Positions 1 through 12,417 of a DNA stretch of 12,417 nt are shown here, one piece after another. Numbering within the stretch: the stretch's first letter is position 1; every line of letters begins with the position of its first letter. Origin of the DNA: a virus. Its lineage: Duplodnaviria; Heunggongvirae; Uroviricota; Caudoviricetes. The DNA lies in IMG/VR virus record IMGVR_UViG_2617270966_000008; one strand, written 5' to 3'. The notes below the pieces were generated by a model. The model was not told where the DNA came from. It was given only the letters and a program-made list of their open reading frames with translations, and did no database searches. Both the position numbers and the translations under genes were made by a program.

Positions 1-207
1 GGTTGCCCGGCATCCAACGCCATTCATGGCCATATCAATGATTTTCTGGTGCGTACCGGGTTGAGAAGCGGTGTAAGTGAACTGCAGTTGCCATGTTTTA
101 CGGCAGTGAGAGCAGAGATAGCGCTGATGTCCGGCAGTGCTTTTGCCGTTACGCACCACCCCGTCAGTAGCTGAACAGGAGGGACAGCTGATAGAAACAG
201 AAGCCAC
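1..207 (-). CDS. insA: IS1 InsA (partial; 69 N-terminal codons, 3' end off-window)
   Basis: Minus-strand frame open from 207 to the window edge, GTG start at 205-207. Translation (M)[68 protein letters not shown] matches InsA as recalled. Absent from the ORF track because it has no stop in the window. Confidence 0.85.
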
Positions 208-262
208 TGGAGCACCTCAAAAACACCATCATACACTAAATCAGTAAGTTGGCAGCATCACC
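1..262 (-). mobile_element. IS1 insertion sequence, left-end portion (terminal inverted repeat plus 5' part of insA); rest of element lies beyond window start
   Basis: Reverse complement of 240-262 reads GGTGATGCTGCCAACTTACTGAT, which matches the IS1 terminal inverted repeat as I recall it. The adjoining minus-strand frame encodes the InsA N-terminus. Element boundary at 262/263. Confidence 0.9.
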
Positions 263-356
263 TAAAACCGGCGGCAATGGACGACCAGGTCACATCTTCA
301 TGATTATTAGCCGCCCATGCCCCCCAACGCTCAAGAACCATCTGAATATCACGCAT
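263..356 (-). pseudogene. Q-like late antiterminator gene truncated by the IS1 insertion (31 native codons remain)
   Basis: ATG at 354-356 (minus) preceded by GGAG at 364-367. Encodes [31 protein letters not shown], then runs into the IS1 end and stops at once (AGG TGA). The peptide matches my recollection of the N-terminus of Qin/DLP12/933W-type Q antiterminators; not verified. Confidence 0.5.
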
Positions 357-373
357 CAACTTACTCCACAAAA

Positions 374-1423
374 TTAGGCCAGCACACCAATTGCCAGCGC
401 GCGATCGATAAATCGAAAAATCAGCTCCAGTTGGGAGCCATACTTCTCTTCAAATGCCACGGTATCCGTATGCAACTCGTCGTGATGCTTTCTGCACAAA
501 GGCAACACAAAGAGATCATGTGCTTTGGTTCCCATTCCGCCCTGCCCGTGACCAATCAGATGATGCGGATCGTCGGCTGGCATACCGCAGCAAGCACACG
601 GCTGTGTCTTAACCCAGCGTGTGTATTTCTCCTTAACCCAACGGTGACGTTTAGGCAGCTTCATGAAAGATTCCGGAGACTCTGGATCAACGGTGATGCT
701 TACCACCGTCTTTTCCTGTGATGGGTTTTGTTGCTGGTGGGCGTGAGGCAACGGTGCAAGATTTTTTGTGCGCTGTTTCAATATGCTGGTGGCGGTCTGC
801 TCTCCCGGTACGATGTCGCTTTCGCGGTACACCGAGCAGTTTTTTTCCGCTGGTAATCCCAGCGAGCGACGTAATACCACTTCCGGTAGCGCGTCCGCCA
901 CCTGATTGCGGACCGCCCACCAGGATAATTCAGCCAGAGATAATTCACGCTCCTGCGTACCGCTTATTGCGTGACCGATGACGTCAATCATCCATGCTGA
1001 CAGGTTTTGATGAGCAAGTTGCTCGAGTGATTCGGATGTCTGGTCACGCAGCTGGTTGTCGCAGTGCCAGCACAACACCATTGCGCCGGTACCATAACGG
1101 TGAATAACGGTTTCGCTGTGATGATAATCGCCGTGTGGCCACTGGCAGGATTTAATATGGCGCAACAGCCAGTCAGACAATGCACCAGCACCACCAGCAG
1201 CACGAATTACCCGTGCGTTACTGAAAAACGGCAGCAATGTTTTGTCTTCCACCAGCGGCTGGCGAACGGCAGGAACGACCCCGGACGGCAGATTACGCAT
1301 GCTTTTCGGTTCCGGCTCCACCAGTACCCGGGTATTGTGGAATACCGGCATGGATTCACGGCCCGGCTTAACGACCACCAGCCCGAGTTCCGGTACCAGA
1401 ACAGGTCGAAGTAATACCCGCAC
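374..1423 (-). CDS. ydfU: DUF968-family prophage protein (YdfU-like), 349 aa, with HNH-like Cys/His motifs
   Basis: Long minus ORF. GTG start at 1421-1423 preceded by GGAGG at about 5-nt spacing. C-terminal motif CACCG...[10 protein letters not shown]...[11 protein letters not shown]. Length and position (just upstream of Q) match Qin ydfU as recalled. Confidence 0.7.
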
Positions 1424-1424
1424 G

Positions 1425-1703
1425 TTACCTCCAGATGCGTTGCTGGAATGTACGGGACGGACGCGGTGGGCGTTCGGAGTAAGGCAATCTGACTGAGATT
1501 ATCCAGTGACGGTAGTCGAGACTAAGAGCTTTCTTAACCTCGTATCCGCGCCTGCGGTAACACTGAATTATCCATTCAGCCTGCTCTTCAGTGCATGGAG
1601 GGTGCTGGAACCATTCAGACTTGAATGCGTGAGAATACCGCTCGTGCGTGCAGGCAAGAACGGGCGAATTATCAGAATTGTAATATTTTACGTTGCGTGC
1701 CAT
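1425..1703 (-). CDS. hypothetical prophage protein, 92 aa
   Basis: ATG at 1701-1703 with GGAGA RBS upstream. Its stop lies 1 nt before the GTG of the next gene (TAACGTG), suggesting translational coupling. No family recognised. Confidence 0.55.
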   Translation of the reverse strand: MARNVKYYNSDNSPVLACTHERYSHAFKSEWFQHPPCTEEQAEWIIQCYRRRGYEVKKALSLDYRHWIISVRLPYSERPPRPSRTFQQRIWR

Positions 1704-1769
1704 CGGTTTTCTCCGGTGGCACGGTGTTACTCAGCGGGAGTTCAGCCCCGCGCAAGATTGTAGATGAGT

Positions 1770-2021
1770 TTATTCTTCTGCAAAAGCTGAAAAGCCTGCT
1801 TTTATTCCGATCTCTTTCAGTGCCTGTAATGAAGTGACAAACTCACCTTCGCGCAAGATAAATCCGTCTGTCACTCGACCATCCACAAAATTAATTAACG
1901 CAGCCCCATTCTTTCGCAAACACATAATGCGGTAATGACTAACAAGATTTCCATTTTCAACGCACACAGCATAGAGGCCATCTTCACAAAAAATTTTACG
2001 CAGTTCTTCGATGTTCATCAT
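1770..2021 (-). CDS. rem: Rem-like small prophage protein, 83 aa
   Basis: ATG-ATG start at 2016-2021 with GGAAGGA RBS. Length and position (between hok and the ydfU-like gene) match Qin rem as recalled; sequence identity not verified. Confidence 0.55.
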   Translation of the reverse strand: MMNIEELRKIFCEDGLYAVCVENGNLVSHYRIMCLRKNGAALINFVDGRVTDGFILREGEFVTSLQALKEIGIKAGFSAFAEE

Positions 2022-2089
2022 CAGAATCCTTCCGGATAATTAGCTCTCCCCTTTAAGGGACCATCCCTCTTATCCCTGCGCGCTACTTA

Positions 2090-2119
2090 AGTATTTTTGA
2101 TTCTATTCCGGCACCGTCC
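2090..2119 (-). promoter_or_regulatory. candidate sigma70 promoter for the rem block (minus strand: TTGAAG, 18-nt spacer, TAGAAT)
   Basis: Hexamers read on the minus strand between the upstream terminator and the rem RBS. Pattern match only. Confidence 0.3.
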
Positions 2120-2137
2120 AGAACTTCAAACGCGTTG

Positions 2138-2167
2138 AAAATAAAAACAAAAACCCGCCGAAGCGGG
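2138..2167 (-). terminator. Rho-independent terminator downstream of hok (minus strand)
   Basis: Minus-strand RNA AACCCGC-UUCG-GCGGGUU followed by UUUUUGUUUUUAUUUU, about 70 nt after the hok stop. Confidence 0.65.
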
Positions 2168-2237
2168 TTAAGTGCGGGTGCGTTGAGGATGCCTGCCACA
2201 TCAGAGGTGGCGAGGGGTTTCTCCCTCGCCGGGTCTC

Positions 2238-2393
2238 TTACTCCTCAGGTTCGTAAGCTGTGAAGACAGCGACCTCCGTCTGGCCGGTTCGGATTCGTAC
2301 CTCGCAGAGGTCTTTCCTCGTTACCAGTGCCGTCACTATGACGGTTAAACAGATGACGATCAGGGCGATTAACATCGCCTTTTGCTGCTTCAT
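2238..2393 (-). CDS. hokD: Hok-family type I toxin (HokD/RelF-like), 51 aa
   Basis: MKQQKAMLIALIVICLTVIVTALVTRKDLCEVRIRTGQTEVAVFTAYEPEE: single TM segment then the LTRK-LCE-R-G-EV-A-YE Hok signature. ATG at 2391-2393 with AAGGAG RBS. The track's 70-aa ORF is an in-frame upstream extension from an ATG at 2448-2450. Confidence 0.85.
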   Translation of the reverse strand: MKQQKAMLIALIVICLTVIVTALVTRKDLCEVRIRTGQTEVAVFTAYEPEE

Positions 2394-2604
2394 AGCCTGC
2401 TTCTCCTTGCCTTCCGGCACGTAAGAGGCTAACCTACATGTGTCTAGCATGAAATTGGCCTCAGATTAATGTTAAGCGTCTTGCAGGACGCGTAATGTTA
2501 ACTGGGGCTTTTCTCTATCTGCCTTTGGTGTTCATGCCCGAGGCAGATAGCCTCAAGCACCCGCAGGCATTCTACTTAACTCCCGTTACCTCGCCAATAT
2601 GCAA

Positions 2605-2694
2605 TCAGTCAGAAAGGCGATCCATAAGAACAATGGCAAGAAAATAAATCGCCATTACAGCCGCAATAGCCAGCGCACATTTGAGAACCAGCAC
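2605..2694 (-). CDS. candidate small hydrophobic peptide, 29 aa (MLVLKCALAIAAVMAIYFLAIVLMDRLSD)
   Basis: Below the ORF-track size cut-off. GTG at 2692-2694 sits 5 nt after a perfect AGGAGG (2700-2705). Predicted single TM helix with a charged C-terminus. In-frame stop upstream at 2749-2751, no ATG alternative. Confidence 0.3.
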   Translation of the reverse strand: MLVLKCALAIAAVMAIYFLAIVLMDRLSD

Positions 2695-3052
2695 CACAAC
2701 CTCCTGTATTGGACGTACACCAGTCCTGATAAATATGAGGCTGTCTCGTCAGTGATTCAATGCAACTATTAGATATAGTTTCTCTGATTTTGTTCTGTGG
2801 AAATGAAAAACAGCAACCAGTCACCACCAGCACTTCTTTAAATATGCAAAGTCCGATAACAAGCTAACCTTCTAGTCCGCTTTTATTTAGCGAGAAGCGG
2901 ACATTTACTATTCATACCTGTTTAGCTCCACTCTCTTTTGAGTGTTCCGATTGTCCGTACATCATTGAGTGCTCATCCGGTGTGTTTGAGAGGTGCATTC
3001 CAGATCCGAATAGCACCTCGCTTACCATAAAAAACTCTTAATACTCTTTTTC

Positions 3053-5449
3053 CTAAGATAACCTTGGTGGTTCGCCAATGCTTTTTAACAAGGAATTGTA
3101 TTGATGCGGATCTGACGCATAAATCTTGTCTAACACGTAGTTGGCTACCTTGGAAATTTCTGGAATCTCCACAGGTTTGAATCCGCGATCAGGAATTGAT
3201 TCGAGATGTGAAAACTCGTTGTTAAGTCTATTCACAAGAGCTATCGCTGTTGAATCCTCTTCGCCAAAGAATTTCTTGATCCGTTCAAAGGCATCGTTCT
3301 TGTCATCATGGTGCGGGAACTTAAAGAACAGAAATGCCTCAAGGAACTTGCGGAGGTTGTTACCGAATCCATAGTATGGTTCATGAGATTCATTCGCTCC
3401 AACTTGATTACGGCACTTGTAAATCTGATGAAACAGGTAGTTGAATTCAGTGATGTAGTCTCGCAAATATGAAGGCATCAGGGAAATCTGACTTGTCCCT
3501 CCATTTCTCTCAACGATTAAATGTTGGCATCCACCATGATTCCTTTCATTAGGAAGTGATATTTTCTTCAGATATTTCAAGAAATCTAGGTTGTGGGTGG
3601 ATATAAAAAGCTGCTTATAGCGATAGCTGTTTGTTCCATCTAAATTCTTAATGGGTTTCGCAATCAGGCTTTCAATCAAGCTGAACATGAAGAAAATGTG
3701 ATTTCCGTCAAGACTGGAAATCGGGTCATCTATATAAATGATCAGATCCTTACCTTTGCTTTCAGGCTCTTCCAACTTGGCCATGAAGTAGCAGAAAGCA
3801 ATCAGGCTGCATTCTCCTTCGCTCAAGTTGTAGGCTGATTTGCCATCTCTGGTGACTTCAAACTTAACCGAAGTATTCTCAACATTGTCTTTTGCTTCAA
3901 GTTCGATGCCGTCATGACCAAAAAAGTGGCTGAGCAACTCATTGACTCGCTCCGCGCCCTTGCGTTCATCCTTCTGCTGCCCCTGTAAACGGGTCACTTC
4001 GGTTTCTTGTTCAAAAATTTCAGCTTCAGTTTCGGTAAAGGCAGTGTTGGCTGTGTTAGCATCTGACTTAAGACTGGCAATACGGGCGAATTCATTATCG
4101 TAGGTGATGTCTGCGATAAAAGACGCCACATCGGTAAGCCGGAGAGATTCTCGTGCAGTGCTTTTATCGTTCTCCAGCGAAATTGTGCGGTCATTATTTT
4201 TGACGATCAGAGCATTGATGTCGCCCACACATTGCTGAATTGCTGTCGGATTATGAATATAGACAGGCATGAGAACCTGCTGAAAAATAGCGTTCTTTCT
4301 CTTATCCAACGCCGCCTGCAGAGCTTTGAGGTCCTGCATGTAGTCTTTCAGATGTTCAGAAAGTTCTATCTTGCTGTTTTCAAATAATATTTTCTCTTCT
4401 GCGTAGAATTTATCGCCAGTCAAAGTCAAGAAGTTAGGAATGGCTTGGATTTCGGTGGTGATAGAAGTCAGACATGAATCGATACTTGACTCCAGAGCCG
4501 AGGATTCCTTACTGAAGTGAGAGCCTAATACCTGCCAGATATCATGAGGAAGATTCTGACGACAGAATGCGCAAGTGTCCCGCTTATCTTTGTGCAGCGG
4601 TATACCTTCCTTCACCCACATCTGGAGAGCCGTCTCATTCAACAACTCCTGAATTGGCAGGGTAGGCTCAATCAATCTTAAAAGGAGTTCTTCAGCTTCT
4701 TTGCTTATTGATTCGATGTTGAGGTTTATCGATACGGTATCGTTAATATCAGGCAAGGCCTCTTGCTTCAAGAGATTGACCTTGGCTGCTTGTTCTTCGG
4801 TTGTCAGAGCCCTGAAGCCAGGTTTTTTGACTAAACCAATGTCTTTTTTGATGCTTTCTATGTTGTAGACAGCAGGGCCGTAGATGCGATTCTGTTTAAT
4901 CTTATTGTTAGCATGAGAACGAAGTTTGCCCTCTAGAGCATCAGACGCAGTTTTATGATTGTCTTTGGTTCGATCTCGCTCTTTCTTTTTAGCTTCAAGC
5001 TCATGTCGGAGACCCGCCTTCGATTCAACACTGCCTAACCTAGTTTGAATTGCGGTAATGGCATCTTCGATTTCTTTATTCTTTTCACCAACGATAGCAA
5101 ACGTCTTGATCTCGCCGTCGGTCTGATTGACCAAGAAGTTTAGGTTATCGCTCACAAAATCCCGGTTGTAGACGCGAACATCGTAGCCATGACCAGCAAG
5201 ACCTACCTGTGTCACATCACCTTTGTCACCACGAATAGTAAAATTTGGGTCCACGTAGTTATGTGGAATGCGCCCCGTTTCCAAAGCGCGGAAAATTCGT
5301 GAGAGTGTAGTTTTACCAGAGTAGTTCCGTCCGTAGAGGATGTTAAGCCTCTTGAAATTCTGGACATTGTTACCTGCATCCTTAAGGCTATTTTTCCAAC
5401 TGAGGTCCGTAAAACTACCGAAACTACCGATGTCAACCTGACTAAACAT
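3053..5449 (-). CDS. Rad50/SMC-like ABC ATPase with internal coiled coil, CxxC zinc hook and C-terminal effector domain; RloC/PrrC-like (AAA_13-type) putative anticodon nuclease / anti-phage protein
   Basis: Residue numbers follow the 800-aa track ORF. Walker A GRNYSGKTT (42-50); long K/E/L-rich region with C295-x2-C298; C-terminal ABC signature-like LSEGE, Walker B LIIYIDDP, D-loop SSLD, H-loop ISTHN; then a roughly 170-aa domain with RKFLE...FPHH and RNHGGCQH motifs. Probable start is the ATG at 5447-5449 (GGAAG RBS), two codons inside the track's GTG. Gene looks AT-richer than its neighbours by eye. Confidence 0.8.
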   Translation of the reverse strand: MFSQVDIGSFGSFTDLSWKNSLKDAGNNVQNFKRLNILYGRNYSGKTTLSRIFRALETGRIPHNYVDPNFTIRGDKGDVTQVGLAGHGYDVRVYNRDFVSDNLNFLVNQTDGEIKTFAIVGEKNKEIEDAITAIQTRLGSVESKAGLRHELEAKKKERDRTKDNHKTASDALEGKLRSHANNKIKQNRIYGPAVYNIESIKKDIGLVKKPGFRALTTEEQAAKVNLLKQEALPDINDTVSINLNIESISKEAEELLLRLIEPTLPIQELLNETALQMWVKEGIPLHKDKRDTCAFCRQNLPHDIWQVLGSHFSKESSALESSIDSCLTSITTEIQAIPNFLTLTGDKFYAEEKILFENSKIELSEHLKDYMQDLKALQAALDKRKNAIFQQVLMPVYIHNPTAIQQCVGDINALIVKNNDRTISLENDKSTARESLRLTDVASFIADITYDNEFARIASLKSDANTANTAFTETEAEIFEQETEVTRLQGQQKDERKGAERVNELLSHFFGHDGIELEAKDNVENTSVKFEVTRDGKSAYNLSEGECSLIAFCYFMAKLEEPESKGKDLIIYIDDPISSLDGNHIFFMFSLIESLIAKPIKNLDGTNSYRYKQLFISTHNLDFLKYLKKISLPNERNHGGCQHLIVERNGGTSQISLMPSYLRDYITEFNYLFHQIYKCRNQVGANESHEPYYGFGNNLRKFLEAFLFFKFPHHDDKNDAFERIKKFFGEEDSTAIALVNRLNNEFSHLESIPDRGFKPVEIPEISKVANYVLDKIYASDPHQYNSLLKSIGEPPRLS

Positions 5450-5468
5450 GAACACTTCCGTCGCGCTG

Positions 5469-5496
5469 GCTATAGATTGTCAATTTGCAATTGAAA
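5469..5496 (-). promoter_or_regulatory. candidate promoter for the RloC-like gene (minus strand: TTTCAA, 16-nt spacer, TATAGC)
   Basis: Hexamers read in the 89-nt gap upstream of the ATPase gene. Pattern match only. Confidence 0.3.
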
Positions 5497-5544
5497 CAGA
5501 TTGTTAACCCAGTCTACTCTGAGTTTAAGGAATGTTTAAATAGG

Positions 5545-5973
5545 TTATTGATACTTCAATAAATATCGAACATTTCCCTGATAAAAAGACAATATACGCT
5601 GCATAACTTCGCTTTTACGGCACTCACTACAAATTATATTATGATGTCTGTCGTAACGACGTATTTCTCCGTCAGCTAATGACCAGATAAGGTCTGGATC
5701 AACCGCAGCGGGTTTCTTCACCTTTGCCCTCGAGAGTTTTTTGCGGGCGTTTTGCCAGTCCTTACGGGCCTGTTCAGACGGGAATAACCCGTAACCAGAG
5801 TTGTATACATCGCCACTGGCAACCAGCTCTCTGGCAAGAGCGCTCATCAGATATCTTGTCGCACCTGTCTTGGCTTCCAGTTGCCGTAACGTCTCACGAC
5901 CGCTCTGGCGCACGAGTTCCACCACCTGCCCTTTAATTTTTTCCCGCTCTTCTTGTGTAAAAACTTTTGCCAC
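5545..5973 (-). CDS. hypothetical protein, 142 aa, possible HTH-like N-terminus and C-terminal Cys pair
   Basis: GTG start at 5971-5973 preceded by AAGGGGGA RBS. No family recognised. Lies between the O-like replication gene and the ATPase gene. Confidence 0.65.
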   Translation of the reverse strand: MAKVFTQEEREKIKGQVVELVRQSGRETLRQLEAKTGATRYLMSALARELVASGDVYNSGYGLFPSEQARKDWQNARKKLSRAKVKKPAAVDPDLIWSLADGEIRRYDRHHNIICSECRKSEVMQRILSFYQGNVRYLLKYQ

Positions 5974-6013
5974 AAGTCCCCCTTAAAATTACCTCATGAC
6001 CTGAAATCAACAC

Positions 6014-6979
6014 TTATCCCCTGAAACCAGGCGGAATTTCGGTATCCGGTTCAGAAATATGATTCACACAACGCTTTATTGGCGAACGCCCCAGGCGAAT
6101 AACCAGCTCATCCCATTTTTCGCGAAGCTTTGACGGACTCATGATGTTTTTGACCCAGAATGGATCTCGCTGTACCCGACCAAACATTTCGCAAATTTGT
6201 CTGTGGCTTCTGCCATCCAGCATCCGCATTGTGCGCACGTCATTGGCCCAGGCAGTCCAGTTAGGCTCTTTTGGTCGCATGATCTCGCCATCATCACTGG
6301 CGGCCTGTTCGTAGAGACCCACGATCCGCCCCCAGATCCACTGCGCACACGCCAAATCCTCCCTGCTACCCCACTGCCGTTTTTTCGCACTAAACACAAC
6401 TGCGTCAGGGTGCCGGATTAAAAAATCCTGTTCAGCCGTCTGCTGGTCCGGTTGCAAAGCTTCCGGACGAAAAGTGTTTTTATTCTCTGTAGTAATCTCT
6501 GTTGTATTCTCTGTAGGATCATCGGGCCATTTTGACCCGATGACATTGGGTCGTTTTGAACCAATGGAGCGTTTCATTTTGACCTCTTCCATCATGTCAT
6601 TTTGACCTGATGGAGCGACGCATTTTGAACTGATGGATTCGCTCAATTTGCCACCATCTAAAAGATCGCTCCCATAGTTGATCGTGTAGAAATTGGTCAT
6701 GTCGCGCTTTGATTTATTGAGCTTTTCGCAACGCAAAAGCCCCAGCGTTTTCAGACTTGCAAACGCGCGCTTTAACGTTGACTCTGACCAGAACGGGAAC
6801 TGCGCCAGCCATTGTTCCGTTGTGTTGTAAATCCAGCGAACACCATCACATTCCATGCCGGAATTGGTATCTCTCAACCAGTAATGCAGTTGCTGCAACA
6901 CAATGGCTTCGTTTAAGCCAATCTTCATCGCAAGCTGTGTGTTTATAACCAGTGGGCGTTCAGCAAAAAGAAGGCTCAT
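6014..6979 (-). CDS. lambda-O-like replication initiator (replisome organiser); origin iterons lie inside the gene
   Basis: Open frame to 7033 (TTG), but the ATG at 6977-6979 with a weak GGATGG RBS is the likelier start (321 aa). N-terminal winged-helix-like region, central T/E/N-rich linker encoded by the repeat region, conserved-looking C-terminal domain. Iteron array inside the gene supports the call. Confidence 0.7.
   Translation of the reverse strand: MSLLFAERPLVINTQLAMKIGLNEAIVLQQLHYWLRDTNSGMECDGVRWIYNTTEQWLAQFPFWSESTLKRAFASLKTLGLLRCEKLNKSKRDMTNFYTINYGSDLLDGGKLSESISSKCVAPSGQNDMMEEVKMKRSIGSKRPNVIGSKWPDDPTENTTEITTENKNTFRPEALQPDQQTAEQDFLIRHPDAVVFSAKKRQWGSREDLACAQWIWGRIVGLYEQAASDDGEIMRPKEPNWTAWANDVRTMRMLDGRSHRQICEMFGRVQRDPFWVKNIMSPSKLREKWDELVIRLGRSPIKRCVNHISEPDTEIPPGFRG
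6481..6665. repeat. putative replication origin: three tandem 12-mers (6481-6516) followed by about five iterons of consensus ATTTTGACC-GATGG at 23-24-bp spacing
   Basis: TATTCTCTGTAG / TAATCTCTGTTG / TATTCTCTGTAG in tandem. TTTTGA cores start at 6540, 6564, 6587, 6610 and 6633, with a degenerate sixth near 6655. Arrangement mirrors ori-lambda inside gene O. Confidence 0.6.
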
Positions 6980-7481
6980 AATTCCATCCAGCTTTTTGTT
7001 GGTATTGCTGTCGATACGCAAGCTTGAAAGCAATTGCTTTTTCTATAAGTTCGTCAGTTTCACGATCTACAACGGCAGGATCTGCAAAAAGCAGTCCGGA
7101 CTCCACCACATCGCCATATTCTTTATTTAACCCAGCGATCATGTACGTAATGCTCTTTCCGTCACTAATTTCACGATACAACCTGAAATCACTAATCCGG
7201 ATAGCCTCCATAATTGCAGGCACTAGCGCTGTGAACTTTTCACGCTTATCCCTGGTGTCGATAGCCTTCCAGCGTTCAAATATCTTCACTCGATTAACGC
7301 TAAGCGCTCGCTGATCAACCGCGCCACCTTCATATGTGACACGCTGAACATCGATGTTCGGGCGCTCTTTCAAAGCCCAGAATGCTTCAGTGATTAATAT
7401 CGTCGCCTGCTCCTGTGTCATTCCTGGTCGACATATCCAGGCATCCAGAGCCTCACGAGCCTGTTCAGGAGTGATTTTCAT
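6960..7481 (-). CDS. hypothetical early protein, 173 aa (occupies the cII/YdaT-like position after the cro-like gene)
   Basis: ATG at 7479-7481; overlaps the dicC stop by 17 nt and the O-like gene start by about 20 nt. No family recognised. Confidence 0.65.
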   Translation of the reverse strand: MKITPEQAREALDAWICRPGMTQEQATILITEAFWALKERPNIDVQRVTYEGGAVDQRALSVNRVKIFERWKAIDTRDKREKFTALVPAIMEAIRISDFRLYREISDGKSITYMIAGLNKEYGDVVESGLLFADPAVVDRETDELIEKAIAFKLAYRQQYQQKAGWNYEPSFC

Positions 7482-7695
7482 TGTTCAACCGCCCCGCCCG
7501 CTTCGTCTTACGATATTCGTCATAAACTTTGGGATCATACTGAAGCTCCCCGCCAGATGCCTCCTGTAGACGCATCGCGCGACCTTCGGGAACTAAATCC
7601 CCTTTCCAGCTATAAAGCGAAGCCAAACGAATACCTGCTGCTTGTGCAAGTTTTGTTTTTGAACCGAAATACAAAAGAGCGTCAGTTTTAAGCAT
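7465..7695 (-). CDS. dicC: DicC, Cro-like regulator of the dicB operon, 76 aa
   Basis: MLKTDALLYFGSKTKLAQAAGIRLASLYSWKGDLVPEGRAMRLQEASGGELQYDPKVYDEYRKTKRAGRLNNENHS matches DicC as recalled. Divergent from dicA. Confidence 0.9.
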   Translation of the reverse strand: MLKTDALLYFGSKTKLAQAAGIRLASLYSWKGDLVPEGRAMRLQEASGGELQYDPKVYDEYRKTKRAGRLNNENHS

Positions 7696-7710
7696 TTAAA
7701 ACACCTTAGA

Positions 7711-7776
7711 TGTTAGTCATGGCTAACAAAATAGATGTTAACAAAAACATAGTCAATACGATTTAGCATTAGCTAA
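7711..7776. promoter_or_regulatory. dicA/dicC divergent promoter-operator region with three palindromic operator-like sites
   Basis: TGTTAGTCATGGCTAACA (7711-7728), TGTTAACA (7736-7743) and TTAGCATTAGCTAA (7763-7776) in the 83-bp gap between the dicC and dicA start codons. Confidence 0.6.
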
Positions 7777-7778
7777 CT

Positions 7779-8186
7779 ATGGATACAAAAAATTTAACCA
7801 TCGGCGAACGCATTAGGTATCGTCGGAAAAACCTCAAACACACCCAAAGGTCTCTTGCTAAAGCCCTGAAAATCTCCCATGTGTCTGTATCACAATGGGA
7901 ACGGGATGATAGTGAACCTACAGGGAAGAACCTTTTTGCCCTCAGCAAAGTATTGCAATGCTCACCAACATGGATTCTATTTGGCGATGAAGACAAGCAA
8001 CCAACACCACCTGTTGAGAAGCCGGTTGCCTTAGCCCCCAAAGAACTAGAGCTCCTTGAGCTGTTTAATGCACTGCCAGAATCAGAACAGGATACCCAGC
8101 TCGCCGAAATGCGAGCTCGAGTAAAAAATTTCAATAAACTCTTTGAAGAATTACTAAAAGCCCGTCAGCGGACAAATAAAAGATAA
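7779..8186 (+). CDS. dicA: DicA, P22 c2-like HTH repressor of the dicB operon, 135 aa
   Basis: MDTKNLTIGERIRYRRKNLKHTQRSLAKALKISHVSVSQWERDD... matches DicA as recalled; HTH_XRE-type N-terminus. Confidence 0.95.
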   Translation: MDTKNLTIGERIRYRRKNLKHTQRSLAKALKISHVSVSQWERDDSEPTGKNLFALSKVLQCSPTWILFGDEDKQPTPPVEKPVALAPKELELLELFNALPESEQDTQLAEMRARVKNFNKLFEELLKARQRTNKR

Positions 8187-8208
8187 CATCATCAATGAGT
8201 TATCTTTT
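8178..8208 (+). terminator. weak hairpin terminator overlapping the dicA stop
   Basis: AAAGATAAC-(11-nt loop)-GTTATCTTT followed by TATTATAT. AT-rich stem, so efficiency is uncertain. Confidence 0.35.
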
Positions 8209-8221
8209 ATTATATCAATTA

Positions 8222-8275
8222 TGTTAGCCATAACATACAAAATCACTTGACCAATATGTTAGTTATGACTAATCT
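8222..8275 (+). promoter_or_regulatory. candidate dicB-operon promoter (TTGACC, 17-nt spacer, TAATCT) overlapped by TGTTAG-type operator palindromes
   Basis: TGTTAGCCATAACA (8222-8235) and TTAGTTATGACTAA (8259-8272, inside the spacer) share half-sites with the dicA/dicC operators. -35 at 8247-8252, -10 at 8270-8275. Confidence 0.45.
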
Positions 8276-8352
8276 TGTTTACATCAACACACCGCACGGT
8301 GTTCTCAGCAAACAGTTCCGCCACCCCGGCGTTAAGGGGAAATGAGGTCAGC

Positions 8353-8508
8353 ATGGATACTATCGATCTTGGCAACAGCGAATCTCTGGTATGTGGCGTG
8401 TTCCCCAATCAGGACGGCACGTTCACCGCGATGACGTATACCAAAAGCAAAACGTTTAAAACCGAAAATGGTGCCCGTCGCTGGCTGGAAAGAAACTCAG
8501 GTGAGTGA
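8353..8508 (+). CDS. ydfA: YdfA, small dicB-operon protein, 51 aa
   Basis: MDTIDLGNSESLVCGVFPNQDGTFTAMTYTKSKTFKTENGARRWLERNSGE; ATG at 8353 with GAGG RBS 5 nt upstream. The track's 77-aa ORF is an upstream extension. Confidence 0.8.
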   Translation: MDTIDLGNSESLVCGVFPNQDGTFTAMTYTKSKTFKTENGARRWLERNSGE

Positions 8509-8509
8509 T

Positions 8510-9085
8510 ATGGATTTCGACACAATCATGGAAAAGGCTTACGAAGAATACTTCGAAGGCCTTGCCGAAGGCGAAGAAGCTCTCAGCTTCAGTGAGTTTA
8601 AACAGGCACTCAGAATAAGAATGTGCTCTCACAATGACGCGGAGCACAAATATGAGAAGCAAAATCAGACCGCAGAAAATTTTGTTCTGGAACCCGGAGA
8701 AACGCTTTTCAAAATTCCCGTTACGTGCCCCATTTGCGGTTTTACATCAGAAGAACTTGACGACTCCTGTAACAATCAGGAAACAACCAAGTATGTCGAA
8801 GATGATACCGAGTGCGCACGAAGAACGATTATATCCACGAGTCCAAACTCCAGGACCAATAAATCTCACCTTGAGAGGGTAATTAATCCACTCCCCCAAA
8901 CCAATAAAAAAGATGCCGGAGGACAAAAAACCCAATGGAACAACGGGATATCTGTCAAAAAAAGACGTTCCATTAAAGACAAACAACGCAGCGCCAACAA
9001 CTGTAAGCGCTTTATACCAGTAATCAATTTTCATGTTCTTAAGCGGATTTATTGGTGGTTGCGACATTGCTTAATGAATCCTTAA
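8510..9085 (+). CDS. YdfB/YdfC-region ORF, continuous 191 codons here: acidic N-terminal part with CPICGF zinc-ribbon-like motif and a basic K/N-rich tail
   Basis: ATG at 8510 directly follows the ydfA stop (TGAtATG). Frame stays open to TAA at 9083-9085. From memory K-12 annotates separate ydfB (42 aa) and ydfC (72 aa) here, so the true extent is uncertain. Confidence 0.4.
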   Translation: MDFDTIMEKAYEEYFEGLAEGEEALSFSEFKQALRIRMCSHNDAEHKYEKQNQTAENFVLEPGETLFKIPVTCPICGFTSEELDDSCNNQETTKYVEDDTECARRTIISTSPNSRTNKSHLERVINPLPQTNKKDAGGQKTQWNNGISVKKRRSIKDKQRSANNCKRFIPVINFHVLKRIYWWLRHCLMNP

Positions 9086-9344
9086 AACTGTGGTGATTTT
9101 AAGGATACCACCTCGCCTGACGTGGTTAAAAGCAGGCACACAACACGAAAGCGCACGGCGAAGTTCGTCTCACTGTACGGTGTCGTTAAATTTAATTCGA
9201 CCGTGCGCTTCCGGTTGTGGCAACCCGCGAAATGGCGCGGCGGTAAGTATGGCGGGGGTATTCCTTCCCCGTTGAGGACACCGAGTTGTCAGGTTGACCA
9301 TACGCTTAAGTGACAACCCCGCTGCAACGCCCTCTGTTATCAAT

Positions 9345-9397
9345 TTTCTGGTGACGTTTGGCGGTATCAGTTTTACTCCGTGACTGCTCTGCCGCCG
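9345..9397 (+). ncRNA. dicF: DicF small regulatory RNA (ftsZ-targeting, Hfq-dependent) with its terminator hairpin
   Basis: TTTCTGGTGACGTTTGGCGGTATCAGTTTTACTCCGTGACTGCTCTGCCGCC followed by GTTTTT matches DicF as recalled. GGCGG/CCGCC stem plus U-run. Ends are approximate. Confidence 0.85.
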
Positions 9398-9571
9398 TTT
9401 TTAAAGTGAATTTTGTGATGCGGTGAATGCGGCTAAGCGCACGCGGAACAGTTAAAACCAAATACAGTGTTATGGGTGGATTCTCTGTATCCGGCGTTAA
9501 TTGTTAACTGGTTAACGTCACCTGGAGGCACTAGGCACTGCATCACAAAATTCATTGTTGAGGACGCGATA

Positions 9572-9760
9572 ATGAAAACGTTATTACCAAACGTTAATAC
9601 GTCTGAAGGTTGTTTTGAAATTGGTGTCACTATCAGTAACCCTGTATTTACTGAAGATGCCATTAACAAGAGAAAACAAGAACGGGAGCTATTAAATAAA
9701 ATATGCATTGTTTCAATGCTGGCTCGTTTACGTCTGATGCCAAAAGGATGTGCACAATGA
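9572..9760 (+). CDS. dicB: DicB cell-division inhibitor (MinC-dependent), 62 aa
   Basis: MKTLLPNVNTSEGCFEIGVTISNPVFTEDAINKRKQERELLNKICIVSMLARLRLMPKGCAQ; GAGGA RBS 6 nt upstream of the ATG. Confidence 0.9.
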   Translation: MKTLLPNVNTSEGCFEIGVTISNPVFTEDAINKRKQERELLNKICIVSMLARLRLMPKGCAQ

Positions 9761-9948
9761 ATTCAGCATTTGCGCTTGTTCTGACAGTTTTTCTTGTTTC
9801 CGGAGAGCCAGTTGATATTGCAGTCAGTGTTCACAGGACAATGCAGGAGTGTATGACTGCAGCAACCGAACAGAAAATTCCCGGTAACTGTTACCCGGTC
9901 GATAAAGTTATTCACCAGGATAATATCGAAATCCCGGCAGGTCTTTAA
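9757..9948 (+). CDS. ydfD: YdfD, small membrane/lysis-associated protein, 63 aa
   Basis: MNSAFALVLTVFLVSGEPVDIAVSVHRTMQECMTAATEQKIPGNCYPVDKVIHQDNIEIPAGL; its start overlaps the dicB stop (ATGA). Confidence 0.85.
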   Translation: MNSAFALVLTVFLVSGEPVDIAVSVHRTMQECMTAATEQKIPGNCYPVDKVIHQDNIEIPAGL

Positions 9949-10041
9949 AACAGTTCCGTAATAAATATCCGGTTTCATTCTTATATGCCAGCAATGGCAG
10001 GGATTTGTTCATCCTTAAATCTGTCATGAGGTTAAAACAAA

Positions 10042-12417
10042 ATGAGTAAAGTCTTTATTTGCGCCGCTATTCCTGACGAACTGGCAACAAGGGAAGAAGG
10101 CGCTGTGGCTGTAGCCACAGCCATTGAAGCTGGCGACGAACGCCGTGCTCGAGCAAAATTTCACTGGCAGTTCCTGGAACATTATCCGGCTGCTCAGGAC
10201 TGCGCTTATAAATTTATTGTCTGCGAGGATAAACCTGGCATACCCCGCCCTGCCCTCGATTCATGGGATGCTGAATATATGCAGGAAAACCGCTGGGATG
10301 AGGAGTCTGCTTCTTTTGTCCCGGTTGAGACTGAATCCGATCCGATGAACGTCACTTTTGACAAGCTGGCCCCTGAAGTACAGAACGCTGTCATGGTTAA
10401 GTTCGACACATGTGAAAACATCACCGTTGATATGGTTATTAGCGCACAGGAATTGTTGCAGGAAGGCATGGCAACATTCGACGGACATATCGTTGAAGCG
10501 TTGATGAAAATGCCAGAAGTTAACGCCATGTATCCGGAGCTTAAGTTGCACGCCATTGGGTGGGTTAAGCATAAATGTATTCCTGGTGCTAAATGGCCCG
10601 AAATTCAGGCAGAGATGCGCATCTGGAAAAAACGTCGCGAAGGTGAACGCAAGGAAACCGGAAAATACACGTCTGTTGTTGATCTCGCCCGCGCCAAAGC
10701 CAATCAACAGTACACTGAAAATTCAACAGGAAAAATCAGCCCGGTCATTGCTGCCATTCATCGCGAATACAAGCAGACATGGAAAACACTGGATGACGAA
10801 CTGGCCTACGCTCTCTGGCCTGGTGATGTAGATGCCGGAAACATTGACAGCAGCATCCATCGCTGGGCAAAAAATGAAGTTATCGACAACGACCGCGAAG
10901 ACTGGAAGCGTATCTCGGCATCAATGCGCAAACAGCCTGATGCCCTTCGCTACGACCGCCAGACTATTTTTGGCCTTGTCCGTGAACGTCCGATCGACAT
11001 TCACAAAGACCCTGTGGCACTGAACAAATACATTACTGAATACCTGACTACAAAGGGCGTGTTTGAAGATGAAGGAACAAATCAGAGCGCAACTGATACT
11101 CTCTCGTCGCCAGTACCAGAAACTGATGCAGTGGAAACGGCAATTCCAGACAACGAAAAAACCGAATGCAAAGTGGAAGTCGAACCATCTGTAGAACGTG
11201 AGGGGCCGTTCTACTTCCTCTTCACCGACAAGGATGGCGAAAAATACGGTCGCGCAAACAAACTTTCTGGTCTGGATAAGGCGCTGTCTGCTGGGGCTAC
11301 TGAAATCACGAAAGAAGAATATTTCGCCCGCAAAAACGGTACATACTCAGGTTCACAACAAAATACTGGTGCATCTGACACGACCGCACAACCAGGGTCA
11401 GTAAAAGTTACCGCTGACGAAGTAAACAAAATTATGCAGGCAGCCAATATCAGCCAGCCTGACGCCGATGAACTGCTTGCAGTATCACGTGGTGAATTTG
11501 TTGAAGGGATTAGCGACCCGAATGATCCGAAATGGGTTAAGGGGATCCAGACCCGCGATTCTGTGAACCAGAACCAGCAAGAAACGGAACAGAACGACCA
11601 GAAAGCGGAACAAAACAGCCCAAATACGCAACAAAACGAGCCAGAAACGAAACAACCTGAACCAGTAGTGCAACAGGAACCGGAAAAGATCTGCACCGCC
11701 TGCGGTCATAGCGGTGGCGGCAACTGCCCTGATTGTGGTGCGGTGATGGGTGACGCAACATACCAGGAAATATTCGATGGAGAGAATCAGCCTGAAGTTC
11801 AGGAAAATGATCCGGAGGAAATGGAAGGCACTGCGCATCAGCACAAGGAGAACACTGGCGGCAATCAGCATCACAATAGCGATAATGAAACTGGCGAGAC
11901 GGCAGATCACTCAATTAAGGTGAACGGTCATCACGAAATCACATCCACCAGCAGGACGTGTGACCATCTAATGATCGACCTTGAAACCATGGGAAAAAAT
12001 CCTGATGCCCCGATCATCTCAATAGGTGCAATATTTTTCGATCCGCAAACCGGAGATATGGGACCGGAATTTAGTAAGACTATCGATCTGGAAACTGCTG
12101 GCGGAGTCATTGATCGGGACACCATTAAATGGTGGCTTAAGCAATCACGCGAAGCGCAATCTGCCATTATGACCGATGAAATCCCGTTAGATGATGCACT
12201 GTTACAATTGCGGGAATTTATCGACGAAAACTCCGGTGAATTTTTTGTTCATGTCTGGGGAAATGGAGCCAACTTCGACAACACGATTTTGCGCCGTTCA
12301 TACGAACGGCAGGGGATCCCCTGCCCGTGGCGTTACTACAACGATCGAGATGTACGCACAATCGTTGAGCTGGGGAAAGCCATAGACTTCGATGCCAGAA
12401 CGGCTATTCCATTCGAA
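10042..12417 (+). CDS. large YdfE/RecE-like prophage protein (5' partial, at least 792 codons, continues past window end): YdfE-like N-terminal domain, Q/N/E-rich linker, C4 zinc ribbon, DnaQ-like (DEDD) 3'-5' exonuclease-type domain
   Basis: Hand translation from the ATG at 10042 gives no stop through 12417. Starts MSKVFICAAIPDELATREEG (YdfE-like as recalled). C551-x2-C554-x7-C562-x2-C565; MIDLETMG (D646, E648) and GNGANFD exonuclease-like motifs. Confidence 0.8.
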   Translation, partial: MSKVFICAAIPDELATREEGAVAVATAIEAGDERRARAKFHWQFLEHYPAAQDCAYKFIVCEDKPGIPRPALDSWDAEYMQENRWDEESASFVPVETESDPMNVTFDKLAPEVQNAVMVKFDTCENITVDMVISAQELLQEGMATFDGHIVEALMKMPEVNAMYPELKLHAIGWVKHKCIPGAKWPEIQAEMRIWKKRREGERKETGKYTSVVDLARAKANQQYTENSTGKISPVIAAIHREYKQTWKTLDDELAYALWPGDVDAGNIDSSIHRWAKNEVIDNDREDWKRISASMRKQPDALRYDRQTIFGLVRERPIDIHKDPVALNKYITEYLTTKGVFEDEGTNQSATDTLSSPVPETDAVETAIPDNEKTECKVEVEPSVEREGPFYFLFTDKDGEKYGRANKLSGLDKALSAGATEITKEEYFARKNGTYSGSQQNTGASDTTAQPGSVKVTADEVNKIMQAANISQPDADELLAVSRGEFVEGISDPNDPKWVKGIQTRDSVNQNQQETEQNDQKAEQNSPNTQQNEPETKQPEPVVQQEPEKICTACGHSGGGNCPDCGAVMGDATYQEIFDGENQPEVQENDPEEMEGTAHQHKENTGGNQHHNSDNETGETADHSIKVNGHHEITSTSRTCDHLMIDLETMGKNPDAPIISIGAIFFDPQTGDMGPEFSKTIDLETAGGVIDRDTIKWWLKQSREAQSAIMTDEIPLDDALLQLREFIDENSGEFFVHVWGNGANFDNTILRRSYERQGIPCPWRYYNDRDVRTIVELGKAIDFDARTAIPFE

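Follow-up and report, generated by a model that had tools for sequence, protein, structure and literature searches.

The DNA analysed here, a stretch of 12,417 nucleotides from a virus record (hereafter the window), carries a hok toxin gene on its minus strand, and it raises the question of whether this gene belongs to a complete and self-contained regulatory locus and, if so, how its mRNA is kept silent. An earlier note made from the sequence alone had favoured a self-contained locus and had proposed that the two ends of the mRNA fold back on each other over about 21 bp, naming RNA folding and a covariance-model search as suitable checks. Judging from the sequence and from structure prediction, the segment 2143-2597 (minus strand) is very probably an intact type I toxin-antitoxin module of the hok/mok/sok family, of the full-length hokD type of lambdoid (Qin/Rac/Stx-like) prophages. 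As a canonical example of a family that is very well known, the locus is itself already known and ordinary.

The covariance-model search returned a full-length match to RF01794 (the 'sok' model) at 2388-2562 on the hok strand, covering model positions 1-157 of 157 with 117.1 bits against a gathering score of 59. On the plus strand of the window the same model reaches 19 bits only, below threshold. When the model was run on K-12 hokC, hokB and hokE, it matched again on the hok strand, which is opposite to the strand of the sokC, sokB and sokE annotations, and for this reason RF01794 is a model of the hok mRNA leader, Sok complement included, that alone places no Sok gene. Weak Rfam E-value matches to isrK, rsmX, ceN48 and mir-879 all lie far below their gathering scores and were set aside as chance. 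The toxin gene itself (2238..2393, minus strand) appears in the ORF listing as a frame for 51 amino acids with a sequence identical to HokD, preceded by a Shine-Dalgarno sequence AAGGAG (2403..2408, minus strand) that is invariant across the alignment of related loci described below. The protein is 100% identical to the HokD-type proteins of loci L009-L018 among these; HokD-identical proteins occur in E. coli, Shigella, E. albertii and E. ruysiae, and RefSeq genomes annotate the toxin gene as hokD. The Tyr47 codon of hok (TAC) sits inside CUUACGAA (2250-2257, minus strand), and the TACG motif, at which A-to-I editing by TadA, with a change of Tyr to Cys, has been reported in K-12 hokD (PMC5630033), is kept here.

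The hok frame is overlapped by a longer mok reading frame of 70 codons (2238..2450, minus strand, from the ORF list), which is in frame with hok and shares its stop codon. The in-frame upstream ATG that had been noticed at 2448-2450 is the start of this frame. Its 70-residue product contains the Hok/Gef domain (PF01848, 81.6 bits against a cutoff of 22 in Pfam) and is 72% identical to the annotated MokC of K-12, which is likewise in frame with hokC. A mok Shine-Dalgarno sequence, GAGG (2459..2462, minus strand), invariant in the alignment, stands 8 nt before the mok AUG. By analogy, translation of hok may be coupled to that of this overlapping upstream frame with its own Shine-Dalgarno sequence. 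The RF01794 match, the Hok/Gef domain and the Mok/MokC homology together support the assignment to the hok/mok/sok family, and the reading of a self-contained hok locus holds.

Conservation was assessed with 54 loci with HokD/HokC-clade proteins, taken from contigs of one genome per species, to which K-12 hokB and two plasmid loci were added. The leaders were located by nhmmer, and 41 distinct transcripts were aligned, spanning Escherichia, Shigella, Kluyvera, Pseudocitrobacter, Photorhabdus, Erwinia, Pantoea and plasmids. The covariation set is biased to the HokD/HokC clade, plus hokB and one plasmid locus.

How far the two ends of the mRNA can pair depends on where this RNA begins and ends. 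A consensus scan gives TTGGCG-17-TAGAAT as the sole good promoter match on the hok strand, with the -35 element TTGGCG at 2597-2592, a 17-nt spacer and the -10 element TAGAAT at 2574-2569 (promoter 2569..2597, minus strand). In 41/41 aligned loci a -10-like hexamer (TAGAAT, TATAAT, TACAAT, TATATT, TAGGAT and similar) is found exactly 6 nt before a conserved GGG, the beginning of the leader, and the 5' end of the hok mRNA most likely lies at about G2562, as read from these signals. At the other end, a terminator scan places an intrinsic terminator, AACCCGC-UUCG-GCGGGUU followed by a U run, at 2143..2169 (minus strand). The predicted full-length hok mRNA thus extends over 2143..2562 (minus strand), about 420 nt.

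Reading of the sequence and an inverted-repeat scan recovered, upstream and downstream of hok, all four blocks on which the longer fold-back had been based, at the positions given for them. In the minus-strand RNA their order at the 5' side is GUUAAGU-aga-AUGCCUGC-GGGUGC-UUGAGG, and that at the 3' side is GCAGGCAU-CCUCAA-c-GCACCCGC-ACUUAAC. This places the ATGCCTGC/GCAGGCAT block in the wrong order with respect to the others, and pairing of GTTAAGT needs an 11-nt loop-out. Moreover, the hok promoter shares sequence with two of the blocks, its -10 hexamer (2574-2569) and its discriminator being overlapped by GTTAAGT (2580-2574) and ATGCCTGC (2570-2563). Because of this overlap, and because the position of the hexamer is kept in 41/41 loci, an RNA that starts at about G2562 would lack both blocks, which are most likely promoter DNA that is not transcribed. 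The whole complementarity of about 21 bp could still be functional if transcripts started further upstream, for instance as read-through of the ATPase gene or of the small ORF at 2605-2697, carried GUUAAGU and AUGCCUGC and so folded back more strongly. The blocks do exist and the upstream genes share the hok strand, but an RNA begun at 2580 gains 3 bp only in the predicted fold, with GUUAAGU unpaired in the minimum free energy (MFE) structure, and the order of the ATGCCTGC/GCAGGCAT block is wrong for a single helix. The loci in which the upstream side has changed show no compensation either: in one (L018) the upstream sequence has become TTTTTGT...ATCACGGC and the 3' segment has not changed, and in two others (L016 and L022) the upstream block is altered alone while the 3' segment stays the same. 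In addition, the 3' GGCAU (2193-2189) pairs instead with mok AUGCU in the full-length fold (helix 6; only 64% paired), and this modelled pairing may, tentatively, account for the conservation of GGCAU better than a match to the promoter does. Functional upstream-started transcripts are thus very improbable, and the colinear duplex of about 21 bp was rejected, two of its four blocks being in the promoter, one being out of order and neither co-varying. What stands of the proposed complementarity is a core of 12 bp with one bulged C; the figure of about 21 bp had been over-counted.

This core is formed by the translational activator element tac, GGGUGCUUGAGG (2551..2562, minus strand), and the fold-back inhibitory element fbi, CCUCAA(C)GCACCC (2176..2188, minus strand), which pair as 2562-2551 with 2188-2176. 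Folding of the predicted full-length mRNA gives an MFE of -174.1 kcal/mol (z = -7.3 against 100 shuffles) in which the tac-fbi helix closes the molecule, as the fold-back reading had anticipated. The 36-nt hairpin that had been reported at 2515-2550 in the leader is real and represents the top of the tac stem (2515..2550, minus strand); all predicted folds contain its 10-bp stem. The ucb or anti-SD element, AGCCCC (2504..2509, minus strand), is predicted to pair in the full-length fold as 2509-2504 with CUGAGGC in the mok Shine-Dalgarno region and so to sequester it.

Tac has two other partners, depending on the fold. The first 40 nt of the RNA alone fold as a hairpin of -19 kcal/mol in which tac is paired with 2544-2532, a metastable hairpin. 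When the 3' end is cut to 2200-2190, the prediction switches to a structure in which tac pairs with ucb and the mok Shine-Dalgarno sequence pairs with dcb (UAGCCUCUUAC, 2421..2431, minus strand), a near-invariant block. In this truncated fold the mok Shine-Dalgarno sequence is predicted to be sequestered by GCCUC within dcb, and a 7-nt loop, CUAGACA, follows the mok AUG. A three-conformation scheme has been described for the hok mRNA of plasmid R1 (PMC9841398; PMC3851714). The 3' UTR of the window contains an inverted repeat that forms the hairpin GGCGAGGG-AGAAAC-CCCUCGCC (2209..2230, minus strand; helix 19). On the analogy of the R1 model (PMC9841398), this hairpin is likely to protect the 3' end of the processed mRNA.

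Twelve base pairs with a bulge make a short helix, and 5/2000 shuffles of the 3' UTR attain its -21.5 kcal/mol, so that the complementarity of the ends could in principle be a chance match in a GC-rich leader, without a role. A scan of the window speaks against this: of 514 segments of 95 nt from both strands of its 12.4 kb, the fbi segment ranks highest as a non-self complement for the 5' 13-mer, surpassed in binding solely by the exact antisense of tac. The related loci argue in the same direction. In almost all loci whose 3' end is intact, the best partner of the first 16 nt begins within a narrow stretch, 43-50 nt past the stop codon, and fbi occupies the interval 43-63 nt beyond that codon in almost all of the related loci. 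Across the 41 loci, tac-fbi is 90.2% paired in fixed columns; displacing the 3' side by 1-3 columns lowers this to 33-56%. The pair at position 4 of the helix is U:A in 30 loci and C:G in 9, with one U:G intermediate, the C:G loci being mainly those of Photorhabdus, plus Pantoea and one of the four Erwinia loci. Finally, the pairing matches an element that is experimentally established in the R1 hok mRNA (PMC9841398). A coincidental match is for these reasons barely credible, and the tac/fbi fold-back is retained: it is closed in the predicted full-length structure, and the 41 loci supply one compensatory pair. The helix has no other well-populated compensatory pair, and in fixed columns its distal half reaches only 60-75% pairing, the bulge being placed differently between clades. 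The conservation of the proposed complementarity among hok loci therefore holds for the tac-fbi core and does not extend to the GTTAAGT and ATGCCTGC blocks.

The remainder of the predicted structure is conserved as well. Across the 41 loci the whole full-length structure reaches 84.9% pairing (37-43% in the slid controls), and both partners have changed in 53 of its pairs; the projected structure was derived from the window sequence and is favoured over the slid controls for that reason, which leaves the compensatory changes unaffected. The upper tac stem (helix 2) is 91% paired with 3 compensatory pairs, and the helix between ucb and the mok Shine-Dalgarno sequence (helix 5) is 89.8% paired with 6. 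For the truncated form, the 5' helices are 84% paired against 35-51% when slid, single helices ranging over 73-98% with compensatory changes; the tac-ucb helix 1 is 97.9% paired, and the pairs between the mok Shine-Dalgarno sequence and dcb (columns 112-117 with 148-152) are invariant. The 3' UTR hairpin (helix 19) is 96.6% paired, and 5/8 of its pairs have changed on both sides.

Some copies deviate from this pattern. A hokD-type copy in E. coli ECMA0423 (L011, CP178302.1 1947510-1949262) has tac mutated to GACTGCATGTGG and a damaged ucb, with fbi and the hok ORF intact, and its regulatory region is apparently decaying. The hok ORFs of three other loci (L053, L060 and L062) are broken. Identical or near-identical hokD of the E. 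coli type is also found on short contigs or metagenome-assembled (MAG) scaffolds whose record titles read Veillonella, Acinetobacter, Xanthomonas and Candidatus Scatousia (L018, L028, L034 and L061), most likely a consequence of contamination or mis-binning rather than of transfer.

A Sok-like antisense RNA had been expected on the plus strand by the earlier note, which considered that its promoter and terminator could not be placed with confidence. A generic promoter and terminator scan of the plus strand found none for Sok. Homology to sokB and sokC, together with folding, nonetheless allows a predicted placement. Projected through alignment A3, the 5' ends annotated for K-12 sokC and sokB fall on window positions 2442 and 2443 and their 3' ends on 2518, and transfer of these ends gives a predicted Sok RNA of about 77 nt (2442..2518, plus strand). 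TAACCT lies 7 nt upstream of 2442 and TTGCCT 17 nt further up, and from sequence reading they would constitute the Sok promoter (2407..2435, plus strand), with the -35 element TTGCCT at 2407-2412, a 17-nt spacer and the -10 element TAACCT at 2430-2435. The -10 element matches 3/6 consensus positions and is too weak for the generic scan. Hexamers of the form TTGCCN or TTGACC ... TAnnnT are present at the same columns in 41/41 loci, K-12 hokB included, and the complement of dcb also supplies the spacer and the -10 edge of this promoter.

In the predicted Sok RNA a single-stranded 5' tail, whose sequence is complementary to that of the mok start codon and of the target loop, leads into a hairpin of 21 bp (2459-2507), and the RNA ends in a CUUUUCUCU tail. 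Predicted folding energies are -30.5 kcal/mol for the Sok strand and -19.9 for the sense strand. The Sok strand is the more stable of the two in 41/41 loci (means of -24.9 and -14.4 kcal/mol), because the G:U pairs of Sok become C:A mismatches in the sense strand. The Sok/leader hairpin of the hokD clade carries an extension of about 18 nt (2475-2492, plus strand; alignment A3 columns 82-99) that is absent from the hokC, hokB, Photorhabdus and Erwinia loci, where Sok measures 57-59 nt instead of 77. Kluyvera copies have compensatory changes inside this extension.

These elements can be assembled into a scheme that is modelled on the plasmid R1 paradigm; the sequence and structure steps are those given above, and the remainder we infer. 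Transcription from the sigma-70 promoter (2597-2569) would start a minus-strand mRNA of about 420 nt at about 2562, and in the nascent RNA tac would be held in the metastable hairpin with the sequence immediately downstream. Once the 3' end is made, tac (2562-2551) would pair with fbi (2188-2176) and ucb (2509-2504) would sequester the mok Shine-Dalgarno sequence (2462-2459), so that the full-length RNA would neither be translated nor bind Sok. Slow trimming of the 3' end to the hairpin at 2230-2209 would remove fbi and let tac re-pair with ucb. The mok Shine-Dalgarno sequence would then lie in the dcb hairpin, the apical loop of which, CUAGACA (with a YUNR-like CUAG), would present the mok start codon. 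The 5' tail of the plus-strand Sok RNA (about 2442-2518) would bind this loop, blocking the translation of mok and the coupled translation of hok, and the duplex would be cleaved. If Sok were lost, Mok and Hok would be translated and Hok would damage the inner membrane.

Whether this scheme operates in the present locus is less certain than that its parts are there. With all elements intact in sequence, the locus may nonetheless be a functionally silent passenger of a cryptic prophage, Hok never being released and processing, Sok turnover or promoter strengths being out of balance. The window belongs to the Qin-like elements of the DicF, rem, ydfU type, decayed copies occur elsewhere (the tac of L011 and the hok ORFs of L053, L060 and L062), and the same conclusion has been reached for other chromosomal hok loci, for which a preprint reports that those tested by others show no post-segregational killing (bioRxiv 10.1101/2025.08.07.668861). 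On the other hand, every element is intact in the window, and the locus recurs at an identity of at least 95% in thousands of genomes and in records of plaque-forming or inducible phages. The RNA structure has undergone compensatory changes across genera, which implies selection on the regulation. A silent passenger is thus possible, and we regard it as the less probable state of an intact module.

The surroundings of the locus are those of a Qin-like prophage segment, with rem at 1770-2021, a DUF968 ydfU-like gene at 374-1423, and genes for DUF977, YdaT-like and CI-like repressor proteins. A DicF small RNA (9346-9397, plus strand; RF00039, 72.5 bits, full length) marks the Qin-type dicBF region. 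The absence of relBE upstream of hok, as the earlier note had it, was confirmed: tblastn of RelB and RelE against the whole window gave noise only (E = 1.5), none is encoded in the window, and homology to the K-12 locus begins only at 2407. The form without relBE is no oddity and is in fact the commoner state, at least 80% of window 2100-2650 being covered in 3140/5426 complete E. coli genomes, against 1173 with the relE-hokD junction of the K-12 type. The locus is also found in 74 phage records at 80-99% identity, or 89-99% over its whole 461 nt, under labels such as MokW protein, HokD toxin, host killer protein and mok/hok.

Directly upstream of hok, where K-12 Qin has flxA-ydfV-relBE, the window carries a gene for an AAA_13 ATPase of 800 aa (3053-5455, minus strand; PF13166, 509 bits), which matches the PADLOC candidate defence family PDC-S06 (1067 bits). 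Only 15/5426 E. coli genomes have the ATPase-hok junction, and an IS3 splits the ATPase gene in L001, the closest genome. Just upstream of the hok promoter lies an unannotated ORF for a hydrophobic peptide of 29-30 aa, (M)VLVLKCALAIAAVMAIYFLAIVLMDRLSD (2605-2697, minus strand), with AGGAGG 5 nt before a GTG at 2694. Three other loci (L001, L016 and L061) retain it, as do the phages mEp460_ev081, Evi and Tritos, in which it carries no annotation, and it has no Pfam, NCBIfam or PADLOC match. The slot upstream of hok holds relBE in K-12 and the AAA_13 ATPase (PDC-S06) here. It may be a cargo site of Qin-like prophages, at which hok/sok and the small ORF serve an anti-phage or abortive-infection island and not maintenance. 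We regard this as unlikely; a recent survey finds no general enrichment of hok beside defence systems.

Among known systems, the experimentally defined paradigm is hok/mok/sok (parB) of plasmid R1, and the order of elements in the window is the same: promoter, tac, ucb, Sok target, mok Shine-Dalgarno sequence, mok, dcb, hok Shine-Dalgarno sequence, hok, 3' hairpin, fbi and terminator. The 5' end of the R1 mRNA, which we take to be GGCGCUUGAGG, is resembled by GGGUGCUUGAGG of the window. In R1 mok is out of frame with hok, whereas in the window it is in frame. The predicted Sok of the window, of about 77 nt with a hairpin extension of about 18 nt, also differs from that of R1, the Hok protein (HokD/HokC clade) is only distantly similar, and the setting is a prophage and not a plasmid. 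The three predicted conformations, metastable, full-length closed and truncated open, are those of R1 (PMC9841398). The same paper names nucleotides 4-6 of the R1 hok mRNA as G, C and T (PMC9841398).

The closest annotated full system is hokC/mokC/sokC (gef) of K-12. Its Hok is 82% and its Mok 72% identical to those of the window, mok is in frame in both, the RF01794 scores are alike (118 there, 117 here) and the ends of Sok map colinearly. The two differ in that IS186, just downstream of K-12 hokC, removes its fbi, whereas the fbi of the window is intact, and in that SokC has 59 nt, without the hairpin extension; the chromosomal site is also different. The lambdoid and Stx phage loci (MokW protein, HokD toxin, mok/hok of phage Rac, gef 'phage maintenance protein') present nothing materially different from the window. 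They share with it the downstream neighbour rem, and the upstream cargo varies between phages. The discovery value of the locus is accordingly small: annotations of the module (hokD, mok/hok) already exist for E. coli genomes in the thousands and for phages by the dozen, and existing Rfam and Pfam models capture it.

The comparison with K-12 hokD (relF, in the relBEF operon of Qin) is of a different kind. The Hok protein is identical, and from 2407, 14 nt ahead of the hok ATG, the two DNAs agree at 99% identity up to and including ydfU, a stretch that takes in the 3' UTR, fbi, the terminator and rem. The relBEF operon arrangement itself was rejected for the hok gene of the window on the tblastn result and the start of homology at 2407. 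In K-12, relB-relE replaces everything upstream of the hok Shine-Dalgarno sequence, and for this reason the K-12 locus (L002) has no tac, ucb, mok start, Sok or Rfam match and keeps an orphan fbi. RefSeq records list the hokD coding sequence alone, and the mRNA ends, tac, ucb, dcb, fbi, mok and the predicted 77-nt Sok can now be annotated alongside it. The window carries all the regulatory parts, with Sok as a predicted one, which makes it a better template than K-12 for the study of the hokD clade.

Follow-up and report, generated by a model that had tools for sequence, protein, structure and literature searches.

In phage lambda, cII is followed by an O gene with internal iterons, by Ren, and then by a mosaic accessory region that lies before Q. 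The Qin prophage of Escherichia coli K-12 (NC_000913 1632277–1652745) has the gene order dicC-ydfX-ydfW-flxA-ydfV-relB-relE-hokD-rem-ydfU, and a sequence-only reading of the DNA described here gave the part from dicC to hokD correctly. Truncation of the ancestral hokD ORF by integration of relBE has been published (PMC6379469). The RloC family is defined by a C-terminal Arg-X3-Glu-X36-52-His triad, often with a Ser preceding the His (PMC2610378), and the RloC of E. coli APEC O1 is listed beside "phage replication initiation" genes (PMC2610378 Table S1).

We compared these systems with a stretch of 12,417 nucleotides from a virus of the Caudoviricetes (IMG/VR record IMGVR_UViG_2617270966_000008), which is called the window throughout. 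The window very probably holds an intact prophage early region with an RloC-type gene in a swap-prone slot, while the K-12 layout reflects an insertion and a deletion.

The window and the Qin prophage of K-12

The backbone of the window is that of K-12 Qin, and the closest complete genome, CFE299, has the prophage at the chromosomal site of K-12 Qin, adjoining rspB. Thirteen complete E. coli genomes are collinear with the window over at least 80%, which rules out a chimeric window or an assembly artefact. Homology to K-12 identified with blastn is confined to window positions 374–2407, 7202–8607, and 9128–10808. Identity is 94% for ydfU-rem-hokD, 97% for the 5′ part of ydfX together with dicC-dicA-ydfA, and 98% for dicF-dicB-ydfD and the 5′ part of ydfE. 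The Cro-like gene dicC (7465–7695, minus strand; Pfam P22_Cro), first in the rightward early operon, has 97.4% DNA identity to its K-12 counterpart. Unlike the window, K-12 Qin has an IS2 inside the exonuclease gene, and its ydfB/ydfC segment differs.

Mapping of the breakpoints against K-12 Qin placed the edges of the divergent stretch at 2407|2408 and 7201|7202 (blastn), and the gene content between them differs. As read from the letters alone, the interval from dicC to hok holds a 173-aa gene, an O-like initiator with iterons, a 142-aa gene, and an RloC-like ATPase. The absence of relBE from the window was also read correctly; hok is not preceded by it and retains a full sok/leader element (Rfam). 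The bounds proposed for the differing interval, 2394–7464, did not survive. The non-homologous stretch is 2408–7201 because the 173-aa gene begins with 93 codons that are equivalent to K-12 ydfX; positions 7202–7481 are K-12 ydfX, and the earlier right edge was 263 bp too far. The same reading described a module replacement, which is right insofar as the content differs and the ATPase is RloC-like, but not as one swapped cargo set, since three separate matters had been mixed. Relative to the window, K-12 Qin has a relBE-ydfV-flxA-ydfW insertion and a 4.8-kb deletion. Of the features present in the window, it is missing sok, slot cargo of any kind, DUF977, O with the iterons, and the 3′ half of the ydaT-like gene. 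The difference between the two is genuine but is ordinary prophage mosaicism.

Next to the left breakpoint, the window has the parts of a hok/sok type I toxin-antitoxin system. These are a HokD-type toxin CDS (2238–2393, minus strand; Pfam HOK_GEF, 3e-23; hokD in the annotation of the relative H1), an overlapping mok frame, and a contiguous, complete sok antisense/hok-leader element (2388–2562, minus strand; Rfam RF01794, 117 bits, full length). The mok frame is a longer in-frame ORF of 70 aa (2238–2450) that corresponds to the mok/"MokW-like" annotation of phage HannyBb. No match to sok was found in K-12 Qin, where homology ends at 2407. The conserved left flank of the slot follows (2563–2883, from blastn breakpoints), and its ends are ragged among relatives (2737, 2805, 2856, 2883, and 2909). 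It includes an ORF (2605–2697, minus strand) that codes for 30 hydrophobic aa and has the Shine-Dalgarno sequence AGGAGG and a promoter-like site for the hok mRNA (2597–2569, minus strand), identified in a scan whose sites were no commoner than in shuffled sequence.

The replication module and the K-12 layout

The 173-aa gene (6960–7481, minus strand) belongs to the YdaT family, is cII-like (Pfam YdaT_toxin, 4e-6; phrog_163), and contains the right K-12 breakpoint. Downstream is an O-like replication initiator (6014–6979, minus strand; phrog_391, 4.5e-91) that is 321 aa long as annotated in relatives and is labelled "phage replication protein O" in H1. The final 21 residues of this protein resemble the DnaT C-terminus (NCBIfam, E = 0.0036, far under the curated cut-off). 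Inside the O gene, at roughly codons 110–153, is an iteron array that forms a putative origin (6520–6650), with five to six units of ~23 bp and the core CATTTTGAMC. The core occurs four times, spaced by 23 and 47 nt and all within 6528–6630; the chance expectation is 0.12, and four cores were reached in 0 of 200 shuffles. Tandem Repeats Finder missed the iterons, which are too divergent for it, and they were confirmed by a repeat-family search and the motif count. The module ends with a 142-aa gene (5545–5973, minus strand) variously called DUF977, "Ren-like exclusion," or LygF (Pfam DUF977, 1.8e-29; phrog_142), and the slot has its tight right edge at the 3′ end of this gene (5546–5572). Searches with Pfam, NCBIfam, and phrog found no adjacent P/DnaC-type helicase loader; the gene next to O is the DUF977/Ren-like gene.

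Compared with the O/ori-P-ren-nin region of lambda, the window shares the order of a cII-like gene, an O gene with iterons, a Ren-like gene, and an accessory region before Q. The placement of tandem iterons within the initiator's own gene is of the lambda type. Unlike lambda, the window has no P/DnaC-type loader, its O-like protein has a DnaT-like tail, and hok/sok is located within the accessory region. The module is also present in phages mEp460_ev081 (LR597641), HannyBb (PP925841), and PhiR42_1, which like the window have the order Q/ydfU-like/rem/hok-mok/slot/LygF(DUF977)/O-like/cII-like/cro-like, with collinear flanks at 93%–98% DNA identity to the window. These phages differ from the window in their immunity region and slot cargo; in the slot, mEp460_ev081 carries a homologue of PD-T7-1, and HannyBb carries small ORFs with a methyltransferase. 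Among 5426 E. coli genomes, 1585 contain the module (scored at ≥80% coverage). The replication genes had been counted among the cargo, but the YdaT-like, O-like, and DUF977 genes together form an ancestral replication module that belongs to the backbone.

Intermediates between the two layouts are observed directly. In strain 789 (NZ_CP010315) and ~780 similar genomes, the YdaT-O-DUF977 module is complete and the slot is placed as in the window. Unlike the window, these genomes carry the relBE block between hokD and sok. In strain 789, relBE-ydfV-flxA-ydfW and DUF977-O-YdaT are both present in one locus, the relBE block intervenes between hokD and sok, which are 3.3 kb apart, and the slot cargo is a small SAM-dependent methyltransferase with pseudogenes, whereas the window has the RloC-type gene. 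K-12 Qin and the strain 789 prophage are 99.95% identical on either side of a clean 4,800-bp deletion. Positions 13204–17359 of the K-12 locus (L001) equal 1–4156 of the strain 789 locus (L009), and 17358–20845 equal 8957–12444, both at 99.9%. YdfX matches residues 1–93 of the 173-aa protein with 98% identity (BLASTP, 93 aa); ydfX is a stump of the ydaT-like gene, and K-12 has lost the replication module. Rather than being allelic to the replication genes, the relBE-ydfV-flxA-ydfW block (3.3 kb) was inserted separately between hok and sok. The sequence ATAGCCTGCTTCTCC (15 bp), which occurs as a single copy in the window (2392–2406), is found at both ends of the relBE block in strain 789. The K-12 junction was identified in 359 of the 5426 genomes and the relBE block in 1136.

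Most probably, the window preserves the near-ancestral early-right operon of a lambdoid prophage of the Qin/mEp460 type, with the order dicC (cro-like), ydaT/cII-like gene, O-like gene with internal iteron origin, DUF977/Ren-like gene, slot, hok/sok, rem, and ydfU. Three independent causes, an insertion, a deletion, and a swap-prone slot, would account for the difference from K-12. In the K-12 lineage, a 3.3-kb block of relE-relB-ydfV-flxA-ydfW with an ISNCY remnant would have entered between the hok start and the sok leader, bounded by the 15-bp duplication. A later 4.8-kb deletion, from just beyond ydfW to the middle of the ydaT-like gene, would have taken sok, the slot cargo, DUF977, and O and left the ydfX stump. 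Parsimony applied to the one intermediate type, that of strain 789, suggests this order of events. The third cause would be a recombination-prone accessory slot that reaches from the hok/sok flank to where DUF977 ends (3′) and is probably equivalent to the start of the lambda nin region, with occupants that vary by strain and appear to be mostly anti-phage genes.

Two other histories were weighed against this one. A single recombination event could have swapped a ydfX-to-relE block for a block running from the 173-aa gene to the ATPase on a conserved dicA/dicC/dicB backbone, as would fit the finding of just two homology breakpoints relative to K-12 with unrelated sequence between them. Strain 789 makes this very improbable, as it holds both gene sets together and differs from K-12 by one clean deletion. 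A swap also sits poorly with a right breakpoint that is intragenic and leaves a truncated ydfX, and with replication genes and an ATPase that differ in frequency (1585 versus 18 genomes) and in boundaries. Alternatively, the window could be the derived form, in which a K-12-like cryptic Qin regained its replication module and cargo from an incoming mEp460-like phage. Lambdoid prophages freely recombine, and HannyBb is 98%–99% identical to the window over 374–2737 and 8282–9964, which makes a recent exchange with active phages plausible. A regained module is nevertheless decidedly unlikely given that the window has an intact hok/sok unit, no trace of relBE, and the 15-bp sequence in one copy only, and even after a rescue of this kind, the full module would be functional and ancestral, and K-12 would be the form with the deletion. 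With insertion and deletion in the K-12 lineage as the preferred history, the map of K-12 Qin is to be reread: ydfX is the stump of a gene, relBE-hokD is the scar of an insertion that separated hok from sok, and the replication genes were lost in one 4.8-kb deletion for which natural intermediates survive.

The RloC-type ATPase gene

The gene in the slot (3053–5455, minus strand) codes for an RloC-family AAA_13 ATPase and putative anticodon nuclease (Pfam AAA_13, 3e-152; PADLOC PDC-S06) of 800 aa from a GTG start or 798 aa from an ATG at 5449. Its sequence contains a Walker A motif (GRNYSGKT, 42–49), the signature LSEGE (544–548), a Walker B/D-loop DD (576–577), and a switch His (His621). A zinc-hook motif, CAFC, is at 295–298 in the context H-K-x4-C-A-F-C, which agrees with the alignment in the supplement of PMC2610378, and the C-terminal triad reads R702-x3-E706-x43-S749-H750. 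The ATPase, CAFC, and triad motifs are all invariant among 24 homologues. RloC of Geobacillus kaustophilus (804 aa; Davidov and Kaufmann 2008, PMC2610378) is in the same size class and shares with the window protein the ABC ATPase motifs, a coiled-coil insert with CxxC near residue 295, and the C-terminal R-x3-E-x36-52-(S)H triad. The GTG start and weak ribosome-binding site of the window gene are as noted for the RloC family (PMC2610378). It differs from the Geobacillus gene in its setting, a lambdoid prophage slot where it forms a cassette by itself and has no neighbouring R-M genes.

Among PADLOC models, PDLC04887 for the single-gene system PDC-S06 matched with E = 0 and 1067 bits and covered residues 3–796 of 800. 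No RloC-named model was matched in PADLOC or NCBIfam, and the latter gave only a sub-threshold RecF fragment match. Over residues 9–795, the protein is 45% identical to one from Marinobacter nauticus (locus L071) that contains the fragments printed for Q36U84_MARHY, the Marinobacter RloC orthologue (PMC2610378 Fig. S1). Homologues with 76%–82% identity are named "wobble nucleotide-excising tRNase" by JGI. An AlphaFold2 model from the 24-sequence alignment had a mean pLDDT of 56 and a pTM of 0.36, and was used for secondary structure only; it predicts a helical insert of ~390 residues (helices at 124–512, with a break at ~230–300). The model is too poor to confirm the putative Rad50-like and HEPN-like folds in three dimensions, and a PDB sequence search with the ATPase gave no match at E ≤ 0.01. 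The slot gene carries every sequence hallmark of RloC, and we infer an RloC-type function.

Identification as PrrC was rejected. PrrC would require a protein of ~400 aa without the coiled-coil/zinc-hook insert, whereas the window protein has 800 aa with a helical insert and CxxC; PrrC lies within a type I R-M locus (hsd/prr) by which it is silenced, whereas no R-M genes occur in the window or in the 36-kb context of H1; and the PADLOC PrrC model matches only residues 500–631, the ATPase part. The position of the gene, directly downstream of the replication genes and on the same strand, could instead mark it as a Rad50/SbcC-like phage recombination or repair protein of the replication module and not a defence gene. 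Its ABC ATPase head, long helical insert, and CxxC are as in Rad50/SbcC, and the weak RecF-like match falls in the signature/Walker B region. However, of at least 581 prophages that have the backbone, just 16 contain the ATPase, others have unrelated defence-type genes in its place, the same cassette occurs in a non-phage tRNA-Phe island, and no Mre11/SbcD partner gene is adjacent. The protein also has an extra C-terminal all-alpha domain with an invariant R-x3-E...S-H nuclease triad that is absent from Rad50/SbcC, and a role in DNA metabolism has hardly any likelihood.

If the RloC-type protein behaves like characterised RloC, from which its expression in the lysogen, nuclease activity, trigger, and defence phenotype are all extrapolated, it would be latent in the lysogen. 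Infection or DNA damage would lead the Rad50-like ATPase/zinc-hook part to activate the C-terminal anticodon nuclease. The nuclease would excise wobble nucleotides of tRNA, translation would stop, and the infection would be aborted, thereby protecting the lysogen population. A promoter and terminator scan, in which sites were no commoner than in shuffled sequence, gave no convincing promoter 5′ of the cassette gene. The upstream region, aligned between the two genomic contexts of the cassette, is conserved but contains no convincing –35/–10 pair.

The accessory slot

Only ~2884–5560 (minus strand) behaves as exchangeable cargo, as delimited by blastn breakpoints and composition, with a GC content of 0.39–0.45 versus 0.45–0.55 in the backbone. 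A cassette unit (2915–5553) is 87.5% identical in a tRNA-Phe-linked island of other E. coli, and the cassette shared by the two contexts contains the ATPase gene alone. Both slot flanks occur in one place in 581 of the 5426 genomes, and RloC-type cargo occurs in 18. The flanks are 91%–98% identical among related elements, and at least 12 unrelated types of cargo were observed directly between them. Cargo elsewhere includes DUF262/GmrSD_N, FRG (PDC-S15), AIPR (AbiU-like), dCTP deaminase, PD-T7-1, SIR2, RelA/SpoT, DUF4209, DUF5677, KwaB-like with QueH, and methyltransferases. In ~25 loci sampled, PADLOC matched PD-T7-1, dCTPase, PDC-S15, PDC-S06, AbiU-like, and NsnA/PD-T4-2_A-like genes; SIR2, KwaB-like, and RelA/SpoT genes were recognized by annotation; and QueH, methyltransferases, and DUF7167 are not clearly defensive. 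Site-specific integration of the cassette seems unlikely, as the left boundaries are ragged (2737–2909) and no flanking repeats were noticed where boundary sequences were read.

The slot resembles phage-borne defence hotspots of the P2/P4 kind, in which conserved phage flanks enclose a short interval of high variability with one to three defence genes and with cargo common to non-phage islands. It differs from them in being of a lambdoid phage type and in its position after the replication genes and before hok and Q. A search of the literature on Qin/lambdoid slots, hotspots, DUF977, and LygF found no description of this slot. We tentatively propose, at somewhat less than even chances, that the interval from the DUF977/Ren-like gene to hok/sok is an uncatalogued defence hotspot of this kind in Qin/mEp460-type phages and prophages; hundreds of E. 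coli genomes contain it.

Conceptually, nothing here is new; prophage mosaicism, defence hotspots, and RloC are already established. There is little direct evidence for a role of RloC in phage defence, and no report of a test was found in the literature on PDC-S06, a candidate class. The analysis marks an accessory slot that is compact, easy to mine, and part of a lambdoid prophage family very common in E. coli. This slot already houses homologues of validated defence systems and, in the window, an RloC-type putative anticodon nuclease. If the slot is a defence hotspot, its DUF4209, DUF5677, FRG/PDC-S15, hypothetical, and RloC/PDC-S06 genes would form a list of candidate anti-phage genes, and RloC in particular would serve the prophage in abortive infection or superinfection exclusion.

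Gene order in the window and in K-12 Qin

Genes in the window were assigned from an ORF listing and family searches. The minus strand carries ydfU/DUF968 (374–1423), a 92-aa ORF (phrog_1212; 1425–1703) between ydfU and rem that is annotated in wild strains, rem (1770–2021), hok (2238–2393, with an in-frame 70-aa mok-type ORF extending to 2450), an 800-aa AAA_13 ATPase (3053–5455), a 142-aa DUF977 or "Ren-like" gene (5545–5973), an O-like initiator (6014–6979), a 173-aa YdaT-family/cII-like gene (6960–7481), and dicC (7465–7695). On the plus strand are dicA (7779–8186), ydfA, DicF (9346–9397, from Rfam), dicB, ydfD, and an exonuclease gene (10041–12417) that is unbroken up to the window end and annotated as a 2.47-kb gene in relatives. 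Collinearity with at least 80% of the window in 13 complete E. coli genomes rules out an artefactual layout. The best of these, strain CFE299 (99.0%), has its prophage adjoining rspB, as Qin does, and carries integrase, excisionase, lysis, and head genes. Bases 1–262 are 100% identical to IS1 copies. Related prophages have an antiterminator gene (ydfT or Q-family) next after ydfU, and the window has IS1 sequence ~110 bp past the ydfU stop, so in the source genome the late-gene antiterminator has probably been interrupted or moved.

The annotated K-12 order is dicC-ydfX-ydfW-flxA-ydfV-relB-relE-hokD-rem-ydfU, exactly as stated in the sequence-only reading. That reading placed a replaced module at 2394–7464. 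The difference is real, but the right edge was 263 bp too far: blastn identified homologous blocks at 374–2407 (94%), 7202–8607 (97%), and 9128–10808 (98%), leaving 2408–7201 as the differing interval. K-12 YdfX (96 aa) corresponds to residues 1–93 of the 173-aa protein with 98% identity, and the 173-aa gene is therefore the full-length form of ydfX and no new gene. Gene content does differ on a shared backbone, as had been proposed, but the replication genes belong to that backbone and only the ATPase cassette is cargo. With its coordinates refined, the observation stands, and its interpretation is supported in part.

A second non-K-12 block (8608–9127) stands for the ydfB 3' end and ydfC (520 bp versus 399 bp) and is common to phage HannyBb with 98.9% identity. 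An unannotated 106-aa minus-strand ORF (8747–9067) with three hydrophobic segments overlaps a 205-aa plus-strand ORF annotated in HannyBb; family searches with the 106-aa ORF returned no match. K-12 ydfE is a 5' fragment of the exonuclease gene, cut by IS2 where homology stops (window 10808). The K-12 DNA homologous to the 92-aa ORF (94% identical) has no annotated gene.

Origin of the K-12 layout

The K-12-specific block from relE to ydfW is present in 1136 of 5426 genomes, and in most wild strains the match ends 11 bp before the K-12 ydfX junction. The ydfW–ydfX junction itself occurs in 359 of the 5426; among sampled carriers with a recognizable strain, these are K-12 laboratory derivatives. 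Gene order in the Qin-type prophage locus of E. coli strain 789 (L009) is hokD-relE-relB-ydfV-flxA-ydfW, followed by an ISNCY transposase remnant, an HTH gene, two pseudogenes, a small methyltransferase, DUF977, the O-like gene, YdaT, and dicC. K-12 is 99.95% identical over L009 1–4156 and 99.94% identical over L009 8957–12444, with nothing between these blocks and a 2-bp overlap at the junction, and K-12 thus has a clean 4,800-bp deletion.

Rfam places sok directly beside hok in the window and at a displaced site in strain 789; the same search of K-12 Qin gave no match. The window sok/leader segment (2392–2581) corresponds to L009 5361–5550, which is 3.3 kb from hokD. A 15-mer, ATAGCCTGCTTCTCC (window 2392–2406), spans the hok ribosome-binding site and the first two start-codon bases. 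It has one copy in the window and forms a direct repeat in strain 789 (L009 2071–2085 and 5361–5375) flanking a 3,275-bp relBE-ydfV-flxA-ydfW-ISNCY block. Because the repeat duplicates the ribosome-binding site, hokD keeps its translation start though severed from sok. The strain 789 comparison, the sok position, and the repeat together indicate that the K-12 map arose in two events: relBE-ydfV-flxA-ydfW entered between hok and sok, and a deletion, probably the later of the two, removed sok along with whatever cargo the slot held, DUF977, O, and the ydaT-like gene's 3' half. Plasmids also carry relBE with ~99% identity.

A published passage (PMC6379469, citing Ramisetty & Santhosh 2016) already gives truncation of an ancestral 70-codon hokD ORF by relBE integration. 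No description of the deletion intermediate was found in the literature; such a finding is routine in genome comparison. K-12 Qin was derived by rearrangement, and the window has the intact Qin/mEp460-type early-right region.

Replication backbone and cargo slot

Of 5426 genomes, 1585 carry at least 80% of window 5561–7201, and the replication module belongs to the backbone and is not part of the cargo. In phages mEp460_ev081 and HannyBb the genes follow the matching order Q, ydfU-like, rem, hok/mok, slot, LygF (DUF977), O-like, cII-like, and cro-like, and PhiR42_1, compared over these parts, shares the hok flank and replication genes. The arrangement is that of phage lambda (cII-O(ori)-[P]-ren-nin-Q), although lambda has a P-type loader and the window module does not. 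Without a P/DnaC-type loader in the module, a DnaT-like tail on the O-like protein may be the route by which host helicase-loading machinery is recruited; the last 21 residues (window 6014–6076) have a weak DnaT match far below cut-off (NCBIfam E = 0.0036), and PHROG tails at this end also resemble the DnaT C-terminus. The mEp460 annotators named this protein "Primosomal protein I." The iterons reported within the O gene are real: repeat families with ~23-nt spacing occupy 6520–6650, and the core CATTTTGAMC has four copies, all in 6528–6630, versus 0.12 expected by chance.

Homology to four close relatives ends on the left at 2805–2909 and resumes on the right at 5546–5561 (DUF977 3' end), and comparison to phages puts the slot edges at 2737 or 2883 and at 5561 or 5572. 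Between these edges the window holds one gene, and GC falls to 0.39–0.45. A composite two-flank query found both flanks in one place in 581 genomes. Left edges are ragged, the right edge is tight, and no flanking repeats were noticed at boundaries whose sequence was read, which argues that cargo is probably captured now and then by illegitimate events and thereafter exchanged through homologous recombination between flanks, and not inserted site-specifically.

A GC-rich hairpin with a 10-bp stem (GTCCGCTT...AAGCGGAC; 2875–2902), ~150 nt past the ATPase stop codon, coincides with the commonest left cargo boundary (2883/2884) and is possibly a terminator or marks a boundary of recombination. A 30-aa strongly hydrophobic minus-strand ORF (MVLVLKCALAIAAVMAIYFLAIVLMDRLSD; 2605–2697) follows a perfect AGGAGG Shine-Dalgarno sequence within the conserved left flank, immediately upstream of the putative hok promoter. 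It is absent from K-12, has no Pfam match, and could encode a small membrane peptide or toxin.

Other slot occupants include a DUF262/GmrSD_N protein (NsnA- and PD-T4-2_A-like), an FRG-domain protein (PDC-S15), an AIPR protein (AbiU-like), a split dCTP-deaminase gene pair (PADLOC dCTPase, 7e-128), and, in mEp460_ev081, a full-length homologue of PD-T7-1 (L011, the phage locus, 3230–4579, plus strand; PADLOC, 4e-157), a system validated experimentally (Vassallo et al. 2022). By annotation, there are also RelA/SpoT-domain, DUF4209, SIR2, and DUF5677 proteins, a KwaB-like gene with a hypothetical gene and QueH, and small methyltransferases (PADLOC type II/orphan MTase in strain 789). Such a range of occupants fits a candidate phage-borne defence hotspot. 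The mEp460_ev081 record labels the PD-T7-1 homologue merely hypothetical.

An RloC-family ATPase as slot cargo

Pfam AAA_13 spans residues 25–775 of the ATPase (3e-152), PADLOC PDC-S06, a candidate single-gene system, matches end to end (E = 0), and the PADLOC PrrC model matches the ATPase region only. RloC proteins are defined by ABC ATPase motifs and a coiled-coil insert with a CxxC zinc hook, with a C-terminal triad Arg-X3-Glu-X36-52-His in which Ser often precedes His (PMC2610378). The window protein has GRNYSGKT at 42, CAFC at 295, LSEGE at 544, DD at 576, and R702-x3-E706-x43-S749-H750, all invariant in 24 homologues from Enterobacterales to Burkholderiales and Geobacterales. When one genome per species was scanned, full-length relatives (42–95% identity) appeared in many phyla, and JGI names homologues of 76–82% identity "wobble nucleotide-excising tRNase." The supplementary alignment of the RloC paper prints sequence fragments of its Marinobacter orthologue, and these are found in a relative from Marinobacter nauticus with 45% identity over residues 9–795. 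Based on the PDC-S06 match, the motifs, and this relative, the ATPase is an RloC-family member by sequence criteria, in agreement with its earlier description as RloC-like. The secondary structure in a low-quality AlphaFold model (pLDDT 56) is consistent with the anticipated layout of an ATPase lobe, helices (124–512), and a second lobe, with an all-helical C-domain (662–791). By analogy to RloC of G. kaustophilus and A. baylyi, the protein would be a nuclease with a comparable trigger and defence phenotype. RloC on an E. coli prophage has a precedent, since Table S1 of the RloC paper (PMC2610378) lists E. coli APEC O1 RloC beside "phage replication initiation" genes.

Only 18 of the 5426 genomes carry the cargo segment (2884–5560), 16 of them at 99.7–99.9% identity. 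In 15 of these 16 the match also overlaps the DUF977 gene; the remaining one (strain A23) is a partial match. The other two carriers (87.5% identity, window 2915–5553) have it in an integrase-bearing island adjoining tRNA-Phe, beside a DEAD/DEAH helicase, and ~100 bp upstream and 140 bp downstream move along with the ATPase gene. In E. coli 2022CK-00450, the cassette of this island (L008 8001–10641) neighbours a 1090-aa helicase, a 262-aa hypothetical protein, and IS1 copies; the helicase and hypothetical protein are a possible further defence pair.

The window is an intact Qin/mEp460-type early-right region with hok/sok intact and a putative defence slot occupied by an RloC-type cassette. Lambdoid defence hotspots and RloC orthologues are kinds already known, and the interest is modest. 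Its main uses are that it corrects the reading of the K-12 Qin map and points to a slot in which defence genes could be sought.

Follow-up and report, generated by a model that had tools for sequence, protein, structure and literature searches.

KdpF and PmrR (29 aa each), as well as MgrB and AcrZ, are small membrane-protein modulators expressed in healthy cells. A small hydrophobic single helix with a polar tail is also the design of the type I toxins, e.g., Hok/Gef (PF01848), TisB, ZorO, ShoB, DinQ, Ibs, and Ldr. A short open reading frame (sORF) comparable with both groups is present in a 12,417-nt stretch of tailed-phage DNA (IMG/VR record IMGVR_UViG_2617270966_000008, hereafter the window), which represents a Qin-like E. 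coli prophage of the lambdoid type. With the modulators, it shares a similar length, the single-transmembrane (TM) design, and sequence-specific conservation inside the helix; there is, however, no sequence relationship to them, and the sORF, unlike these proteins, does not share an operon with a membrane complex and is carried on mobile elements. Likewise, it resembles the type I toxins in the helix, the tail, and the setting, being prophage-encoded beside hok/sok. Unlike Hok/Gef, the peptide has no match to the Pfam Hok family (PF01848) even at E ≤ 10, and the DNA block harboring it lacks nucleotide similarity to the hok locus. In addition, no antisense RNA or translation-controlling leader typical of type I toxins was found, and a homolog of the sORF is freely translated during growth.

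This homolog, XECs145 of O157:H7 Sakai, is one of the 465 translated intergenic ORFs reported by Huecker et al. 2017 (PMC5597208), where it was called with a longer upstream start and predicted to reside in the inner membrane with one TM helix. In LB, it displayed 79.1 RPKM of RNA and 346.1 RPKM of footprints, i.e., an RCV of 4.35 (the mean of comparable genes is about 2) at a coverage of 0.99; in the BHI control, the respective values were 121.3 and 150.1 RPKM, 1.14, and 0.84 (PMC5597208). The homolog is transcribed in uninduced Sakai (PMC5597208). It is deposited in RefSeq as the hypothetical protein WP_001278460.1 (34 aa, MSDDISLVMEGALAVIAVVGVYCLVVFLMERLGN; >1000 contigs). The 34-aa form is referred to below as clade C, the 29-aa prophage form present in the window as clade A, and the third clade is the 29-aa form found on pINV, the Shigella/EIEC virulence plasmid. 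The peptide of the window and that of clade C have in common the pattern L..AL.....V...YCL...LM(D/E)RL, the single TM helix, a strong Shine–Dalgarno sequence (SD), and the position upstream of hokD on the same strand. The clade C form differs by five extra N-terminal residues (MSDDI), an ATG start, and E in place of K5 of the window; it is preceded by a hydrophobic sORF of 25–27 aa instead of a promoter-like region, and it is annotated in RefSeq, whereas the clade of the window lacks annotation.

Architecture of the sORF–hokD region

The sORF occupies positions 2605..2694 on the minus strand and runs from a GTG start (2694–2692) through 29 sense codons to a TGA stop (2607–2605). Translated from the window, it gives the 29-aa peptide MLVLKCALAIAAVMAIYFLAIVLMDRLSD, in which residues 2–24 are apolar except for K5 and the C-terminal tail is DRLSD; the hydrophobic peptide with a charged tail described in the first-pass annotation is thus evident. 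The SD, AGGAGG, is located at 2705..2700 (minus strand), 5 nt (TTGTG) 5′ of the GTG. All the elements pointed out previously, i.e., the 29-codon ORF, AGGAGG, the 5-nt gap, and the GTG at 2692–2694 upstream of the hok leader, are therefore present, on the minus strand. The version of the frame in the program-made ORF list starts one codon earlier, at an in-frame GTG (2697..2695), and has 30 aa; this alternative start follows the SD by just 2 nt and is not conserved, the relatives having GTC or TAT there. In the window, AGGAGG is not over-represented (3 copies vs. 4.09 expected). Taken by themselves, the signals of the sORF do not exceed chance; the case for a gene is built on comparative evidence and not on the SD.

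A putative sigma-70 promoter of the sORF (2732..2760, minus strand) consists of the −35 hexamer TTGAAT (2760–2755) and the −10 hexamer CATATT (2737–2732) separated by a 17-nt spacer. It scores 8/12 in a scan with a threshold of 9/12, and its hexamers are kept despite the differing spacer sequence in locus L008 (TTGAAG-17-CATATT) and in pINV (TTGAGT-17-CATATT). Transcription from this predicted promoter would start near 2727–2725. The −35 hexamer is adjoined by an inverted repeat, AACTAT-N5-ATAGTT (2764..2780, minus strand), conserved in most clade A haplotypes and degraded in pINV; speculatively, it can be seen as a candidate operator. The conserved block also includes an imperfect short direct repeat, with GTGCTGGTGGTGACTGGTT at 2810–2835 and GTGGTGCTGGTT at the start of the sORF (2685–2700), both on the minus strand, which may represent either a duplication remnant or a pairing site.

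Downstream, the stop codon of the sORF is separated by 7 nt from the −35 hexamer of the hokD promoter and by 42 nt from the hok mRNA leader, situated 3′ of the sORF. The promoter, TTGGCG-17-TAGAAT, was located by a promoter scan at 2569..2597, the leader with the sok region at 2388..2562 (Rfam RF01794, 117 bits, E=1e-26), and the hokD coding sequence, annotated in RefSeq as “type I toxin-antitoxin system toxin HokD”, at 2238..2393, all on the minus strand. The terminator of its own expected of a moron (an autonomously expressed lysogen gene) is missing, as none lies between the stop of the sORF and the hok promoter; the sole terminator-like hairpin, followed by a T-run, resides within the ORF (2670–2651, minus strand). 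The T-run is confined to the rare F18 variant carried by the window (TTTATTTTC), most copies having TTTATTGTC; this hairpin is probably a product of chance. The last third of the sORF (about 2635–2605) is at the same time the DNA upstream of the hokD promoter; due to this overlap, part of the conservation of the sORF has another cause.

The opposite, sharp left edge of the conserved sORF–hokD block is marked by a hairpin (GTCCGCTT...AAGCGGAC, 2875..2902, strand not assigned) with no conserved T-run after it. The sequence beyond this hairpin comprises variable cargo genes and is unrelated between the loci. In the window, the cargo slot extends over about 2903–5544, from the DUF977 gene to the hairpin, and it is filled differently in each of the relatives (L002–L008, L034, L035, L157). 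Its cargo includes, e.g., GmrSD_N+HEPN, SIR2+NTP pyrophosphatase, HNH+AAA ATPase, GIY-YIG, acetyltransferase+HTH, DUF4209, QueH, and an MFS transporter; the slot looks like a defense/moron hotspot with a fixed right edge at the hairpin opening the sORF–hokD block. In the window, it contains an 800-aa ORF (3053–5455, minus strand) that matches Pfam AAA_13 (E=3e-152) and the PADLOC candidate defense family PDC-S06 (1067 bits) over its full length and displays weaker similarity to PrrC, AriA, and AbiLi; this prophage cargo is probably an anti-phage system made up of a single gene. Apart from this ATPase, the DUF977 gene, and hokD, the window holds rem, a DUF968 gene, and the DicF sRNA (9346–9397, plus strand; Rfam RF00039, 72.5 bits). 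The location of the latter on the strand opposite to hokD fits a Qin-like prophage with an intact dicB-type leftward operon.

Two longer frames of the region were considered and rejected. The 74-aa Cys/Gly-rich ORF (2833..2609), earlier reported to overlap the sORF in another frame and deemed implausible, does overlap it; its boundaries are not conserved, the open stretch varying from 36 to 113 codons in the relatives, so it is not a conserved unit, and it has no convincing family match. An antisense 57-aa ORF is interrupted in 22 of the 87 haplotypes and is likewise devoid of a convincing family match.

Distribution and conservation of the three clades

The block of 346 nt preceding the hok leader was detected, in whole or in part, in 3059 of the 5426 complete E. 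coli genomes; in 1651, 80% or more of it is present. Among the matches listed (40 records), none has a coding sequence on the sORF strand under the block, one DUF977 gene abutting the match; in these records, the sORF is thus unannotated, in line with the first-pass annotation. In the phage database, four phages carry it (Tritos, Evi, mEp460_ev081, and HannyBb), none of which annotates it on the correct strand. Exact peptide sequences have been deposited as “hypothetical protein” (OSK39484.1, GCZ25347.1), and the other deposited homologs (UniRef A0A0M1UIT1 and WP_001278460.1) are hypothetical proteins, too. The numbering of locus tags skips at the sORF/hok-leader interval in L001 (6009–6666) and L002 (2809–3507), i.e., in NZ_CP033250.1 and NZ_CP039404.1: RS11825 is absent in one record, RS15030 and RS15035 in the other. 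Features once called there may have later been removed from RefSeq.

As close relatives, 134 copies were examined, taken from genomes of E. coli, from phages, and from contigs of IMG/VR. The frame is open from the GTG at 2694 in all of them (16 peptide variants and 22 nucleotide haplotypes), with a two-codon extension in a single copy. The SD in clade A and pINV is AGGAGG, AGGAGA, or AGGGGG. The history of the block is mosaic. The full block together with hok is found in 65 of the 87 distinct haplotypes, and hok follows just downstream of the sORF in 79 of the 87. Loci L006 and L007 have the block with the sORF kept and hok missing; in some loci, e.g., L008, only the ORF and its SD are retained below unrelated sequence, and in E. 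coli B (L009) the sORF directly follows the DUF977 gene and has no regulatory region of its own. On the other hand, the 5′ part of the sORF is replaced by other cargo in E2348/69, CE10, and O103:H2 12009. Such truncated loci keep only about 2635..2565, which is the DNA to about −72 of the hok start. The remnant in L036 has gained indels, and decay of the sORF is seen only where its 5′ part is deleted. Since there are loci with the sORF and no hok as well as loci with hok and no sORF, the two represent separable modules.

Within clade A, no codon signal was detected: site counting gave a dN/dS of 0.58 (10 synonymous and 16 non-synonymous differences), and outside the anchor, the numbers were 8 and 14 (P=0.22 in a permutation keeping the transition/transversion mix). 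Other frames score equally well, the chance probability of staying stop-free is 0.85, and the nucleotide diversity of the ORF (0.052) is close to that of the hok leader (0.056). The clade A copies are too similar to one another to be informative on coding, hence diverged homologs are needed.

One such homolog is the 29-aa ORF of pINV (UniRef A0A0M1UIT1; Prokka CP037924_00134), found by tblastn with 79% identity of the peptide. It is represented by 134 records with one identical peptide from S. flexneri, S. boydii, S. sonnei, S. dysenteriae, and EIEC. At the DNA level, it is 80% identical to the window within the ORF and 77% identical over 287 nt with the flanks. Like the window, it combines 29 aa, the same SD, the promoter hexamers, and a downstream remnant of the hok promoter; unlike the window, it has an ATG start, has lost hok, and is situated on a virulence plasmid and not in a prophage, ~200–290 nt upstream of the icsP TSS. 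The ATG is found exactly at the position of the GTG 2694 of the window, with the SD kept (AGGAGGTTGTC). The comparison with the prophage majority sequence revealed 9.0 synonymous and 7.0 non-synonymous differences (dN/dS 0.195); the 16 nucleotide differences lead to six amino-acid changes vs. a mean of 9.9 upon random placement (P=0.014).

In M90T, the copy on pWR100 spans 90997..90908 and precedes the coding sequence of icsP by about 290 nt. It is part of a prophage relic (L163, 3501–3690; about 90997–90810 in pWR100 NZ_CP037924.1) lying 100–290 nt upstream of the icsP TSS, i.e., within the icsP upstream regulatory DNA. In the relic, the sORF is intact and is followed by the hok promoter TTGGCG-17-TAGAAT and by ~50 nt of the hok leader, after which hok is lost. 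The Prokka annotation in PMC7132871 calls the pINV ORF. In the dRNA-seq of M90T (TSB, OD600 0.3), the TSSs listed were only 90709 and 90726, both assigned to icsP, and none was reported at 908xx–911xx, where the sORF resides, under these conditions (PMC7132871).

Clade C is more distant. It occurs in further lambdoid prophages, among them the ones of O157:H7, with the leader of hokD 75–77 nt downstream of it in 76 of the 81 loci. The tblastn matches to this clade had E=0.03–0.08 at 50–54% identity; relative to the window, the identity is 52–55% for amino acids and 61% for nucleotides, the flanks are unrelated, and the stop falls on the same aligned codon. The dN/dS obtained with clade C is 0.25, a value biased downwards by the way the clade was discovered, i.e., via protein similarity; its location at the same position upstream of hokD provides independent support for the homology. 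The SD of clade C, GGGAGGG or AGGAGGG, is 4 nt before the ATG. In this clade (L165, about 2370–2447; L246 and others), a second unannotated hydrophobic sORF occurs directly upstream of the 34-aa homolog. One of its variants, MSRPDAFAGVAIAIAFLVYVICRWG, overlaps the stop of the preceding coding sequence (ATGA); another, MIWPEAFAITGVAIAIDFLVYVICRWG, is preceded by the SD GCAGGAGG.

The cross-clade alignment shows full invariance for A1, L2, L8, A9, V13, Y17, L19, L23, and M24 and near invariance for C18, R26, and L27; the conserved parts of the peptide include the mid-helix Tyr-Cys and the C-terminal LM(D/E)R(L/F) motif. Overall, the three clades have retained the frame together with its start position, SD, and stop, and, judging from the sequence comparison, the peptide is under purifying selection between them. 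The XECs145/WP_001278460.1 family, of which three clades were found, appears to be restricted to Escherichia and Shigella; a pattern scan of genome contigs gave chiefly chance matches, the only real ones being from Escherichia ruysiae and Shigella flexneri.

Competing readings of the locus

Searches for a described family gave little. The peptide has no family match in Pfam, NCBIfam, PHROGs, or PADLOC, and a PDB profile search returned only chance TM matches. A phmmer search against 1.84 billion cluster representatives yielded only seven entries, all near-identical, and full-text literature searches gave no mention of the peptide strings or of such an sORF upstream of hokD. The earlier statement that no known family was recognizable is correct insofar as there is no curated family; it does not extend to deposited sequences, since homologs exist as hypothetical proteins and XECs145 is among the 465 published sORFs (PMC5597208). 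Derivation from a decayed hok paralog was rejected: a blastn comparison of the block with the hokD locus gave only chance 7–9-mers, and the sok model of Rfam found no second match. A structured RNA was also rejected, as single-sequence folds of either strand (z −0.6 to −1.05) were no better than shuffles, and the RNAalifold covariation term was +0.8 with many broken pairs.

The first-pass annotation offered two readings, a small membrane peptide or a type I toxin, and they fared differently. The latter would be an inner-membrane-damaging peptide silenced by an antisense or trans-acting sRNA, making up a second toxin–antitoxin module beside hok/sok; in our estimate, this is unlikely. The size, the single TM helix, and the charged tail fit the class, the prophage location adjoins a bona fide type I toxin, hokD, and about 190 nt conserved upstream would leave room for a regulatory RNA; the short direct repeat (GTGCTGGTGGTG... 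vs. GTGGTGCTGGTT) connects this upstream region with the ORF start. However, scanning 2150–3100 gave no promoter-like site for the opposite strand, with the reservation that a consensus scan can miss weak promoters, and Rfam gave no match in 2565–2960; significant or conserved structures are absent, and nothing hides the SD (fold z-scores −0.79 and −0.60, and the alignment fold). The minimal unit occurs in E. coli B and L008 without the upstream block; in E. coli B, this minimal conserved unit has no room for an antitoxin besides the ORF itself, whereas pINV retains only ~100 nt proximal to the ORF. Moreover, the ORF directly follows the DUF977 gene in E. coli B and another operon sORF in clade C. 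Finally, the RCV of XECs145 in growing Sakai, 4.35 vs. a mean of about 2, argues against strong toxicity. In comparison with a small membrane protein, a pore-forming type I toxin kept silent is thus the less likely option. The small-membrane-protein reading gained ground from the retention of the frame, start, SD, and stop in three clades at a dN/dS of 0.2–0.25 and from the ribosome profiling and the predicted single TM helix of XECs145.

The low between-clade dN/dS, together with a start codon that changes from GTG to ATG without moving and a stop aligned at one and the same codon throughout the three clades, also makes it highly unlikely that the sORF is not a gene at all, i.e., a chance open frame in DNA conserved as the upstream region of the hokD promoter plus a recently spread block. 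Such a view would accommodate the lack of a codon signal in clade A with other frames as good, the flank-like diversity, the chance-level SD count, the lack of a reported TSS in M90T, and the missing RefSeq call. It is at odds with the clade C peptide, conserved at 61% nucleotide identity amid unrelated flanking DNA and covered by footprints over 99% of its length in the homolog, and with the ORF staying intact on pINV, where hok is lost. Equally hard to uphold, and scarcely probable, is a regulatory uORF, in which transcription and translation up to the −35 hexamer of hok would tune the hok promoter or the read-through of the early operon while the peptide itself has no role. The 7-nt distance and the missing terminator suit it, as does the tight linkage to hokD (79 of the 87 clade A haplotypes and 76 of the 81 clade C loci); nevertheless, purifying selection acts on the amino acids, L006, L007, and pINV keep the ORF in the absence of hok, many loci possess a working hokD without the sORF (e.g., CE10 and O103 12009), and the spacing to hok differs, about 40 nt in clade A vs. 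75–77 nt in clade C. Yet another possibility, quite unlikely in our view, is that the sORF is a partner of Hok, forming with the 25–27-aa sORF of clade C a multi-peptide membrane module for abortive infection or superinfection exclusion; its peptide could then be a type I-like toxin or a modulator of Hok or an immunity factor.

Proposed function and significance

The sORF is probably a genuine gene overlooked in RefSeq, which encodes a one-helix inner-membrane peptide of an Escherichia/Shigella family, most likely made in the lysogen and contacting a partner. A membrane protein of the lysogen is favored because selection acts at the level of residues and the homolog is well translated in healthy cultures; translation of the window's own copy and its insertion into the membrane are inferred. 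Translation would begin with the GTG 2694, with the AGGAGG 5 nt before it as the ribosome-binding site, yielding a predicted 29-residue peptide that spans the inner membrane by a single TM helix. In lambdoid prophages, the gene has a fixed place as a codirectional member of the early-right operon, immediately before the hokD promoter and at the right-hand edge of a variable slot for defense-type cargo. Its expression is probably ensured by its own weak sigma-70 promoter (TTGAAT-17-CATATT) along with early-operon read-through. By analogy with KdpF, MgrB, and AcrZ, the peptide may act in the lysogen via a helix–helix contact with a membrane partner.

What is new here is the unannotated clade A; its sister clade was already known from RefSeq and the published list of sORFs (PMC5597208). 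Since this sister clade is in RefSeq, annotation pipelines could name the sORF. About 30% of the complete E. coli genomes hold most of the block, over half hold part of it, and the sORF is present on essentially all Shigella/EIEC virulence plasmids. The finding adds one conserved prophage-borne single-helix membrane protein, a kind that in itself is not surprising. It is the position that deserves attention: the sORF lies between an anti-phage defense slot and hok/sok and, in the case of pINV, within the regulatory DNA that precedes icsP. If the sORF did form a module with Hok, this module would be situated at the fixed edge of a prophage hotspot of defense genes.

Follow-up and report, generated by a model that had tools for sequence, protein, structure and literature searches.

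The locus and its coding sequence

The DNA analysed here, to which we refer as the window, is a stretch of 12,417 nucleotides from a Caudoviricetes virus (IMG/VR record IMGVR_UViG_2617270966_000008). On its minus strand, at 3053..5449, the window carries a coding sequence of 798 amino acids plus stop (from the list of open reading frames and the translation), situated between the replication genes and hokD. At the same place K-12 Qin carries relBE, ydfV, flxA, ydfW and ydfX, and both the location between the replication genes and hok and the unrelated content of K-12 Qin, as originally stated, are confirmed. A gene for a DUF977 protein of 142 amino acids lies 95 bp away on the same strand.

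The earlier size of 800 amino acids is that of the frame read from an alternative GTG start at 5455 (3053..5455, minus strand, in the list of open reading frames), whereas the ATG at 5449 gives 798 amino acids, is also the start of RefSeq entry WP_032280029.1, and has a Shine-Dalgarno sequence (GGAAG, GGGAG or AGGAG in a three-way alignment of three genera) 5 nt 5' of it. Residues are numbered from this ATG throughout, and the residues first designated K48 and C295/C298, counted from the GTG, are the K46 and C293/C296 of the present text. With a dN/dS of 0.12-0.16, the protein is intact and under purifying selection. The gene is indeed richer in AT than its surroundings, as had been noted, and the difference is real but modest, with a GC content of 0.432 in the gene versus 0.503 in the left flank and 0.466 in the right flank.

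A split ABC ATPase head with a helical insert

Residues 1-121 (5087..5449; this and all other features of the protein map to the minus strand) form the N-terminal lobe of an ABC ATPase head, which is beta-rich and of high pLDDT in the predicted model, and which contains the Walker A motif GRNYSGKT at residues 40-47 (5309..5332). The C-terminal lobe, residues 511-657 (3479..3919), is recognised from its motifs and from a match to the PADLOC PrrC model. Motif and conservation together place within it the signature LSEGE at residues 542-546 (3812..3826), the Walker B motif and D-loop, IIYIDDPISSLD, at residues 570-581 (3707..3742), and the H-loop histidine H619 (3590..3598). A set of 138 full-length relatives at 32-72% identity was used to assess conservation, and the residues that are invariant in this set comprise G40, K46, C293, C296, S543, G545, E546, D574, D575, S579 to D581, H619, R700, S747 and H748. 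The split head of the original prediction, with its Walker A, LSEGE, Walker B, D-loop and H-loop motifs, is thus found in the protein and is conserved across its relatives.

The two lobes are separated by a long insert of the coiled-coil type, about 390 residues in length (residues 122-510; 3920..5086), which is almost wholly helical in the AlphaFold2 model, the longest helices reaching 47 residues. Between the ascending and the descending helices the model has a non-helical break, where residues 287-303 form a loop or short strand, and here lies the CxxC motif C293-A-F-C296 (4562..4573). Both cysteines are present in 138/138 relatives and F295 is conserved in at least 90% of them, so that the coiled coil with a CxxC hook stands as first described, the zinc hook itself being predicted. 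The best fold matches in the PDB to the full predicted model are the heads of Rad50 and SMC proteins with their coiled coils. Searched by sequence, the PDB yielded no true relative, and the helical insert gave only compositional matches to apolipoproteins and keratin.

The putative C-terminal nuclease domain

The remaining residues, 658-798 (3056..3478), constitute a putative RNase domain of the HEPN fold and of the anticodon-nuclease type, as judged from the predicted fold and the motifs. HEPN proteins were the best matches in a fold search with this domain, and structure prediction, which had been suggested as a check, thus points to a head of the Rad50/SMC type followed by a HEPN domain. 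Two motifs are found in it, R700xxxE704 (RKFLE, residues 700-704; 3338..3352) and R741x6(S747)H748 (RLNNEFSH, residues 741-748; 3206..3229). E704 occurs in 139 of 140 sequences and R741 is conserved in at least 90%.

The catalytic triad of RloC has been described as a C-proximal Arg-X3-Glu-X36-52-His, in which a serine often precedes the histidine (Davidov & Kaufmann 2008; PMC2610378), and the HEPN fold has been assigned to the RloC nuclease domain by Anantharaman et al. (2013). The catalytic-type pattern R700-KFL-E704-X43-S747-H748 fits this rule. Of the Arg/Glu/His motifs initially proposed for the domain, R700 and E704 are retained, but the pair of histidines at 713/714 is not conserved in the 138 relatives, where the commonest residues are D/N and S/T/N. 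From the sequence pattern, the putative catalytic histidine is H748 of the NEFSH motif, preceded by a serine as in RloC, and not one of the histidine pair.

Relationship to known families

The profile searches that had been proposed gave full-length matches. Pfam AAA_13 matched residues 23-773 with 509 bits, the PADLOC profile PDC-S06 (PDLC04887) matched residues 1-794 against positions 1-786 of its 790 with 1067 bits, and PHROG 2801 also matched over the full length (E 7e-44), yet these three are bioinformatic bins without an assigned mechanism, PDC-S06 being termed only a 'candidate' and PHROG 2801 being of 'unknown function'. The PADLOC PrrC model matched residues 498-629 only (E 4.6e-15), that is, the C-terminal lobe of the ATPase, with the nuclease domain outside the match. 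JGI annotates relatives at 76-82% identity as 'wobble nucleotide-excising tRNase'.

We also compared the protein with members of the founding RloC alignment. A Burkholderia pseudomallei fragment, P0272, is 44% identical over 200 residues (E 7e-51), covering the N-terminal 200 residues only, and it matches the Q63PW4_BURPS row of that alignment (Fig. S1). Coiled-coil fragments of the RloC proteins of Geobacillus kaustophilus (GkaRloC) and Acinetobacter baylyi (AbaRloC), obtained by OCR, show 30% identity over 67 residues and 23% over 96 residues, values that are weak evidence because the OCR is about 73-85% faithful, as judged from the BURPS row. The experimentally mutated catalytic residues of GkaRloC (YP_146738) are R692, E696 and H737, and the hook residue of AbaRloC (Q6FFN1) is C314; R700, E704 and H748 and the C293/C296 pair would be their counterparts here. 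No close copy is present in deposited phage genomes; matches reach at most 40% identity, and at most 24% where most of the protein is covered, and the distant ones include Streptococcus prophages annotated 'translation-disabling ACNase'.

The protein shares with GkaRloC and AbaRloC (Davidov & Kaufmann 2008; Klaiman et al. 2012, 2013) the split ABC head interrupted by a coiled-coil insert with a CX2C motif, the C-terminal R-X3-E-X(36-52)-(S)H triad, and the condition of a stand-alone, laterally transferred gene. Its 798 residues compare with 804 and 826 in these two proteins and fall within the RloC range of 658-897. It differs in belonging to another clade, with weak similarity by the OCR fragments, and in occupying a slot in an enterobacterial lambdoid prophage. 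Occasional linkage to type I restriction-modification (R-M) genes is a trait of the family; across 58 loci of the family, no genes recur as neighbours except those for type I R-M subunits (HsdM in 10, HsdS in 7, HsdR in 6). This linkage corresponds to the 'restriction-linked orf' trait, and no partner is obligate.

PrrC, from the prr locus of Escherichia coli, also has an Arg-Glu-His nuclease pattern, and the ABC motifs common to PrrC (Walker A, signature, Walker B, D-loop and H-loop) are all present here. However, PrrC has 341-416 residues, or about 340-420 in round figures, and an uninterrupted ATPase without a coiled-coil or zinc-hook insert, in contrast to the 798 residues and 390-residue insert of the present protein, and it is always found inside a type Ic hsd locus, whereas the neighbours here are the Ren-like DUF977 gene and hok/sok. 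The initial description as an RloC/PrrC-like ATPase of the Rad50 type can therefore be narrowed, in that profiles, motifs, predicted fold and triad rule all speak for the RloC type and the PrrC type does not apply. Rad50/SbcC shares the fold of head and coiled coil and the CxxC hook, but its coiled coil is much longer, it works with an Mre11/SbcD partner that is absent from the annotated context here, and it lacks the extra C-terminal HEPN domain. The APECO1_4465 group of Anantharaman et al. (2013) likewise combines an ABC ATPase with a C-terminal HEPN domain and is located in prophages, as here; its member in strain APEC O1 is given as 738 amino acids in the 2008 supplementary table, and this protein was not found in the 100 kb of NC_008563 that were read.

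A mobile cassette in a variable prophage slot

DNA homology to copies in other genera extends beyond the gene. The segment 2886..5554, in which the gene is flanked by 105 bp on its upstream and 167 bp on its downstream side, is 94% identical in Klebsiella prophages and 85% identical in a Proteus prophage. Upstream, a leader (5450..5554, minus strand) travels with the gene, the homology to the Klebsiella and Proteus copies reaching to 5554; it carries the Shine-Dalgarno GGAAG 5 nt 5' of the ATG, and its mean column identity in the three-way alignment is 90%. Downstream, a tail (2886..3052, minus strand) is delimited by homology that ends at 2886/2889 in the Klebsiella and Proteus copies, and at 2883 when the comparison is with an E. 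coli prophage whose cargo differs, and a terminator scan places a GC-rich hairpin of 8 bp at the tail end (2875..2902). The cassette, 2.7 kb long and with a single gene, moves between prophages and islands; its copies in E. coli, Klebsiella, Proteus and Ralstonia lie in one or the other.

A candidate promoter of its own, as initially attributed to the gene, was not recovered, although the 105-bp leader does travel with it: a sigma-70 scan of 5450-5560 returned no site on the minus strand, and inspection of the leader by eye gave only weak promoter matches (7/12) and no LexA box. The leader has a perfect TTGACA without a -10 element, and this hexamer is not shared by the Klebsiella and Proteus copies.

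Across strains, the interval from DUF977 to hok/sok contains RloC, a KwaB-like pair, DUF4209, a Sll1717-type ATPase, QueH or RelBE, and its right edge is sharp, lying no more than about 10 nt from the stop codon of DUF977. The view of the gene as a moron is borne out by these observations, in that it forms a discrete cassette in a place that is taken by other cargo in other strains. It is possible, and we advance this tentatively, at somewhat less than even odds, that the interval is a dedicated defence slot of Qin/Rac-type lambdoid prophages, exchanged by recombination, and that the RloC cassette within it acts as a DNA-end-sensing abortive-infection module.

Proposed function and alternatives

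On the evidence of profiles, motifs and predicted fold, we consider it probable, at about 75%, that the gene encodes a stand-alone anticodon nuclease of the RloC type and is part of the cargo of a Qin-like lambdoid prophage. Since 2008 RloC has been known as a tRNase that is activated by DNA breaks and excises the wobble nucleotide (PMC2610378, PMC3458546 and PMC3874168), and the mechanism outlined here is modelled on the characterised Geobacillus and Acinetobacter proteins, as they are described in these papers. By analogy, the ATPase and zinc-hook region would silence the RNase until it is activated by ATP hydrolysis and by DNA ends or double-strand breaks such as arise when a phage infects or under genotoxic stress. 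The HEPN domain would then cleave tRNA anticodon loops with excision of the wobble nucleotide, translation would stall, and phage growth would be aborted in a manner that resists the tRNA-repair enzymes of the phage. An anti-phage or abortive-infection function is suggested by the family, and the tRNA cleavage, the trigger and the protection against phage are likewise presumed from it; in the RloC papers cited, direct protection against phage has the standing of a proposal and not of a demonstrated property.

The same architecture could be wired differently, with a HEPN domain that cuts mRNA, rRNA or a different set of tRNAs, or with a switch that responds to a phage protein or nucleotide instead of DNA ends. 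In the sole region compared, by OCR fragments, the identity of the clade to GkaRloC and AbaRloC is no more than about 23-30%, and PADLOC lists the clade separately, under the candidate PDC-S06, which has many sub-models. According to a 2025 preprint, an E. coli PDC-S06 ATPase was not called by DefenseFinder, and the tRNA targets of GkaRloC and AbaRloC already differ (PMC3874168). Against this, the catalytic pattern, the hook and the ATPase motifs are conserved across the family, which argues for a conserved mechanism, and we regard a different wiring as unlikely, if still worth bearing in mind.

A relationship of the PrrC style, in which a chromosomal type I R-M enzyme silences the nuclease in trans and a phage anti-restriction protein that disables this enzyme brings about its release, was raised as an interaction in the founding papers, and would be in keeping with the recurrence of type I R-M subunits next to family members (10 of the 58 loci). 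Yet R-M genes are found neither in the window nor in the Klebsiella, Proteus and Ralstonia contexts, and AbaRloC is reported to be activated by inducers of double-strand breaks even where the host lacks R-M (PMC3874168), so that we think silencing of this kind quite improbable.

Proximity on the same strand, across the gap of 95 bp, could suggest that the adjacent DUF977 gene forms a two-gene system with the RloC-type gene. This gene matches the PHROG 'Ren-like exclusion protein' family, and in other E. coli prophages it is kept beside unrelated cargo, with homology breaking off no more than about 10 nt from its stop codon; the cassettes in a second E. coli island and in Proteus and Ralstonia, for their part, have no DUF977 neighbour. 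Being Ren-like prophage backbone that is retained with other cargo and absent beside other copies, it was ruled out as a partner, and such a system is very hard to credit. Equally hard to credit is a DNA repair or recombination ATPase of the Rad50/SbcC kind, serving prophage replication with a C-terminal domain that is not a nuclease, since the fold matches to Rad50 and SMC and the adjoining replication module are set against the lack of an adjacent Mre11/SbcD partner in the annotated context, a C-terminal domain with a predicted HEPN fold and a conserved Rx6H and R/E pair, and sister prophages that fill the slot with unrelated cargo.

Implications

The RloC family is already known, and the present locus adds to it an intact representative from E. 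coli, placed where a Qin-like prophage has a slot for variable cargo. The gain in annotation is small but real, the RefSeq product label being only 'AAA family ATPase', and the slot looks useful for seeking further prophage cargo. Because this copy is compact, intact and native to E. coli, and because the ends of its cassette are defined, phage-panel, tRNA-cleavage and structural tests are straightforward in a standard host. If the reading of the interval as a defence slot is true, the antiviral role that has long been proposed for RloC would become testable in a model host, and the trigger or the tRNA target of this enzyme might differ from those of its Geobacillus and Acinetobacter counterparts.

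Identity of the RloC-type gene

The window is a segment of a Qin-like lambdoid prophage of E. coli, identical to NZ_CM128582 and NZ_CP128255, and the ORF listing gives 3053..5455 (minus strand) as its longest reading frame. From the ATG at 5449, which follows a Shine-Dalgarno sequence kept in three genera and is also the RefSeq start (WP_032280029.1, 'AAA family ATPase'), this frame encodes 798 residues; the residue numbers of the original prediction run from a GTG and exceed the ATG-based numbers used here by two. That prediction described an RloC/PrrC-like protein with a Rad50-type ABC ATPase architecture and was right in substance, with profiles, motif conservation and predicted fold in agreement. 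The profile-HMM search that it had proposed returned Pfam AAA_13 over residues 23-773 (509 bits) and a partial match of the PADLOC PrrC model to the C-lobe of the ATPase, while full-length matches were obtained with the PADLOC candidate PDC-S06 (1067 bits) and with PHROG 2801, of unknown function. Relatives in beta- and gamma-proteobacteria that are 76-82% identical carry the JGI name 'wobble nucleotide-excising tRNase'.

In its founding definition (PMC2610378), RloC is a protein of 658-897 aa that shares the ABC motifs of PrrC, carries CX2C in the middle of a helical insert and has, near the C-terminus, Arg-X3-Glu-X36-52-His, where Ser often precedes the His. All four features are present in the window protein, where R700-X3-E704-X43-S747-H748 fits the triad rule and R741-x6-H748 also constitutes a canonical HEPN Rx4-6H motif. 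A Jpred alignment covering the coiled-coil region appears in the supplement to the 2008 founding paper, and its Q63PW4_BURPS row retrieved the B. pseudomallei fragment P0272, 44% identical to the window protein over 200 aa (E 7e-51); the OCR-read rows of the characterised proteins GkaRloC (Geobacillus kaustophilus) and AbaRloC (Acinetobacter baylyi), confined to the same region, were placed correctly with weak matches (30% over 67 aa and 23% over 96 aa, respectively). We put the probability that the window protein belongs to the RloC family at about 0.9, and the gene is an uncharacterised, new addition to this already known family.

Conserved motifs and predicted structure

Each motif listed in the original prediction was recovered: Walker A (residues 40-47, with K46), the CxxC, here CAFC (293-296), the signature LSEGE (542-546), Walker B and the D-loop (570-581), the H-loop His (H619) and RKFLE (700-704). 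In an alignment of 138 relatives, 32-72% identical, G40, K46, C293, C296, S543, G545, E546, D574, D575 and S579-D581 are kept in 138/138, H619, R700, S747 and H748 are likewise invariant, and E704, R741, N744 and E745 are conserved in at least 90%. The 'HH' pair (713/714) proposed as a mutagenesis target is not conserved across this alignment. Structure prediction, also suggested originally, yielded an AlphaFold2 model from the 138-sequence alignment (mean pLDDT 90.8) in which a beta-rich head is followed by helices across residues 122-510, interrupted at the CxxC, then by the second lobe of the head and a C-domain made up entirely of helices; Foldseek against the PDB placed Rad50 (7zr1) at the top, followed by cohesin, condensin, SMC, SbcC, Lamassu and JetC heads. 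Sequence search of the PDB detected no solved structure of a family member.

Distribution and selection

Of 1.84 billion cluster representatives scanned, 3901 qualify as relatives at E <= 0.001 and 1067 at the stricter E <= 1e-30, most of these being full-length. Among species-representative genomes, 80 family loci were detected, in Pseudomonadota, Bacteroidota, Bacillota, Spirochaetota, candidate phyla and two archaeal lineages, with the same motif order in 4/4 distant members examined. For the 58 loci whose flanks were complete, no neighbours recurred other than type I R-M subunits (HsdM at 10, HsdS at 7, HsdR at 6); this matches the 'restriction-linked orf' trait described for RloC and shows that the gene has no obligate partner. 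Within E. coli the gene is rare (19 of 5426 complete genomes); one copy, in strain ECCHD184 (NZ_CP033250.1 2461796..2465505, hit H11), is split by an IS3-family element. Comparison with the Klebsiella copy gives a dN/dS of 0.16, and comparison with the Proteus copy one of 0.12. The gene is AT-richer than its surroundings, as originally noted (GC 0.432 versus 0.503 and 0.466 in the flanks).

A mobile cassette in a variable prophage slot

Two copies in Klebsiella prophages (94% DNA identity) and one in a Proteus prophage (85%) are homologous to the window over precisely 2886/2889..5554, a stretch made up of the ORF, 105 bp upstream of it and ~167 bp downstream, ending in a hairpin; in the Ralstonia copy conservation is limited to the ORF (74%). 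The Klebsiella cassette occupies an equivalent position, behind the replication genes and ahead of a DUF968 gene, the Proteus cassette lies near lysis genes with transposases on its flanks, the Ralstonia gene shares an island with SMEK_N and HNH_5 genes, and a second E. coli strain carries an 89% identical copy in an integrase island, adjoining a DEAD-box helicase. Architecture, conservation and single-gene mobility are direct observations of this analysis. In the Klebsiella prophage L012 the cassette stands back to back with a 385-aa HEPN_Toprim_N + HEPN_RiboL-PSP gene (8713..9870), and its slot thus houses two HEPN-type candidates.

In sister E. coli Qin-like prophages, backbone homology ends at 5552-5561, right after the DUF977 stop, and restarts between 2407 and 2883, so that the slot (2407..5561) has a sharp right edge, within ~10 nt of that stop codon, and a ragged left one (2407-2883). 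This interval holds DUF4209 in L002, QueH, a hypothetical gene and a KwaB-like gene in L003, a Sll1717-type P-loop ATPase in L004, QueH alone in L098, and a SAM methyltransferase ... flxA, ydfV and relBE in L099 (UMNK88). K-12, said originally to carry unrelated genes here, indeed has ydfX, ydfW, flxA, ydfV and relBE, and is missing the DUF977 gene itself. The interval from DUF977 to hok/sok is a variable cargo slot of these prophages, and the reading of the RloC-type gene as a moron is supported, a discrete cassette being replaced by different genes in sister prophages. The 142-aa DUF977 protein (5545..5973, minus strand) matches PHROG 142, 'Ren-like exclusion protein' (E 1.5e-45), and its gene is part of the prophage backbone; the position, straight after the replication genes, is that of ren in lambda.

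Beside hok/sok, a 94-nt segment (2534..2627) is repeated at 85% identity within the L003 slot (4178..4271), next to QueH, and may mark the edge of a recombination event or be a regulatory element common to both sites. An unannotated 30-aa hydrophobic ORF (2605..2697, minus strand; MVLVLKCALAIAAVMAIYFLAIVLMDRLSD) with an AGGAGG Shine-Dalgarno lies in the interval from the cassette to hok/sok and is intact in L002, with two amino-acid changes; it has no match in Pfam or PHROG and may either encode a small membrane peptide or have arisen by chance. The sok antitoxin RNA (2388..2562, minus strand; Rfam 117 bits) adjoins hokD, and the DicF sRNA is found at 9346..9397 (plus strand; 72.5 bits in Rfam). 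The replication module (6014..7033 / 6960..7481, minus strand) consists of a YdaT-family gene and, after it, an O-like initiator (PHROG 391); unlike Klebsiella L012, the window has no loader gene of the lambda P/DnaC type separating O from the Ren-like gene. Positions 1..265 are an IS1 end; many plasmids and chromosomes carry IS1A/IS1B copies that are 99-100% identical to it.

Expression and proposed function

The gene had been credited with its own candidate promoter; our scan found no consensus sigma-70 site in the cassette leader, in agreement with the remark in the founding paper that rloC genes look poorly expressed (PMC2610378). The gene may be expressed by read-through of early-operon transcripts. 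By analogy with GkaRloC and AbaRloC, the nuclease would be kept silent by the ATPase and zinc-hook region and switched on by linear DNA and ATP hydrolysis, hook mutations would render it constitutively active, and the trigger in vivo would be DSB inducers. Excision of the wobble nucleotide should then cause phage tRNA repair to fail. We consider this full mechanistic reading likely, with less confidence than family membership. The location of the gene is interesting yet unsurprising; the main value of the gene lies in offering a handy native E. coli model for RloC, whose antiviral role is still inferred, and in drawing attention to a prophage slot with variable cargo.

Follow-up and report, generated by a model that had tools for sequence, protein, structure and literature searches.

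A putative replication origin of 23-bp iterons and tandem CAGAGAnTAC 12-mers within the O-like initiator gene of a lambdoid prophage

The stretch of phage DNA analysed here (12,417 nucleotides, referred to as the window) carries on its minus strand a gene for an O-like replication initiator whose middle part is occupied by two sets of tandem repeats, an A/T run, and a dyad (Table 1). The open reading frame called mechanically starts at a TTG at 7033 and has 339 codons, the gene length given in the original prediction; annotated homologues in three phages (HannyBb, PhiR42_1, and mEp460_ev081) are 966 nt long, and therefore a product of 321 aa, starting from the ATG at 6979, is most likely. The call of an O-like initiator was itself supported, both by a match to PHROG 391 "replication initiation O-like" (PHROGs, E 4.5e-91) and by homology of the C-terminal domain to λ O. 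A scan for promoters and terminators gave a single consensus promoter, the pR-like sequence that precedes the cro-like gene; the putative origin itself contained none. Transcription from this promoter would cross the cro-like, cII/YdaT-like, and O-like genes and the putative origin; downstream of the initiator gene lie a DUF977/Ren-like gene and an AAA_13 gene.

Table 1. Positions of the initiator gene, its predicted domains, the repeats, and the upstream promoter in the window
Feature	Coordinates	Strand	Sequence	Remarks
O-like replication initiator gene	6014-6979	minus		321 aa from ATG at 6979
N-terminal winged-helix domain, aa 1-105	6665-6979	minus		presumed iteron-binding domain
C-terminal domain, aa 183-294	6098-6433	minus		homologous to λ O C-domain
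C-terminal tail, aa 301-321	6017-6079	minus	VNHISEPDTEIPPGFRG	resembles E. coli DnaT C-terminus
Dyad, conserved, 23 bp	6446-6468		sense GTCCGGAAGC-TTT-GCAACCGGAC	follows A/T run
A/T run	6469-6480		sense AAAACACTTTTC	prolongs low-stability segment of 12-mers
Three tandem 12-mers	6481-6516		sense CTACAGAGAATA / CAACAGAGATTA / CTACAGAGAATA	core CAGAGAnTA
Iteron 1	6520-6542		sense CATCGGGTCAAAATGGCCCGATG	adjoins 12-mers; near-perfect 23-bp palindrome
Iteron 2	6544-6566		sense CATTGGTTCAAAACGACCCAATG	23-bp dyad
Iteron 3	6567-6589		sense GAAGAGGTCAAAATGAAACGCTC	core alone
Iteron 4	6590-6612		sense CATCAGGTCAAAATGACATGATG	23-bp dyad
Iteron 5	6613-6635		sense CATCAGTTCAAAATGCGTCGCTC	core and left arm
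Iteron 6	6636-6658		sense GATGGTGGCAAATTGAGCGAATC	degenerate, core CAAATTG
pR-like promoter	7728-7756	minus	TTGACT-17-TATTTT	upstream of cro-like gene; consensus match alone

The longer repeats are 23-bp units arranged contiguously and head-to-tail from 6520 to 6658; there are six of them, where about five copies with a TTTTGA core had been predicted. Three of the six (those beginning at 6520, 6544, and 6590) are near-perfect 23-bp palindromes, and the remaining three lack the second arm. Exact matches to the sense-strand core GKTCAAAAYG occurred five times in the window, all on the same strand, at positions 6528, 6552, 6575, 6598, and 6621. The resulting intervals of 24, 23, 23, and 23 bp bear out the predicted repeat spacing of 23–24 bp. 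Shuffled sequences gave an expectation of 0.21 matches, and none of 200 shuffles reached five; the full 23-mer dyad pattern matched four times in the window against 0.00 expected. Scans with the core and dyad patterns found no second iteron cluster elsewhere in the window. The three tandem 12-mers were located, as predicted, at 6481–6492, 6493–6504, and 6505–6516, where the plus strand reads TATTCTCTGTAG / TAATCTCTGTTG / TATTCTCTGTAG; their pattern had three matches in the window relative to 0.18 expected. Note that the repeats are those of the minus strand, which is the sense strand here, so that along the direction of transcription the iterons come first and the 12-mers second, the reverse of the order originally described.

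In a nearest-neighbour profile, the 40 bp of lowest stability within the gene fell at 6470–6510, comprising the 12-mers and the A/T run (73% AT). The 40-bp segment from 6470 lay at the 99th percentile of instability across the whole window, in which the 12-mer segment ranked as the tenth least stable 40-bp stretch, intergenic regions and an inserted gene being less stable. The dyad at 6446–6468 retained 8–9 of its 10 arm pairs in enterobacterial relatives; in Providencia it reads GTCAGGCTCA-TGC-TGAGCCCGAC, with changes in both arms. A dyad at the right end of ori-λ, ATTCGTCAGA-GAAT-TCTGGCGAAT, holds the equivalent place. A DnaA-dependent reading was dropped, as DnaA boxes numbered 25 relative to 27.5 expected and none fell within the putative origin.

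The repeats encode residues 108–167 of the initiator, and the AF2 model has pLDDT values below 50 at residues 109–175, an overlap that confirmed the predicted placing of the repeats in the linker-coding part. The repeats might only reflect a repetitive, low-complexity peptide linker (for example, TENTTEITTEN) and be without a role at the DNA level: each 12-mer spans four codons in frame and encodes a T-E-x-T repeat, and AF2 models the linker as disordered. The 23-bp period, however, is not divisible by 3, and it puts successive iterons in different reading frames (0, 2, 1, 0, 2, and 2), showing that the repetition belongs to the DNA. When the window gene was compared with 12 relatives by codon position, amino acid identity in the N-domain was 0.54–0.78 and third-codon-position identity 0.32–0.54; for the iterons the corresponding values were 0.26–0.64 and 0.55–0.85, and third-position identity in the 12-mers was 0.77–1.00. 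The iteron part thus had lower amino acid identity than the N-domain but higher nucleotide and third-position identity. Because third positions are better conserved in the iterons and 12-mers than in the N-domain, despite the lower amino acid identity of the iterons, selection in the repeat region acts on the DNA and not on the protein. Codon usage in TExT repeats defined by their peptide sequence pointed the same way: Glu was encoded by GAG in 40 of 41 cases versus 45% elsewhere (Fisher p 7.5e-13) and the first Thr by ACA in 41 of 41 versus 24% elsewhere (Fisher p 2e-24), counts that are not phylogenetically independent. Moreover, six lineages have one copy each of the 12-mer in another reading frame (encoding, for example, D-R-D-Y), and in a second family of relatives the first codon of the 12-mer is ACA, TCA, or GCA, with CAGAGAnTAC unchanged. 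We concluded that an origin of the repeats in peptide composition is already largely refuted, and we give it scarcely any credence. By the same measures the 12-mers appear to exceed generic AT-rich DNA and to form a sequence-conserved element, and we regard them as a candidate sequence-specific DNA-unwinding or helicase-loading element.

The palindromic character of several units raises a further alternative, namely, that they act as mRNA hairpins and so govern how the O-like message is translated or how stable it is. The sense RNA from 6440 to 6665 had a folding energy of −65.6 kcal/mol versus −47.3 kcal/mol for shuffles (z = −4.4, beating 200 of 200 shuffles), and hairpins were predicted for the 6446–6468 dyad as well as for iterons 1, 2, and 4; such hairpin potential is, however, an automatic consequence of palindromic protein sites. 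The second arm is missing in three of the six units, the constant GKTCAAAAYG core lies partly in the loop, and E. coli and Staphylococcus phages keep the sequence and not just the pairing. We therefore consider control by hairpins very improbable.

From its sequence, the O-like gene product is predicted to be a two-domain initiator. The AF2 model of the N-domain has the topology H-H-beta-beta-H-H-beta hairpin with block pLDDT values of 64–87, compared with 57 overall for the whole-protein model. In a Foldseek search of the PDB its best matches were the N-domains of the RepA_N plasmid initiators 5kbj, 4pql, and 4pt7, matches that were weak and of a generic winged-helix kind (E 9e-3 to 5e-2, target TM ~0.5). 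No Pfam domain was found in the initiator at E<=0.01, including PF04492 (Phage_rep_O), RepA_N PF06970, and Phage_rep_org_N-type, and a profile search of PDB sequences with the N-domain returned no match and no RepA_N chain. Membership in the RepA_N family is not supported at the sequence level, there being neither a PF06970 match nor a PDB sequence match, and the weak fold match does not suffice to establish it. With BLASTP the C-domain aligned with residues 135–270 of λ O (E 1e-27; 148 aligned positions, 34% identity), and no N-terminal segment of the window protein aligned with λ O; tblastn gave matches in λ, 21, φ80, and Stx phages. The single NCBIfam match on the initiator was that of the 21-aa tail to positions 159–179 of the DnaT profile, with an E of 0.0036, far below the curated cut-off. 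The tail nonetheless looks like a copy of the C-terminus of E. coli (K-12) DnaT.

The N-domain is a member of a winged-helix superfamily that has no Pfam model and comprises 9,858 clusters at 50% identity (E<=1e-3), with the motif A..L.Q..YW ... W.Y.T..EW; the window protein seeds one of its families, family A, which matched the second N-domain family with an hhalign probability of 97% (E 5e-11). As the criterion for the class we took iterons of 21–23-bp period right after the part encoding the N-domain, followed by two to four tandem copies of CAGAGAnTAC. Most of 36 family A genome loci had a best lag of 23, 22, or 21 nt together with a 12-mer array; in the second family, which includes Staphylococcus and Bacillus phages, the CAGAGAnTAC array was present in 69 of 69 loci and the 23-nt lag in 67 of 68. 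The window locus has both an N-domain of the superfamily and the iteron/CAGAGAnTAC layout. The idea that the 12-mer array is limited to the N-domain family of the window was rejected, since 53 of 120 IMG/VR loci found by the DNA motif have other, distantly related N-domains. The module occurs at ~95% identity in HannyBb, PhiR42_1, and mEp460, isolated plaque-forming phages in which all repeats match, and it is also carried by relatives that have a different C-domain, either Phg_2220_C (Klebsiella Kp4886-3 and Pantoea AH07) or DnaB_2 (Staphylococcus P954 and Geobacillus). Iteron 1 and an iteron of Staphylococcus phage P954, CATCGGGACAAAATGGCCCGACG, have 21 of 23 bases identical, as counted by eye. 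Iteron sequence varied with the N-domain family, and the 23-bp period and the CAGAGAnTAC array were constant. The layout of 23-bp iterons followed by a nearly invariant 12-mer recurs in thousands of phages, whose hosts range from E. coli to Staphylococcus. The layout seems not to have been described so far: full-text searches for the iteron and 12-mer sequences, in which older subscription papers were thinly covered, returned unrelated papers alone, and the literature on mEp460, lambdoid O-gene iterons, RepA_N iterons, and DnaD-like/replisome-organizer origins did not describe the family, although an earlier description is possible. In most sampled RefSeq records the initiator gene is labelled "hypothetical protein".

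The predicted parallel with ori-λ inside O holds, in that the two share the same order of elements and a homologous C-domain. In both cases the origin, putative in the window, falls in the middle of the initiator gene, where the linker is encoded, and transcription comes from a pR-like promoter, a predicted one in the window. The λ iterons (ATCCCTCAAAACGAGGGA) are dyad-symmetric with a TCAAAAYG-like core, as in the window, and iterons are followed by an AT-rich, purine-rich segment and then by a dyad (PMC7466680, PMC3349717); Stx phage origins have six iterons, as does the window (PMC7466680). The two also differ. The N-domain of λ O belongs to another family (PF04492), the λ iterons are 18–19 bp at 20–24-bp spacing whereas those of the window measure 23 bp with no spacers between them, and a conserved tandem 12-mer takes the place of the AT-rich region of λ. 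The P gene is a λ feature with no counterpart found in the window, and the DnaT-like tail is a feature of the window initiator that λ O lacks.

Analogues that have been studied by experiment also have an origin within the initiator gene, which favours the reading as an origin. The RepA_N initiators pSK41 Rep and pTZ2162 RepA have a winged-helix N-domain that binds repeats in its own gene and a host-specific, exchangeable C-domain, and in pSK41 the Rep boxes lie centrally in rep, in the part for a dispensable linker (PMC5703833). The window resembles these plasmids in having repeats that are central in the initiator gene and encode a linker; RepA_N initiators, unlike the window phage, are those of plasmids of Gram-positive bacteria. 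We know of no CAGAGAnTAC array in RepA_N plasmids. 80α ORF20 is related to SPP1 G38P, and its deletion was not complemented in trans (PMC5499656). The systems of SPP1 (G38P, oriL), 80α (ORF20), and P22 (gene 18) have iterons and an AT-rich stretch within the initiator gene, as here, and a rep_origin is annotated in GenBank inside both 80α gp20 and P22 gene 18. In both P22 and λ the AT-rich part contains short direct repeats rich in purines; the one in P22, ACAAAAGACAATA, occurs twice. Neither 80α ORF20 nor P22 gene 18 could be accepted as a studied member of the class, since they have other N-domains, iterons, and periods and are without CAGAGAnTAC; judged by eye alone, 80α ORF20 shows no resemblance to the window N-domain, and the N-terminus of P22 gp18, likewise judged by eye, is λ-O-like. 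Sequence-specific unwinding elements include the DnaA-trios of bacterial oriC and the 13-mers of RK2 oriV, which are bound as ssDNA by TrfA. Like these, the window 12-mers are a conserved tandem repeat adjoining the initiator array in the least stable DNA; they differ in their 12-nt period and in their motif, and the functional analogy is a lead only.

The repeats are significant and conserved at the DNA level, the protein domains have the homologies described, the duplex is of low stability, and the iterons co-vary with the N-domain family; from this we conclude with a probability of roughly 0.8 that the repeats are the theta-type vegetative origin by which a lambdoid prophage of the mEp460/HannyBb type replicates, situated within the gene for its initiator. 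All predictions that could be computed for an origin lying in the O-like gene were borne out. We infer iteron binding, unwinding, and helicase recruitment along the following lines. Transcription from the pR-like promoter would yield the O-like protein, whose winged-helix domain would bind the six abutting 23-bp iterons, probably as dimers. As the sites abut at 23 bp, or ~2.2 helical turns, successive dimers would be rotated stepwise, and by analogy with λ O and pSK41 Rep the DNA might be wrapped into an O-some-like complex. The stress from wrapping would then open 6469–6516, that is, the 12-mers and the A/T run, and the λ-O-like C-domain and the DnaT-like tail would bring in host DnaB-DnaC. 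Recruitment from the host is proposed because the window has no recognisable gene for a P/DnaC-like loader and no loader is annotated beside the initiator gene in the related phages HannyBb and mEp460_4F5.

The computed evidence does not tell binding from firing, and the repeats might be binding sites, for the O-like protein or for another one, with a regulatory role only (autoregulation, handcuffing copy control, or exclusion of related phages), the origin lying elsewhere. The array, however, is always adjoined by low-stability, conserved 12-mers and, in enterobacteria, by the dyad as well, which amounts to the full λ layout, and the window has no other iteron cluster; we consider a purely regulatory role quite unlikely. 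Regulatory and origin roles of the same repeats can coexist. The window copy may, on the other hand, belong to a prophage that no longer replicates, being a genuine origin type left as a relic in a defective prophage. The window has an extra 800-aa gene at 3053–5455 that is absent from phage HannyBb, and prophages of its type are present in 1,870 of 5,426 complete E. coli genomes (about one third), many of them surely cryptic. Nevertheless, the initiator has an unbroken reading frame, the genes for immunity and replication are complete, and the repeats match those of the plaque-forming phages at ~95% identity; we rate a relic as unlikely.

A broader reading, which we put forward tentatively and at somewhat less than even odds, is that the CAGAGAnTAC 12-mers are more than a generic melting region and form a sequence-specific origin element common to a large, uncurated superfamily of winged-helix initiators, found in phages that infect Proteobacteria, Firmicutes, and other phyla. 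They would be recognised either by a conserved initiator surface or by some replication protein universal among hosts, perhaps in the form of ssDNA or of an RNA-DNA hybrid with the purine-rich transcript, and would mark the exact site of both unwinding and helicase loading in the manner of DnaA-trios. The variable iterons would provide specificity, and in enterobacteria the DnaT-like tail would make the link to DnaB-DnaC without a phage loader.

The reading of the repeats as an origin would show where replication starts in a prophage type that about one third of complete E. coli genomes carry. The DnaT-like tail provides a way into the question of how adaptors of the DnaT type engage DnaB-DnaC, a process still called unknown in a 2026 structural study (PMC13377028). 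The succession of winged-helix N-domain, 23-bp-period iterons, and CAGAGAnTAC array provides a simple rule by which the origins of thousands of temperate phages could be predicted, and the constancy of the 12-mer suggests an unwinding or loading site specified by sequence. Because one gene holds both the initiator domain and the sites that it would bind, and the two co-vary, the code by which this protein family recognises DNA might be readable from sequence alone.

Six contiguous 23-bp iterons and three tandem 12-mers were found in the O-like gene (see table), where the original prediction had described the 12-mers correctly and had given the spacing of the repeats as 23–24 bp but their number as about five. 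The iterons have the sense-strand unit CATCGGGTCAAAATGGCCCGATG and variants of it. The exact core GKTCAAAAYG occurred five times in the window, versus 0.21 expected, always within the iteron array and on the same strand, at spacings of 24, 23, 23 and 23 bp; the 23-mer pattern gave four matches versus 0 expected, and the 12-mer pattern three versus 0.18. Numbered from the 12-mer side, units 1, 2 and 4 form almost perfect 23-bp palindromes, and units 3, 5 and 6 have the core with one arm at most. Along transcription, the six iterons are followed by the 12-mers with an A/T run, which form the least stable 40 bp of the gene (73% AT, 99th percentile of the window), and directly beyond this AT-rich block lies a 23-bp dyad, GTCCGGAAGC-TTT-GCAACCGGAC (in full, GTCCGGTTGCAAAGCTTCCGGAC). 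Enterobacterial relatives in both N-domain families kept the dyad; in Providencia both arms were changed. It has the length of an iteron and an unrelated sequence.

The predicted parallel to ori-lambda inside O held for this order, as annotated ori-lambda comprises four iterons (ATCCCTCAAAACGAGGGA), then 38 bp of AT-rich DNA and, in the corresponding position, a dyad (PMC3349717; PMC7466680). The window and lambda iterons share the centre TCAAAAYG, and Stx phages have six iterons (PMC7466680). In the position of the 12-mer array, lambda and P22 carry short purine-rich direct repeats (ACAAAAGACA...), which, being alike in position and composition, could be a diverged counterpart of the CAGAGAnTAC units. 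The array itself was absent from the types examined, namely lambda O, P22 gp18, 80alpha ORF20 and HTH_36 initiators. The purine-rich direct repeat in the AT-rich part of the origin was ACAAAAGACAATA, in two copies, in P22 (L331:2418-2470) and ACAAAAGACACTATTACAAAAGA in lambda (L005:1121-1170).

The initiator assignment was upheld by a match of the O-like protein to PHROGs 'replication initiation O-like' (4.5e-91) and by alignment of residues 147-294 to lambda O residues 135-270 (34% identity, E 1e-27); there was no Pfam match to the protein and no alignment of its N-terminal 105 residues to lambda O. A modest AlphaFold2 model (overall pLDDT 57) suggested a winged-helix-like N-domain (block pLDDT 64-87), with residues 109-175 disordered and the C-domain helical. 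The repeats encode residues 108-167, the disordered stretch, in agreement with their predicted placement in the linker-coding part. The best PDB fold matches of the model, which were weak, were RepA_N plasmid initiator N-domains (5kbj, 4pql, 4pt7), with no link between RepA_N initiators and this N-domain at the sequence level (PDB sequences, profile search). The protein ends in 21 residues, IKRCVNHISEPDTEIPPGFRG, that copy the E. coli DnaT C-terminus, the end ...VNHISEPDTEIPPGFRG being a copy of the last DnaT residues. This ...P.GFRG end was retained in relatives with other C-domains, whereas lambda O is without it and lambda has P. No P-, DnaC- or DnaB-like protein was found among window ORFs scanned against Pfam, and no helicase loader is annotated beside the O-like gene in phages HannyBb or mEp460_4F5. 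How DnaT recruits DnaB/DnaC was called unknown in a 2026 preprimosome paper (PMC13377028).

An E. coli lambdoid prophage is represented in the window by its immunity and replication region. In DNA, the O-like gene shared 95% identity with genes of the isolated phages HannyBb, PhiR42_1 and mEp460_ev081, and 79% with that of mEp460_4F5. Three of these four phages have an annotated 966-nt gene, named 'replication initiation O-like', 'replication protein O' or 'Primosomal protein I' (RAST); therefore, the start is likely the ATG rather than the TTG at 7033, and the predicted length of 339 aa is probably not right. The origin segment (6400-6720) was found in 1,870 of 5,426 complete E. coli genomes, in up to 4 copies per genome; the gene over it was a 'hypothetical protein' in 9 of 12 records among the matches listed, and most RefSeq records sampled give the O-like gene this label. 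The AAA_13 ATPase gene matched PDC-S06, a candidate single-gene defence system of PADLOC (E 0, 1067 bits), and its similarity to PrrC was weaker; since HannyBb lacks the gene at the equivalent position, it has the look of a defence gene inserted beside the replication module. Tandem Repeats Finder also reported a 21-bp unit, GAAACAAAACGAGCCAGAAAC, present in 4.3 copies within a minus-strand ORF of 161 aa that had no PHROG match.

Positions of genes and sequence elements in the window
Feature	Position	Strand	Remark
AAA_13 gene	3053-5455	-	800 aa
DUF977/Ren-like gene	5545-5973	-	
O-like gene	6014-6979	-	321 aa from ATG at 6979
DnaT-like C-terminus	6017-6079	-	
Dyad	6446-6468		
Least stable 40 bp	6470-6510		
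12-mers	6481-6516		three
Iterons	6520-6658		six
YdaT/cII-like gene	6960-7481	-	
cro-like gene	7465-7695	-	
cI-like repressor	7779-8186	+	
21-bp tandem repeat	11565-11655		

Selection on the iteron and 12-mer region acts at the DNA level, as indicated by reading frame, codon position and codon use. The iteron units fall in reading frames 0, 2, 1, 0, 2 and 2; as the 23-bp period shifts the frame, the repetition cannot be that of a peptide, and one 12-mer copy lies in a different frame in six lineages. In a codon alignment guided by the proteins and including 12 relatives (from Escherichia, Klebsiella, Citrobacter, Raoultella, Izhakiella, Enterobacter, Pantoea, Providencia and Pseudomonas), the N-domain gave the pattern of a normal protein, with amino acid identity of 0.54-0.78 and third-position identity of 0.32-0.54; the iteron part gave the reverse, 0.26-0.64 and 0.55-0.85, and third-position identity in the 12-mers was 0.77-1.00. 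In T-E-x-T repeats, defined from the peptide only, Glu was GAG in 40/41 versus 45% elsewhere in the same ORFs (p 7.5e-13) and the first Thr was ACA in 41/41 versus 24% (p 2e-24), although phylogenetically these counts are not independent. A peptide repeat is thus excluded, by the tests on frame and codons, as the cause of the pattern. An mRNA-hairpin role of the dyad units (RNA folding, z = -4.4) leaves the arm-less iteron units unexplained, and we regard it as a by-product of palindromic sites.

Relatives of the N-domain, gathered by protein similarity alone, came from Enterobacteriaceae, Pantoea, Pseudomonas, Providencia, Gilliamella, a Campylobacterales MAG, Bacillus, Geobacillus and Selenomonas, with further matches in Staphylococcus phages and in metagenome bins labelled Deferribacterales, Sericytochromatia and cyanobacteria. 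In most, 3-7 repeats came after the N-domain coding part, with a period of 23 nt (22 nt in Bacillus and Geobacillus and 21 nt in one MAG), and 2-4 tandem (T)ACAGAGA(N)TAC units came next. The iteron of Staphylococcus phage P954, CATCGGGACAAAATGGCCCGACG, had 21/23 bases of window iteron 1 (counted by eye); those of Pantoea and Pseudomonas members were of the GGGCAAATTGCCC type. The C-domain was lambda-O-like in the window, Phg_2220_C in Kp4886-3 and AH07, and DnaB_2 in P954 and Geobacillus, with none recognised in others. Conversely, the O-like genes of 569R4 and Kp4877-4 share the lambda-O-like C-domain of the window but have an HTH_36 N-domain, lack the 12-mers, and have, in place of 23-bp iterons, five or six GTCAAAATCTGAC repeats with a period of 15 bp (L009:2627-2790 and L010:2638-2760), which looks like a swap of the entire N-domain-plus-sites module. 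Because C-domains vary under the same module and the HTH_36 N-domain brings other repeats, the iterons travel with the N-domain, as expected of an initiator and its sites. Some relatives of 400-880 aa (L040, L042, L047, P0126, P0127 and others) have two tandem N-domain copies ahead of the repeats.

A lambda-like origin is the best-supported reading, with the repeats, the DNA-level constraint, the homologies, the duplex stability and the co-variation all observed. We propose that N-domain dimers would bind the abutting iterons and wrap them, that the initiator complex would destabilise the neighbouring 12-mers and A/T segment, and that the C-domain and tail would recruit the host helicase, with transcription from a pR-like promoter probably passing across the site. 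A purely regulatory role of the iterons as binding sites is unlikely, as it leaves the attached unwinding-type block unaccounted for. The copy in the window may be a relic, yet it is intact and agrees with the copies of plaque-forming phages.

An origin inside the initiator gene is textbook for lambda. One is documented for pSK41 Rep (PMC5703833), and one was proposed for 80alpha ORF20 because deletion of the gene was not complementable in trans (PMC5499656); the predicted origin is therefore a known kind of thing. The N-domain superfamily, the fixed 23-bp grammar and the invariant 12-mer array were not found described in the literature searched, which covers only part of the older subscription record, and their novelty is accordingly provisional.

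The window's N-domain alone matched 9,858 clusters at 50% identity, and the 12-mers extended beyond its family. An IMG/VR scan gave at least 120 loci with the array; among the 120 listed, 61 had the window's N-domain family upstream and 53 had other N-domains. Each array in 14 of the latter loci examined was preceded by a locus-specific repeat sequence, with a best period of 21-23 nt in 13, although the signal was weak in several. Profile comparison showed one of the other groups, for which there is no Pfam model, to be a homologue of the window's family (hhalign, probability 97%, E 5e-11). When this second group was gathered by protein pattern alone, the CAGAGAnTAC array lay downstream in 69/69 distinct loci, and the best lag before it was 23 nt in 67/68. 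By these comparisons the 12-mers are a constant element of a wider superfamily. As they stay constant while iterons, C-domains and hosts change, we infer that a conserved part of the initiator superfamily, or a universal host factor, may read them; alternatively, they could act via the purine-rich transcript.

Follow-up and report, generated by a model that had tools for sequence, protein, structure and literature searches.

The inverted repeat situated between dicF and dicB is the outer part of a helix, here termed P1. This helix is the closing stem of a phage RNA domain of ~130 nt that is both conserved and pseudoknotted. The explanation we favor, with a probability of roughly 0.8, is that RNase III cuts P1 on both strands and in doing so separates DicF from dicB. 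These results bear on the way in which toxic genes of prophages and the sRNAs that accompany them part from one transcript. The stem closes a domain that lies below the curated Rfam threshold and links two K-12 cell-division-inhibitor modules, dicF-dicB and kilS-kilR, and many prophages.

A covarying helix closes a pseudoknotted RNA domain

The stretch of viral DNA analysed here in its entirety (12,417 nucleotides; hereafter the window) carries a Qin-type dicBF operon with ~99% identity to E. coli K-12. Across positions 9330-9600, 5 of 271 positions differ from K-12 MG1655, and window positions were obtained as the MG1655 coordinate minus 1640037. The features of the locus are as follows (evidence in brackets).

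9139-9219, + strand: upstream imperfect hairpin, separate from P1 (two inverted repeats in the window)
9345-9397, + strand: dicF sRNA, 53-nt form (Rfam RF00039, 72.5 bits at 9346-9397; K-12 annotation 1649382-1649434)
~9360-9396, + strand: dicF terminator hairpin, with its U-tract at 9398-9402
9396-9404, + strand: outer helix extension, 5' side, U-tract plus AA (MFE of 9340-9600; anchored count 30 bp with one bulge)
9405-9425, + strand: left arm, the P1 5' strand, 21 bp (repeat search, fold)
9429-9444, + strand: P2 hairpin, GCGGC UAAGC GC A CGC (fold, alignment; 100% paired)
9445-9492, + strand: P3, with a conserved 3-bp base, 9445-9447/9490-9492 (covariation)
9449-9455, + strand: pseudoknot 5' strand, CAGUUAA (partner is the P4 loop, 9504-9510)
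9493-9519, + strand: P4 hairpin, 10 bp, loop GUUAACU (both-side changes at 9 of its 10 pairs, 95% pairing)
9521-9535, + strand: P5 hairpin, 5 bp, invariant AGGCA loop, adjoining the P1 3' strand (UA/GC covariation at one pair)
9536-9556, + strand: right arm, the P1 3' strand (repeat search, fold)
9558-9566, + strand: outer helix extension, 3' side, including the dicB Shine-Dalgarno sequence GAGGA at 9560-9564 (fold, helix count)
9572-9760, + strand: dicB, 62 aa (PF05358, E = 1.9e-40; K-12 annotation)

Two open reading frames were also noted at the locus: one at 9467-9760, which extends dicB upstream in frame, and one on the minus strand (9433-9708).

An earlier note on this DNA had described a 20-bp inverted repeat, 9406-9425 and 9536-9555, matching at 18 of 20 positions, with arms about 110 nt apart between dicF and dicB and just upstream of the dicB ribosome-binding site. 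Our own count likewise gave Watson-Crick pairing at 18 of 20 positions, and coordinates and annotation agree with the placement; a repeat search delimited the arms as 9407-9425 and 9536-9554 (19 nt, 95% complementary, spacing 110 nt). The two DNA mismatches, G9406:U9555 and G9422:U9539, pair as G:U on the + strand, and with G:U counted the match becomes 20 of 20, extending to 21 contiguous bp (9405-9425/9536-9556). On the minus strand both mismatches would be C:A, so that the helix is one of operon-strand RNA. Position 9421, inside the helix and opposite G9540, is C in the window and U in K-12; a C-G pair is thus exchanged for U-G, and pairing is kept in K-12. Beyond a bulged G9557 the helix can run outward to 28-30 bp by pairing 9396-9404 with 9558-9566, where the thermodynamic prediction consists of weak A-U and G:U pairs.

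No second inverted repeat that matches at 18 or more of 20 positions across a loop of at most 200 nt was found in the 12.4-kb window, and a chance repeat was excluded, as 0 of 150 dinucleotide-preserving shuffles contained a comparable one. The long duplex proposed in the earlier note for the operon transcript was recovered on folding, with both the MFE and centroid folds using exactly the 21-bp helix (z-scores of -7.6 and -5.9 for 9400-9560 and 9340-9600, respectively). A minus-strand RNA was rejected on the basis of the C:A mismatches, a weaker antisense fold, and covariance-model (CM) scores of 22-34 bits antisense versus 90-193 bits sense. No second copy of the element was detected upstream of dicF in the window with Rfam or covariance model R1.

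The repeat had been taken for a bare duplex; the conserved structured domain of which it is the closing stem had been missed. The domain consists, in order, of P1, a 3-nt linker, P2, P3 with its variable distal hairpin, P4, and P5 abutting the P1 3' strand. P2 is nearly invariant in sequence and therefore yields no covariation evidence. The base of P3 occurs as GGA/UCC, GAC/GUC and GGC/GCC, while its distal hairpin varies in length and sequence. The P4 loop plus G9510 (9504-9510) constitutes the 3' strand of the pseudoknot.

Covariation among related phages further bore out the duplex. When 40 representatives were aligned with MAFFT, 91.4% of cells were paired, compared to 34-40% when partners were slid, and 15 pairs showed both-side changes. 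An alignment of 45 sequences made with the covariance model, which was fitted to the nested helices and hence favors them, was 93.4% paired (32-39% slid) with 26 pairs changing on both sides, and 0 of 500 shuffles reached the observed values. With MAFFT alone, the outer arm of the Klebsiella type and the P4 hairpin of type C fall out of register; this was remedied by anchored helix counting and the covariance-model alignment. The inner 9 bp of P1 (9417-9425/9536-9544) were paired in 45 of 45 aligned sequences. The 7-bp pseudoknot occurs in three wholly different complementary versions (CAGUUAA/UUAACUG, AAGGUUG/CAACCUU and UGGUUAU/AUAACCA); it was 98.4% paired versus 5-56% with slid partners and had both-side changes in 4 of 7 pairs, and the covariance model contained no pseudoknot information. 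RNAalifold, applied to the unfitted MAFFT alignment, independently returned P2, P5, the 9 inner bp of P1 and some of the pseudoknot pairs. Conservation by coding was rejected, as the genes that follow the element are unrelated and the length changes of the element are not multiples of three.

RNA ends within the two arms

Processing by RNase III on the 3' side of DicF has essentially been known since 1990. The 72-nt form of DicF is attributed to RNase III in later papers that cite Faubladier 1990 (PMC5069750, PMC9438474); the 1990 work of Faubladier, Cam and Bouche is also cited in PMC10448788. Counted from the DicF 5' end at 9345, 72 nt places the 3' end at 9416, halfway along the left arm, and the cut at ~9415/9416 to 9416/9417, with an uncertainty of ~1-2 nt because the figure comes from the citing papers. 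An rnc-dependent site at MG1655 1649470 (window 9433) is listed in Table S1 of Gordon 2017 (PMC5371410), where it is labelled 'dicF-dicB' and flagged as known; its coverage-based position rests on 0 reads in the wild type versus 26 in the rnc mutant. A 2023 re-study (PMC10448788) confirmed processing of DicF by RNase III as well as by RNase E, and maps RNase III only at an upstream site, the 5' end of a 190-nt rnc-dependent DicF species. By arithmetic (9397 - 190 + 1) this upstream site is at ~9208, in the right half of the hairpin at 9139-9219.

Substrates of E. coli RNase III comprise about two helical turns (at least 20 bp) of largely uninterrupted dsRNA, and the double cut of the enzyme leaves a 2-nt 3' overhang. 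The P1 helix has 21 contiguous pairs, including two G:U, and reaches 28-30 bp with one bulge. From RNase III geometry a right-arm cut was predicted at 9546/9547 before any Term-seq data were looked up; the mapped end is 9547. This RNA 3' end, at MG1655 1649584 (+), is reported in the Term-seq data of Adams 2021 (PMC7815308, Supplementary files 1 and 3) under two growth-condition tabs with ~1035 and ~753 reads, and is classed there as 'orphan', with a Rho score of 0.95 ('No') and an intrinsic-terminator score of 1.2 (at least 3 being needed). It corresponds to A9547, in the right arm and 25 nt 5' of the dicB start, and implies a cut at 9547/9548; the sequence ending there is GCATCACA, that following it is AAATTCATTG, and AAATTC stands directly 3' of the end. 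An intrinsic terminator (a G+C-rich hairpin followed by a U-tract) at the right arm was rejected given these scores (1.2, <3; Rho 0.95), and no terminator-like site was found in a scan of 9050-9700. The leaders of pnp and rnc hold classical RNase III sites. Ends in both leaders appear likewise in the table of PMC7815308, the text of which makes no mention of dicB, DicF or RNase III.

As 9416 pairs with 9545, a Term-seq end at 9547 would give an overhang of 2-3 nt by arithmetic on the two published ends, one of which is known through citing papers. Allowing for the uncertainty of the 72-nt figure, the two ends fit a canonical staggered double cut by RNase III, and the end at 9547 was presumably made by RNase III. 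It could also stem from cleavage by RNase E within ACAAAAUUC, which is A/U-rich, or from an exonuclease stopping at the base of a stable fold.

Together, the 72-nt DicF end as cited, the rnc-dependent site and the Term-seq end at 9547 substantiate the earlier suggestion that the duplex is an RNase III processing element. RNase III processing 3' of DicF having been known since 1990, that framing in itself explains nothing new. What is added is a definition of both strands of the helix, with a right-arm Term-seq end in agreement with RNase III geometry, and the first concrete model of the dicB-proximal cut and of the 5' end of dicB mRNA. The duplex partner, the dicB-proximal cut and the enclosed domain are absent from the available open literature on the locus, in which Faubladier 1990 is represented by citations.

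Under the favored explanation, transcripts reading through the DicF terminator would fold P1 as a 21-bp duplex (28-30 bp with a bulge), and RNase III would cut it at ~9415-9417 in the left arm and at 9547/9548 in the right arm. Three products would result: DicF with a 19-nt 3' extension, equivalent to the published 72-nt form; an excised core, ~9416-9547, keeping the inner 9-10 bp of P1; and dicB mRNA with a ~24-nt leader. The core may accumulate as a separate RNA, and processing may affect DicB synthesis. Counting against this explanation, besides the other possible origins of the 9547 end and the short-P1 relatives described below, are that RNase III is mapped only upstream of DicF in PMC10448788, and that the site in PMC5371410 depends on 26 versus 0 reads and a coverage-based position.

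Relatives of the domain and their genomic settings

The stretch from arm to arm recurs with ~80-86% identity in phages without dicB. In Rac-type and Stx phages the element is located ~17-30 nt 5' of kilR, in the ban operon of P7 and D6 it is located 5' of terB/tciA, and copies were found in Klebsiella phages too. A motif scan of viral contigs yielded 77 distinct variants, and a scan of one genome per species was positive for Escherichia, Shigella, Citrobacter, Klebsiella, Raoultella, Enterobacter and Pseudescherichia. Within E. coli, 4,650 genomes have a match. The payload gene is 35-69 nt from the 3' motif of the element. Payloads include DicB variants, KilR, TerB-like proteins (PF05099), a Rha/Ash-type protein of ~280 aa (PF09669, PF10554) and several small proteins without a Pfam match; in type C the downstream payload is a KilS-like sRNA rather than an ORF. 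One P1-like contig (L130) holds three copies interleaved with five tRNA genes; weak copies of the element there have GGUGG/CCACC and GGGGG/CCCCC as versions of P5. This distribution fits a portable module set before payloads in long phage transcripts.

K-12 itself holds a second copy (170.5 bits with model R1) in the Rac prophage, between kilR and the sRNA KilS (b4833), described by Bar et al. 2021 (PMC8175672) in a text without mention of DicF. The kilS-kilR module is a paralogue of dicF-dicB with a like order, a DicF-like sRNA ending in a U-tract, then the domain, then a cell-division inhibitor gene. Its closing helix is a bulged 28 bp, and the right arm differs from that of Qin in a 1-nt bulge and in outer sequence. 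PMC5371410 lists an rnc-dependent site in the Rac spacer at 1418510; this precedes the 5' end of KilS by 8 nt, and so concerns an upstream hairpin rather than the P1 helix. No 3' end in the right arm of the Rac helix is given in the PMC7815308 tables, and the leader of kilR is not described in the paper on OxyS and kilR.

A long closing helix recurs among relatives, with an outer part that varies by subtype. Qin copies have 27-30 bp with one bulge and Rac copies 28 bp with two bulges, and one variant (L052) carries two double compensatory changes in the outer arm. Lengths were 14-22 bp in the Klebsiella type, 21 in Citrobacter, 24 in Raoultella, 20 in C. braakii, and 6 + 11 bp with an internal loop in Enterobacter (by eye; the automated count ended at 6). 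These five groups rebuild a long helix from different sequence; cognate outer arms gave -14.6 kcal/mol versus -8.6 kcal/mol for non-cognate arms. P1 is only 8-12 bp in two subtypes, type C and the P1-like copies. The existence of such short-P1 members shows that the core fold does not need a stem of RNase III length, and that processing cannot be the sole role of the domain. Cuts at ~9416 and 9547 would trim the long stem to the universal 9-10 bp of P1. One further contig (L015) has a non-homologous 25-nt inverted repeat directly after the U-tract of a KilS-like terminator, ending just 5' of the next gene, which by analogy gives the impression that one problem has been solved twice, independently.

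At curated thresholds, Rfam gave nothing at 9398-9571, the dicF-dicB spacer. The window did match RF02076 (STnc100) at 31.1-31.2 bits, under the gathering score of 47 (E = 2.7e-5 in a local search, 1.1e-3 over the whole window). Other subtypes scored 33-43 bits against STnc100, and all subtypes were sub-threshold (E = 2.7e-5 to 1.6e-3). As in STnc100, P1 closes several hairpins, GGUGAAU follows P1, and UCACCnGGAGGCACnnGGCACC precedes the P1 3' strand; the alignment to the STnc100 consensus runs from P1 through the internal hairpins to the region of P5, and both motifs, GGUGAAU and UCACCnGGAGGCACnnGGCAC, are shared. However, the sequences of P2, P3 and P4 are not alike, and the dicF-dicB element, unlike STnc100, has no terminator of its own and has P1 lengthened to RNase III size. 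PasD has been proposed as an STnc100 relative (bioRxiv 10.64898/2026.05.13.724894), and STnc100 and PasD are expressed prophage sRNAs of the late region (Q, stx, holin/lysis genes); dicF, dicB and kil are unmentioned in the STnc100/PasD papers. The element and all fetched relatives reside instead in an early-left operon or, in P1, the ban operon. The sub-threshold score and the different genomic setting mark the element as a sister clade of STnc100. In those parts of the literature on DicF, KilS and STnc100/PasD that were available, the domain appears to have gone unrecognised. A tRNA or tRNA-like element was rejected: ARAGORN found none in the window, an Rfam E-value scan of 9330-9620 gave no tRNA match, and the AGGCA loop of P5 is not a T-loop.

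The 16S/23S precursor stalks, the T7 early mRNA sites and the lambda N-leader site are RNase III stalks or intercistronic sites. The element resembles these in that flanks ~110 nt apart form a duplex of at least 20 bp, and staggered two-strand cuts would part the functional RNAs that one polycistronic phage transcript contains; the Qin duplex, like that of the lambda N leader, also takes in part of a ribosome-binding site. Unlike these sites, it encloses a pseudoknotted domain of ~130 nt, and there is no sequence relationship.

Possible roles of the domain and predicted control of dicB translation

For the role of the domain, our ranking runs from a processing cassette only, through an excised functional RNA and a translational gate, to a cis-acting sensor. 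RNase III stalks release 16S and 23S rRNA, and P1 could similarly serve mainly to free the ~131-nt core as a stable functional RNA, with the separation of DicF from dicB as a by-product; we consider this possible, at less than even odds. The core greatly exceeds its flanks in conservation, contains a covarying pseudoknot and folds by itself (z = -4.2), the mapped cuts keep the universal base pairs of P1, the 3' end at 9547 is stable (~750-1035 Term-seq reads), and both the kinship to the expressed prophage sRNAs STnc100/PasD and the copies among tRNA genes in L130 point the same way. The spacer reads in PMC5371410 (0 in the wild type, 26 in the rnc mutant) are an argument to the contrary, suggesting decay over accumulation, although small RNAs may be lost in library preparation; so is the short distance, always fixed, of the element from the payload gene, which suggests a cis role. 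Comparably tentative is the view that the repeat is the stalk of a new STnc100/PasD early-operon RNA (P1-P5 with pseudoknot, in K-12 Qin and Rac, Enterobacteriaceae prophages and P1-like elements), excised by RNase III as ~131 nt and having its own function in trans or as a cis sensor for kil genes. That the pseudoknotted P1 junction beside the ribosome-binding site acts in cis as a riboswitch-like or factor-binding sensor, tuning toxic early genes, seems improbable to us. The aptamer-like architecture, with invariant junction nucleotides and a variable peripheral hairpin, and the constant distance to the start codons of varied small or toxic genes would suit such a sensor, but the payloads are functionally unrelated, that of type C is an sRNA, and no ligand, alternative expression-platform fold or covarying switch helix was found. 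Module boundaries between dicB-type and kilR-type right flanks do fall at or after the right arm, as might be expected of a DNA-level palindrome (a protein site or recombination joint). We nevertheless give very little credence to this or to coincidence in view of the shuffles, the G:U pairs on one strand only, the compensatory changes, the strand-specific CM scores, and the RNA ends mapped in both arms, that of the left arm through citing papers.

RNase III-licensed translation has a precedent in the lambda N leader, and the earlier note had raised translational control as an alternative to processing. In the MFE fold, the extended helix pairs the terminator U-tract (9398-9402) with the Shine-Dalgarno sequence of dicB (9560-9564). 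In the full-length RNA the latter was predicted to be unpaired with a probability of 0.006 for the window and 0.26 for K-12, rising to 0.80 after the cut, which makes masking plausible, as a modelled effect, at the Qin locus. In the Rac copy, however, the Shine-Dalgarno sequence is predicted to be already open (0.65), with no gain from the cut. The suggestion of translational control therefore holds, as a prediction, in Qin and fails in Rac; masking is variant-dependent and not conserved in the family, and as a general conserved function it was rejected on the Rac prediction. A gate in which the extended helix hides the dicB Shine-Dalgarno sequence until an RNase III cut or opening licenses DicB is thus rather unlikely in our estimation: the values before and after the cut speak for it, as does the fact that every long-P1 copy has its helix end within 5-15 nt of the start codon, while the masking pairs are weak A-U and G:U and the uncut Rac sequence is predicted to be open. 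G9397 in the window strengthens the predicted masking.

A helix and RNA ends upstream of dicF

RNase III generates the 5′ end of a published DicF species of 190 nt (PMC10448788), and this species is expected to start at ∼9208. This position is contained in the right half of the following structure:

9139-9219, upstream of dicF: imperfect long hairpin, CACAACACGAAAGCGCACGG ... CCGUGCGCUUCCGGUUGUG

dicF thus has an RNase III-type helix on either side, two in all. Closer to the sRNA, Term-seq data include an abundant “orphan” 3′ end of ∼4400–5600 reads, present in three tabs, at 9331-9332 (K-12 1649368/1649369; Adams 2021, PMC7815308). It lies 13 nt before the DicF start and probably represents what remains, after trimming, of the upstream fragment released when RNase E cuts to generate DicF. 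The sequence just ahead of it, GUGACAACCCCGCUGCAAC, resembles the 3′ end (...CCCCCGCUGCAAC) of a weak copy of the conserved P1–P5 RNA domain in contig L130.

Predicted sequestration of the dicB Shine-Dalgarno

Position 9397 is G in the window and C in K-12. G9397 gives the outer helix, i.e. the P1 extension over the dicB Shine-Dalgarno, two more pairs (G9397-C9565 and C9396-G9566), and the predicted accessibility of the Shine-Dalgarno falls from 0.26 in K-12 to 0.006 in the window. The 3′ half of the domain is overlapped by a reading frame, the start codon of which lies within the variable P3 hairpin:

9467-9760: 97-codon ORF, GTG start at 9467, in-frame upstream extension of dicB

Related modules in other contigs

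DicF and KilS (b4833) have the same terminator region (UGGCGG.AUCAG...) and differ in their 5′ parts; judged by sequence, KilS looks like a paralog of DicF, which is not mentioned in the paper naming KilS (Bar et al. 2021, PMC8175672). The K-12 Rac arrangement is as follows, with the outermost P5 pair broken (CCUGG...CCAGA) in this cryptic copy of the domain:

L133 (K-12 Rac) 930-1203, minus strand: KilS, then a sister copy of the domain, then kilR

A leader, ACCACCUCGCCUGA(C/U)GUGG(U/C)UAAAAGCAGGCACA, is common to window 9108-9144 and positions 7970-8006 of contig L015. Behind this leader, L015 has a type C copy of the domain (short P1) and next a KilS-like sRNA; the window has an unrelated stretch of ∼200 nt and next dicF. 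That different segments follow one leader suggests that a module ahead of the sRNA has been replaced. Directly after the U-tract of a KilS-like terminator, and stopping just short of the next gene, L015 carries a repeat analogous in position to the window P1 helix but without homology to it:

L015 8231-8319: 25-nt inverted repeat, 84% complementary, 39-nt loop

A P1-like contig contains three copies of the domain, scored with the domain covariance model R1, with five tRNA genes interspersed among them; the weak copies retain P1, a UAAU linker and an AGGCA-looped P5 hairpin:

L130 3475-3590, minus strand: domain copy, 37 bits
L130 4252-4438, minus strand: domain copy, 143 bits
L130 5746-5848, minus strand: domain copy, 33 bits

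The enterobacterial prophage motif was also matched exactly in genome contigs L153, L154, L158 and L159, with MAG labels of Veillonella, Mycobacteriales, Nanosynbacter and Collinsella. In L153 and L158 the motif is followed by an E. coli-type dicB or kilR; the 3′ part of the element was not found in L154 and L159. All four are most likely mis-binned contigs.

Other RNA matches in the window

A strong Rfam match to sok indicates a hok/sok-type toxin-antitoxin locus at 2388-2562, adjoined by a weak second match:

2388-2562, minus strand: sok antitoxin RNA (RF01794), 117 bits
2148-2229: isrK-like match, 23 bits, E = 0.14
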